Assembly: GCA_951406725.2 (NCBI GenBank) | Contig: OX597815.1 | Coordinates: 71,238,001-71,302,000 of the forward strand | From: Octopus vulgaris | Lineage: Eukaryota | Direction of reading: 5' to 3' | Length of the DNA stretch: 64,000 nt | Part shown: positions 1 through 64,000 of the stretch, piece after piece | Layout of the letters: every line of letters starts with the position of its first letter | Position numbering within the stretch: position 1 is the first letter of the stretch | Program-made: the position numbers and the translations under genes | The notes under the pieces: model-generated | Database searches by the model: none | Seen by the model: only the letters and a program-made list of their open reading frames with translations | What the model was told of the DNA's origin: nothing

Positions 1-947
1 GACTTGAAGATCCATAAGTTTTAAGAGTTTCATTAACTGTTTCGGCTGATTAATTCCCATTCAGTCATTTATTTTGTGATAACTTCCTTCCAGACGTTGT
101 CTGGTACGTGATAGTAATATTTCTGTTTAATTGCGCCCTTTTTGAGAGTGTGCCTCAGTGACATTTATTTTGGATTTCTTGTAACAACAAACATTTAACA
201 ATTTTTCAAACAGTTGATTTCAGAATGTTTTCATACGTTAAAAAATGTCTGACCAAGACACAATAATAATAATAATAATCGACGGTGGAGAGCGCACTGC
301 TGAGCCAATTTCAAGTGCAATGCAGCCATAACAAAGAATCATGACATCAAAGGCGGGTAAGCTGGAGCTGAATCGAACTTATCGCATCTAAGTAAAGAAA
401 TTTTCTTTAGTCGCTATGACAATGGCAATACCGTCAGCTATACAAGCAACAACAACAACAACAGCAGCAGCAACAACAACAATAAGAGCAACAACAACGT
501 GAACAACAAGAACGAAAACAAAGACAGCATCAAAAATGAAGTCATGAACTGCAGAATCAACTACAGCAGTAAAAACAGTAAAAACTGTATGTATAACAAC
601 AACAATAACATGAAAAACCATAATTCTATCTTTTATGAGAGCAGTTAACCGGTGGACCGTGCATTCGGCGCAAGATTTAAGGGCCTCCAGTATAAAAAGG
701 ATATTGTCAAACGAGAAGTTATATCTCTTAGTAAAGAAGCAAAAAAATTAACTTCGAAAGAAAAACATTGTCTATAAATGCATTTCTCGCAAAGGCATGA
801 AACTTAAATTTCCTACACATGCAGAAACTGAAAAAATGCCTGAAAGACATGTGGAACTCACTTCTACACATACATAAAGGGAAACAGTAGAGGACAATAA
901 CTGCTATATGCATCAGTGAACAAGGAGCTCGAAGAACGGCAACAATC

Positions 948-1093
948 AGGCGTGGTGGTGTGGTAGGACGCTTTCTTCCCAGCCACATGGTTCCAGTTCC
1001 CTCCCACTGCGTGGCACCTTGGGTAAGTGTCTTTTATTATAGCCTCGGGCCGACCAAAGCCCTGTGAGTGGATTTGGCAGAGAGAAGATCGCC

Positions 1094-1148
<55 letters not shown>

Positions 1149-1383
1149 TGTGTGTGTATATATATTTATGTATGATTGAATTTGTGTCTGTGTTTGTCCC
1201 ATACCATCGCTTCACAACCGATGTTCGAGTGTTTACGTCCCCGTAACTTAGTGGTTCAGCAAAAAAGGCCGATAGAATAAGAATAAGGCTTACAAAGAAT
1301 AAGCCCTTGGGGTCGATTTCTTCGACTAAAGGCTGTACTCCAGCGTGGCCGCAGTCAACTGACTGCAACAAGTAAAAGAATAA
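948..1383 (+). mobile_element. tRNA-derived SINE (family B here) with internal (TA)n tract
   Basis: A/B-box-like head GGCGTGGTGGTGTGGTAG...GGTTCCAGTTCC, body CACTGCGTGGCACCTTGGGTAAGTGTC, and tail GGCTGTACTCCAGCGTGGCCGCAGTC...GTAAAAGAATAA. Related pieces recur at ~19300-19980, 22930-23140, 24440-24655, 35950-36100, 39300-39480, 39800-39950, 44385-44545, 59575-59670 and 60420-60625. Confidence 0.8.
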
Positions 1384-2686
1384 CATGAACATCCCAGACC
1401 TTTATAATGATTCACCTTTATTGGGTACGTGTGTAACTCGATTCAAGTCAAGATGTGCCGGTTGATCGAGATCCGCCAAGAGTTTTAGCCACAGTAAAAG
1501 AGCATGGAGATATTGCAGAAGTGAAATCCATCCCATCCTCACCAACTCAACAGCACTGAGATTTTTATGGAATTCTGGATATGGTTGCCACCGAAAGCAT
1601 TTCTTCCCCGTACAGTTAGTGAAGACACTAAACAAATACACACCCACCTCTTTCCTCTGACTCAGGCCTCGTGAAATCAAAATTCCTGCCAGAAGATGAA
1701 GGCCTGATGAAATCACCTCAAAAGGCCTTTTTTGAGAGTATGAGGAAGAATCAAATGCAAGCAAATAAAGATCGCCTCAAATTGAAGGCGATGAGACACG
1801 ACAGAAAATTGAAAATCTGTTACAAAATCACGCACAAAGAGCATCAACATCATCGTCATAAAAAAAAAAAAAACTTTTACAAGCACATTCATAACCAAAA
1901 ATTAATTAAAAAAAAGCAAACACCCGAACAAAATGATCAACACTTATGTACATACAATCGGAGGCTAGAAACTGGGGCTGGCGAAGTTGTAGAAACTCTC
2001 CGACAACTACTTCTGACTCTTTCCGAAGATATAACAATGAGTCGAATTTTACTACAATACATGGCCTCCCAGTAGCAACCCACTCCAGCCTGGGATTGAG
2101 TACAGTCTCCAGCAGCTTCACGTAGCTGTCTGAAGTGAGGCTAAGACTTTGTTCTGCAATTTTGCAGTGAATTCCAACGTGTGGAATCAGTCAGAACACC
2201 AGCTGTGTGCCTTATTGCTGACCGCGACTTCGTAATGTCCGTCGCAGCTCATTTTCACATTTTACAGCCTTTACATTGTTGACAGAGCATTCAGTAGCAG
2301 TCATGATGTCGGAATTTTGATATCCGGAGCGAATCATCATAATACAAGTAATTCTTTTTTTATTATTCGGATGACTTTAAGGCTTCGAGGTTGACAAAAT
2401 GAATGTCAGTTGAGCACTGGGTCCAATGTAATCGACTTACCCCTCTGCCGAAATTGCTGGCATTGTACCAAAATTTGAAAACAATATTCAAACAGCTTCC
2501 TATCTTCCAATTCAACTAACTTTTTCTCAATTACAACTTTAATCTTTATGGCCTCCTACGCCGTTGACTGTTCACCTATACATCAAGCTGTTCCAGAAAA
2601 AAAGAAACAAAATCGTCAAATTCAGTCCGAACCACCGCTGTATACTACATACACTTCTTTCCTTTGGTTTACGTTGTATACCGTTG

Positions 2687-3566
2687 TATTGGGTTGAAGA
2701 ATAATTCATAGGCGTTCTTTTTTTTTAATTTTAAAATGCACGCAGAAATAAAACTCATTGGCAAAATGTTTTGTTCTTTGGAAGAGATCTTTTTGCTCTG
2801 CAAGATAGTGTGTTATAATGTTTCAATTTTATTGATTTATGTGTTTTTTCAGATCATTAAAATGGAATGTCAAATGGACAAAACTGAGTATTTCCGATAC
2901 CATTAGCTATTTGCATTTGATCGAAGTGTTAAGGCCGCTGAAGTTGCTCGTGAGATTTGTGTTCCTTATGGAGGAGCAATCCCTCAAAGTACTAGCTGCC
3001 ATTGGTTTTCACGTGTCAAAAACGGGAATTTTGACCTCAACGACGGAATACACACCGGTCGACCAACTGAGTTCGCTAAAAGCGATTGAATCAGCTTCCT
3101 CGCCAAAATTCATGTCAAACGACCAGAGAATTGGCAGAGCAGATGGACTATAAAAAAAAAACTGTGGTGAGCCACTTTCATTCAATGTTCATCGAACTCA
3201 GTTGGTCAACCGGTGTGTGATCCGTCCTTGAAATCAAAGTTCCCATTTTTGAAACGCGAAAACCAGCGGCGGGCGGTACTTTGAACCATTGTTCCTTCTC
3301 CATACACCACACAAATCTTACGAGCAGCTTCAGCGGGCTTAACATCTCGATTAAATAAAAAAAGCAAATGGTGTCGAAAATGCTCAGTTTTGTTCACTTG
3401 ACACTCCATTTTAATGATCTGAAAATACACAAAAAAAATCAATAAAATTTTAAAAATCAAAACGCGCTATCTTGTAGAAATAACAAACATTTTGCCAATG
3501 CGTTTTTATTCTGCGTACATTTTTAAATTTGAAAAAAACGCCCATGAATTATTCCTCAACCCAATA
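2687..3566. mobile_element. Mariner-derived palindromic element made of two inverted 5' halves
   Basis: TA|TTGGGTTGA(A/G)GAATAATTCAT TIR at both ends (TA at 2687-2688 and 3565-3566). The minus arm encodes MECQVNKTEHFRHHLLFLFNRDVKPAEAARKICVVYGEG...RRWFSRFKNGNFDFKD, a mariner transposase N-terminal HTH. The plus arm encodes a frameshifted homologue. Confidence 0.88.
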
Positions 3567-3680
3567 CTTTCTAATATTTTGTAATATCATTCGATTCAAC
3601 GTAAATCTCCACACTTTATAACTGTCTTTGTATTGTCCCCCTCATCCGTCACCCTGGTGGCAAATATTATTATTATTATT

Positions 3681-4111
3681 CAGTAGTTTTATTTTTATAG
3701 CGTGCTTTCACTTCACTACCGAGCACAGCTCTGTGTGTCTTGGGTATGTGCTGTGATTTGTTGTGATGCTCTGATGGTTATTGTATGGAAAGTGTTCTGC
3801 GTAGGATGTGTGCAGTGCCTAGTAGTGCAATTTTCTGTATGTTATATGTGTTTGTAAGTCCTGGTGTTTTTGTTATGTATTTGTCTGAATATTTTTTTAT
3901 CATGCCTAATGCACCTACTATGATTGGAATTGTTTCTGTTTTCAGGTTCCACATTCTAGTTACCTCTATTTCCAGGTCTTTGTATTTTGAGAGTTTCTCC
4001 ATTTCTTTTAGAGACACGTTGTCATCTGCCGGTATTGATACATCAATTAGAAAGCATTTTTTTCTTCATGATCTCTGACAACTATATCTGGTCTGTTGGC
4101 CTTAATTTCTC

Positions 4112-4112
<1 letters not shown>
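3681..4112 (-). mobile_element. R4/Dong-like non-LTR retrotransposon, 3' fragment (RLE endonuclease end and 3' UTR)
   Basis: Translation KANRPDIVVRD...EKLSKYKDLEIEVTRMW...IPIIVGALG...IQKIALLGTAHILR is typical of restriction-like endonuclease LINEs. Flanked by (TTA)n on both sides and highly similar to 54225-54655. Confidence 0.88.
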
Positions 4113-4196
<84 letters not shown>

Positions 4197-4209
4197 CATC
4201 ATTATTATT

Positions 4210-4554
4210 TGCTTTCGCTGCACTACCGAGCGCATTTCTCTGTGCCTTAGGTATGTGCTCTGGTTTGTGATGCTCTTATTTTTACTGTATTAAAAGCGTT
4301 TTACATAGTGTGTGGGTGGTGCCCAGTAGTGCTATTTTCTGTATGTTATATATACTTGTTAGTCCTGGTGTTTTTGTTATGTATTTGTCTGAATATTTTT
4401 TATCATGCCTAATGCACCTACTATTATAGGAATTGTTTCTGTTTTTAGATTCCACATTCTGGTTACCTCTATTTCCAGGTCTTTGTATTTTGAAAATTTT
4501 TCCATTTCTTTTAGAGACACGTTGTCATCTGCCGGTATTGATACATCAATTAGA

Positions 4555-4557
<3 letters not shown>
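4210..4557 (-). mobile_element. Second R4/Dong-like 3' fragment
   Basis: Diverged repeat of the 3705-4055 sequence (TAGAGACACGTTGTCATCTGCCGGTATTGATACATCAATTAGAAAG), flanked by (TTA)n on both sides. Confidence 0.85.
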
Positions 4558-5526
<969 letters not shown>

Positions 5527-6046
5527 TCGTTGTCGCATTGTGTTTCCAGAATCTACTTACTCTTTATCTATCTTAACATTTAAATATAATAATGGCTACA
5601 TTTACGTTACTATGATCTGCTCTTTCCAAACTTCACCTGCAACAAATATATTTGCAGGAAATTTGATACGATCTGGCAGAAATAATGGTCTTTCCACAAT
5701 ATCCTCTTGAGTGTCAAATCATATATAGTAATTGTAAATGGAGCTATTGCATGGGGCTAGATTACGCAATACTATATTACGTTACTGTAATCAGGATTAT
5801 AGACCTCAACATTTGACGGACAGTGAAAATATCCTGTAAACAAGTACTTATCGGTTCATCATAATGTTCGATAGTGGAACGAGCGAAAGGATGCTTCGTA
5901 GCATTGAATCGAATATCTTTGAGTTACATGTTTTACTTGATCATAAGTAAATGGAGCTGATCAGCCAAAAAACGAAAGAAAGAAAGAAAGAAAGAAAAAC
6001 CCTGTAATATTGTAAATGTTTATTGTATTTACATTGTTTTTATCAG

Positions 6047-6517
6047 CTTGTTCGTAGTTCTGGACGTGTAATTTCTCGGTGTGGAGAATTAGCGGCTTGT
6101 CGAGTAATGTTACTCCAGTAATCCTTCGAATGAACCCCATTTTGGCTGCTTGTATTTGCAATCGTACTTTCGGTCATTACCCAACATTCATGACCATAGG
6201 TGAGCATAGGCACAAACACTGAATTGAATATAGCGAGTTTTGTTTGTTTGTTTGTTTGTTTTACCAATCTTTCCTCAAGAAAGAATCGCAAGAGAAATTC
6301 TTCGAGCTGATTCTATCGGCAAGAGATTCAGGAGTAGCAAGAAACGAGATGATTGGATAGTATCCCTGATTTCAGTTGGTCACGCGTGGGAATCCATCAG
6401 GAAAATGCAGTGGCGGTTGCTTCTGATAGGACCCTATGAAAGAGATGCCTGAGGATTCTATCCTCACAACCCTCCCAGGAATAGCAGGCGGAGAAGATGA
6501 TAGATGGATGGATGGAT
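6047..6517. mobile_element. RTE-clade LINE 3' end with inverted 5' segment
   Basis: Minus strand 6240->6047 encodes KLAIFNSVFVPMLTYGHECWVMT...IQAAKMGFIRRITGVTLLDK. Plus strand 6263-6490 encodes PQERIAREILRA...W, followed by a (GATG)n tail. Both match RTE ORF C-terminal motifs. Confidence 0.75.
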
Positions 6518-6549
6518 AAATTTATTTGGTTTATATGTTGTGTGTAAAA

Positions 6550-6980
6550 CAGCAAGCTAGCAGAATCGTTAGCACGTCGGACAAACTGCTTAGCGGCATT
6601 TCTGTTTGCTCTTTACCTTCTGAGTTCGAATCCCGCTGAGGTCAGCTTTACCTTTACGCTCCTTCAGATCGATAAAATAAAGTACCAGTCGAGGACTGGG
6701 GTCCATGTAGTCGACTAGACCCCTCCCCTCAAAACTGCTGACCTTGTGTCAAAATTAGATTTAAATTGTACAGCCCAAGATGGTGAGCTAGCAGAATCCT
6801 TAGCACATCGGGCAAAGTGTTTAGCAGTATTTCTTCCTGCTCTTTAGGTTCTGGGTTCAAAACCTGCCGAGTTCGATTTTGCCTCCTACCTTTTCGAGGT
6901 TGATAAAAGAAAGTACCAGTCAAGTACTAGGGTTGATGTAATCGACTGGTCCCCTTCCTTCAAAACTGTTTGCCTTGAAC
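6550..6980 (+). mobile_element. Two tandem tRNA-derived SINEs (family A here)
   Basis: Each copy reads (A/G)AGCTAGCAGAATC.TTAGCAC...G(A/G)GTTC.AA (A/B boxes)...GATAAAA.AAAGTACCAGTC...CCCT.CC.TCAAAACTG. Confidence 0.82.
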
Positions 6981-8489
6981 CCTGGAATGGACCAGGTTTC
7001 AAGGGAGAGTTGTAATCTCGGTCAATTATACTCCATGGTAACCGACGTAATGAGTCATATAGTTCAATAAAAATAAATATTGTGTATAGCTGGTGTAGTG
7101 CTTATATATGAATTGTACATTTTTAATACAACATTTGATTTAATGGAAGAATCTTGTCAGCTATGATCACAACTAAGTGAAGTGAAAGACCAAGGCGCCA
7201 GTGGCGGTGGGAGTGGGGGATCAATTTGGAGAAATCAATTTTTTCAAGCTTCGATTTTAAATATTAGAGTATCGAATCGAATATTTGGCTTTGTGAGAAA
7301 AATCTGAAGTAAAAAAAAAAGAGTGGGGGAAGTTTTATCAAACCGATGTTTTCCTGGAATGCTTAAAGGGAAATTTACTTGAATCAAAGATTCTTGGGTG
7401 TGAACTTCAGATCTTTTAACAAAAACGAAACAAAAATTAGAACAAGTGAGGAATAAATTGAAAATAGTAAATTCCTTGAAAATTCCTCATGAAAAAAAAA
7501 ATAATTAAAAAAAAAATTAAAACAAATAACGAAAGAACAATAAAAAGAAAATGGGAAACGAAAGAGATATGAAAAAGAAACAAATATGAAAATAACGAAG
7601 GTATAATAACAGAGAAAAAGAATAGGTTAAGAAATTAGAAAACGGAATGAATGGGAGAAGTAAGAATAAATAAATGAATGAATGAATGAATAACACACGG
7701 CCTTTTGTTGAAATAGTTAAAATGGCGATCATTTTCTTAAATATATTTCCGACATTGGCCTATTACAAAAGTAGCCTTTTTTATGACAACAATGAATTAT
7801 CAAAAACTATTCTGTAGACAATGATTTCAAAAATGAATCTCAGTATTTTTGAAGGGAAGTCATTTACTCAATTGAACCAGAAAGAAAAGAATTGATTTAA
7901 ATAACTCCAACAGCATTGTTCGAAGTTACAACACATTTTATACCCATCACAACTTTCTCAATGTGACTATTTTCTTTCTGTTTATTTTTATACCTCCGCT
8001 TCATTTTATTCAATTTATTTAGTCATATTGCTTGTTTTGCTTTCCTCCTTTTCTGTTTCATAATTTTAGTATTCATCAATCATGTTATGCTTTTCTTTGT
8101 TTTGATTATTTCCTTATTAAATTGTACTTAATTCTGACGACCTCTTAGTAAGGCTCACTAAAGACACCATTCATTTGATTTTTATATGGAAACATAAGGA
8201 ATATCCACTGTAGACAAATGACAGGAAGTATTGCATTTTAGACTATAGAAGAAAATATGAATTCAGCCTAATTTTCGATTGTTTTAGCCTTTGTTTTAGC
8301 TGTTGGAATATAATATTTATCAGCCACTAGAGAAAGCAGGTGTATTTTTACTTTCTCGAGCCCTAGGGTTCGTAAGACAAACTACCCGATTTCCATGGCG
8401 TATACAAGTGACCGAAATCACAACATTTTCCCTGAACAGTACGTCGGTCTTTTGCAGGTTCAAGACTAGCAATTCTTGAAGGGTGGTCA

Positions 8490-8662
8490 CTAGTGAATTA
8501 CATCGATCCTCGTACTTGAATGATATTCAATTTTATCGAACCCGAAAAGATAAAAGGCAAAGCTGACCTCGACAGGGTTTGAGGTCAGAACATAAAGATC
8601 CGGTAGAAATGCCGCTGAGCATTTTGTCGGACGTGCTAACGATCCTCCCAGCTTGCCGTCTT
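8490..8662 (-). mobile_element. SINE family A copy
   Basis: Reverse complement of the family A head and body (GCATTTTGTCGGACGTGCTAACGATCCTCCCAGCTTGCCG). Confidence 0.75.
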
Positions 8663-8691
8663 AGGCAGATGTTAGATATGATATTTTAAAA

Positions 8692-8963
8692 CAGTGTTTC
8701 TCAACCATTTTTGGGCCCCTTTTATTCCTATTTTACTCGGCTGGACCCCCATAGCCATTCAATGTTTAAAAAATCATATTATATTTCTATAATCAAATAT
8801 TATTAGGAATTGTTATTCTACACCTGTATTTAAAAAATCGTTATTTGTCTATTGGAGAAGTATAAACAATATTGTGGATAAATTTTAAGAACAAAATCTT
8901 ATATGGACTCCCAAGGGCCATATGGATCCCAAGGACCATATGGATCCCGGTTGAGAACCACTG
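8692..8963. mobile_element. hAT (Charlie-type) MITE
   Basis: TIRs CAGTGTTTCTCAACC / GGTTGAGAACCACTG. The 8-bp flanks TTTTAAAA and TTTTAAAT match at 7/8, consistent with a hAT TSD. Confidence 0.8.
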
Positions 8964-9463
8964 TTTTAAATGGATCCTGTTAACTAAAGAAAGTTGTGAT
9001 AACTGGAATAAGACGAAATCGTCCACAACAGTATTTAAATAAAATTATTTATTGACCGTGACTGGATAAGTAAGTATCGAGTTTTAAAGCGATGAAGTTA
9101 AGTACCAATCAGGTGGTAAAGTAGTAGAATGTTCTGGCGTGGCTACCCCAGTTAAAGTCAACATAAAATATGCTTTCAGACCTCTTGACCACATATCGCT
9201 TCTCGTTTTCTTCTCGCTTATCTCGCACTTACACTGCCACACAAAAGTGGCGACCAGCCACGGATCTACATCGTTTCCAGTGTCCCTAATCATCATCTGT
9301 GTTTTAGCTGAGTTTTCAATTCTGAACGTACAGCAAGTAGTACCGTAAAAGATATATTCATTTCAAACACGAGAATTTTTACTGATATTTCTGTTAGTTT
9401 TAACTGCTTTTTCAACGCTAATTAGAAACTACCGCTATCCTCTTTAAGTCATCAATCTGTCAT

Positions 9464-9502
<39 letters not shown>

Positions 9503-9559
9503 CCGGTCATTTCGCTTTCCTAGAGGCCTCCTGACAAAGTCTCGCTTATTAGAAAGCGA

Positions 9560-10166
9560 AATGACACACGTTACATGACGAAAACCGCGAAGTTTGAGGG
9601 TAAGAGTTTGATGCTTTCAGGATACATTAAAAATGCTTCAAGAAAGTTGGTTAAAATTGGCGGTAACGGGAATAGTGCCAAATACATCCAGTTGCTGAAG
9701 GACAATTTAATACCAGACATGAATGAAGGTGAGATTTTTCAGCATGAGGGACCTCCATGCCACACATCGCGTGCAACACAACAGAGTCTGGCTGATGAAG
9801 GTGTAATTGTATTGAAAGATTGGCCAGCTCAGAGCTCTAGTAAATTTACAGCTCATCGAGTAAATGTGGACGGAACTGAAGAGAAGAGTTCGTCAGAAGA
9901 ATCCACGCAATCTTGAAGAGTTGTGGGAGCTCAGCCACAGAGAATGGCATCTCATATCTGTGAAGATGGCGAAGGATTTGTATGCGTCACTTCCAAAGTG
10001 CATTGAAGCAATTATTCACAATAAGCCACATGAAATATTAACAATGTACCGTAACTTCTTGAAATGAACATTATATAATAAATTTTCATTATAAACATTT
10101 TCCTGTTTTAAAACACTGTATCTTTATTAGTTTATGTGAGGTGGCTGAAAACTTTTGCACGGCCGT
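9560..10166 (+). mobile_element. Tc1-like transposon, degenerate 3' half (DDE domain)
   Basis: Translation IFQHEGPPCHTS...KDWPAQS (degenerate FQQDNAPCH and WP.QSPDLNPIE motifs), then WTELKRRV...NLEELW...LYASLPKCIEAII. TIR-like end GTGGCTGAAAACTTTTGCACGGCCGT. Confidence 0.85.
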
Positions 10167-10564
10167 TTTGGTGGTCGTCTCGCATCATCCTCTCTAGTTC
10201 AGAACCCTTTCTACAAAATATAATGATTATGTCTGAAAATTACTTCAACAGGGCCAGTCTTTTATCTGTAAAAAACGCAATGCAAAACATCCACTTATAA
10301 GTTGGCAATTAGTAGAAATTTACAATAGCTTAAAGTGGCCGAAGACTTTTGTACTATATTGTATATATATATGTTGTTCAATACTCGAAATGGTGGTGGT
10401 GGCGGGGTTAGATAGCCGACGACTGACGAGGGGTCGTTTTTTATGTTACTTGTCCTGTTTTCCATTTGTTTCCCTCGTTGTTAGCGTATTGAACTCATTT
10501 GCTTTCGTATTGCATGTTTTTTACTGTTAGTGACGTCCTGTACCCATATATGTATGTATCTGTA

Positions 10565-10692
<128 letters not shown>

Positions 10693-11039
10693 ATCTACGA
10701 AAAAACAATACAGGCTTAGGCAGTAGATCCAAAAGTGCCGCTCCATAAAAGCGCAGCTCGAATAGCATCGATCACCATTCTCTTACTATGTGCTGCCATT
10801 GTAGGAGGAGGGGACCCTATTGTAATATTATGATTTTTTTCTATAGGGTTTACAATAGTAAGAGGAATGACTCGTAATACCTTATCAGACATTGTCCGGA
10901 AACACTTTGAACTCGCATGTGCTAAAAGTTAAAAAATTTATTAACTATATACAGGACTAATATATCGATCTTGCAACACTATTAACCAGTCATTGTCTAA
11001 CAGCTTTTTCTGGTGAACTTAGTATAGTCAAAAATTGAA

Positions 11040-11470
11040 TATTAAAATCGGTTTCAAATTTTTGGCGCAAGGCAAGCAAGTTTGGGAAATGATGGGATGA
11101 GTCGATTACATCAATTCCAGTCCTCAGCTAGTACTTATGTTATCGACCCCAAAAAGATGAAAGGCAAAGTCGACCTCGGCGGAATTAGAATTCAGAAATT
11201 AAAGACGGACGAAATGCCACGATGCATTTTGTTCGGTGCGGTAACGATTCTGCCAGTTCACCGCTTAATTCAATATTTAATATCAATATTATAGATATCT
11301 GCGGTATTGCGTCCGTCTTTACATTCTTAGTTCAAATTCTGTCGAGGTCGACTTTTCCTTTCATCCTTTCGAGGTCGATAAAACAAGTACCAGTTGAGGA
11401 ATAGCGGTTGGTGTAAACGACCTATCCCCTACCTCAAAATTGCTGGCCTTGTGCTAAAAATTAAAATCAG
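11040..11470. mobile_element. Divergently oriented pair of family A SINEs
   Basis: Minus copy ~11040-11266 and 5'-truncated plus copy ~11298-11470, separated by ~30 bp of AT-rich spacer. Confidence 0.75.
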
Positions 11471-14400
11471 TATTATAGATGTCTGCAATGTATATCTTTA
11501 CTGACTGCTTATCTTTCAATGACAGTAATTTAACATTACTTCCTAATAGAAAAGGAGAGATATAATAAATGAAAAATAACGGGAGGAAGATACGTGTGAA
11601 AATAACAAATTGAAGGCTAACTTCGATGATAACAATATTTTGAAGTGCCTACAGTGATCAACGAGAGTTCAATCGTATAAATTACTTTAGATTTGATAGA
11701 GCAAGTTAAGAATACAGCAAAGCTTCACGAAAACGATTCGTGTAAAATTAAAATCGATTAAAGTGGAAGGTTGCCAAAGCGAAAACAAGCATTTCATGAT
11801 CGATATTAAGAGAATTTCGAACTTGAAGCAGTCTTCTAATATGCAGCAATCGTCATTCGTTGCGAACAAAATGGCGTTTATAGGCTTTGCCAGTCAGCTT
11901 TCACTGATCAAAGAATAATATGTGTGACAGACCATTGTGATCATTGCATAATATTTTATTGAGCAACGTAGAAGTATGGCTTGGTCCAGCCATTATATAT
12001 TGTAGCGGACTGAACTTCTGTATGTCATCTTTTCGAAATAGTTCAATGCATATCTTCAATTGATCACAGTATGGTTGTATACTTTAATAACCGATGTATA
12101 GCTTCACCTTAATTCCATTTATCAGTATATTACTCTTGAATAAAAAAAAATACATAGCCGGCAAGCGCAAGCGAGTAGCTGATACCACACTTTCGCTAAT
12201 CATTTCAGGAGTCTATGTTGTCGCGATCGGATATAGACAAATACTGGGGTCTCCCAACCATGACCACACTGGAATATCGAGGAGAACTGCACGAGCAATC
12301 GGCTACTACGCTTTTTCAGCTGAATAGATTATTAGAGCAATATGAAATTATGTGCTTTGCTCATAGGTACAGCGCGTTACCTGGACCAGGAATCGAAACC
12401 ATCCCACGACACTTCGACCTTAAACCGAATACCTTAATCGGTAAGCCCACAGTAAAACACTACAAACTGAACAACATATCCCCATTGACTCGGCACTGTA
12501 TGCTGTTTCCGACTGACTAATAAATAGCATCGCTCGCTAACCATATCACAACAGTACTGACTGCCAATACGTTTACACAACTAATTACACAATATATATA
12601 TCATTACTTATTGATCATTAGAGAGAAACTATAGACTTAGCTCTGTCACAAGCACAGCGGCTCATAAGGCTGCAGCTCAAGACAGTTCCCGTGGCGTATA
12701 GTGACTGAAATCACAACACTTTCTCGAACGGGATTCCGGTCTGTCGCAGGATTATCTCAGCTATTGCTGGAAATCGTTTTCATTTTACGATCGTGAGCGT
12801 AACACCCTAACGCGCCTTCACAGACAAACTATTACGTCGTTGAAATAATGTCACTGATAGGTATCTTTATAACATATCTTCCTTAAAGATGAACATCAAC
12901 GGCATCAAACTTACTGATGTAGGAAGCCCTACAAAGACCACGGGTATTTCTCAGACTTATTAAAACTGACTAACAGCTGTATAGTTTCAGAATGATCTCT
13001 GTGTATACAGTATTACATAGAGGTCAGATACTGAATAACCTCTGTGTAATGCTACTGATTCTATATTATACACCAACTATAGACAATATATTGACAGAAA
13101 CCTTTGAGCGTCAGCAAAAATGCTTTAGTTCCGACCCTTTACATTCTGAGTTCAAATATCACTGAGCTCAAGGTTGTCTTTCCTCTTTCAGAAATCAATA
13201 AAATTAAATACCAGTCATATTCTGAGGACTAATCTTCTAAAATTTGTGATATTTTCTAATGTTAGAAATAACTATTCCGTACTGACTGAACATTGTATAA
13301 AACCAGCGCGCGTAGAAAAAAATACATGATGGTCATGGCTGGACCACTTTTGATCATAAGTCTATTCGATCCAAGTTAACATGGTGTTAAATGACAACAA
13401 CAACACTAACAACAGTTATTAATTATATTAATCAGAGCATAACATCGCTGAGAGGCAGCACTAAAGTAGTACCAACTGACCATAGTAATGGCATTTTCTT
13501 TGGTTGAATATTGTTTAAAAGTAAAGTCGGACACTATTTTCGTCTATAAAATGGAACCGGAAGTATCTCGAACGATATCCCGTTTTAATATAGTTTTGAC
13601 ATAACCAGGATGTTTACTTTACATATCCGGTACATACTCAAGCATATTAAGGTTGTAATGTTTTTTGTTTTGCTTTATTTTTTATTTTTTATTGTTTTAT
13701 TTCGTTTTTTTTTCTTTAATTTCATCAGATGCGCCAAAAATGATAAATGTACATCAAGAATAATCTACTTTTCAAACACCGGAAGTACTCACTTTTCCAT
13801 CAAAGTGATTCTATGTTTGTTTTATAGATAGCTTTTCTTCTTGCAATGAGTCGTCATTTGCCAAATTTTCATGTTACAAGCGGGTGGTTTGGAGTTTTAA
13901 TTCTTGTCACTGGCCTCTTAAAGAGACTTGAGTTTAAATAATGGTCGCATCTGCCTAACCATATAATTGACAACTTTTATCTTTGGATTCACGGTCATAA
14001 GGCTATGGGTTCGATTCGTGGACCAGGTAACGCGTGACGCCCCCGCCCCGCCTTGAGTCACATCTTCCATTTATTTCACGTTGTTCCAATCAATTCATCT
14101 CCAAATAAATACGATGTACATGTACAATCCTGCGATGTACATGTTTCTATTGGTAAAGTGACAGAGACAGAGACAGAGACAGAGACAGAGAAAGAGAAAG
14201 AGTATTAAAGAAGTAAATATACACTATTTATGATGGTGTTGAAGTTGTTCTTGTTTAATCACTGATAAACCTTGATGGATGAGATCTCAGATCAAAGATA
14301 TTCCAACTACGTAAAACCCTCATGTTTTGAAATTATGCTGGCATTGCATTAACTAATCTGTCCTGCCATGTCCCTATATAAAATAGTAGGGTGTGAGATT

Positions 14401-14554
14401 TGGAAGCTTTTTCTAGCAGATCAAAGGATTGCATAACGGGTCTCTCGTTGGCCCATAGATTCACAAAGCGTTTATCAGAAGATTATCATACCTAATGCAA
14501 ATAAATCGCCATGGCGCAAATTAACTGGCGTATTCGTTCCTCTTCGACATGTAT

Positions 14555-14765
14555 TAGTTTCAAATATTAGCACAAGGTCAGCAATTTAAGGAGAGGGAGT
14601 AAGTTGAGTAAGTCGAGCTCAGTGTTTAACTGCTACTTATTTTACCGAGCCCGAAAGGAATGAAAGGCGAAGTCGACCTTGGCGGAATTTGAACTCAGAA
14701 CATAAAGACGAGATGCCGCTAAGCATTTTGCCCGGCGTGCTAACGATTCTGCCAGCTCGCCGCCC
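14555..14765 (-). mobile_element. SINE family A copy
   Basis: Well-preserved reverse complement ...GAATTTGAACTCAGAAC...CCGCTAAGCATTTTGCCCGGCGTGCTAACGATTCTGCCAGCTCGCCGCC. Confidence 0.85.
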
Positions 14766-15195
14766 TCTCTTCGATATATATTGAGTACTTTTAACACAAA
14801 CATGTCTATAAGATGCATGGCCTAGTGGTTAGGGTGTCGCACTCATGATCAGTACATCGTGGATGCTGTGCTCTTCATTTGATGTTGCTCTAGTGTTGTG
14901 TGGGGACCGGCATGTCAAAAGAATAGACCCAGCATTTCGTATATGTATGATGTATGGCGTATGTATGCCATAGTGGTTGTAATACTCGTTTTACATCGTT
15001 TGTTTTTACTCCTGTTTTACTTCGTTTTATTCTCTCCATCTCTCGCCTATCTTTCAGAAGAGTGAATGCTCGAAACGTTAAAGACATTTTCTTCTTTGTT
15101 TACTCATTTCTTGGAAATCAAATTAATACCAATTCTGTTTATTTTTTACCGACTATTTCTGTTGTAGTTTTCGCGTATATATATATACTCTTATG

Positions 15196-15267
<72 letters not shown>

Positions 15268-15577
15268 CATGTATTTATATATATATTTTATTTTGGGATT
15301 TGGTTTGCAAGATTCTTTATGTGAGTTCATGTGTTGGGGAAAATGACTCTCCCCAGATTTAACAGTTGAGGAAAATTACTCTCCCCAATTTATATATATA
15401 CGCGCAGGCGCACACACACACGTTTCCCAAAGAGTAGCCATGTTGTATTTTGAGCATGACTGAGTACCTGAAATTATACGGCATGCTATGCAAGCTTGTC
15501 TGACCATTGTATTATCAGAGGTATGAAACTAATAGTGCATCGTATTTGAAATTATATACGTGTATATATGAAATTGA

Positions 15578-15675
<98 letters not shown>
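15578..15675. repeat. (AGAT)n microsatellite
   Basis: Directly visible. Other (ATCT)n arrays lie at 20307-20372 and 21637-21815. Confidence 0.97.
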
Positions 15676-16299
15676 GAAGATAAAGAAGTTAAAATAATCA
15701 AATCAAGACCAAAACTGGCAGATATCGTTTGCTTTGAAGTTAACCTTTATGACATGGCTACAATTTTATATCTCCAAAGAGAAGGCACGTAGTGGAGGAG
15801 GTCAACTATTTCGAGTCAAAGAACTCTGAACTAAAGGGAATGTTTTGTTGCTAAGTAGGTCAATATGTTTGTATGTGAGGACATCACCACTGACACAAAA
15901 TGTCAAACTATATATTTATTTATTTGTTTGCTTATATATCTGTTTAATCAATTTAAATCCGTCTAACGCGGGTAAACTGCGACAGTTATATGTTTCTGTT
16001 AAATCTTGAATGGGTATAATTTTATGATTAGTGGATCCCTAAAATATATTGCACCTCTATCTAGCCTTAATAGTTTTTCGAAGACCATTGATTAAATATT
16101 CTACCTCTCTCTCACTTTCTTCCTCTTTCTCTCTCAGTACAATGCCATGAGTTTTCTGAATAGTCTCTACAACAGCATAAAAGTGATTCCACACCACCTA
16201 TTCATGATAGATTTTGGCCTTATTGGCACATACCACGTCTAACTTGGTAGTACCACCTGAAGTGTGCTTTAAAGAAATAATTTAGGGTATCATAATCAC

Positions 16300-16620
16300 T
16301 CGAGTAAGGAGCTGTTGTTTGCCGAGATGTATTCGGATGTCTGTAACTTATCTGGTATTTCTTGGAGAAATGTGTCTAGGTGTCGTTTGAATGTTATGGG
16401 GATGTCTTTCCTTCTATGATTTCTTTCGAAATAATATTGAATAAGAAGGACCAGTCGAGAAATGCAGTGAGATTTTGTCTCGAAGAAAATTTTCTCTCAA
16501 CAGACTTTGTATAAAAACTCAAATTAAGCTCCAAGTAATGTCAGTAGACTATTAGACACGATGTTTTGGTATAATTTTGCCTCTCCAGTGATAGAAAGCG
16601 TCTCGGCCGTTTGTTGCTAA
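16300..16620 (-). mobile_element. CR1-like LINE ORF2 C-terminal remnant
   Basis: Frameshift-corrected minus translation ~GPSLFNII...FKRHLDTFLQEIPD...ANNSSLLE* resembles the GP.LFN...FK..LD.FL..IPD end of CR1-group ORF2. Confidence 0.55.
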
Positions 16621-17492
16621 GCCGAAACTTTTGTTCGTATGTAAGAAATAGCAAGTAATTTAAATAAATTTGCTCTGTTTGCCGTGGATTGCCAAGCTGG
16701 AATAAATGTAGTGCTAGTTTTTGTTATATTAGAGGATTTTGTGTGTGAAATTTTTTGTTGGTTATCTGTTAGACTAACTATAAGCATATACGCATTTCTG
16801 GAGGATATTAGGAGTATTGTAAATGATATTTCATGGTTGAATGGTTTTTGTTAATGTGTTTTGACTTCTGTTTTGGTGAAGAATAGAGACTTTTAGGGTT
16901 TCTTTATAGAGGGAGATTTAGTGTGGCTTCTTGAATTTGTTAAACTAAATAAATATAGACTTTTATATATTTCATTAGAGACTCTAAGAACGTGATTTTT
17001 TAACTCTTGATTTTTAAGGTATGATTCCTTGTTAGTGTGCGTGTATATGTATGTATACGTACGTGTATGTATATATATGCACATATGTATGTATATATTT
17101 GCATATATTTACATATATATATATACATACGGGCATATGTTTGTGGTGTCCGTTACAAACCAATCAATATAATATATTGAAAATGCGTACCTTCCTGACA
17201 TAATGTTATGTATGTATGTATGCATATATATCTACCTACCTACATATATATACACTCACACACACACATATATATATTACACGGACACACAGAGGCATAC
17301 ACAGACACACACACGCGCGCGCGCAACACACACACATACATAAAGATATCTTTAAAGAAAATAGAAGAGACAGAATAAAAATACACCTGTTGGGCGAGTA
17401 GATACGAGTAGCCCGAGGTAAAACTAACGAAGTTTTCTTGAAATAAATTTCGATATATATATGTATTTCTAAGTTTGTGTTTGTTTGTAACT

Positions 17493-17577
<85 letters not shown>

Positions 17578-17669
17578 TGCACCTACGCATACACGAATGA
17601 TATTATGATTCCCTGATATTTGCAAACTTCGTGACATCATCAGCTGTTCTTCCCTCGAGGAAGAATCAC

Positions 17670-17974
17670 TAACTATTATCGACAAGGAATGTAAAATATC
17701 ATAAATGAAAGTCGACAACCGAAGTACACAAGCAACTAACAGGTCAATGAAAAGGCCTCTATAATGCTGCTAAAACTAGCAGCCAAATGTTCTTTGAATT
17801 ACACCTCACAGACCTAGAACACTTGCAATAATGTGTTGACATGTCTTGTTACTTCTATGCGGGTGGTCCCAACACTTCGGTCACAGTCACATTTCAGCTT
17901 CTGTCCCACAAGGGTGTTGGCGCCTACCTCTGCAAAATATGAATGAAAGGCGACAATGGAAGTAATACCGACAA
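17670..17974. repeat. Left arm of a 305-bp inverted duplication (partner 19604-19908)
   Basis: Reverse-complement match read by eye, with ~7 mismatches. Confidence 0.95.
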
Positions 17975-18950
17975 CAGGTTAAACTAGCAGCTTTGAAATC
18001 ACACCTTAACGATTGACGAAAGAAGGGCAACTGCAATAATGTATCAGCAAGCTTTGCACCTCTTCCACTCGTATATTCCTCCATCCCTCCACCCACAGCC
18101 ATGTTCCTGTTTCAGACTCACAAGCGTACTGTCTACTCTCTATCTGTGTCCATTTGTCTGTTCTCCCTCTCTCTCTTTCACCCTCTCTCATTCTCTCTCT
18201 CTCTTTCTCTTTCTCTCTCTCTCTCTCACTCTCTCTCTCTCTGCTTCTTAAACTGCTACTGCATTGACTGTTGGCTAGTCTCATACCTCGTCCACTTAGG
18301 TGCCATCGACCTACTCACCATTCTTCCTCTCGCCACCTTTGTTGTACCCACCACTCCAGGCTACACACTGACCATTACACCCAATCCTTTCTACACAAAA
18401 TATCGCCCCCCTGTAATCTCCTCCCTGAACACATCTTTCTCTTAGTTATTGACTTAACAACAGTATAAACAGAACAATCTCTCTGAACAGGGAAGGCCTT
18501 GCAAAATACAGGGGAACAGCCATTCTCTCTAGATATAGCAAGTAGAATAAGAAAATGTGGTCTTGTATGTACTGTATCATAGGAAAAGACAGGATGTTCA
18601 CAGCTGGTAAGGTTTGTGAACTGGTGTTCAACAATAATTTAATAAAATCAATTCTAAATGTTCTACCCTAGACAGGAAGGGAAGTTACCAAACTAAGACG
18701 TTGATCTCAACAACAATTAGCCAAACGGAAAATAGTACAATAAACTACTAGAATGTGGTCGAATACAATATATATGAGTATTCGACATAGTGCTCTCAGA
18801 CATAGCAAAAGGGTTTGGCTAGTCCTGTTCGATCAGTGCTTATCAGAGGGCAATTAACAATAGCAGCAAGTGTACAATCGTTATTACTATTGGTTTCAAG
18901 CAGTTTTGCAATTGTGTACTATCTAAAAGAACCAACGAGAGTCAAGCATC

Positions 18951-18995
<45 letters not shown>

Positions 18996-19080
18996 TGATT
19001 TTGATTTTTGATTTTTCCAGTTTTAGCTCATGAGCTGTGGCCATGCTGGGGCACCGCCATTTTGTATATGTAATTATAAT

Positions 19081-19170
<90 letters not shown>

Positions 19171-19603
19171 TTTAATAAATGCCCTGAAGCAGTACCAAGT
19201 AGTGACTCTCATGGCATCTGATCTTAACTGATTGGAAGTGTTATCATGTAGATTGTTTTGTCTTGGCATAAAAGATGGCCTACAGCAAATATTCTGTAGA
19301 TTTGAGTTCAGTCCTACTGCGCAGCACTTTGGGCAAGGGTCTTCTGCTATTGCCCCGAGCACACCAATGCCCTGTGAAGGAATTTGGTAAATGGAAACTG
19401 TACGGAAGTCCATCGTATATATATGTGTGTGTGTATGTATGTGTATGAATGTATGTGTATATATTTCCGTTTGTATTTGTCTCCCACCACCACACACACA
19501 CACTGCCGCTTGATAACACGGTTTTGGGGTATTTTGGTTCGATAAATAAGTACGATAAGTGAAACACTAGATTTTGAAAAAAAAAATGTAATGTTTAATC
19601 AAT

Positions 19604-19908
19604 TTGTCTGTATTACTTCCATTGTCGCCTTTCATTCATATTTTGCAGAGGTAGGCGCCAACACCCTTGTGGGACAGAAGCTGAAGTGTGACTGTGACCG
19701 AAGTGCTGGGACCACCCGCGTAGAAGTAACAACACATGTCAACACATTATTGCAAGTGTTCTAGGTCTGTGAGATGTAATTCAAAGAACATTTGGCTGCT
19801 AGTTTTAGCAGCATTATAGAAGCCTTTTCATTGACCTGTTAGTTGCTTGTGTACTTCGGTTGTCGACTTTCATTTATGATATTTTACATTCCTTGTCGAT
19901 AATAGTTA
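19604..19908. repeat. Right arm of the 305-bp inverted duplication, inserted into a SINE tail
   Basis: Reverse complement of 17670-17974. It interrupts a family B SINE tail, with ATTTGT at both junctions. Confidence 0.95.
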
Positions 19909-20146
19909 TTTGTTCGACCAAACTCTTCAAGGCTTGCCCAAACATGATCACAGTCCGATGACTGAAATAAGTTAAAATATATAACCTTTCTTTTCCTCAA
20001 AGTTCTCGCCTTTCATTCGCGATTTATCCACAATGCATTCCCACATTAAAATATCATACGTTCTTCTTTTGAGTGACAGGGCTGTGGGTATTTGATGGTA
20101 TTTTTTAACTTGTTGTTGTTATTGTTGTTGCTGCTGTTGTTTTTGC

Positions 20147-20178
<32 letters not shown>

Positions 20179-20304
20179 TGTTATTGTCCTTTCTATGTAA
20201 AAGGGCATTTAGCTATTGACCGTAAAATGTCGTTAGTAGCATTTTCTGTGAGCTATGAAAGAAAAATCATGGATTTTGATTTTAATTCTTTTTTCTATCA
20301 ATCA

Positions 20305-20372
<68 letters not shown>

Positions 20373-20386
20373 GTTTGCATATATAC

Positions 20387-20419
<33 letters not shown>

Positions 20420-20591
20420 TACACATACATGTATGTGTATCGCCAGCTGAGGGATAATGTAGTAAGCAATGAAGTGTACAGGAAAGAAAAACACTTTACA
20501 ACCCCAAGTATACACTATAAAATAAATGTATATATATATATATATATATATATATGCATGCCTAAGCATATATATATATATGCATGCCTAA

Positions 20592-20627
<36 letters not shown>

Positions 20628-21059
20628 TTATATATTTGTACGTACATACATACATGCATACATACAGGCATATATACATATGTGCATTCACACATACATA
20701 CAAGCATATATGCATGCATGCATACATACATATATACAAACATACATACACATAGATTCATGCTGAGATAAAGGGGCGTAACAAAACCGACTAAAATCAT
20801 TCAATCGGAAATAAAGTGTTTCAACGAACCCACGTCGTTTCTTAGTCGGAAATTGAATCGCATGGCTGCGTCTGAGTTATGTCGTCTCACTGATTGTTAT
20901 TTTTTTTTTTTTGTCTTGTCCTTTTTTTTTCTTTTTGTCTGATGTTTCAAAGTATTAGGAGTGAAATCTTGAGAATGTCTCAAACAGGTCAGTAGGTTGG
21001 ATCCAAATCTTCAACACATTCAACTACTTGATAATTGTTTAAATGTTGCCATTACTATT

Positions 21060-21376
21060 TAAGATTTTGACATTAGTCTTCCTAATACACTGTATTAGAT
21101 TACATGTCTCCAACACACCTATACTCAGGAGATGTCACAGATAACATTTAAGCGTTGGTTCTCTATAACGGAGATAAGGTACCTTCCTAACACACATAGA
21201 CTGAGGCTGTACCACAGATAAGATTTTAGTGTTGGTTTCCATAACGCAGATTAGGTACATTTCTAATACAAATAGACCGAGGAGGTACCACAGATAAAAT
21301 TTTAGTGTTGGTTTCTATAACGCAGATTAGGTAGCTAGCTTCCTAGTACATATAGACTGAGGAGGTATCACAGATG
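21060..21376. repeat. ~78-82 bp minisatellite, about 4 diverged units
   Basis: Recurring ...ATAGAC(T/C)GAGG..GTA(C/T)CACAGATAA.ATTTTAGTGTTGGTTTC.ATAACGCAGATTAGGTA... Confidence 0.85.
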
Positions 21377-21635
21377 CACTGTTAATGTAATAAACGTTAT
21401 TTACGAAAGGTATGAATGTCACACAATCTCATTGCGTTGGTTAAAAATTATATATTTTGCTAAACACTAAATATCTGAACTTTGTTGATTTCCCTGGTCT
21501 CAGGAGGGTTAACTAAATCGATGAAGATTGTACAGAACAAAAATAGGAATCATCGTTAATATTGTTCCTGAGCTTAAAATTATAATGATCGAACTATAAA
21601 TGGGTTTTATGTAACTATGAAATTAATTAGGGACA

Positions 21636-21709
<74 letters not shown>

Positions 21710-21710
21710 G

Positions 21711-21815
<105 letters not shown>

Positions 21816-23256
21816 ACATTTGTGGAACTTCCTTGATTATCTTCACTTATTTTCTGCCTCGAGATAATTATACCAAATTGTGAATATGAAAAGTTGTAAT
21901 TTTTACTCAGTAGCAACATGGCTCTTCGTTAGTTTCGACAGTGAGTACTTAGTTGTTCGATCACATGAATTGCTTGTTCATTGAATTAATATTTATGTGG
22001 CTGAATATTCCGCAAATTTACTTGTAATTCTTTGCCTAATTCTCAGCTCGAATCAGCATGACAGTGGAGTTGGAGCTTCATGCGAACAACAAAATATTGA
22101 TAACACTGCAAGATAAAGGGATATATACCAGCCCTATTAGGAAAATATTTCAGGGAGTCTCTTTATCGCCATTAATTTTCTTTCAATCTCTGATCCCATT
22201 GATCCTGTTACCATTTTTCTATGGAAAAACACTTTGTTTTAATTAATTTTGAAAGTAATGAAGAATTTCCTAAAATATATTTATCATTATTATGTTGGTG
22301 TCTGGAGCTTGAATTATTAAGAAATTTTGATGGAAGTGTAGCGATGTGATGTTCAAGTTTTGGTTGTTTAGCCTTAAATAGTCCCTTTTTGGCTCCAGCA
22401 AGGCTTTTGCTGCGAGTGGTCACATGACCATTCCTGTGCGTGCCGATTGGATGCGTTAAGTCATCCAATCAGACCTTTTCCCACCACAGCCAAAAGTGCG
22501 GTCGTTTTGAGCCTGCAGGTAAATAAGAATTTTTTTGAGTGTGTGTTTTGTCAGTAAGGAAAGGATTGCTAGCAGGATTCTTTGACGCTATTTTTTTGTT
22601 TTTCCAGGGTACATCTTCATCTTCAAGAAGCACAATGAACGTATGTGTTTTATTTGACAGATTTATTCCTGTTATACCAATTTGCCGAATTTCCATTTAG
22701 CGGTGGAATAAATGTTGCAGACAAATTTAGCTTGTATTCGTATTTCTTGATGTTCTTTATCCTGACTTTTATTAAACCTGGAGATATAATACTACCAGAT
22801 TTTTTAGCCTCATTGCACTATTTACAACATCGCTAAAGAATGTTAAAATTTAGATAAATTTATAATAGGAAGTTTGTGTCACAGAACCAGGGTTCATATC
22901 AAGCGGCTCTATATCAAAAGAAATATCTTTATCTTTCATCTTTTACTTCTTTCAGTCATTAGGCTACGGTCCTGATAGGGTCCGCTTTAAATGGCTATAA
23001 GTCGAATTTAATCGACCCCAGTATTTATTTTTAAACCCAGTACTAATTCTGTCGGTTCTTTTGCTGAACTGCTAAGTTGCGGGTAGGTACACAAACCAAC
23101 AATGATAGTAAAACAGTGACGGTGACAAACATAGACACAAAAACACATCCATCCAGCCAGCCAATCATCCATCCATCTACCCATCCATCTACCCATCCAT
23201 CCACCTATCTACCCATCCATCCACCCATACCTCTAATCATCCATCCATGCACTTAT

Positions 23257-24000
23257 CTATAACATAAATCCCGTTCTGTGTGTGCGTGTGTGTGTGCGTG
23301 TGTGTGTGTGTGTGTGTGTAAAAGATTATAACGGCCGTATTTTTCAACTGATTTTCTCCAAACTGGGAACATACTTTACTTATGTTCCAGGGATGGTTTT
23401 AGACTGTTAAAATTTTTCACATAATGAGTAACGGGCCCCCTGCTGTCAGAAAGTACCAGTTCCTGGGTTACATGAGGAAGGGAGGTAACGCTTTGCGAAG
23501 TAACTTTCAGAAATTGTCACCTTTACATCCATTGGTCATAAAAAAAGATTTTAAAATATTGCTTTTTAAATTAGATCACGTGTTTGAAAGTTTAAAAAAA
23601 TATTTACTTTCGGTTTTCTATCGTCAGTAATGTCTATATCTCTCTATCAATCTCTATCTATCTCTATCATTCTATATCTCTCTATCCATCTCTATCTTTA
23701 TATCTATCTCTCTGTATCTGTTTATATCTTATCTACCTATCTATATCTATATATATAAAACTCAACTTGTGTGTCTGTGTGTGTTTCTGTGTGTTTAACT
23801 TCCCGGCACACCTCATCCTAACCAACAAATCGTAGAACCACCAAAAATGGGTCACTTAAAGTTTAGGCAAATGAAAATTGAACTGCGCTATTTCTGTTCC
23901 GAAATTCATCTCGCAAGTGCAAAAATTGATAATGTGTTTGTTTAGGCCTTATCCCATGCATTGAATAGTGAACTTTACTCAGTCAGCTGTTTGACGTGAA
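23257..24000 (+). mobile_element. Two non-autonomous Helitron/Helentron-like (DINE-1/HINE-type) 5' portions
   Basis: Two CTATA..ATAAA starts (~23257 and ~23748), each followed by a GT/GTCT microsatellite. The first continues with CAACTGATTTTCTCCAAACT, the usual layout of such elements. Confidence 0.5.
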
Positions 24001-24107
24001 CTGTGTTCACCACACGTGCAAGCATGCATGAAATATATATATATATATAAATATATATATTGCATGAAATATATATATATACAAATTAGAAAAATAATAT
24101 ATATATA

Positions 24108-24334
24108 TTTCTTTACTACCCACAAGGGGCTAAACATAGAGGGGACAAACAAGGACAGACAAACAGATTAAGTCGATTACATCAACCCAGTGCGAAACTG
24201 GTACTTTATTTATCGACCCCGAGAGGATGAAAGGCAAAGTCGACCTCGGCGAAATTTGAACTCAGAACGTAACGACAGACGAAATACCGCTAAGCATTTC
24301 GCCCGGCGCGCTAACGTTTCTGCCAGTTCGCCGC
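24108..24334 (-). mobile_element. SINE family A carrying a Tx1/L1-type 3' tail
   Basis: Family A head and body. Its tail (minus strand) TGTCCCCTCTATGTTTAGCCCCTTGTGGGTAGTAAAG matches the LINE tails at 30738-30783 and 35111-35157. Confidence 0.88.
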
Positions 24335-24438
<104 letters not shown>

Positions 24439-24658
24439 GTGTTTGTGTGTGTGTGCCTGTGTTTGTCACTGCCACCATTGCTTGACAACCGATGTTGGCA
24501 TGTTTGCATCCCTGTAACTTAGTGGTTCAACAAGAGACCAATAGAATAAGTACTAGGCTAACAAAGAATAAGTCCTGGGATAGATTTGTTCAACTAAAGG
24601 TGGTGCTCCAGCATGGCTGCAGTCAAATGATTGAAACATAAAAGAATAAAAGAATATG

Positions 24659-24712
<54 letters not shown>

Positions 24713-24714
<2 letters not shown>

Positions 24715-25247
24715 ACAAATAATTAAGGAAATTTTTCTTGAATTTTTTGTTACCCTTATATTGATTGATTAATGAATTCTTGACTAATTCTGAAATTTGT
24801 ATCAGCAGTTTATATTTGCTGCGGAGTAGATGGCGCGATTACGGTGAATTCGAAAATTTAGGATATATAGACCCGAGGCTTGGATGGTGTAGCCTCGTGT
24901 ATATATATCTTCCCCCTCTTTTGGCGACTTTGCTGACGAGACAAGCCAAGCGTAAACAGATTTAATTTAATTTAATTAAATTTGATTGCGTGAAATATGT
25001 TGAAACCTTGCAGGGTACAAAGTTTGAAGGGGATAAATGTTTTTATTTCTCCTCTAGTTTCAGAATTACTACTATTTTTGCGGTTTTGAGTTTAGCTGCT
25101 CTTTTCAAGTGAGTCGAACGACCTTCTCAGGATCTTTCCTTAATTACTTGTTGAATATATTATATAGTCTGTGACTATCTCTATTTTCTCACTTGACCGC
25201 TGGTTGCAGAAAATTTTTCTTGAATTTTTTGTTACCCTTATATTGAT

Positions 25248-25251
<4 letters not shown>
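24713..25251 (+). mobile_element. Hammerhead-containing non-coding retroelement 1 (retrozyme / non-autonomous Penelope-like), 482-nt period, in (TA)n
   Basis: 41-bp perfect terminal direct repeat (24729-24769 = 25211-25251). The 5' tag 24713-24731 is an inverted copy of ~25135-25153. Internal type I hammerhead; (TA)n on both flanks. Confidence 0.8.
24926..25024 (+). ncRNA. Type I hammerhead ribozyme
   Basis: Stem I GACTTTG/CAAAGTT; core CTGACGA (24933-24939); stem II GACA/TGTT with a long extension (GCGTAA/TTGCGT, CAGATTTAATT/AATTAAATTTG); GAAA (25002-25005); stem III CCT-TGCA-GGG; cleavage triplet GTA (cut after 25017). Confidence 0.85.
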
Positions 25252-25311
<60 letters not shown>

Positions 25312-25317
<6 letters not shown>

Positions 25318-25622
25318 AATATAAGAGAGTGGTCACTATATGGCTCACTCTAGCACCAGTTAATCCAAAAGGTTTCAACCACGAAAATACATGTTTCCCA
25401 TGAAAGTCAGTACAATTGTTATGTATTTTCGTGGTTGAAACCTTTTGGATTAACTGGTGCTAGAGTGAGCCATATAGTGACCACTCTCTTATATTTATTT
25501 TGTAAAAATATTATAATATGTTATAAAATATTATAATAATCCAGGTTTCTCGTAGCACTAGGCCACTTGGTGTTGAATAGATATACTATTAAATTAGTAT
25601 CTAATTCTCTCACCCTTATTAA

Positions 25623-25628
<6 letters not shown>
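25312..25628 (+). mobile_element. 5'-truncated member of the same (TA)n-targeted family with an 81-bp 5' inversion (perfect hairpin)
   Basis: 25312-25392 is the exact reverse complement of 25421-25501 (28-nt loop). The 3' part (CTAGG.CACTTGGTGTT.AA...CTAATT.T.TCACCCT.ATT) is homologous to the end of element 3. (TA)n on both flanks. Confidence 0.8.
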
Positions 25629-25680
<52 letters not shown>

Positions 25681-25687
<7 letters not shown>

Positions 25688-26461
25688 GCATATTTTGTTG
25701 ATGAAGAAACAATTGTACAACATTAATCCACTTTTTAGTTGTATTTCAATTTCATTACGTTGAGGTAGTGCTATTTCTATGTGGAATTATCGTTGGCGAT
25801 TATACCGGAGGAGCTATTTCTAGCACTAGAGTAAACATATTCAAAGTTAGCTCTCTTATATTTACGGATAAATATGTATTTGTCTCCCTGGTTTATTGTG
25901 CTAGGTCACTTGGTGTTAAAATAAGGGTATTATTGAATTAATACCTAATTTTTTTCACCCTCATTGTTGAATTTATGAATTTGATACGCTGCAGTAAATA
26001 TTACATGCGGTATTCACTTCCACTAAGTCTTAGCATTTGCTTTCGGCGGGGAATTTGTAACTACAACCCTGAATGTAATTGATCAGACCACATAGGTAAT
26101 CGTCGCCCGTGAGGGTCTGATAAATTGCATCGACAAATGTTGCTGATGATTCATAGACAATTATGTGAGTATAATTTGCATATTTTGTTGATGAAGAAAC
26201 AATTGTACAACATTAATCCACTTTTTAGTTGTATTTCAATTTCATTACGTTGAGGGTAGTGCTATTTCTATGTGGAATTATCGTTGGCGATTATACCGGA
26301 GGAGCTATTTCTAACACTAGAGTTAACATATTCAAAGTTAGCTCTCTTATATTTACGGATAAATATGTATTTGTCTCCCTGGTTTATTGTGCTAGGTCGC
26401 TTGGTGTTAAAAAAAGGGTATTATTGAATTAATATCTAATTTTTTTCACCCTCATTGTTGA

Positions 26462-26463
<2 letters not shown>
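25681..26463 (+). mobile_element. Hammerhead-containing non-coding retroelement 3, ~1.6 tandem copies of a 490-nt unit, in (TA)n
   Basis: Direct repeat 25681-25972 / 26171-26463 (5 substitutions and 1 indel by eye) with a 198-nt spacer. The hammerhead spans the spacer/repeat junction. (TA)n on both flanks. Confidence 0.85.
26136..26214 (+). ncRNA. Type I hammerhead ribozyme with minimal palindromic stem III
   Basis: Stem I AATGTTG/CAACATT; core CTGATGA (26143-26149); stem II TTCAT/ATGAA extended by GACAA/TTGTT and TATGTGAG/TTTGCATA; GAAA (26196-26199); C-AATT-G; cleavage triplet GTA (cut after 26207). The 3' half is repeated at 25681-25724. Confidence 0.88.
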
Positions 26464-26499
<36 letters not shown>

Positions 26500-26511
<12 letters not shown>

Positions 26512-26850
26512 CAGAAGTTGTCTGTGTATGGGAGGCTTGGCAGCCTTCAACTAACACTATCTCCTCCGAGACCCTGCTGCGCAAGTTGACCAAAATTGAG
26601 AGTTTGCTAGAAGAAGGCCATGTTAACACCAAAAATTGTTTACATCAAAAAGGTGCTTTTTTTCTATGAAAATCCCTATTTTTTACGATTTTTTGACTGC
26701 TGTGTTGCCATTTTTCGGTGTATTTCAACCAGGAAAATGTTCACTTAAAGAGAATAACAAGCTACATAATGCAAATTTTTTACTTTTCAAAAATTCCAAT
26801 TCTAAAGGGTCGAAACAAACCCAAGCAACGCCGGGCAATACTGCTCGTCT
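26500..26850 (+). mobile_element. Non-autonomous Helitron-like element
   Basis: TATATAAAG start and 3' GC hairpin CCCAAGCAACGCCGGG followed by CTGCTCGT (degenerate CTAG end). Confidence 0.6.
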
Positions 26851-26871
26851 ATCTTATTTGTCTAACTAGCT

Positions 26872-26938
<67 letters not shown>

Positions 26939-26939
26939 G

Positions 26940-26970
<31 letters not shown>

Positions 26971-27549
26971 TTTCTATTGTTTTCACTTTCATTTTTCAGA
27001 CGCTATTGTTTTCACTTTATGTTCAATCGCTATTTACAAACAACAACGACAAATTATTGACAGAAAGAAGTTCACAGTTACTGATGAAAGTAATTTCATA
27101 CATAATTTACTGACAGAAGTAACTTTATAAATTTCAGTTCAATCCGAACACTTCGTTAAATTTGTCTATACATTTCTTATTTCCTTTTGCAACGTTTTTT
27201 CTTTTCTTTTCTTTTTTCTTTTTTGTTGACGGAATTACTTATAAAGGTAAGTTCATAAATTAATGACAGAAGTAACTTCAAAAATTTCACTTAAACCCGT
27301 ACAGTTAGTTACTTTCCCTAAAAATTCCTTTTTTACTTTTGCAACGGTTTTGTGTCTTTCTGTTAACGGCTGTTTTCTGGTTCCTTCGATACTGGCTCTC
27401 TCACTTCAACCCATACAATTCTTTATTTTCTGTAAAAATTTCTTATTTGCTTTCTGCCCGTCGTATTACGAAATATAATTTCCTTTACCCAGTTATTTTC
27501 ATTGTTCACTATCTTCTCTAACCGTATATTTCTGTATATGTATATAACC

Positions 27550-28050
27550 ATGCCTAGAAGGAAAGTGTCAAATTTGTCAAAGTCAGCAAAAAGAATGTCT
27601 CTGTCCAGGGAAAGAGAGACAGCTGCAGAAAGGGAAGCATACCAAGAAACGAAGAGAGTCTGTATTACAAAAGCCAGAGCATCTCAAAGTGAACAAAGTA
27701 TACACGGCTGAGAAGGAATAGGATCTCCACTGCAGAACGAAGAGCAGTTGTAACAGCTCAGAGAAGCAACTTCTATGAAGCAGCTTTCCGTTATGATCCA
27801 GCAGTTCATTATGCAGATGGCACTAGAGTTTCCATTGGTGCAATGAAAACTGAGTGCATACATTGTAAAGCAAGGAAGTGGCCTGAAGAGACACTTACAT
27901 TGGTGGAAAGGTTAAACTCCCCGCAATAGCCCAACCTCCAGAGCGATCTACACTATAGATGACATCATTTGGAGCCACAAGAGATTGAACTGAGCCAGGA
28001 TTCATGCAAACTTTCAAGATCCAAGGTCAGATTTATCATCAGATTGACCC
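27550..28050 (+). pseudogene. Helitron RepHel N-terminal fragment (disrupted)
   Basis: MPRRKVSNLSKSAKRM...AAFRYDPAVHYADGTRVSIGAMKTECIHCKARKWPEET...GKVKLPAIAQPPE, then SFGA...TFKIQGQIYH after frameshift correction. These are the Helitron zinc-finger and pre-Rep motifs. Confidence 0.85.
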
Positions 28051-28176
28051 TCTACTACCTCTGTAAAATGAATCACCAAAATCGCCCTTTCATTGTTTAT
28101 AATCAGTACTTGTTTCTTGGTTATGAAATAAGCTACACAAAATGTGTTTTTGAATTACATGTATTTACTGTATATC

Positions 28177-28867
28177 TTTATATATATAAAACTGAGAATG
28201 TGTGTCTGTCTGTCTGTCTGTCTGTGTGTTTCCCTAAAACTTGAGAACTACACAACCAATTTCATTCAAATTTTACACATGCCTTACTTAGGGTCCGGGT
28301 AGTGTCATCGGCAAGAAATTTTAACTTTTTGCCAAGGGCGAGCCCACAGCAATATCATATCTTCTCCACTACGATTCCTTAAAACTTGAGAACTACACAA
28401 CCAATTTCATTCAAATTTTACACATGCCTTACTTAGGGTCCATGTAGTTTCATGGGCAAAAAAATGTTCAGCTTCTTGCCTAGAGCGAGCCCATAGCAAT
28501 ATCATATCTTCTCCACTATTTCAGTATTACGTGTTAAAAGTGAAACAAAAATATTTCTCTATTTTATGTCAGATGCTTTCACTTTAACAATAAAAATAAT
28601 AATAACAATTGAATTATATGTAGTAAGTAATAATTAAAATCAAACTAAAGTATAATATAATCGTAACATACAAAAGTAAAAATAGCAATTGGTATAAAAT
28701 TGCATCAATGATTTGAACTTGAATAAATGGTTTCACATGAATGGGAATAAATGAAAAATAAAATTAGCGTGCAGAAATGGAATAGTCCAGATGGATAATA
28801 AAAAATTAAATTAAAGAAAAGACTATTGTCTATAAAGTATACAATGTAGAGAAAAAAGAAGAGCTGC
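28177..28867 (+). mobile_element. Non-autonomous Helitron-like element, 5' part (3' part resumes at 35176-35341)
   Basis: TATATATAAAACTGAGAATG start, (GTCT)n, CAACCAATTTCATTCAAATTTTACAC, and an internal ~145-bp tandem duplication (28233-28520). A Helitron-type end GACCCGGCAACGACGGGTC...CTAG lies at 35312-35341. Confidence 0.6.
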
Positions 28868-28879
28868 CAATTCCAGTCT

Positions 28880-30783
28880 TCATCGAGTGTGTTGGTTAGT
28901 TATTTTGTATGTGAAAAATTTGGAAAAAAAAAACTGTTAAAAAGTTGTCAAAAAATTGAATCGCGCGAGGCGTCTGCCGCTGCGTGTGTGAACCTTTTAT
29001 AGAAGGTGTGTCGACCCTCAAGTCATGGAGACTTACGCGGGGGTCGCCACAACAAAAAGTGATGAGTCTCTTAGAATAAGAGAAGTGTTCTTTAGAAAAG
29101 AACAATTGAAGGAATACGAGAAGTTCGTCAAAAGGGAGGGTGACAGCGTGAAGCTGGTCCCGCCTGTTGAAACAATAGAGGAGAGAATAACAAGATGATA
29201 ACGCAAGATAGGAACACGAGAAAACTGGTGAGAGTGACGATTGAAGAAATAGAGAAATGTCTGGGGGACATTATGAAAAAAGCGACTTTTGTAGACAGAG
29301 GAAAGAAATATGGTACGGTGGAGGTGAGATGCGCAACAAAGGAAGTGGCGGCCTCATTAGCTTCCACTGTACTGAAAGACGAAAATTTCACTATGTGGTC
29401 GACGTATAAAGGAAGACGAGGGGTACGGGTAAGAGTCCCAAAGGTGCCCCCAGAAATAAAAACAGAAATGCTGGTAACAGCCATTCCAGGGGCAGCAAAG
29501 GAGGAAGTAGAAATAGGGTCAATCAAAGAGACCAACGTTGTAAATTGGAAGGGATTCGGAGTAGAGTTGTGGCTGATGGCCACAATGGAAGACATCGAAA
29601 GGTTTCCCTTCCAAATAGAAATAGAAAACGAGAAAACAATTAGTGTAATAGTGGAGGGGAGAAAACCGAATCCTGTGCGGATCAAGAGGGCACATAAAAA
29701 AGGAATGTCCGCTATATGAATTCACAGCGGAGCAAAAAGAGACACAAAGTGGAGAGAAGGAAAACGAACACGAAGGAAAGAACAGCGAAAACAAGGAAAA
29801 GGAAATAACGGAGAAACAACAAGAGAAGGGAAGTAACAGCGCACTGAAGGAAAATGAAAACAAAGGGAAGAAGATAGTAAAAAAGGAGCAAAATCCACAG
29901 GGTGCAGAAGTAGTGGAGAATGAGCCAAGGCAGAAGCAAGAGAAAGAAAAGGAAAGTAAATTAAAGGAAAGAGAAAAAACAGGAAAAGAACAAGAGAAGG
30001 AACAGAACCAAGAGAAAGGAAAAGATAGTATGCAAAAAGGAAAAGAAACAACAGGAAAGGAACATAAGGCACAGGGTAGAGAGACGACAGACAAAGAGCC
30101 AAAAAGACAAGACAAGGAAAAAGAAAGAAGAGAAAGCAAAAAGAGAGAAAGAGAGAAACCGAGCGAGGAGAAAAAAGAGGAAGTAAGTCCTAAGAGAAAA
30201 GCTAGAGAAAATGTAGGTACGAATAAAAGATTCATATACTATGGAACATTGATCCATCACAGGCACTGTGAGGAGATGGAGGATTTAATAGGCGAAACGG
30301 ATGGATATACGTGGATCAGGATGGGCACCGAATGGAAAGAAACAGGTGCACTCGTCCACGAGAACAACGCCGAGGCGTTCATCGAGGCAGCTGGCAAGAA
30401 CGTATCAAAATATAGGAAATGCCGACTTACAAGGTGGCCACGAGAAATGGAAAACTACCAGGAATTGGTAGAGATAATGGAGTATATATAAAAGAAAAGG
30501 TATTGTGAAAACTTTAATTTGGAAATGATAAAAAGAACTTTAAATTCGGAAAAAAAAAAAAAATGTTGAACTTTGTAAAATTTTTGAAATGTATGTTGAA
30601 AATGTGTAAAATGTTTTTATTTGGAAAATATTGTTGAGGAAAAAAAAAATGACGAAATGTAACCGCTCGATTTCGGGGATCGAGTGGGCATTGCACCACA
30701 TTGTACAAACTTCATAATTCATTATTTTATTTTTCCCGATTGTATTGTCCCCTCTATGTTGCCCCTTGTGGGTAGGAATAAAA
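28880..30783 (+). mobile_element. Tx1/L1-type ORF1-only module with its own 3' tail
   Basis: Contains a Gag-like ORF1 and ends in GATTGTATTGTCCCCTCTATGTTGCCCCTTGTGGGTAGGAATAAAA. Bounded by CAATTCCAGTCT at 28868-28879 and 30784-30795. Confidence 0.8.
29195..30491 (+). pseudogene. LINE ORF1 (RRM-like region, CCHC zinc knuckle, E/K-rich linker), one frameshift at ~29670
   Basis: YGTVEVRC...GVRVRVPKVPPEI...VIVEGRKP, then in the shifted frame LCGSRGHIKKECP (zinc knuckle missing its first Cys), continuing into the charged ORF 29913-30491. Confidence 0.8.
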
Positions 30784-31070
30784 CAATTCCAGTCTGTTAT
30801 ACGCCAGTCTGTTTTTGTCATTTGCTGTTTATTACCGGTTTGTGAATTTAACTATTGTTACTTTGTTTTATATATTGTGTATTTTGTCTAAAAACTGTTA
30901 TTAGCCTTCGCGCGAAGGCTACGTATGAAAATCCCCCCCCCCCACGGGGGAATTGCTTTGAAACAATTATTGTGAAACAGTTTAAAATATACACAAAAGG
31001 CTTGCGAAGCCAAAATTTTTTGAAGGCTTGTTATAGCCAATTGAAAAGGCTTGTAAAGCCACATCCAGAG

Positions 31071-31516
31071 ATGGAGACTCCTATCTCATATTCACCTGTA
31101 TCAGGTGAAGAAAGTTCACCGGCGACAAATACAAAAAGAGGAGGGGTGGTCAAAAATTACCAAAAAAAAAATGGAAAACAGAAACCACCCTACAGAAAGA
31201 GAGCCAAAAAAAGAGGAAAGAAGCGACAAATACATTTATGGCCATTAAGGCTGCCAACAACAGGCTAATTAATGTTTTGGCAGCCATGGCCAAGGTGGAG
31301 AAAATTAAAAAAACAAAAGACTGTATTGTTTATAGAATAGGCCGGAAGGATTACGGACGGATAAAATCCGAATTCTTTCACGACGTGGGCCCTCTGAGAT
31401 TGGACATATCTCCATATTTATACGAGGGCCTGCGTCGGACTCCCCCACGAGCCCAGGAAAAAAATAAAAGTGAAGAAGACGAAAAACAAGTCGAACAAGT
31501 CGAACCACTGATATAA
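31071..31516 (+). pseudogene. Short basic ORF (~148 aa if the A-run at ~31162-31171 is corrected) upstream of ORF2, function unknown
   Basis: METPISYSPVSGEESS...KNYQKK joins WKTETTLQKESQKKRKEATNTFMAIKAANNRL...EPLI with a single frameshift in a homopolymer. It ends 8 nt before the ORF2 ATG. Confidence 0.5.
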
Positions 31517-31524
31517 GGTAAGTT

Positions 31525-34500
31525 ATGGATTGCATTTATGTTGGTTGTTTAAATGTGCGCGGCCTGGGATCAAGCTGGAAGCAAGGTCGCTTCCTTAATG
31601 ATATCAGGTCGCGTAATTTGGATGTTATTGTTGCTACAGAAACCCGGTTAGAGGGGCCAAGAGGTCTACTCCCGCTGTTTGACGGCTACGAGAGTTTTTC
31701 TCTCCGGCCAGTCCTACAGGCGGGGGTGGGGTGTTGGTCCTATTAAAAAGAAACCGGGTTTTTGGGAAAAAGTTAATTTTTTCAGACCCAGAAGGTAGGC
31801 TGGTCGTCATGGATTTGACGTTCAGTAACGGTAAAGTTATCAGACTGGTTGCAATTTACGCACCCAACCAAAAAGGGCAAAGTGATTATTTTCGAGAACT
31901 GGATAACTTTCTTGGTACTTCGCATTCATTAGTTGTGCTAGGAGACTTTAACACAATTTGCATAACGGATGTAGATTGTGTTGGCTTGCGTCCAGATAGA
32001 AAAGGTAACATTGGCTTCCTGGAACTGCTAAGCCGCTTTGAGCTAGCAGATCCTTATAGGTTGGAATTTCCGAACGCTCCATTGTGGACATGGTCAAACA
32101 GCGACGGATCTTCCAGGTCATACATAGATAGGATACTAATTAGAAAAGTAGACAGAAAAATAGCTAAGTGTCCACAGTTTTACCTGGTCAGCTACAGTGA
32201 TCATAAAATGGTCACCTGTAAGCTTGACATAGATAAGGTTAAAAATAGAGGCTCCGGTTACTGGAAACTTAATACGTCCCTTTTGGCGATTAAGGAGTAC
32301 AGAGACCGGATTAGAACTATAATTCAGAGGGCGCTATCTGGTGCCATCATTAATAACAAATGGTGGTATGCCCTCAAGCGAGCCATCAAATTCGAGTCAA
32401 TTAGATATAGCATAGGATTAGTGGCTAGAGAGGCTAGGAGGGAATCTACTCTAGTTAAGGAATTAGAGGAATCCTTGAAAACTGGCTCTGCGGTTCAGGT
32501 GGCGGTCAAGAGACTGGCGTTAAACCAGCACCGCGAGGCCAAACACATGGGCTGCATTGTCAGGGCTAGGATCTGCGCAATGGGTTGTGAAGGAATCAAC
32601 GCCGTGAGATGGGCCTGAGTGGTGGAAGCTCAGTGTGGTAACGACACCACGATTCGATCTATGACGAACCAACAAGGTGAGTTGATAAACGAGCCCGAGG
32701 AGATGTGTGAGGCCTTTCAGGAGCACTTCGCTCAGCTTTTCGGTGAGTGCGGCGGACTGGATAGGAGGAGGGCCTTTACGGACCTCCTCGACAGGCTGCC
32801 GCGCTTATCGGGGCGAGATGCGGAGGGCTGTGAAGGGCCAATCACGCCTGGGGAGGTGGTTGAGGCGATGGCGGACTGCGGCGCGGGCAAGGCGCCGGGT
32901 TTAGATGGTCTACCCTATGAGTTATATAAGAGTATGCCAGACTTGTTCGGGCACCTACTGGTGGAGGTCTATGCGAACTGGCAGCAGAACGGGTTCATAC
33001 CCAGATCTGTGCGCCGGGGAGTAGTGACACTCGTCAGAAAGGACCCGAGCAAGGGGGAGTGCATTGATAATTTCAGGCCCATCACTCTGCTAAACACAGA
33101 GTTGAAGATTTTGGCCAAAGTGTTATCGAAAAGATTGGCGCGTGTCGCGGATGGTCTGATCGGGGAGGCACAGACATGTGCCGTTCCCGGCAGAACCATT
33201 CAGGATAATCTCCATCTTATGCGGTACAATATAGAGGGGTTTAATAGTGATTCTGGCAAGGGTGGGGCACTGGTCCATTTAGACCAATCTAAAGCGTTCG
33301 ATAGGGTCGACCATCGCTACCTGGTATCTGCCCTGGCACAGTTCGGGCTGGGCCTTGGCTTCCTCAGGTGGATTATCCAAATTTACGACAACATCGACTC
33401 GGTAGTTCGGGTGAACGACTTATTGTCGAAGCCGTTCAACATCAAGCGCTCGGTTCGTCAAGGGTGTCCGCTCTCCCCGCTTTTGTACGTGATGGCTCTT
33501 GAGCCATTACTGCGAAAACTGAGCGGCATCCCGAGACAGCCAGGTAGTGGAAAATCGGTGTCAGCGTACGCGGATGACATCACCATCATCGTAACCGAAA
33601 TGGATCACCTACGTAAAGTAGGCAAGGCCACAGAGGTTTACCAGACGGTGACAGGAGCAAAAGTTAATCGCGAAAAGTCAGTCGGCTTGCAACTCGGCAC
33701 CTGGAGAGGCAAGTCGATGCCTCCTGACAGCGTCGTGGAGCGTTGGACGGAGGGTCCGATTAAGTTGCTAGGGGTTTGGTTCGGTCCAGACCTCCAAATA
33801 GAGAAGAATTGGGGCGAGGTATCGAGCAGGGTGGCTGCAGTAACCAAGACCTGGACCTTAGCGGTGGCTATCCCTGAAAGGGAGGGCGGAGGTAACCAAT
33901 GTATTTATCGCATCGGTTATCACCTACCGCCTTTCCGTCGTTCCTTGCCCTGATTCGTGGTTGATCAAGTTGGAAAGACAGCTCTTCTACTTCTTGTGGA
34001 AGGGCGAGAAACCACTTGTGAAACGCTCTACTTGCTGTCAACAACCGTTAAAGGGTGGGCTAGGGATGCCTTGGCTGATGATGCGCAGACATGCGCTGAG
34101 GTTAAGACATCTGTGGCTCTACCTGGATGGTGAACGGGTGTGGTCTCCGCTAGCAAAACTGATGTTTCCCAAGTTCACTAGTTTCGGTGGATGGGAAACC
34201 TGGCTGAATCGTAGATCGAAACTAGGCACATGGTACACGGAGTGTCGCAAGGCTCTCCTGCTTTTCCGTCGCTCGGGCAACGCCTGCGGTGGGGTTCTAC
34301 CACATTCTTCTATAGAGGGTTGGTAGAGGCGGAATGTGAAGATACCTTGGGGGAAACCCTAGGTCTCGACGATAATCAGCTGGCCAGTCTGTTCCGACGT
34401 ACGTTCGAGCCGAAGACACTGGACAACTTCCAGAAGTCTCTGGCGTGGCAATGCTACAGAGGAGCTCTACCTGTTCGGGATAAACTCGCAAGGCACGGTG

Positions 34501-34919
34501 GCCAAGACAGTCCGATATGTCCAAGATGCTAGCGGGATAGGGAAACCGTCCCGCACGCTATTGTTCATTGTTCGGTCGTGTCCGAGGTGTGGGTTTATGC
34601 CGAACAGCTGTTGTCAAGCACACGAAGAGTACAGCTGTCGACTGAGTCTATTACAAAAATTAACCCACCAGATTTCCTCGCGAAAGAAGGTAAGAATTGT
34701 TTTCTCGTTGTAGTAGCAATTGCGAAAGAGGTGATATGGAAGACGCGAATGAAAGGTTTACGGTCAGGCAAGTTCATATCCGGCCCTGGTTTGATGAATT
34801 ACTTCATCTTTCACCTGAAAAGGAAGATAGGGCTGGAGAGAAAATGCCTGACTAAGAGAGTGTATGAAGAACGATGGATGGATGTAGCACGAAAGTTGCG
34901 AGTGAATGATACCACATAA
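31525..34919 (+). pseudogene. Tx1/L1-type ORF2: APE endonuclease, reverse transcriptase and C-terminal zinc knuckle, with ~5 disablements
   Basis: APE motifs LNVRGL, ETR, IYAPN, GDFN, IDRI, SDH. RT motifs KAPGLDG, FRPITLLN, LDQSKAFDRV, VRQGCPLSPLL, YADD. C-terminal CPRC...ETVPHAIVHC. Frameshifts at ~31700, ~33860 and ~34275; stops at 32616 and 34530. Confidence 0.95.
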
Positions 34920-35621
34920 ATGTAAAACTAGACGAAACCAAAGTATCAGTGGGGAGGCGAGGCTCGTGGGATCCGAGCTAAACCCGCTCCCACTCCATCC
35001 GTAATGTCTTCCGGTCTGTTCCCCATTCGATTTTTTCGATTTTTGTAATTTTTGTAAATTTTTAAATTCACCTTTTTTGTAAACCCATTCGTATATCTGA
35101 CCCCACATCAGATTGTATTGTCCCCTCTATGTTCGCCCCTTGTGGGTAATAATAAAACAATTCCAGTCTGTTATATATTTTGAGTATTGTTATCACTAGC
35201 GATATCAAGATATAACTTTGTATTTTGCATTTTATGTGTAGATGTATATATATAGATGTACATGTAATATGTACACATATATATACACATATATACCTGC
35301 ACTAGCACTATGACCCGGCAACGACGGGTCTTTAATGCTAGCTCATATATAAATTGAAAACTTTCTTTTAACATTTCACTTAACGTCTATGTTCCACGCT
35401 GGCATGGGTTGAAGAGGTATTAAATGTAGAAATTTGGTATCTCAGTTACTTGCAGTTGAGACCTGCGTAATCTAGACGGCGTTTTTAAATTTCCTTAACC
35501 TCTTTAACCCAGGCAACGGCGGGTATTTCTGCTAGAACATATATAAAAGTATACATACATGTGTGTGTGTGTGTGAGCATGTGCGTCAGTATGTGTATGT
35601 GGAGCATGTGCGTTAGTATGT

Positions 35622-35870
35622 GTGCGTGGTTTAGTGGTTAGGATGTTGCACTCACTGTCGTAAGATTGTAGTTTCGATTCCTGGATCGAGTGATACATTG
35701 TGATCTAGAACAAAATGCCTCATTTTCCTTTGCTCCAGTTCATTCAGTTGGCAAAAATGAGTAATCCTACGGCGGACCGGCATCCCTTCCGTGATGGAGG
35801 CAGGATATACATACGCCACAAAATTCGGGAAACCGGCCTTATGAGTCTATGGCATGGGAAGGATTTTGAC
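35622..35870 (+). mobile_element. CORE-like tRNA-derived SINE (family C here)
   Basis: GCGTGGTTTAGTGGTTAGGATGTTGCACTCAC...GTTTCGATTCCTGG...TTGCTCCAGTTCATTCAG; homologous to 48430-48678 and 63357-63692. Confidence 0.75.
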
Positions 35871-36916
35871 CCTTTGATGCACACGTGCGCGTGCACACAC
35901 GCACACACACATGTCTGTCTGTCTGTATGTATGTATGTATGTATGTATAAATACGACGGGTTTCCACACAGTTTTCGACAAACCAAATTCACTCACAAGG
36001 CACGGATCGGCCCGAGGCTAGAGTAGAAAACATTTGCCCAAGGTACCCGAAACACGGAACCCCGAGGCTGCAAAGTGATCTTCTTAGCCACACAGCTGTG
36101 CCTATCATTTAAAATTAAAACTGCAAAAATTATAAATTCTAAGGATAAATCAAAAACTATTGTCTGTATATGGATGATACAAAAACAACAAGATAGAGAA
36201 CTGTACACGGATTCAACACTTATATTCAAGACATGTACTCTAAGAAAAAGTAAATGAATTTTAAACGAAAACATGAAAATAGATTTAGAGAATGAAATCA
36301 GGGAATTAGGACAGAGCCATCCATATCAGTTTCATCTACTTACGGGTACAAGAAACTAAGCTACTAGAGAAAAATCAGTTGAATTTTTAAAATAAGATAT
36401 CAAATCAACGCCACAAATACAATTATTTTTATCTTTTAGACTGGAGAGAATGCAGTGTTCCAAGGGTGAGAGGAAGATAGCTTCAAACCAGCGACATAGC
36501 TTGAATGCTTGTGAGAGCCTGAATGCTTGCGACAGAGTGGACTGCACTAAATGCACTAAAGAGTCCATGTGGTAATATTAAACCGGTTGAGTTTACTACT
36601 CCAAGTAGGTTATGGTGGGGTTTGAACTCAGAACAAAAGAGCTGGTACGAATACCGCAAGGTATCTGACCTGACGTTTTTACAATTCCACCATTCCACTG
36701 CCATGTATTGGTACTATTTTATCGACCCCGAAATGATGAAAGACAGAGGTTGATTTGGTGGGATTTAAACTCAGACTGAAAAGATCCCGAACAAACACCA
36801 CATATTATTTGGTCCAACATTGTTACAGATTCGGTATGGATTAGTACTTTTTCTGTCAACCTCCGAAAGGATAAAAGACAATGTTATGCATAATGTGAAT
36901 GTTATAAATTAGATGA

Positions 36917-37130
36917 ACGGTGAGTTGGCTGAATCGTTAGCACGCCGGACATAATGCTTAGCGGCATTTCGTCAGACTTCATGTTCTGAATTCAAATTCC
37001 ACTGAGATCGACTTTGCTTTTCATCCTCTTGGGGTCGACAAAATAAGTACCAGTCGAGTACTGAGGTCGATGTACCCGACTTATCCCCTCCGTCGAAATT
37101 ACTGGTCTGGTGCCAAAATCTGAAATCAAT
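36917..37130 (+). mobile_element. SINE family A, full length
   Basis: Head, B box GAATTCAAATTCC, body and CCCCTCC...CCAAAATCTGAAATCAAT tail. A further partial copy lies at 37262-37360 and minus-strand copies at ~36560-36850. Confidence 0.85.
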
Positions 37131-38944
37131 GTTATAAATTAGAAATTTCATAAATGAAGATATTGAAACCTAGAAAACTTATTACATTTCATACTCACCA
37201 TCGTAAGATACGGACACGGGTGAGGGCTTGATGCAAACAGATCGATATTAAAACTAGCCTTAAGGTGACGAGCTGGCAGAATCGCTATCACGCCGGGCAA
37301 AATGATTAGCGGCATTTCGTCCATCTTCACGTTCTTAGTTCAAATTCTGCCGAGGTCGAATTTAATCTAAGGCTGTCGCAAGTGCAAATATTGGTTTAAG
37401 TCTAACTTGGCTAACTTTTGCACAAATCAGTAAATGTTTTCAATATTGATTTCAATATTGAACAAACATGAACTCAAAACGTTCAGAATATTCGTCACTG
37501 AGGAGACCAAAACATGTGGAAACACTGTCTCTGAAGATCCACCAGAGTTCTGAGTGAAGCCCTGTATTTTTAACACGTAAATCTCTTAGATGGGTTTTTT
37601 TCGAGACAAACCATTATAGCTGTTGTTCTATGTTTTTATACAATATTTTATACACACCAGTATCATAAACGAAGCCTTTTGTACCAAATTTTCGGTGTCA
37701 TGTTCTTGCTAATTTATTTAGCGTCCCGTTGAAAACATTATAATGATCAGGTATTACTACTAAAACTAGACTATTGATGCCTATTATCTATTCTTTTCAC
37801 ATTTAAGTATTAAACTAATGCATCTCTAATACTCTTCTCTAACCTTTCCATTATTTATTTATTTACGATATACTTTATTTAATTCAGTGATACTTAAGTA
37901 ATGTATTTCGTCTAATTCCCTTATCTCTGTTTCTTATTTAGCATAGTATTTGTGTTCGTTATATATTTTCCTCTTATCAAGGTTGCCTCATTTTTCTCAT
38001 CTGAATCTTACTCTAATTCCTCAATTAAATTAATGTATCATCCGCGACAGTACTTCTAGTTGAGATCCATTTGCAGCTTACAAAAGATGGTTGGTTTTTA
38101 TCACATAGTTTTTGTATTGAAGTCCATTCTGGGTTAACATGTTGGTTAATGATGTCAACATCAAGTAGAAAATTAATGGAAAGAAGTAATCCGCTTGAAA
38201 TATTCTTTCTTATTATTCTTTATATATTTTTTATTGTTTTATTATCTAACTGCGATTCTATAAACTGTTCTGGTAAACAGTTTATTTATTAGCAGCAGAC
38301 ACGTGTCAGGTGATAGAGAGAGGAATCATTTGTTGGTCTTTACGTGAAGATTATTATATTGTTATTCTGTTGGCAAGGAATCCTTGACACTTAATCCACA
38401 TTAAATGGATGTTAAACGTGGCTCTCGTCAAACAGTGCGTTACGTCAACCGACAATCACAAAAAAAAATGTATGTAGGCCATGTCAAAACTTTTTCAGCT
38501 TCTGATGCTCTTTAGATCAAGTATCAAATCAGGTATTGAAATACGTTTGGAGATGATTTCTTTCTCTCTCTTTCTCTCCATCTCCCAGTCTCTACTTCAT
38601 TATTGCTGCATTATCTCCATTAGTCAGATATTGTTTCTCTTAGACTTGATTTCGATTTCAAAAATGGGTTTCCAAAATATTTCTAATGTTTATTTAGTGA
38701 GTATCGCCTATATTATTGCAACATATTGTCCTACAGAAGGCGTGGTTTTCAGAGTAAGATTATGCTTTAATGTTAAACATTTTAAAATCTAATATTTAAA
38801 GTGGATTATTTTTGCTTTAAGCTTTAGCAGATATATCCTTAGAATTAATCCTACGCCTTTGCTTAGATATAGATTCGCAGTTTACCCAATATTGCTATAT
38901 TTGGCAATTTTCATCAGTGAGTGTTAAACCACAACGTAAATAAG

Positions 38945-39085
38945 AAGCACGCCCACCGACATATATTATAGCCAATCACAACTTGTGGCGGCTGTGATAA
39001 AAAATCAACAAACATCAAAAGAACCTTCAGAGTTTTCGCGCCGAAATGCAAGCAGAAAATTCTGGAAACATCTGCCATTTTCGTT
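38945..39085 (+). promoter_or_regulatory. Candidate Pol II promoter motif cluster (Sp/KLF, CCAAT, E2F, YY1-like)
   Basis: CACGCCC at 38948-38954, AGCCAATCA at 38970-38978, TTTTCGCGCCGAAA at 39033-39046 and GCCATTTT at 39074-39081, all within non-repetitive-looking sequence. No downstream exon identified. Confidence 0.3.
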
Positions 39086-39552
39086 ATAAATGAATTTCGA
39101 TTTCAAAATTCCCAGGGCTGTCTTAATTGCGATCAAAGGTTTGCCTCACAGTCAGACCTTTAAAATACACTCTCCCAACTCACACTTACATCATTTTCTG
39201 GTATTCCTTCTCTCTTACGTACATCCTGTAAGAGACATCAAACAGACAACTCTTATGTATTTGTTTCTCAGACACATATACACAACAGATATATCTTTCG
39301 TATTTTATCTTTTATTTGTCTCGGTTATTGGACTGCGGCCATGCTGGAGCCTAGTCAAACAAAACAATCCCAGTACTTAGGCTTTAAAAAATGGATTTCT
39401 ACCGGTCCCTTTTGTCGGACCGCTAAGTTTCGGAGACACTAACAACACTAACTGTGAAACAGTGGTGAGGGATAAACACACATATACTCACACATTCACA
39501 ATCCCACACGTTCAGTCATATGTGCGTGTGTGTGCGTGTAAATACATATATA

Positions 39553-39584
<32 letters not shown>

Positions 39585-41153
39585 TCGATGGGTAAATGAA
39601 TTATTCTATGTTTACCGTTAACATGGAAAATTCAATGAACCGTTACCAGGGTAGCAAATTCACGTCAGAAACACGGTTGAAGCGACCTATCCAAAGGTAG
39701 AATCTCCGGGTTAATGTGCATTAATTTGTCTTCGAAACATATGTCGAAAGTAAAGGAATTTTATTAACATCTTCGTTCAACTCCATTTATATATATATAT
39801 ATACGACAGGCTTCTGCACAGTTTTCATCTACCAAATGCATTCACAAAACATTAGTCAGTCATGAACTTTGCTCAAGGTGTCACGCAGCGGATCTAAACC
39901 CGAGATCATGTGGTTGCAAAACAAGCATCATAACCACACACCCATGCCAGTGCCTATCAATATAACAACCCTCTGTTACTAAAATAACATGAATAAATAT
40001 TGATTTAAGAAATATCTTTCTTCTTCTCCTTCATCCTTAAATGCAGTCTTCAAACAACAACACGTCTTTCTTTTTCATCAGCTCATATTCAACGTCATAA
40101 AATGCTGGAGTTGTGTTTGTTCATCGTTTATATCATATTTAATCATCTACGCTACGTATTTTTGTCAGATTTTTTAAAGGGTTATATAATGTCATCTGGA
40201 TTATTTTACTTGCTTCGCTACGTCGAATATTAATTCTGCACTGTAATTTATGCTTCCACTCGTTTAATCTACGTCAGTAACTGCTGTATTTCATAGCGAC
40301 ACATTATTTAAAGTTGTATAGTCTATTTTTGTGATTATGCAAGCATATAAGCAATTGCTTAACTGGGTGATAGAACAGAGTATCAGAATCTTGTGATTTG
40401 TTATTCCCCTTTGTACACTGGTGATAGCGTTTCTTAATTTATGCCGGCATTTAAGAGGTTGTCTCTTAAACGTATGTCTACAATTCACGAGATAAGCAGT
40501 TTAGCAAGCTTATACGTATCGTTGGCCTTTGGAGGGTGAATGGGGTCAATAACAAAGGTCTGATTCATTGTCACTAAAGAAATACGGCAGCTGATACTGT
40601 AATAATTACTTGTATCGTTCATATTTCTACACTGCAATAACTATTATTTACATCATGTTTCATATTTCTATACAACTGCAATAATTATTATTTACATCAG
40701 AACCGTCGTTTCCTCTATTTACGGCACCAATAATTAAATTTTAACACTTCACTTTAAAGCTCGAATTCTTACTTCGTCAACCAATGTCCATTGTTGATGT
40801 GTATTTTCTTGTTTTCATAACTGAATATTTGTATTTTTATTTGCTTGTCACTGTTCAGCTCAAATTATATCTGTGCATCTTTGTTTTCAGTATTGATGCA
40901 TCAACCATCTGTATGAAGCATGCACTTTTATGAAAATAGCTCCTGACAACGTTCAGCTGCATTCCGTTTTGCCAACGGAAACAAAATTATTTATTTTTAT
41001 CATTGATATTTAATGCTCATTGTTACATTGCTGGACTTTTTTCGATTATCTGTCCCATATAAGGTTGGAATTTCTCCAATTTGACCTGGATTTTTCGTTG
41101 CTTCGTTGGTCTATTAAAATTATTTTCCGTGTTATTCAAATTGGCTTTCAATT

Positions 41154-41304
<151 letters not shown>

Positions 41305-41769
41305 TGATAAATATTTTGTAAAACCTTTTAAATTTTCGAACGACTGAAATGTGCGTTATAGAAGAACTTTGGAAAAATAGTTTTAAAAAAAAAATTTGAA
41401 AGGAAACAATTACCTATAAATGATTGCAGACCAACTCCGAAATTACCTAATTTGCGAAGTTCCAACAAGAAATGTATTCGGCGACGAGGTTAACGAAGGA
41501 GATAACTTCAGAGATGCTTTGTCGCTCATAAGTCTAACCCTAGCTGAGACCAGCACACAGGCCAATGTACAGAAGTCTTTAATTTTCCTAGTTGTTGCTG
41601 GTCTGAGGGTTGTATCCAATCTGGAACTAAGCAACTGAAGAGGAAGGATACGAACGCTCTCTTCGATTTCATTCACAATTTTCAGCTCATTCCCACAGCT
41701 ATTTCCGACCAAAGCATTATACAATTATCTGTATATGGTACGAAGTGGGTAACACACACAAATAACCTC

Positions 41770-43742
41770 AAACATGACTCACTCATCATGAACTTGAGTT
41801 TCAGGAAAGCCGACTGGAGAGATATCGAAGCCAAAATCCTCAAAAGAAATTGGTCTCAGAGTTTTAGCAACCTCAATATTAAGGAGGGAATTAAGTTTTT
41901 GTACAAAGAGCTGATCAAGATCTGTTGAACTTATGTCCCAAATAAATGCCTATTCCCACAAGAACTTGATTCCACGAGATAGAGGGAAACTAATACATAA
42001 CAGAACCAAACACATAACCAGATTGGCTCTCTCGTGGATCAAAATGTTAACGATCCATCACAAATATCCACATTCTTGAGTCAAGAATATAACAAAGCAG
42101 TTTCCCAACCTATAGTTAACAAAATAGTTCATAATCCAAACGAATATTTTGATCCCCACAACTCAACTGCAGAGACACATCTAAAAATTAATGATATAGA
42201 AGATGATACACTTACAGCTATTAATGACTCATATTCAAACTCAGCATCTGTACCAGATGATCTCCCAACCATATTGTTAAAAACGTGCAAACACCGCCTC
42301 ATGAAATCATTGGAGGTACTTTTTCAAAAGTCGCTAGATACCGACATATTCCCAGGACTACTGAAAGACGCAGTAATAATACCTGTATACAAAGGAAGTA
42401 GCAGGGTTGAAGCTAAAAGTTACAGACCTGTTTCCCTCACATCTCACACATCTAAAATTATCAAACGCCTTGTCCATAGGTAAAAAAGTGATAGTAACAT
42501 ATTTGGAGGAAAACCATTTAGATAACACACGGCATGGGTTTCGGAATGGATGAAGTTGCCTGTCACAACTATTACAACATCATGGTATTACCCTGAATAA
42601 TTTCTTGAGGGGAAAGAGCACTGACTATTAATATTGTGATCTTGTTAAGGCATCTGAGAAGATTGATCATGGAATCATCTGTCATAAGTTAAGAAACCTT
42701 GATATCATAGCAAAAGTTGGAGAATGGCTCTTTAACTCCCTATACGGTAGGGGTCAAACTGTTACTGCAAATGGTTTTCTTTCTGCTTAGTTATCTTTAA
42801 TTACTCGTATACATCAAGGAGCGAATTACACCGAAGACACAAAAATATCGATGTATAAGCTAAAATATCGATGTATAAGCTAAACAATGGGCAGGTAGAA
42901 ACAATGTAAAATTTAGTAAGTCAAAATTTCAGCTTTTTCATTACAGAGGGAATACCCACAAATCGCAATATTTGACACAAGGTAGCATAAGGATTCAGAG
43001 CACTTATGATGCATTTTTCATCAGCCATATTATCAAACTAGACTTTAAATGCAGCTAACTCATAGGTTAGTTTCTACGAACTTTCATGACAAGAGAACCG
43101 GTAGTTAGGCTAACTTTATAGAAAACCCTAGTTTTGAGCAGATTAGATTACTGCCTAAGTTTTAATGTCCTAACTCATCCGATCTCATGGAAGAAATTGA
43201 AGGGTTACAAAAAACGTTCACCAGTAAAATACCTTCGGTTAAAAGCCCTGTTTGTTGGGAACGTCTGAAAGCGCTGTGTCTCTACTCTCTTGAATGCCGA
43301 AAAGAAATATATACCATTCACATACGTATGGAAAATCGTGGAGGGGCATGTTCCAAACTTCGACATTGGAGAGAATTTTAATGCCTGTACTCTTATATAC
43401 TGTCAGCTTCCAAATATACTACCTTCGAAATCATGTGCAAAAATAAGTGTACCGATCTCGTATTCATAGGGACCAAACTGTTTAACTATCTAAATTAATC
43501 AGAAATATAAAAGAGACTTCTACAGAAACATTAACCCTACCCCCACAAGAAATCATTAGATGAACTCTTAACGACGATACCATACTAATGAACCATTCAA
43601 GGATGCACTCAGTGGAGATCAGCAGCTAGAAAACTCAATCATGGACCGCCTCCCAGTCAAAAAGCAAGAACAAAACTAATGGAAAACGAATTAAGGCGAT
43701 GCTCCAGTATGGCCACAGTACTATCATTAAAAGAATAAAAGT
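41770..43742 (+). mobile_element. Degenerate CR1-group LINE ORF2 (RT) with 3' tail
   Basis: FRKADW; LKDAVIIPVYKG...SYRPVSLTSHTSKIIKRLV; HGFRNG*SCLSQLL; DLVKASEKIDHGII; IEGLQKTFTSKI...WERLKALCLYSLE; tail GGCGATGCTCCAGTATGGCCACAG...AAAAGAATAAAAG. Confidence 0.88.
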
Positions 43743-43758
43743 ACACGAGTCCGTGTGC

Positions 43759-43847
<89 letters not shown>

Positions 43848-44284
43848 TTAAAGCATGATTCGTCTTGTTTCAATATTGTACCAGACGGCAGTTTTCATTA
43901 ACTATTCCCAATGGTACCACTAACAACAATCTTTAATATCAATGCCAAATACGTGTGCCTATATATGTGTGAATATATAAATCAGACTGAAACAGGGTAC
44001 AGCTCTCCGGCTAACCAGTTCCAATCAAACAGTGTAATCCATGCCAGCATGGAAACCGGATACTAAATGATGATGATCCCTCTTCCAAGAAATCTAATGC
44101 TCGTAGCTTAGTTTTTCCTTGGGGCTGGCCGGATCGGAGCGATCTCAAGATTAATCAGCCGAAATTGCTAGGATGATCCGGTTCTTGACTGAAGATTGAA
44201 GGCTTCGAATGTCCCGTCCGTGTTTTTTGTATCGTCTTCAAAATGTTTTACGTTCTTGTCCCAGTTTGTATTTTTCTACATATA

Positions 44285-44318
<34 letters not shown>

Positions 44319-44384
44319 GCATGCACGTTCACGCACATACACACATACAAATGTATATGTACATTTGTATGTGTATATATTTAC

Positions 44385-44545
44385 AGGCGTGACTGTGTGA
44401 TAAGAAGTTTGCTTCTTACCCACATGGTTCTGGTTTCAGCCTCACTGCGTGCACCTTGGCCAAGTCTCTTCTGCTATAGCCTCGGGCCGATCAAAGCTGT
44501 GTGAGTGGATTTGGTTGACAGAAACTGAAAAAGCCCTTTGTATAT
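44385..44545 (+). mobile_element. SINE family B, 5' part
   Basis: GGCGTGACTGTGTGATAAGAAG...CACATGGTTCTGGTTTCAG...GCACCTTGGCCAAGTCTCTTCTGCTATAGCCTCGGGCCGA, matching 948-1090. Confidence 0.8.
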
Positions 44546-45799
44546 ATATATAATGTGGACGTCCTATGCATAATTTTTTTATTAGTCAATGTAAAGCCGC
44601 CACCCGCTTCTCTTCATACTCAGTGCTACCCCACGCAGCCGTCAACATTTGGTCGACATTGTCTCTATTTTCTATCCTTCTCTCTCGTCTTCTCTGTCCT
44701 CTTGTTTGCAAAACCTTGCCTATCTATTTCTATCTGTCTTTCTCTCTACTTATCAGCTTCCTTTCTCTCTTTGCTACCCTTCATTTCTTCCGCTGTCTGT
44801 CGCTGTCAACTACCTCCTATCTATCTTTATTTCTTTCTTTCTCTATACTCCATCTTTCTTCCTAAATGCCCTCCCCAGCCTGTGGGCTCTTTCTCCCTTC
44901 TCTTTTCGGTGCCACCAATATTTCTATCATTCAGCCTAGGTAAGACGTTTATTTTTTCCAGCTCCAGCCTAGCATTTACTTCAGACCCTCGATTTATCTT
45001 TTTATTTTTCATTCTATCTTTTCTTTCCTTCTGTCTTTATTCCATTCTATCCCATCTTTTCATCCTCTCCAGTTCTTTAAGATATAGTTCTCTTTTAGCG
45101 TTACTACTAATCATATCTTAAAGCCGTGGTATAGGTAAAAGGCCTTATATATTGACGACTTTCATTTTTTTTTATCTTGTCCTAATTCTGTCGTATTATC
45201 GAAAGGCCTCCTGCGTATATATAAAATGACACATGTTTATGTTTATGTTTCCGATACTGCCCTGTCTTTTCCTTATATATATATATATATATGAAAGAAG
45301 GTTTGAAAATGCAATTTTAAAGATGTTTATTCACTTGAGCGGTTTCACTTTTTTAGAAAAAGAGTGTCAAAAGTAAAATGTAAAGCTTTGTATAAGCTTT
45401 GTTGTGTTAAGTACTGGTTGTCACAAAAATATTAAAATACATATATACATTCTTTGATAATAACGAGAAAATGTTAAAAACAGTTTACAAGAAAATATTT
45501 AAGAAAATATTCAACAAAAAAGTATTAGGAGTTCTATATAAATCATGTTTGTTTGGTAGTATATATATATATATATATACACACACACAGAAGGAGATAT
45601 ATTTAAGAATTTACAAAAAATTGGAGAGAAACAAACCTGTCTTTTTGGCAATATGTCTGTTTTGATGTCAAGATTGGAAAAATTCACCTTGTTCATAAAA
45701 AGCTTTGGGCCTGGGTTTGCACCTCTTAAGCAAATTTCGTTCCCGGGCCACTGCCAGCTGCATATGGTTGTTGTTATTGTCGTTGTTGTTGTTGTTGTT

Positions 45800-46348
45800 G
45801 ACTGAGAGAGCAACGCATGGCATCAAAGTGACACATGGGGTACGAATATACGAAGCTCAATATACTCCTCATTACTACCCGTCTGATAAGGGTACACTAG
45901 GCACATGCATCAAAACCGTATGCACGCGACATGGTGATCCCATAACAAGATAAACAGCGCATGACCTTGCAGGTGGAACCCAGTAAGAATTTTCTTCAGG
46001 CCGAGTATCCCATCCCGCTCAAAAGGTCCCTGAATAAGGGTTGCTTAAGGATGATGAACGAAACACCCATGTTTTCAGAGGTGAATTATTCAAACCCCAA
46101 ATAAATCCTCTCAACACATGGTTATGACGCTCCCACGCTACTCCTGTTCATGATTAGAGATGCACATATCCTCAGCTTCTTAACTGATTAAGCTCAATCA
46201 ACTGACAAGTAAATCTGTGGTATTGAGCAGAATATTTGTTGTAGCCTATCTTTCATACCAAGAAAAAGCATATGTATGCGAACATTTCCAATCAGTTAAG
46301 ATCAGAAACCATGCGAGTCACTGACTGGTATTGCATCAGGGCACTATC
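45800..46348 (-). mobile_element. ~550-bp non-coding interspersed repeat embedded in (AAT)n/(AAC)n
   Basis: Reverse complement of 54717-55270, with a partial copy at 19178-19300. Trinucleotide tracts lie at both ends. Confidence 0.8.
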
Positions 46349-46349
46349 A

Positions 46350-46380
<31 letters not shown>

Positions 46381-46422
46381 TGTTATTATTATTATTATTA
46401 TCATTATTATTATTATTATTAT

Positions 46423-46454
<32 letters not shown>

Positions 46455-46604
46455 TTTTATCATCATCACAATCGTTTACTTTTAATCAGCGGCCTAGGGC
46501 AAGTGAAGGTTAAAAGATGTTGAAATATAACTGAAAGCTTGACAAGGGCAGTAGAGAAATACCTCCATATGACAAACATTTTAATTGATAGGGTTTTGCT
46601 AAGG

Positions 46605-46823
<219 letters not shown>

Positions 46824-46949
46824 AATTGCCTCGGCTTTTCAATTCATTAACCTTCAGCGTATGATGAAGTTGCTTAAAACAGGAATGGGTTGATCCCTAT
46901 TACTTTACTTATCTTATTGCCAGTATTAAGCTCACTTATCAATATTTGT

Positions 46950-48330
46950 CTAACTTTTCTATAAAACTCATTTCCAATTTTCTCCTCCATTTATGCGCAT
47001 TATATTTTATCAATTTCATTAACTTCTAAATATTTGTAGGTTTAGTTCTGGTCTAATTCTCAAATTTCAGTGTTTTTATCTAATGTAATATTCTCAGTTT
47101 CAGTTAATTCACCTCTTAGCTTTAAACTCGTTTTTATATGTCTTCAGTGAATTTGTAATTAATTTTTACTACTTTTTTCTCAACATGATATTATCCTTTG
47201 TAAACAATTCTATGTCATCCATACCGAGAAAATGGTTTATATTTTGTTTGTAGCATCTACAAGTATTGGGGATTTCGTTTAATAGTTTGGTTAAGGGAGT
47301 CAGAGCTAAGTAAATGAGTAATAGGGACTAATATGTCTCTTTTGAAGATTCCACTTACATCAACATAGGGGTATTTTTGGTTTTCTTCTTTTTGCTCTGT
47401 AGTCAGGATGTTGGTTTCCAGTTCGACATAATTTTGTGCATGATGTTTGTTAGTATTGAAGTCACTTCATTTATGTACAATGTCTCCGGTATGCAAGAGA
47501 GTGATATACTATCAAATGCTTTTTCAGTAAACGATCCAGGTCATGCTAAGATTTGCTTTCCTCATTTGCTGTCTTCTGTAATATATCGGTCCACTAGTAG
47601 TTGCTCTTTACAGTTACACATTTTCTGTACTAGTAAGATGATATTCCTCTCCTGGTGAGTAACCAGCCTGTTGCAGAATATGAATGAATGTGAGGGCTTT
47701 GTACATCGTTGACAAACAAGTTATAGGCCTGGGTGGCTAACCACAACATTAGTGATTTTTCAGTCATTGTTTCCATATATCAATGTTGACAGATTCTGCC
47801 CTAGTAAGCGACTGGCAGTGAGTACATACAACTGACAAAGTTCAACGAGGCAAAATGTACACCAAGCATTCTCAACGCCGATGCTGGGCGGCTTTCGTCT
47901 GCTGCTCATATAGTTTTGTGTTTTCAAACACAGTGCGTCCATAAGGGATATTATCCCCTCAAAAATATCAGACTTAATGTAGCTCTCATGGTTATATCTG
48001 TATTAAGTATGATATAGAGATGGCTATAAGCTTGTCTTTGTTATTTCTGCTCTAGAGAATTATCGTTGCTGTTCCCTCCAGCAACCGTTCACATATGTTA
48101 GTCTATTGAATTCTACCTCCGCATATCTATGAGTAGTATTCAGGTTTTTCAACCAGATATTGGAGTGAAGCCTAAGGGTTTCCAGTTGTTTGCAGTTATT
48201 AACGTGTTGGTGAGTTCTTTACCTGATCCTGTAGACAATATGTGTACTATATTATTTTTCATCTTCCCCACTGATCCATTGTGCTTTCTTCCATATTCCT
48301 TCTCAGTATGTTTAAATTACCCTAGACGTC
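46950..48330 (-). mobile_element. Highly degenerate R4/Dong-like RT region
   Basis: Minus translations KAFDSISLSCI (cf. KAFDSVPHSWI), SGIFKRD (cf. GIFQGD) and INHFLGMDDIELF (cf. HLLYMDDLKLY). A similar fragment IFQGVSLSPLIF lies on + at ~22140-22200. Confidence 0.65.
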
Positions 48331-48429
48331 ACTATTTCCTCTAACTTTGTATGTGTGCATGTGTGTGTGTGTGCATGCGTGCGTGTGTGTGTGTGTTTGT
48401 GTATGTTTTAAATTATAAAAAGAAATAAA

Positions 48430-48678
48430 TGCGCCCTTTTAAAGCCTAGCTAGGCTCATGGGCCCAGTTTCCCGGTTTCTATGGCGTATGTGTTCTCCAG
48501 CTGGACGGAAACGCCAGTCCATCGCAGCGTTACTCGTTTTTGCCAGCTGAGCAATTGGAGCAACATGAAATGAATGTGTTTTGCGCAAGAGCACAACGCG
48601 TCGCCCGGTCCAGGAATCGAAACCACAATCTTACGATCATGATGCTGACACCCTAACCACTAAGCCACGTGCCTCCAC
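48430..48678 (-). mobile_element. CORE-like SINE family C, full length
   Basis: Minus strand GGAGGCACGTGGCTTAGTGGTTAGGGTGTCAG...GGTTTCGATTCCTGGACC...GTTGCTCCAATTGCTCAGCTGGCAAAAA. Confidence 0.85.
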
Positions 48679-49219
48679 GTTTTAAAACATAGTTTGTTAT
48701 AATAACCCCTATAAAATGCTTTTGATATTTAATTCAAATACTTTTTTTTCTTTCAGAACAAGTGTCCTGAGATTTTTTCCGTCGCGTCTTAATTTCCATG
48801 TTTTTCTCATCCGAATAAGTTTTTCTTTCCTTTCCAGGATGTCATCTCTTTTATTGATGCAATACATTTTAGTTATTTCTTGCATAGTCATTACATAGAC
48901 CTCGGCGGTTTTTTTCTTTTTTTTCATTTTATAAACATTGTCGAACTCCTTTTGTCATCATTTACGACCTTATTAATGAAATGTCCTCTATACTCCAAGT
49001 CAACTGAGAGCACGTCATTGGTGACGTCGCGAATGGCAACGAAATTGGTTGATTGATTAATCGATTGATAGATTAATTAATTGATTCATTCATTGACCGA
49101 TCGATTAATCAAATAATCGATTAGTCAAATGGTTAAATAGTTAACCAATTGGCAAATAAATAATAAAGAAGTAAAACAGAAACAGTGCATGTGTTTTATT
49201 GGCATAATGACCTTCCAAA

Positions 49220-51070
<1,851 letters not shown>

Positions 51071-52384
51071 ACTACCCGTAAAAAAACCACCCCTCACTTG
51101 CTTCTACCATAATCCGTTCTTGAACGTAAAACGAGTATTTGATGAAAAGTAGATAACCTGGTCACTATTGCTAATTTAAAAAGCTTTCAGTTGCCAATAA
51201 AATCGCTTCTTAATTTAATTTAAAATGCTATTTAAAATCTAATAACTAAAAACAAAAAAATAGTGTGTAAAAAAAACAAGCGAAGCAAATAAAGAAAGAA
51301 ATAAACAAGCAATTACGCTATCATGAAAGATGCTTTTTATTTTTGTTATTTAATGTTTGTATTTTGTTGTTGCTGTTGTTAGTGTTTTTGTTGTTGTTTT
51401 TGTTGTTGATTTGCTGTTAATAAATATGTTTTTGTGTTAAAATGAAAAATTTAATTTAAGAATATTTTATATGATGTTAATGATGTTAATAATGTTAATG
51501 ATCTTAATGATGATGGTGATGATGACGACGATGATGACGATGATGTTGATGATGATGAGTGGGAGGAGGATTTCTTTTATTCGCCACAAGGGCATCAGAT
51601 GAGGACAGTTTATAATAGTGTGAGGTTTTATATAAAAAGATGAGGGGAAGAAAGGGAGAATATGAGGTAGGGGAATACGATAAAAGTATATACAGTATAG
51701 AAATATATCTATAACGCAATCCTCGTTATAGAAGAGATTCGCCATCTAGGGTCAATCAGGACCACAGATCTCCTTGACCACCAAGAGCACATGCCCTTGC
51801 CCAACAACTGTTCTCCAATCTGTAGGTGCACACATAGAACAGGTCTATCCACCTATTAACACATTTCACTGAGTAAGAGCATTTCCCTCTCCTCACTCAT
51901 TTTCCTTTCCAAATGGAACTCAAAAACGTCGATGAGGGCTTGACCGTGTAGGAAGGTGTCTGTTTTTAATCATTTCAGCTTCGTCCACCACATAACTGTT
52001 TTGCTGTAGCCACATAAACAGAGGAACATCGCATACCCCACCTTGTTAAAGCAGGTGGTGGGGCGATCCTCTTGATGAATTCGATCGATCATTTGATTCA
52101 TCTTACATGCGACAACAGCTATTCAACATTAAGTCAGCAATGCTCGAACGAGTGCGTGTAATACGGTTTCGTCGCTCTGCATGTATATCAGGCAGTCCCG
52201 TCTTCCGTGTCTGTACAGTTTGGCTCGAACCGGCAGTGCTCCTCAGTAGCAATCACGGACATTTCTGGGAGTTGTTCGTGGTAGTCTCCAGCCCGAACAT
52301 CCACCTCAACAAACCAGCAGGTTCATCCCTGTCGTCGCCTAGAATTTCCCCACATAATAATAATAATAATAATAATCATAATGA

Positions 52385-53400
52385 GGAACTTTTGAAGCAC
52401 CGAATGCGGCTGAAAGCCCAACGGCTTAGAAGGCATGAGAAAAGAATCAAATTTTATCAAGGTATTCAAGATGGATGCAAAGAAATTTTATGGGGAAATT
52501 GGCAAAAGTAAGATAGAAGTAAATGAGCCACCTAAGACTGAAGAAATGAAAGAGTTTTGGTAGAAGATATGGAATAACAAAAAGAATGTAATGCTGAAGC
52601 TGACTGGATAGAGCGTGAGAAAATAGATGAAGTTGAAGAGCAGAAATAGAGGCAATAGAAACAGAAGAGCTAAGGTGTTCTTAGAAAGTCTCATAAATGA
52701 AAATCCCAAACTTTTGGCTGAATAATTTGATAGAAGTACACCAAAATGTCGCTGCATCTCTAACTGATGTCATCCAGAACCCAGAGCAAATACCTGCCTG
52801 GTTTACTGAAGGAACAACATACCTTCCACCAAAAGCTGAAGATACAAAAGATCCAAAGAACTACCGACCAATAACATGTCTCAACACCACCTACAAGCTG
52901 TGGAGCCAGAAGTCCCGGCATGGACAGTTCATTCTTCGAAGTCGAAATGCTGATGTAGACCAAGCAGCAAACCATCAGTGCCTGTGAAGTTCAGAACTGA
53001 AAGCAGAGACTGAAGGTTTCATATTGGTGGCACAAGATCAAAGTTTGCTTGCTAGAACTACCAATCTAACGTTCTTCAAAACAGTTCTTACACTAAATGC
53101 AGATTCTGCGACACATGTGACGAAGCAATAGACCATCTCATCTCTGGATGTCCTGTGCTAACACCAAACGAATACAACGAATACAAAAATCGCCACGATA
53201 GAGTAGGACAATATTTACATTGGAAAATATGTAAACACTACAAAATCGGGACTCCCGCTTACTGGTATGAACATTATTCTAAGCCAGAGGTTGAAGGTAA
53301 AAATGTCACTATCCTCTGACTCATATATATAATAGACCAGACATAATTATCAAAGACAGGGAAGAAAATATTTGTAGACTAATAGATGTAGTGTTCCTAC
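52385..53400 (+). mobile_element. Older, internally deleted R4/Dong-like LINE
   Basis: Starts after (AAT)n. KAQRLRRHEKR; DPKNYRPITCLNTTYKL; then jumps to LKAETEGFILVAQDQ...CRFCDTCDEAIDHLISGC...RHDRVGQYLHWKICKHY (CCHC plus RLE). Confidence 0.85.
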
Positions 53401-53465
<65 letters not shown>

Positions 53466-53520
53466 AGTATGTATGTATGTATGTATGTATGTATGTATGT
53501 ATGTATGTATGTATGTGTAT

Positions 53521-54652
53521 ATTATACAGCTGGAAAACTACTATAAAATAACCACCATAAGACTACAAAAATATCTACTTCAGAAGGAAGGAAAATTGAT
53601 ACAAATAGCGGCAAAACACGAGCAAAACAAAAAACTTTTCTCAGTATTTAAGGAGGCTGACAAATACAAACAAGAAATCATACCACCTAACAAATATGAA
53701 GAAGAAGAAGATGATGAAGAAACAACAAAAGCTATAAAACAAATGAAATACAAACTAAAACTAGAACAGCAACGAACCATGATAAAACGATGGCAAGAAA
53801 AGCCCCTTCATGGCAAATACTGAACTAAACTAAATGCAGAAGAAATAGACAAAGAAAAATCCCAGCAATGGTTGAGAAGCTCAGGACTCAAAGCAGAGGC
53901 AGAGGGATTTTTAATTGCAGCACAAGACCAAATCCTCCCCACCAGAAATTACCAAAAACATGTAATGAAAAGAAATATAACAAGTAACTTCAGAATATGT
54001 GGAGATGGACAAGAAACAATAAATCATATTATCTCTGGCTGCCCAGTCCTGGCTAAGAAGGAATATATTCACAGACATGATAGAGTTGGAACCTACATAC
54101 ACTGGAAGCTATGTCAATATTATGGAATAATAACAGAAAAAAGATGGTATAGGCACACACCAGAAAAGGTCACAGAAAACGAGAAAGCAACCATACTCTG
54201 GGATATGCCGATACACACAGATAGAGAAATTAAGGCTAACAGATCAGATATAGTTGTCAGAGATAATGAAGAAAAAAATGCTTTCTAATTGATGCATCAA
54301 TACCGGCAGATGACAACGTGTCTCTAAAAGAAATGGAGAAACTTTCAAAATACAAAAATCTGGAAATAGAGGTAACCAGAATGTGGAATCTAAAAACAGA
54401 AACAATTCCTATCATAGTAGGTGCATTAGGCATGATAAAAAAATATTCAGACAAATACATAACAAAAACACCAGGACTTACAAACACATATAACATACAG
54501 AAAATTGCACTACTTAGGCACTGCACACATCCTACGCAGAACACTTTCCATACAATAACCATCAGAGCATCACAACAAATCACAGCACATACCCAAGGCA
54601 CACAGAGCTGCGCTCGATAGTGAAGTGAAAGCACGCTATAAAAATAAAACTA

Positions 54653-54655
<3 letters not shown>
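53521..54655 (+). mobile_element. R4/Dong-like LINE, 3' 1.1 kb, ending in (AAT)n
   Basis: WQEKPLHGKY...GLKAEAEGFLIAAQDQ...RICG...ETINHIISGC...HRHD...ILWDMPIHTD...DIVV...EKLSKY; the 3' end AAAATAAAACTACTG joins directly to (AAT)n. Confidence 0.92.
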
Positions 54656-54702
<47 letters not shown>

Positions 54703-54716
54703 TAATAATAATAATA

Positions 54717-55270
54717 ATGCCCTGATGTAGTACCAGACAGTGGCTCTCATGGCTTCTGATCTTAACTGACGGGAAGTGTTAAGATGCACATTGCTTTGTC
54801 TTGGTATAAAAGATGGGCTACAGCAAATATTCTGCTCAATACTACGGATTTACTTGTCAGTTGTTTGACCTTAACCAGTTGAGCATGTACCTTAGTGGCT
54901 GATGATATATGCATCTCTGCTCACGAGCAGAAGTAGTGGGGAAGCATCATAGCCATATGTTGAAAGGAATTCTTTGGGGTTTGGATAATTCACCTTTGGA
55001 AACATGGGTGTTTTGTTCATCATCCTTAAACAACCCTTATTCAGGTACCTTTTGAGTGGGATGGGCTACTCTATCTGAAGAAAATTCTAACTGGGCCCCA
55101 CTTACAAGGTCATGTTCTGTTTATCTTGAAATGAGATCACCATGTCGCGCACGTATGGTTCTGATGCATGTGCTTGCTGTACCCTTATCAGACAAGTAGT
55201 CATGAGGAGTATACTGGCCTTCGTATATTTTACCTGTGTCACTTTGATGGCATGCATTGCTCTCTCAATC
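54717..55270 (+). mobile_element. ~550-bp non-coding repeat embedded in (AAT)n
   Basis: Begins ATGCCCTGATG(T/C)AGTACC and ends GCTCTCTCAATC|AATAATAAT; homologous to 45800-46348 (minus). Confidence 0.8.
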
Positions 55271-57130
55271 AATAATAATAATAATAAATGAAGTGGAGCT
55301 ATACTGCATTCTTCTTTAAACAATTTTTGTATTTTGTTTCGACATTTTTAGTTTTGGTCACCTAGTTTGGTATCGTTATTTATAGCCATTCACACTTTAT
55401 TCCACGAAAAAAAACACCTTTTTTACTGTCTATTTAACATTTAAGAAAATCACAACTAAAACCATCGTATTTTTGCGAATCAAAAAGTAAATGTCTTTGC
55501 ATTTATGAGAGAATACTTATAGTTCTCACACTAGTCTATATCGGTCAGCCTTTTTGAAACGCACGATATCACATAGATCGTACTAACATTGTTTACATTC
55601 ATTTAAAAGAAAGTAAGGAACTGTTTAATTATAGAATTGGACTTTTAATTTGACAAATCTTCAATAATTTTTTAAGAGTTAAAATCATTATTTTTGTTTT
55701 GAGTTATCTTTTATTTATTGTGTTTATTTCTCCACTCCCCTATCCACAAAAAAGTAACTGCAGCGTCACAGCTGATTCGACTGGATGTCAGACAATGATC
55801 GAACGTCTGTATTTTACGATTGGTGTATGTACGTGTGTGTGTACGTGTGCATTTCTGAGTTCTTGACGGATTAGTTTTGTTTATTTTAGCTATAACGGCT
55901 AAGACCCTGCTACAGCGTGATTTTCAATAATGTGTGTGTGTGTGCGTGTGCATGTTTATAGTTGTTAACGTCGTTGTGATTGTCGTTATTACTGGTAACG
56001 TTTTGAATTTCTTGCATTTCTTCTTTCCACCAGCAATACCGTTACCGCTGCCGCCGTCATTACCACCAACACTACTACCACTGCTACTACCAACACTACC
56101 ACCACCACCACCACCACCACTACCACCACTACTTCTGTTGCTATCGTTTATCCTTCACCTAACTTAGAACCTGCAATTCGTTTGGATCTGAAGTCTATAG
56201 ACTGCAATAGGTGCAGTGAGTGTACCCATGTATGACCTCGAGGACTCGTCGTGTATTCAGTCGGCTATTTGTGAATATATGCATAACTGGAGAACAAATC
56301 CTTGTTTACTTTCGTGAGTACGTATATGTCGTTGTACATTGTTTGTACACATTCGCGCTATCACCGTCCCTATCTTGGCGCTTTCATTATTTAAGTACCA
56401 GATTCTATCGAGTCCTGAAATTTGAGTGTGTGTGTGTGTGTGTATGTATGTGTGTGCGTGTGAGTGCATATCTATATATATTTATATGTACATATAATGC
56501 ATACATGCATACATACAAACATACCTCTTTTGCATTTTTTTCCAGTACAGAATTCAAGCCGAGCACTAAGAAAGTGACAAAGCCTTTGTTTAATTTAAGA
56601 TAGATCGTTTCTCTGAAAATGTGAATGAACGTGTGCATGCCATAGATTCATGTAATGCCTGTGCTTGCTTTATATATGTTTTTGTTGTGTATGTCATTGT
56701 GAGCATGTAATCAATTCAGAAATATAGGCACAGTTACATTCTCTCAAATGGAAAATCCATGGAATGTTTTACAAATTTTTACTGTGCCAGAATAAGTTGC
56801 ATTTAAAGGATCTGAATCAGTTTACTTTCTTCTTTATTGCAGAGCCCCAGCATTTGTAGGCTCTCGTATAAACTTATTGTTATGTAACCTTTCACTTCAA
56901 ATCGGTACAAATGATAATATGATGATACAAGAGTTTTCAAACTGAGGTACACGTACCCCTGGAGGTACGCAAGAGAAATTGCAAGCTTACACGAGATTTG
57001 TAACAGTACCGGAATTTTGAAGTTATTCACAAACGACTAAATGTAACTCTTGTATCGAGTAAACCTGACATGAAGTCGGCAATGCCTCATTCAGTTTTCA
57101 TAATATGCATTATAGATTACAGTAAATATA

Positions 57131-57214
57131 TCAGATATAATACAGAATACTGAACTATAGTAAATATATTAAATATAATATATCTGCTATAGTTCAGTAT
57201 TCTGTTGTATCTGA
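57131..57214. repeat. 84-nt hairpin-forming inverted repeat
   Basis: Perfect 19-bp core ACAGAATACTGAACTATAG (57142-57160) / CTATAGTTCAGTATTCTGT (57187-57205), extended on both sides with G-U pairs. Confidence 0.85.
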
Positions 57215-57898
57215 AGCATGTGAGTACAGAAATGTACATGATGTTCATATGTTACGTTGCTTCTCTCGCTCTCATTATACGTTTGTGCATAGAGACATAT
57301 ACACAATTAGAGTAACAACAGAACGTATAACAAAATAAATAGAAAAAGTATTGAAATTAAGTGAAAGATAAATAATCGACGGGAAATATCGTTTAATGAA
57401 AGAAAGAAAACTAAACAAAGAAAACCGTAAGAAGAAAACTGGACGACAAGAAAATATCAAGGGAAAGAAAAATGAATGAATAAACAAAATGGAAGAATGA
57501 AAAAAATGAAGGAAAAATATCAGTAAGTATGAAAGATAGAAACTGAATGAGATTAAGACGATAAAGTAGTAGTGGAGGTGTGCTGGGGAGGGGGGTAGAA
57601 TGAAAAAAAAACTGTGTAAAATGAAAAGGAGAAACAAGAATAGATACTTTAAAATAATAGAGAGGAAACTGTAATGTAGAGTTTCTTAAAAGACAGTAAG
57701 GACAAATGAGCGGGGAAGGCAATGTGTCTATAACTCTCTCTTTTTTCTTTCTTTCTTTCTTTCTTTCTCTCTGTCTGTCTATCTGTCTCTCTTTCTCTGT
57801 ATATTAATATATATATATATATATATATACATATATATTCATATGGCTAAAGAGGGAGGGAGATGATAGAGTGGTAGATAGACAGGCAAACAAAGGGT

Positions 57899-57930
<32 letters not shown>

Positions 57931-60221
57931 AGAGAAGAGAAGACAAGAGAATGAGAGAGTTTGTTTTTAGTTAATGTATTAACCTAATTCTATTAATTTT
58001 TAATTAAAGTTGAGTGGTTCGACTTATCATTGGTAATAGCTGAAAGATCATTATGACGACAACGGTCTTGCTATTGTTTCCTGCTGCTGCTGCTGCTACT
58101 GCTGCTGGTGATGATGTTGTTATTGGTGGTGGTGGTGGTGGTGGTATTGATGATTTCAGTGAATAAGGAAACGGATGGAATGTGTTATGGTATAATGTAT
58201 TTTGAAGAAGATTCCGATCAGCGTGACCCGTTCTTAGAAACGACTGTTTTCATGATGTTACAAGAAAAAGGCTGACGAAAGCTATTCACCAGCGAACATA
58301 TAAAGTACCAGTAATACGCTGAGAAAATAACTTAGCCGACTGTATCGTTTCTTAACAAATAAAATATCATCAATACATTTTTAAAAGAACCCATTTTTAT
58401 TGTCTTGTTTGAACAGTATGTCCTTTTATGTTCAGTGAGCCAATGTTTATCTCCAGTTTCCAATAACGTTAAGCAAACAAGCAATTTCAACTTGAAGAGG
58501 ATTTCATGTTGTTTTTTTTTTATTATACACAGACAATCCTTTCGAAACTTATGTGAGTATCAATGTGGAGCTTAAAGTTCCATTCTAATTTAATTGTAAA
58601 GAAAATTAACTGAAAAGTCTATATACACACTTGAAATACAGATTAAATTACCGATGTGTATAACATTTATAATGTATATACGAACGTATAACGACACTAG
58701 TTGTTATACTTTCTTAGAGAAACTTCTCAAAGAGACATGTACGTTAAAAAATATAGTAGTCAATCAGAATGTCGTTGAGTGATTGTCAGACACTACTGTT
58801 TCGATCTCATCACCTTTCCTCGGTGACAAACACCCCCGGCTACCGAAAGTTGAATAGAAATGCTTATTAAAAAATGTAAAGTTTATATTAAGCATAATGT
58901 ATTTTATATAACGGCTACACATTAATAACGACACATACTAAAGCAGCATCTATAAACAACTCAGCGAAACAGAAAGGTCTCGAGTAGATGGATCATCGTT
59001 TACTTTCATACTATACATGGCCATAGCACTGTTGAACCTCTAAATGCTTCTTCTGAAGTATTTTGTTTCTGGTGAATCTATCATGAACAATTGATGTAGT
59101 TTATATCTGTGCTTCTGGAAAGCGGATAAAGCCAGATTTATAGAAAATATTAAAATCAGGATAGGAGAATGTTCCTCCACGGGGCTCTCCGATAAACATT
59201 AGTGTGTCATCTCACGTTTTTTAAATCACAACTATAATGGGTTACGTAGACAGCTACTTATAGCACTGAGCCTGAGTCATGGTGTTTTGCAACATTCAGC
59301 ATTCTTCTTTGTCTGGTTTAACGAATATATGTCTATTCTGAGCTATTAGCTGGGTTGTTTTTTGTTTTTTTGGTGGGGGGAGTCACTGGTGTGTTCAACG
59401 ATACTACTCAATACTCAACATCTTGTTCTAAAATCTGTTCTTGAGAAAGTATTTTGTTGTGAAAATATATACTGTTAACGATCTTGAGCTAAAATGCATT
59501 ATCGCTGCTCTTCATAAAGCTATTCCCATGCTTGTCTATGTTGCGCAGCATTTTGGTTTAAAATACGACTACGCAAGCATGGCTATGTTATTAAGAAGCT
59601 TGCTTTTGCAACTAGATGGTTTGGGATTCAGTCCACGGAGTAGCACCTTGGACGAGTATCTTCTACTATAGTCCCTTACATGCTATACATTGAGCGAACA
59701 TATAGAAATATGTGGACAGAAAATATTTCTAATTTTTCCTTTCCATAAACTATATGACATAAGTGAGGTTGGAAGAAAGATAAAAGAAAGGCGGTTTATG
59801 AAAATGTCCAAACCTGTTCTGAACGGAAATAACAACAATAATATAACAACCAGTTAATTATGTGGATTAAAAAATATCTTCAACATATGAATATAAACAA
59901 ATTACAGAATATCGGTATGCTTGGAAAACCGTGACGTTTAAGCTATATGTGGATTGGTCAAAACCGTATTCAATAAATTCAGCTTGTTGGAACGTTCTAA
60001 GAGGTTCTACAATTGTCAAGAAATCAACTGTTAGTTAAATACATTTGAAATCTGACGATTAATACCAAGCGTATGAAAGCGCTAATTGAATTTTATGAAC
60101 ATTACAAAACATTTTTTTAATGTTAAAATACCATAATGAAAAACGTGAAAACCGGACCATTTTTTAACTTTCTTCAACCGATATGTGTGTGTATGCATGT
60201 ATGTATGTATGTACGTGTATG

Positions 60222-60260
<39 letters not shown>

Positions 60261-60283
60261 GCACACATATATATACATTCACA

Positions 60284-60399
<116 letters not shown>

Positions 60400-62049
60400 C
60401 GTATGTGTGTGTGTGTGTGAGAGACGGTTTTTATCCTCTCCATCACCACTTGGCAACTATTGTTGGTTTGTTTACGTCTCCATAATCATGTCCGCAAAAG
60501 TGACCAGCAAGGTAGATACAGACTTTAAAAAGATAAGTACTCCGATCGATTTATTCGACTAAAACCTTTCAAGGCAGTGTCCTGGTTCAATGATTGAAAC
60601 AAGTAAAAAAATAAAACGATAAAAGATGGTGCTCATGAGAAACCTTCAATGTTTTGTCGATGTTGCATTGCATTTTGAGCCAAAATATGTTCTCGCTCCC
60701 ACTCATAAAGTTGTTCTCGCGCTTTTCTTTGTCAAATTGTATTCGCTTGTCTTTCATTTTACCATTTCTGTTTTGTTCATTCTTTGCTTTCTTGCTGTGC
60801 TGACGTATTCTTGACGTTTATCTGCGAGAAATTTTGCGTTGCTCACGTTTGGTTATTCGCTGAATAAAATATGCCTCAAGATACTGCAATTAGGAATAGA
60901 AAAAAAATTATGAATTCCAGATAAACCTCTTTGCCTTTCATGACCTGTTTGCACGTAGAGTTGATACAGTTTTTATTATTAATTTTATTTCACAAAAAAT
61001 AAATTAGTGTTTAATAAAAATAAAAGTTTCTACACACATTTAATTTAACAAAATGAATATTGATTATTTTCTTATTACATTATTCTGAAATTTGAAATAT
61101 TTCTAAATAAATATATTCTATATGCATAATTGTGTATGTGTGTGCATTTATATATATATATGGTTTTTGGTATCATATATATGACAACAATTGCTTTTCT
61201 TGATATCTTGTTTCAGTATTCTTGTAAAATATACATATTTAATGAAACATATATATATAATATATCATATAGTTAGCTGCATTTATTAAAAATTCCTTTT
61301 ATAATAAAATATATTTTTGACATCTCGGATTCTATATATTGCTAATTAAATGAATGTTGCATATGTGAATTCGATGAATAAATTGAATAAAATCACCTGT
61401 TTATTATTTCGTTTCTCCAAATAAATGTTGATCTGAGGATAGCATATGACTGACGCATAGACATACGGACAGAGAGAAGCGCAGCTTTTATTATAATATA
61501 ATATAATATAGATTGTCTAATTATTATTTTATTATTCGTCGAAATTTTCATCCCGTCGATATTTATAATTTCTATCGTTATTACCAGACCGGAGTTGTTA
61601 GTTCATCTGGAAAAAATGCCTTGCAAAATTCGTTCTTTGCTCTTTATGAACTGAATTCAAATCCCGCTGAAGTCAGCTTTGCCTTTCAGATATTTCTCTT
61701 TCGTATAATCTCGTCGATTTTCTCATCATAATATTACCTCAAGCTAGACTAAAATGTAACCTACTTCGTCAAAATTTATTGAAATGGCGGTAGATCGTCA
61801 AATAAAGCTAATTCGCCTGTATAAACTGCAGCAAATCCAGAGAAGACAAATATGAAATATACTTTCTATATCCCTGAACTCCATTATTAACCTGCTGCCT
61901 AATATGCTCTAATATATTTAAACCTAACTCAAATATACTCCAATATATTTAATCTTAGCTCAAACATACTCCAATATATTGTCGTAATAAATGAGAAATT
62001 TATCTCGAGCATCTTGATAGGATTTCAAATATACAAAGTTGTCGACTAT

Positions 62050-62990
62050 AATAAGCAGAAGTTGTATCGATGATTGTGGAGTGTTCGTGTGCCTGAAGAC
62101 CTAATAAACCAAGTGTTCGGTCCTGAAGACTGAGGCATAGATTTTCTTCATCTAAAATAATTGCTGAACTAATGCTTAGATATGAACTAATCCACGGATT
62201 TAATAGACTATTCCATAAGACGGTGGATATTGAAACAGAAAACTCCATTGTCATCGATTGAAAAGACTCACATTTTGCAGATTGAGTTAACAGAAGAATC
62301 ATACAAATTTATTGTGAGAAAAACGTTTTCATTTTTTTCAAGAACAAATAAGTACCATCCGGTACTTTCAATGTGTCTTCTGTGTGGTTCAACATCTTGT
62401 CTATCAAACGTTATCGGCATCTCTAGACGACATCATCCCCCAGGACTACAAAAGAATGACGTTTCAAGGGTTCAGAAAGAAATAATATTTAAACTTTAAA
62501 AGTGTATGAGTTAAAATGTGATATTTTGGTTATATAACTAGCACATTTGGCAGTAGATTATCTGGAAAACATATCGATTCTATTAAGAAAACACCAAATT
62601 GAAAATATGGTAATGAAGTATAAGCATTTGTTTCAGGTGCCGGGTTTTGTGGGATGTTCATAAATAACATAGAAAACTCAATAATTTTTTGAAAGATAAT
62701 GTCGGATAAACTGGAAGAAATGACTGAGGTCACATGGCTCAAACATTACAATGAAAATATGCCATTTATCTTATGAGTTGATGCGTTGTCATAGATTGTC
62801 GAAGCGGTTCTGTCACAACGTAAAAATGGAGCTAGACATCCACGGGTTCATACATCTAAAACACTGAATATACATCAACGGCGATATTGGCAAATGAAGA
62901 GGGATCATCTGTTATATTCGGTCTTCATAACTTTAATTCTTACGCAGACCACTTTTTGAATTAATCTCTAATCACAAGCAGTTAAAACAC
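62050..62990 (+). mobile_element. Degenerate Gypsy/Ty3 pol (RT and RNase H) remnant
   Basis: HILQIELTEESYKF (cf. AYLQIELDEESK), and DALS*IVEAVLSQ...HPRVHTSKTLNIHQRRYWQM...VIFGLHNF (cf. DAS.YGIGAVLS...RPIAFASKTL...RNYSQ.EKE...IFGVKKF). Confidence 0.7.
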
Positions 62991-63356
62991 ATATTCTCTC
63001 TGGCTTAACTCCAGTAATAGGTACCGTACCGCTAAAGAGGTAAAATCGTATCGAAAGACCCTGACTGGTAGTCTACTGACGTCACTTGGAGCTCTACTCG
63101 ATGCTATTTTATATACAAAATATATAGAGAAAACTTTTTCTCCAGAAAAAATTCTGTAGTGAATACTTTTCGCATACTGGGGGGCATTACAAATAAATGT
63201 ATACAACTTTAGTTTCATCCCCTGCCTCTGCATTCTTTTCTGCTTCTTATATATAGTAACAATAGTTTCGGCTTAGCTCCAATGACCGAGATGGTATCTG
63301 TCAGTGAAGAGACAATATTACCCCGAAACATCACACACACATATATAGATATATGT

Positions 63357-63692
63357 GAAGGCGCATGGCTCAGTGGTTACAGCGTCGAGCTTACGACCGT
63401 GAGGTTGTGAGTTCGAATCCTGAACCGGGTTGCGTGTTGTGTTCTTGAGCAAGGCACTTTATTTCACGTTGCTCCAGTTCACTCAGTTATAGAAATGAGT
63501 TGTGACGTCACAGGTGCCAAGGTGTATCGGCCTTTGTTTTTCCCTTGGATTACACTGGTGGCGTGGAGAGGGAAGGCCGATATGCAGGGACGACTGGTGG
63601 TCTTCCATAAACAACCTTGCCCGGATTGTGCCTGGGAGGGTAACTTTCTAGGTTCAATCCCATGGTCATTCGTGACCGAAGGGGGTCTCCGG
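63357..63692 (+). mobile_element. CORE-like tRNA-derived SINE family C, full length
   Basis: A box TGGCTCAGTGG, B box GAGTTCGAATCC, and CORE-like TGTGTTCTTGAGCAAGGCACTTTATTTCACGTTGCTCCAGTTCACTCAG. Confidence 0.88.
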
Positions 63693-64000
63693 TATATATA
63701 TATAAAGAATAAAATATTTTGAATGACACAACAATGCACCATAATACAAACAATGCACTATAATAACTGTTGTAATTTAATCATCCATACTTTTTCGGAA
63801 GCGTCTCCGAAAAAAACAAAGAAAAGCCGTTGGAAAACCGATTTAGCAGCGATTCCATCAATTCCTAGGGATATCAGAAGAAGGAATTTTTATTCCGAAA
63901 TATCATATCAGACTATGGATGATTAAATTACAACAGTTCTTATAGTCCATTGTTTCTCTTATAGTACATTGTTGTGTCATTCAAACTATTTTATTCTTTA

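Follow-up and report, generated by a model that had tools for sequence, protein, structure and literature searches.

Hammerhead-bearing non-coding retroelements in (TA)n runs of the Octopus vulgaris genome: likely passengers of a Penelope-like element

Non-LTR retrozymes have been described as circular RNAs, probably mobilised by Penelope-like elements (PLEs; Cervera and de la Pena 2020, PMC7229834), and a preprint by Li et al. (10.64898/2026.07.22.740005) links retrozymes to pLTRs. In the accessible sections of that preprint one of nine dimer elements was cleaved, and the invertebrates covered are three insects and a coral; the available text of PMC7229834 contains neither 'octopus' nor 'cephalopod'. 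Tails, inverted copies and a bias towards microsatellites are hallmarks of PLEs according to the available part of PMC8557442, which lists octopus Hydra and Naiad PLEs with a (TA)n preference and only short stem II. For the Poseidon PLE of Anolis, the account available to us (Frangieh et al. 2024, PMC11167929) describes two internal sites at which reverse transcription starts in vitro, their spacing being equal to the tail; the reaction did not require hammerhead cleavage and ran mainly on uncut RNA. As to cephalopods, a giant squid paper counts 235 Rfam hammerheads, with no analysis of them in its accessible part. In an octopus repeat annotation from 2026 the word 'ribozyme' is missing from the available text and 'hammerhead' from one supplement; its repeat library may contain the units described below under other names. 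We found no earlier description of the present families in the literature searched, which included few subscription papers and had Repbase and Dfam outside its scope.

Here we analyse a window of 64,000 nt from O. vulgaris (contig OX597815.1, positions 71,238,001 to 71,302,000), in which three elements stand between (TA)n runs. They belong to three dispersed non-coding families, with units of 482 nt (F1), 536 nt (F2) and about 490 nt (F3). We conclude with good confidence that F1-F3 are non-autonomous, hammerhead-bearing passengers, that is, non-LTR retrozymes, likely copied into (TA)n by the RT-endonuclease of a PLE, which is probably of Hydra type.

The (TA)n runs that flank and separate the three elements lie at 24665-24712, 25250-25311, 25628-25683 and 26465-26508. 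The sequence and a repeat scan agree on them, and with the first-pass annotation of this DNA, which had described three elements between such runs with three related end motifs. Element 1 (24713-25251, plus strand, family F1), to the right of the target run 24665-24712, consists of a short inverted arm, a 40-nt partial unit and a full 482-nt unit (24770-25251). Its first 19 nt (24713-24731, minus strand) are probably an inverted 5' arm ending at the inner 3' end: 18 of the 19 nt match 25135-25153, while the next best match reaches 15/19. On the plus strand, a predicted hairpin (24862-24909, by folding) precedes the F1 type I hammerhead (24927-25023, by descriptor scan), made of stem I (24927-24932/25018-25023), CUGACGA (from 24933), stem II (24940-25001) and GAAA (from 25002), with a predicted cut after 25017. 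A terminal hairpin closed by GGT...ACC (25202-25236, plus strand) ends 15 nt before the outer 3' end.

Element 2 is formed by two arms set head-to-head and has no ribozyme. The inverted arm (25312-25421, minus strand) corresponds to positions 299-408 of the F2 unit, with the inner 3' end against (TA)n; the direct arm (25421-25628, plus strand) is a ribozyme-less fragment covering unit positions 328-535 and includes the GGT...ACC-closed terminal hairpin (25569-25614, plus strand). One word in the loop of this element resembles a palindrome and was considered as a ribozyme half; we rejected it, as it arises from one substitution. Element 3 (25681-26463, plus strand, family F3) is a 5'-truncated partial unit followed by a full 489-nt unit (25975-26463). 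It starts with the 3' half of a hammerhead (25681-25723, plus strand), with GAAA, stem III, GUA at 25717 and the 3' strand of stem I, and without the CUGAUGA strand. The full unit carries the F3 type I hammerhead (26137-26213, plus strand; CUGAUGA from 26143, stem II 26150-26195, GAAA from 26196, predicted cut after 26207) and a GGT...ACC-closed terminal hairpin (26403-26450, plus strand), 13 nt before the outer end.

The periods of 482 and 490 nt with terminal redundancy that had been noted earlier are recovered by the repeat scan, as 482 nt with 44 nt of redundancy in element 1 and 490/491 nt with about 290 nt in element 3. Elements 1 and 3 had also been said to hold no credible ORF: among the five ATG ORFs of at least 30 aa in the three of them none exceeds 38 aa, and no ORF of the F1-F3 units combines RT and GIY-YIG. 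The single orientation ascribed to the three elements has to be given up in view of the inverted arm at 25312-25421 and the probable one at 24713-24731.

Other repeats lie close by. Two more short interspersed repeats, at 24110-24335 and 24437-24650, sit within the same (TA)n chain and presumably resemble common octopus SINE-like repeats. The repeat at 26509-26850 adjoins element 3, similar sequence flanks other loci (e.g. L225), and we take its 3' hairpin end to be Helitron-like. Elsewhere in the window, a minisatellite (76 nt, 3.1 copies) occupies 21136-21375, and a LINE-like element with an endonuclease (PF03372, E 1e-10) and an RT (PF00078, E 1e-31), its frames split by a stop, occupies 29171-34326 of the plus strand.

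The hammerheads of elements 1 and 3 are the only two of type I in the whole window by descriptor scan, against a chance expectation of 0.03 matches per window (30 shuffles). Their stem II is unusually long, 62 nt in F1 and 46 nt in F3, and spans 46-62 nt over the units of the three families; stem III is self-complementary (palindromic), and structure prediction recovers the hairpins upstream. The long stem II, the palindromic stem III and the upstream hairpin of elements 1 and 3 had been recognised at first reading. The covariance-model check suggested at the same time came out differently: scanning 23500-27500 with Rfam gave 32 matches with E up to 10, none of them to a hammerhead family, Hammerhead_1 included, probably because of the 62- and 46-nt stem II. 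Annotation that relies on Rfam thus overlooks a form of ribozyme of which this genome has at least 5,900 instances.

We searched the 2.8-Gb genome (227 contigs) with the three family queries and retained the best 40 scored of 1945, 747 and 776 first-look candidates, which gave 88, 88 and 84 match rows; these are not copy numbers. F2 and F3 are homologous (60-75% identity over three segments), and F1 has no significant alignment to either. That elements 1 and 3 share little sequence had been noted at first reading; elements 2 and 3 are related. The full 536-nt F2 unit carries its own hammerhead; element 2, the 3' part of such a unit, has none. GC content of the units is 0.32-0.35, below the 45% limit for non-LTR retrozymes. 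The 208-nt direct arm of element 2 has 32 identical segments across 10 contigs, so F2 must be very young. Exact core patterns of the F1 type number 117 genome-wide (control 0), and exact cores with the F2/F3 stem III number 5838 (control 4). The latter set comprises F2, F3 and coding elements of the H2 type (see below), and the 30 loci fetched from it consisted of F2 and H2-type coding elements. A search for the shared end motif with (TA)7 after it yields 8754 rows, in which the reverse strand is double-counted, against 885 in the control. This motif search turned up more families, including F4, with a unit of 557-561 nt and a stem II of 26-30 nt, which makes up the majority of end-motif matches on contig C1. 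Further non-coding hammerhead families were seen at L151-L153, L160-L163, L169, L094, L302 and L124, all except L124 with a terminal hairpin as in F1-F3.

All 12 core positions of the hammerhead are intact in 31 of 32 distinct F1 copies, 30 of 31 F2 copies and 29 of 36 F3 copies, so that 7 of the 36 F3 copies have core changes. Scored against the commonest letter of each column, the core differs in 1/384 cells for F1 and 7/432 for F3, as opposed to 351/11608 and 1066/12202 elsewhere in the unit (column-resampling P 0.013 and 0.014, values made optimistic by the relatedness of the copies and by their choice as best matches). The core is thus conserved 5-10 times better than the rest of the unit in the two older families; F2 is uninformative (4/372 vs 96/12205, P 0.78). 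Compensatory changes occur in F3: at each of two stem I pairs in one of the 36 copies, and at one stem II pair, which is C-G in 23 copies and T-A in 13. In the F3 alignment, 15/36 copies leave the first pair of stem II unpaired. Conservation of core and stems among genomic copies, expected from the first-pass annotation, therefore holds. Stem III of F1 exists in three variants, all self-complementary; their homoduplexes are predicted at -15 to -20 kcal/mol, and alone they would hardly fold, which fits dimer cleavage as described in the available part of PMC4209133. The active hammerhead fold of the monomers is predicted to lie 1.6-5.6 kcal/mol above the minimum free energy.

The association with (TA)n extends from the window to the genome. 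Outer ends not followed by another unit adjoin (TA)n in 20/22 cases for F1, 18/20 for F2 (one of the two misses being a cross-match to F3) and 19/24 for F3, with a background of 1.4% per position. Among the copies are 5'-truncated ones, partial tandems and ones with inverted 5' arms, and each family has two fixed 3' ends, the inner of which lies about 85-130 nt upstream of the outer one. The 5' ends are scattered, with no pile-up at the ribozyme cut site among our loci, which are biased to long copies. Arrays can be as long as 13 units with an inverted arm after them, and many insertions run across at least one intact ribozyme. A cleaved linear monomer cannot be the template of insertions that cross the cut site; a circle or an uncut multimer can. 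At one F2 array, about 220 nt of unrelated sequence (L086:680-900) lie 5' of the array, between it and (TA)n.

The use of the two 3' ends is asymmetric. The 93 complete insertions of F1-F3 divide into 44 direct and 49 inverted ones. Direct insertions finish at the outer end in 31 cases, at the inner end in 12 and elsewhere in one; inverted insertions combine one outer and one inner end in 43 cases and have one atypical end in the remaining 6, the same end being used twice in none. Leaving aside F2, whose query is itself inverted, the outer and inner combination accounts for 28/33. Of the eight F4-type inverted loci, one is outer/outer (F4b). At 11 of 13 loci the two arms of the insertion, inverted and direct, resemble one another far more than they resemble other loci, and two of the 13 mix templates. 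At L008 and L081 the arms differ at the between-locus level (3-5%), which suggests two template RNAs in one event. Fixed 3' and variable 5' ends, inverted arms, dispersed identical copies and selection on an RNA core are, as read from genomic sequence, marks of reverse transcription, and the insertion anatomy supports the earlier idea of mobilisation in trans by a PLE. Homogeneous arrays, for their part, cannot separate a circular from a linear donor.

The 3' ends are associated with hairpins. All 10 hand-picked subfamily representatives, two of which were found with a search pattern that includes the ACC half, have a GGT...ACC-closed hairpin that ends 10-15 nt before the outer end; at any position, such a hairpin occurs in 297 of 3969 background windows. 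Inner ends of F2-F4 are likewise preceded by hairpins, at about 13-16 nt, F1 being ambiguous. The GGT...ACC hairpin would be the recognition site of the RT.

A coding PLE sharing the ACCC(T/C)A 3' end had been proposed as a target to look for; our searches found none among the coding families examined. A GIY-YIG search returned a young two-ORF family with (TA)n flanks, many intact copies (L121-L130, e.g. L122:1581-6270) and a 781-aa RT-endonuclease, which we take to be Neptune-like from its Cys linker. Its upstream 479-aa ORF overlaps the RT ORF, its tail is about 40 nt long with a hairpin some 16 nt before the end, and its minimal hammerhead, judged by eye, has U3-A8 replacing C3-G8. Neptune-like elements of this genome thus also target (TA)n. 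Neither this family nor the several others from the GIY-YIG search shares sequence with F1-F3.

We came upon another coding family, H1 (899 aa, 9469 candidates), through an RT fragment next to an F2-like copy; the RT of H1 is only 22% identical to the Neptune-like one. On visual comparison with the Hydra alignment that PMC8557442 gives as a supplement, the RT motifs of H1, including DKT, and those of H2 fragments appear to match the Hydra clade. The H1 hammerhead has a stem II of 47-56 nt and a palindromic stem III, and the two ends lie about 57 and 217 nt past the cut. No CxCX5C linker was seen in H1, which has a long low-complexity linker; its ORFs were unrecognised by Pfam, and a second search with its protein returned the same family only. 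H2, also coding, has a CxCX5C linker, a stem II of 58-59 nt, the same stem III as F2/F3, and ends about 37 and 154 nt past the cut. Both families are flanked by (TA)n and have a long tail of about 120-160 nt. From GAAA onward, H2 aligns to F2 over 44-50 nt at 76-80% identity (best E 3e-6). The family with the most candidates, H3 (21,656; 727 aa), has a CxCX5C linker and an ordinary short hammerhead, and none of its ends matches F1-F3. At least three coding Hydra-type families are abundant (H1, L211-L226; H2, L227-L238 and L319-L326; H3, L239-L258), and H1 and H3 have many intact ORFs. A junction of F2-like sequence with a Hydra-type RT (L180/L221) was considered as a template-switch chimera and rejected: upstream flank and 5' truncation are those of L212/L184, hence the pair represents one duplicated event at a pre-existing copy.

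In H1, H2, H3 and the Neptune-like family, too, a hairpin precedes the outer end by 10-16 nt, there not of the GGT...ACC form. The outer 3' end of F1-F3 and its GGT...ACC hairpin are absent from the coding families examined, for which the best 148-150 scored candidates per search were considered. As none of these shares the outer end, we can only infer the mobiliser of F1-F3; on sequence grounds we lean towards a Hydra-type PLE.

From these observations we draw the following putative cycle. A tandem copy would be transcribed, and the palindromic stem III is predicted to pair neighbouring hammerheads, so that a monomer is cut out; this monomer would then be circularised, a step for which the chances seem slightly better than even. 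The borrowed enzyme would nick both strands of a (TA)n run, and cDNA would start within the RNA at one of two sites, which are separated by about 85-130 nt and each lie 10-16 nt past a hairpin. Extension of both nicks, one from the outer and the other from the inner site, would produce the observed head-to-head arms, and a halt of synthesis at variable points would give the observed range from a 0.6-unit fragment to a 13-unit array. A bolder version, which we put forward tentatively, is that thousands of actively spreading viroid-sized circular RNAs present a convergent two-hairpin 'handle' to a Hydra-type PLE, and that one enzyme dimer makes two cDNAs per circle, one per hairpin, on opposite (TA)n strands. 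If true, the 43-to-0 asymmetry of ends would be a genomic record of retrozyme circle integration, and the long stem II would be a variant of the ribozyme specific to this lineage and common to host element and parasite.

A competing account does without the circle. The template may instead be an uncut linear multimer transcribed from tandem arrays, the ribozyme only freeing the RNA from host read-through; we regard this as a substantial possibility, though not the favoured one. The Anolis PLE used unprocessed RNA in vitro, with no reads ending at the ribozyme site in the data available in PMC11167929, and homogeneous arrays are also expected from homogeneous donors. However, insertions pass through intact ribozymes for up to 13 units, which a self-cleaving multimer should rarely allow, the predicted monomer circles of the three families fold better than shuffles (z -3.2, -9.7 and -5.2), and related retrozymes accumulate as circles in mussel, according to the part of PMC7229834 available. 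As for the enzyme, another (TA)n-targeting PLE, for example the young Neptune-like family or Naiad, is in our view a less likely mobiliser. The 781-aa family does have numerous intact copies that are flanked by (TA)n and possess a tail, with a hairpin some 16 nt from the end, and no Hydra-type family examined has 3'-end homology to F1-F3; but the Neptune-like tail is only about 40 nt and the hammerhead minimal, whereas H1 and H2 resemble F1-F3 in their long stem II and long tail, and stem III with its adjoining sequence is common to H2 and F2.

We attach very little probability to the idea that a coding PLE was missed by our survey, confined to the best 148-150 scored candidates per search, and that the units are simply pLTR fragments of it, truncated at the 5' end. 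Truncated coding elements do leave similar-looking ribozyme fragments, but such fragments cannot form the fixed-period arrays seen in F1-F3, where the 3' end joins directly to the start of a short unit. Moreover, RT or endonuclease matches near F1-F3 elements lie across a (TA)n run or on the opposite strand, save one junction explained otherwise, and no family query or coding-element scan tied a unit to an upstream ORF in the same element. In the families scanned the units are thus non-coding tandem monomers, as had been supposed at first reading. Even less credible is an origin of the arrays as DNA-level satellites, through slippage or unequal crossover near microsatellites. Head-to-tail arrays are indeed present, and local amplification of retrozyme repeats is discussed in the accessible part of preprint 10.64898/2026.07.22.740005. 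Yet the fixed 3' and variable 5' ends, the inverted arms, the identical copies over 10 contigs and the selection on the RNA core largely refute such processes as the means of dispersal; they could lengthen individual arrays.

We also looked at sequencing runs. At least half of the F2 words occur in 20 of the 24 listed runs, and 14 of these 20 we guess to be RNA. Contigs from four of them cover all 30 bins of the F2 unit and contain no ends or informative joints, the junction of a circle being the same as a genomic tandem junction. An A>G variant at F2 unit position 309 (L086:2018) has a depth of 76/150, 25/158 and 5/71 in three guessed-RNA runs and 0.04% in a large run, and is found in 0 of 56 genomic segments. 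It could reflect A-to-I editing in the long stem, but we do not count it as evidence.

How retrozymes are mobilised in animals and why PLEs keep hammerheads are presented as open questions in the accessible literature. A very young family, intact candidate enzymes of several clades, a hairpin signal before each 3' end and an asymmetry rule make both testable in vitro.

Compared with the available accounts of metazoan non-LTR retrozymes (PMC7229834; 10.64898/2026.07.22.740005), F1-F3 are likewise non-coding, low in GC and tandem, with one type I hammerhead per unit and forms from monomers to multimers, and a PLE has been proposed as mobiliser there too. With 482-536 nt they exceed the 170-400 nt given in PMC7229834 and fall inside the 51-972 nt of the preprint. 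Their stem II, at 46-62 nt, is a further difference. Insertion into (TA)n, inverted arms and a second 3' end do not figure in the parts of these accounts that we compared. Like the Hydra-clade PLEs, including Hydra-1_Obim (Craig et al. 2021, PMC8557442, as available), F1-F3 combine a (TA)n preference with a type I hammerhead and a near-palindromic stem III, and share truncation, partial tandems, inverted copies and a tail at one end; unlike them, they encode nothing. In the table of that paper, stem II of every Hydra hammerhead measures 3-7 bp and its loop does not exceed 10 nt, and tails are 30-40 nt in that clade, in contrast to about 85-130 nt in F1-F3.

The Anolis Poseidon PLE, in the available account (PMC11167929), has an AT-rich target of which both strands are nicked and extended, as we propose for F1-F3. 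It is autonomous and starts inside an AC-rich stem-loop, whereas F1-F3 end 10-16 nt past A/U-rich hairpins and, differently from it, use one of their two sites on each side. The non-autonomous elements of the Chlamys type, for instance MRC1 (PMC8557442, as available), are, like F1-F3, non-coding PLE passengers with head-to-tail insertions. They generally share the 3'-end sequence of their partner, and most Chlamys elements are without canonical hammerheads; F1-F3 differ in having no outer end in common with a coding partner among the families examined. By sequence and anatomy, then, F1-F3 belong with the non-LTR retrozymes and non-autonomous PLEs, cleavage and circularity being predicted properties. 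The retrozyme class itself is known; what is new here is the lineage, the long stem II, the long tails, an end signal conserved in structure, and the asymmetry of the ends.

Follow-up and report, generated by a model that had tools for sequence, protein, structure and literature searches.

The insertion at positions 25680-26467 (+ strand) of the window, the 64,000-nt stretch of Octopus vulgaris DNA analyzed here, is very likely a non-autonomous Penelope-like element (a non-LTR retrozyme), with an uncleaved or circular RNA that would be reverse-transcribed from two internal sites by a Penelope-type enzyme. The repeat to which it belongs, termed family A, has a hammerhead fold, a (TA)n target, two ends, copies longer than one unit, mixed ends in its inverted copies and no coding capacity. 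Judged by its genomic features, family A belongs with the animal non-LTR retrozymes that have been seen as non-autonomous Penelope-like elements (10.64898/2026.07.22.740005). Both the element class and the connection proposed between retrozymes and Penelope-like elements are already known; family A adds a countable footprint, namely a repeat that encodes no protein, carries the two-site signature of Penelope and a long tail, and in its inverted copies follows almost strictly a rule of one site per end. This footprint bears on how inverted insertions form and on whether the ribozyme matters for transposition.

The window locus is flanked by (TA)n runs that constitute the target, at 25628-25683 on the left and at 26465-26508 on the right. 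The insertion comprises 1.6 units, is 5′-truncated and non-inverted, and has its 3′ end at the long end site S2. Its repeated part is 97.7% alike in the two copies over 298 nt. Two end sites, defined by the junctions of 58 and 59 arm ends, respectively, occur in the unit: the short site S1 (unit positions 184-187) and the long site S2 (unit positions 289-293). Both are read through in the upstream part of the insertion, at 25867-25870 and 25972-25976 (+ strand), and at its 3′ end their second occurrences (26358-26361 and 26463-26467) enclose a Penelope-type tail of ~103 nt (26362-26463, + strand). Over ~2.5 kb around this locus (24335-26967), a series of (TA)n runs harbors members of three different hammerhead-repeat families, stacked together with other short repeats.

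To describe the family, the genome (2.8 Gb in 227 contigs) was searched with its DNA sequence, which gave 116 matches from the best 40 of 857 candidates, and with an exact 23-mer of the ribozyme 3′ half, which gave 72 copies vs 0 for the reversed control. Family A was found dispersed over many contigs, with at least 73 copies; the 73 loci analyzed comprise 40 from the DNA search and 33 picked by exact match to the ribozyme 3′ half. As in non-LTR retrozymes, the head-to-tail unit measures a few hundred nt, is non-coding and contains a type I hammerhead; its longest ATG-started ORF has 38 aa. Four copies (L002, L003, L015 and L109) contain two complete ribozymes in tandem. Another copy (L162) is repeated head-out across a (TA)n run with 99.5% identity, possibly through an assembly fold-back or a local duplication.

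Copies of family A end at S1 or S2 and run from there into (TA)n, with a few bases ambiguous. Among the 46 tail-out inverted copies, 44 carry one S1 and one S2 end, none has the same site at both ends, and 2 have another end. The other loci of the 73 are 14 with a single S1 end, 11 with a single S2 end (window locus included), one with a single other end and one head-out. Since independent choice of sites would give about half of the inverted copies with the same site twice, their absence suggests that priming is coupled. A tail lying between two internal start sites is the Penelope signature (PMC11167929), and the ends of family A fit it; the family also shows 5′ truncation, tandem as well as inverted structures, and a tail delimited by two fixed 3′ ends. 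The ends of family A copies are set by two internal start sites and not by the ribozyme, a feature absent from the earlier note on this DNA. According to Frangieh 2024 (PMC11167929), a Penelope-like protein, predicted to act as a dimer, cuts both strands of AT-rich DNA and initiates reverse transcription internally, at two sites that enclose the tail; ribozyme cleavage is not needed. In that in vitro work the start site was alike on both strands, so that the reported results do not predict a one-site-per-end rule.

The 5′ ends of the arms are informative on the template. None of the 126 arms has its 5′ end at unit positions 30-40, around the cleavage site, where 2.8 would be expected if ends were uniform, and 86 of the 126 cross that site. 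A cleaved linear monomer as template was therefore rejected, and the template would be an uncleaved or circular RNA. Moreover, 27 of the 126 arms are longer than one unit, the longest reaching 922 nt. Together with the arms that cross the cleavage site, they bear out the earlier proposal that a circular or multimeric template was reverse-transcribed beyond the length of one unit. Direct self-alignment revealed that within-arm differences are private to each locus; among the private changes, 19 are common to all passes in a locus vs 101 that are not, figures that fit a circle and a linear multimer alike.

A complete type I hammerhead motif was identified at 26136-26214 (+ strand) from the sequence motif, its fold and family comparison, with CUGANGA, GAAA, NUH and stems I-III all present. 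It is built from a 7-bp stem I (AATGTTG at 26136-26142 with CAACATT at 26208-26214), the core CTGATGA (26143-26149), an interrupted stem II of 19 pairs in three blocks opened by U-A (26150-26195), the core GAAA (26196-26199) and a palindromic stem III, CAATTG (26200-26205), followed by GTA with the predicted cut after 26207. This agrees, on re-reading the sequence, with the earlier description of all core nucleotides, a 7-bp stem I, an interrupted stem II of ~19 bp opened by U-A, and CAAUUG. The upstream recurrence of the 3′ half was likewise found, since 25680-25724 (+ strand) repeats 26170-26214 at an offset of 490 and has an equivalent predicted cut site after 25717. This half-motif contains part of stem II, GAAA, CAATTG, TA and the 3′ strand of stem I, and lacks the 5′ strand of stem I and CUGAUGA, so that the window locus has one complete ribozyme and not two consecutive ones, the arrangement by which Li 2026 defines an 'active' retrozyme copy. 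The two sites had been described as exactly 490 nt apart, which holds for this copy (25717 and 26207) but not as a general spacing: the offset is 491 downstream of a one-base indel between the two repeat copies of the locus, and self-alignment gave unit periods of 474-499 nt in 19 other multi-unit arms.

A hammerhead descriptor, composed with the motif already known, gave one match in the window vs none in 100 locally shuffled windows; family conservation and covariation are stronger evidence. In Rfam, nothing reached the gathering score, and none of the 27 matches at E<=10 was to a hammerhead family; the miRNA matches obtained there correspond to the inverted repeat of a neighboring family (family C, below). 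The core is intact in 62 of the 77 full-length family A copies, with 33 of the 73 loci having been chosen by the 3′-half match. Among the 40 loci selected independently of the motif, polymorphism affects 2 of 32 positions in the core and stem I vs 103 of 434 others (p=0.026). The two polymorphic positions correspond to H17 and to a compensated pair of stem I, and the free position N7 varies (0.47) among the same loci. Alignment A2 comprises 56 of the 57 distinct ribozyme sequences, excluding L018, which has a 10-nt deletion. In it, 94.0% of 1597 cells of the hammerhead fold are paired, and two-sided change occurs in 4 of 29 pairs (66 cells), representing few independent subfamily events and a number of covarying pairs no higher than in shuffles (304 of 500 shuffles reach 4). 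The covarying pairs are one in stem I (U-A/C-G, 49/6) and three in stem II (28/28, 33/18 and 24/14). Altogether, the comparison of copies supports a hammerhead motif under selection.

The pair at the base of stem II departs from this pattern. The 62 intact cores have U-A (28), A-A (17), A-G (16) or A-C (1) at 10.1-11.1; the canonical G10.1-C11.1 is thus absent, and U10.1-A11.1 is itself not kept, with A-A or A-G in 33 of the 62. The position is unpaired in 23 of the 56 aligned sequences. Changes at hammerhead position 10.1-11.1 lower activity, and no activity data on their effect were found in the two papers searched for it. G10.1-C11.1 is highly conserved and not obligatory; U-U takes its place in the axolotl Amex2 (PMC7229834). 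In the predicted fold of the window copy with its native flanks, the hammerhead is outcompeted (stem I pair probability 0.01) and an alternative helix, 26128-26137/26184-26193, dominates. This helix was considered as a conserved switch and rejected, with 84.3% of cells paired and 2 two-sided cells, figures to be read with an upstream indel that blurs the columns.

Published data on related motifs differ in activity. It had been stated that hammerheads with such a short stem III cleave efficiently as dimers, and this is reported for the axolotl and newt motifs (PMC7229834), but not, in the work cited here, for the Penelope type: metazoan Penelope-type motifs are reported to cleave weakly even as dimers (PMC4209133), and cleavage was seen in just one of nine Xenopus dimers (bioRxiv 10.64898/2026.07.22.740005). 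The ribozyme of an anole element needs protein and is dispensable for insertion (PMC11167929). Cleavage by the family A ribozyme is probably weak, in dimers or assisted by protein, and we consider the chances about even that the ribozyme makes circles that serve as template.

On these grounds, the following course can be proposed for family A. A multi-unit copy would be transcribed, and the reverse transcriptase-endonuclease of an autonomous element, most likely a Hydra-like one, would bind near the tail. This enzyme would cut both strands of a (TA)n run, and the two DNA ends would then prime at S1 and S2, one each, yielding tail-out inverted copies with a long and a short end. Where a single product is kept, a direct copy would result, as at the window locus (S2). 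Synthesis would pass through the ribozyme, over 1.6 units at the window locus.

The strongest competing model, which we rate at somewhat less than an even chance, follows the circle model of Cervera and de la Pena for retrozymes (PMC4209133, PMC7229834): dimers would self-cleave efficiently to 490-nt monomers, which would circularize, the circle being the template. The arms longer than one unit and those crossing the cut site agree with this model, as do the within-arm differences private to each locus and the circles formed by coral, mussel and axolotl retrozymes (PMC7229834). Fold predictions are also in its favor, since the circular 490-nt monomer folds at −128.7 kcal/mol vs −100.5 ± 6.5 for 60 shuffles, and in the locus transcript the half-dimer able to cut at 25717 lies 2.5 kcal/mol above the minimum (4.4 for the monomer fold). 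On the other hand, an uncleaved multimer accounts equally well for the genomic data and is the dominant substrate of the anole element (PMC11167929), the window locus has a single complete ribozyme with a non-canonical 10.1-11.1, and the low cleavage of Xenopus dimers speaks against efficient processing.

A more tentative possibility is that a dimeric Hydra-type enzyme holds a single RNA on either side of the ~100-nt tail, with coupled priming and with the hammerhead kept as a protein-assisted or protein-binding module. This idea derives from the inverted copies, 44 of 46 of which use one site per end and never the same one twice. Under it, the hammerhead fold might have drifted to 10.1-11.1 mismatches and no longer be a free ribozyme; if this were true, family A would offer a minimal 490-nt substrate for studying the origin of Penelope inversions and tails, and the role of the ribozyme. 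It is improbable, by comparison, that the copies are 5′-truncated ends (pseudo-LTRs) of an unsampled autonomous coding Penelope-like element. Their ends, tail, inversions and ribozyme are as in coding elements, and the genome searches covered the top-scoring candidates, but in 19 multi-unit arms one unit joins the next after ~490 nt, and pieces of Penelope protein (tblastn) occur in only 2 of the 73 loci, both downstream, on the opposite strand and separate. Local tandem duplication or satellite growth at the DNA level, with a ribozyme look-alike that arose by chance or is dead, is hardly credible: the lack of an Rfam hammerhead and a catalytic fold that is not the minimum in context would suit it, but the copies are scattered across many contigs, their ends are fixed, many are inverted, the stems show compensatory changes, and several unrelated families have a motif of the same build. 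The end-site tally and the covariation already contradict this reading.

Family A shares with animal non-LTR retrozymes (PMC7229834; Li, Clavereau and Pollet 2026, 10.64898/2026.07.22.740005) the non-coding head-to-tail unit, the type I hammerhead with short palindromic stem III, a highly self-paired predicted RNA and the coexistence of autonomous Penelope-like elements. It differs in its 490-nt unit, compared with 170-400 nt for invertebrate circles (PMC7229834) and 51-972 nt in the more recent work (10.64898/2026.07.22.740005), in arms of no more than 1.9 units among the loci sampled, in a very long stem II and in its strict use of (TA)n as target. The portions of those two sources considered here do not describe inversions or two fixed ends for retrozymes, and for family A the circle and the cleavage are predictions. 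With Penelope-like elements (PMC11167929; Craig 2021, PMC8557442; Arkhipova 2013, PMC3846280) it shares a pair of internal start sites that enclose the tail, a tail confined to one end, partial tandems, 5′ arms in inverted orientation and a hammerhead upstream of the tail, and its (TA)n target is as in the Hydra, Neptune and Naiad clades. Unlike them, it lacks an ORF and has a tail of ~103 nt vs 30-40 nt; the one-site-per-end rule is a count in family A, whereas the cited Penelope-like literature gives an optional tail on one end. The Dolichopoda repeat pDo500 (PMC2837043) resembles family A in its ~500-bp length, conserved hammerhead, variable N7, compensatory stem changes and proposed single and double forms; pDo500 is a satellite whose multimers are reported to be processed to monomers, whereas family A is dispersed and known from genomic DNA alone. 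In the mainly open-access literature searched, we found no paper on family A or with such an end-site count, and published supplementary element lists (PMC8557442, 10.64898/2026.07.22.740005) may include the family.

Autonomous elements with reverse transcriptase plus GIY-YIG are present in the genome as two abundant lineages, Neptune-type and Hydra-like, clade names that rest on motifs described in PMC8557442 and not on a tree, with no significant Pfam family for the Hydra-like frames. The Neptune-type element has a 781-aa reverse transcriptase plus GIY-YIG frame and an upstream 359-aa frame; its hammerhead variant is short, and its ends are separated by 35-40 nt. Its hammerhead-like motif, seen in L086 and 20 other loci, has a UUGAUAA core (U3/A8 variant) and lies ~65-110 nt from the ends. 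Hydra-like frames have 778-934 aa, with DKT and C-terminal CxxC and CxH that fit the description of Hydra (PMC8557442). This lineage is flanked by (TA)n, its ends lie ~150-160 nt from each other, and its ribozymes combine a long stem II with a six-base palindromic stem III; in all 7 of its loci with two opposed measurable ends these are short/long. One locus (L191, G000:C1:119515000-119524999) contains three tandem Hydra-like units ~3.62 kb apart with open frames of 867-899 aa.

The partner of family A was sought in 30 GIY-YIG loci, 15 extended regions, 20 + 16 Hydra-like loci and one further extended region. No DNA similarity of family A to the sampled Neptune-type or Hydra-like loci was detected, some families being unsampled, and the sole matches were other non-coding families. 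The family A tail fits the length of neither lineage. From their shared build (ribozyme architecture and long tail), we regard the Hydra-like lineage, with moderate confidence, as the putative partner. A hammerhead beside the GIY-YIG match in L064 was considered as part of that element and rejected, being a separate insertion.

Two further hammerhead-repeat families adjoin the window locus. Family B (24713-25251, + strand) has a 482-nt unit, a short inverted arm at the left, an 84-nt tail and a hammerhead motif at 24927-25023 (+ strand) with the predicted cut after 25017. The ends of 40 family B loci are S1/S2 in 14, the same site twice in none, other in 3 and single in 23. It has 1941 genome candidates, arrays of up to 4.5 units, a longer stem III (CCTTGCAGGG) and a weak stem II base. 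Family C, with a 536-nt unit, is represented by a truncated, inverted copy at 25313-25627 (+ strand), and is 72% alike with family A over 114 nt around S2. Its hammerhead, located elsewhere in the unit than this copy, is canonical (G-C) with the same CAATTG stem III. The family (L207-L231) is very young, with 40 matches at 100% over 207 nt, and has ends ~100-125 nt apart and tandem and inverted arrays of six or more near-identical units. Family A provides natural variants at 10.1-11.1 that could be compared with family C, a young sister in which the pair is canonical and the best candidate for RNA tests.

Further non-coding hammerhead families with a long stem II and a six-base palindromic stem III were observed in L088:1-880, L100 (minus strand 4330-4700), L064, L195 (minus strand 4700-5510) and the flanks of L002, L014 and L021. 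They include periods of 594 nt and ~560 nt, and stem II of L195 is also opened by U-A. Elsewhere in the window, a broken LINE-like element with endonuclease and reverse transcriptase frames occupies 29171-34326, a fragment that we take to resemble a restriction-like LINE endonuclease lies at 53824-54288, and a short piece of Penelope endonuclease (50% over 44 aa) is found at 59690-59821.
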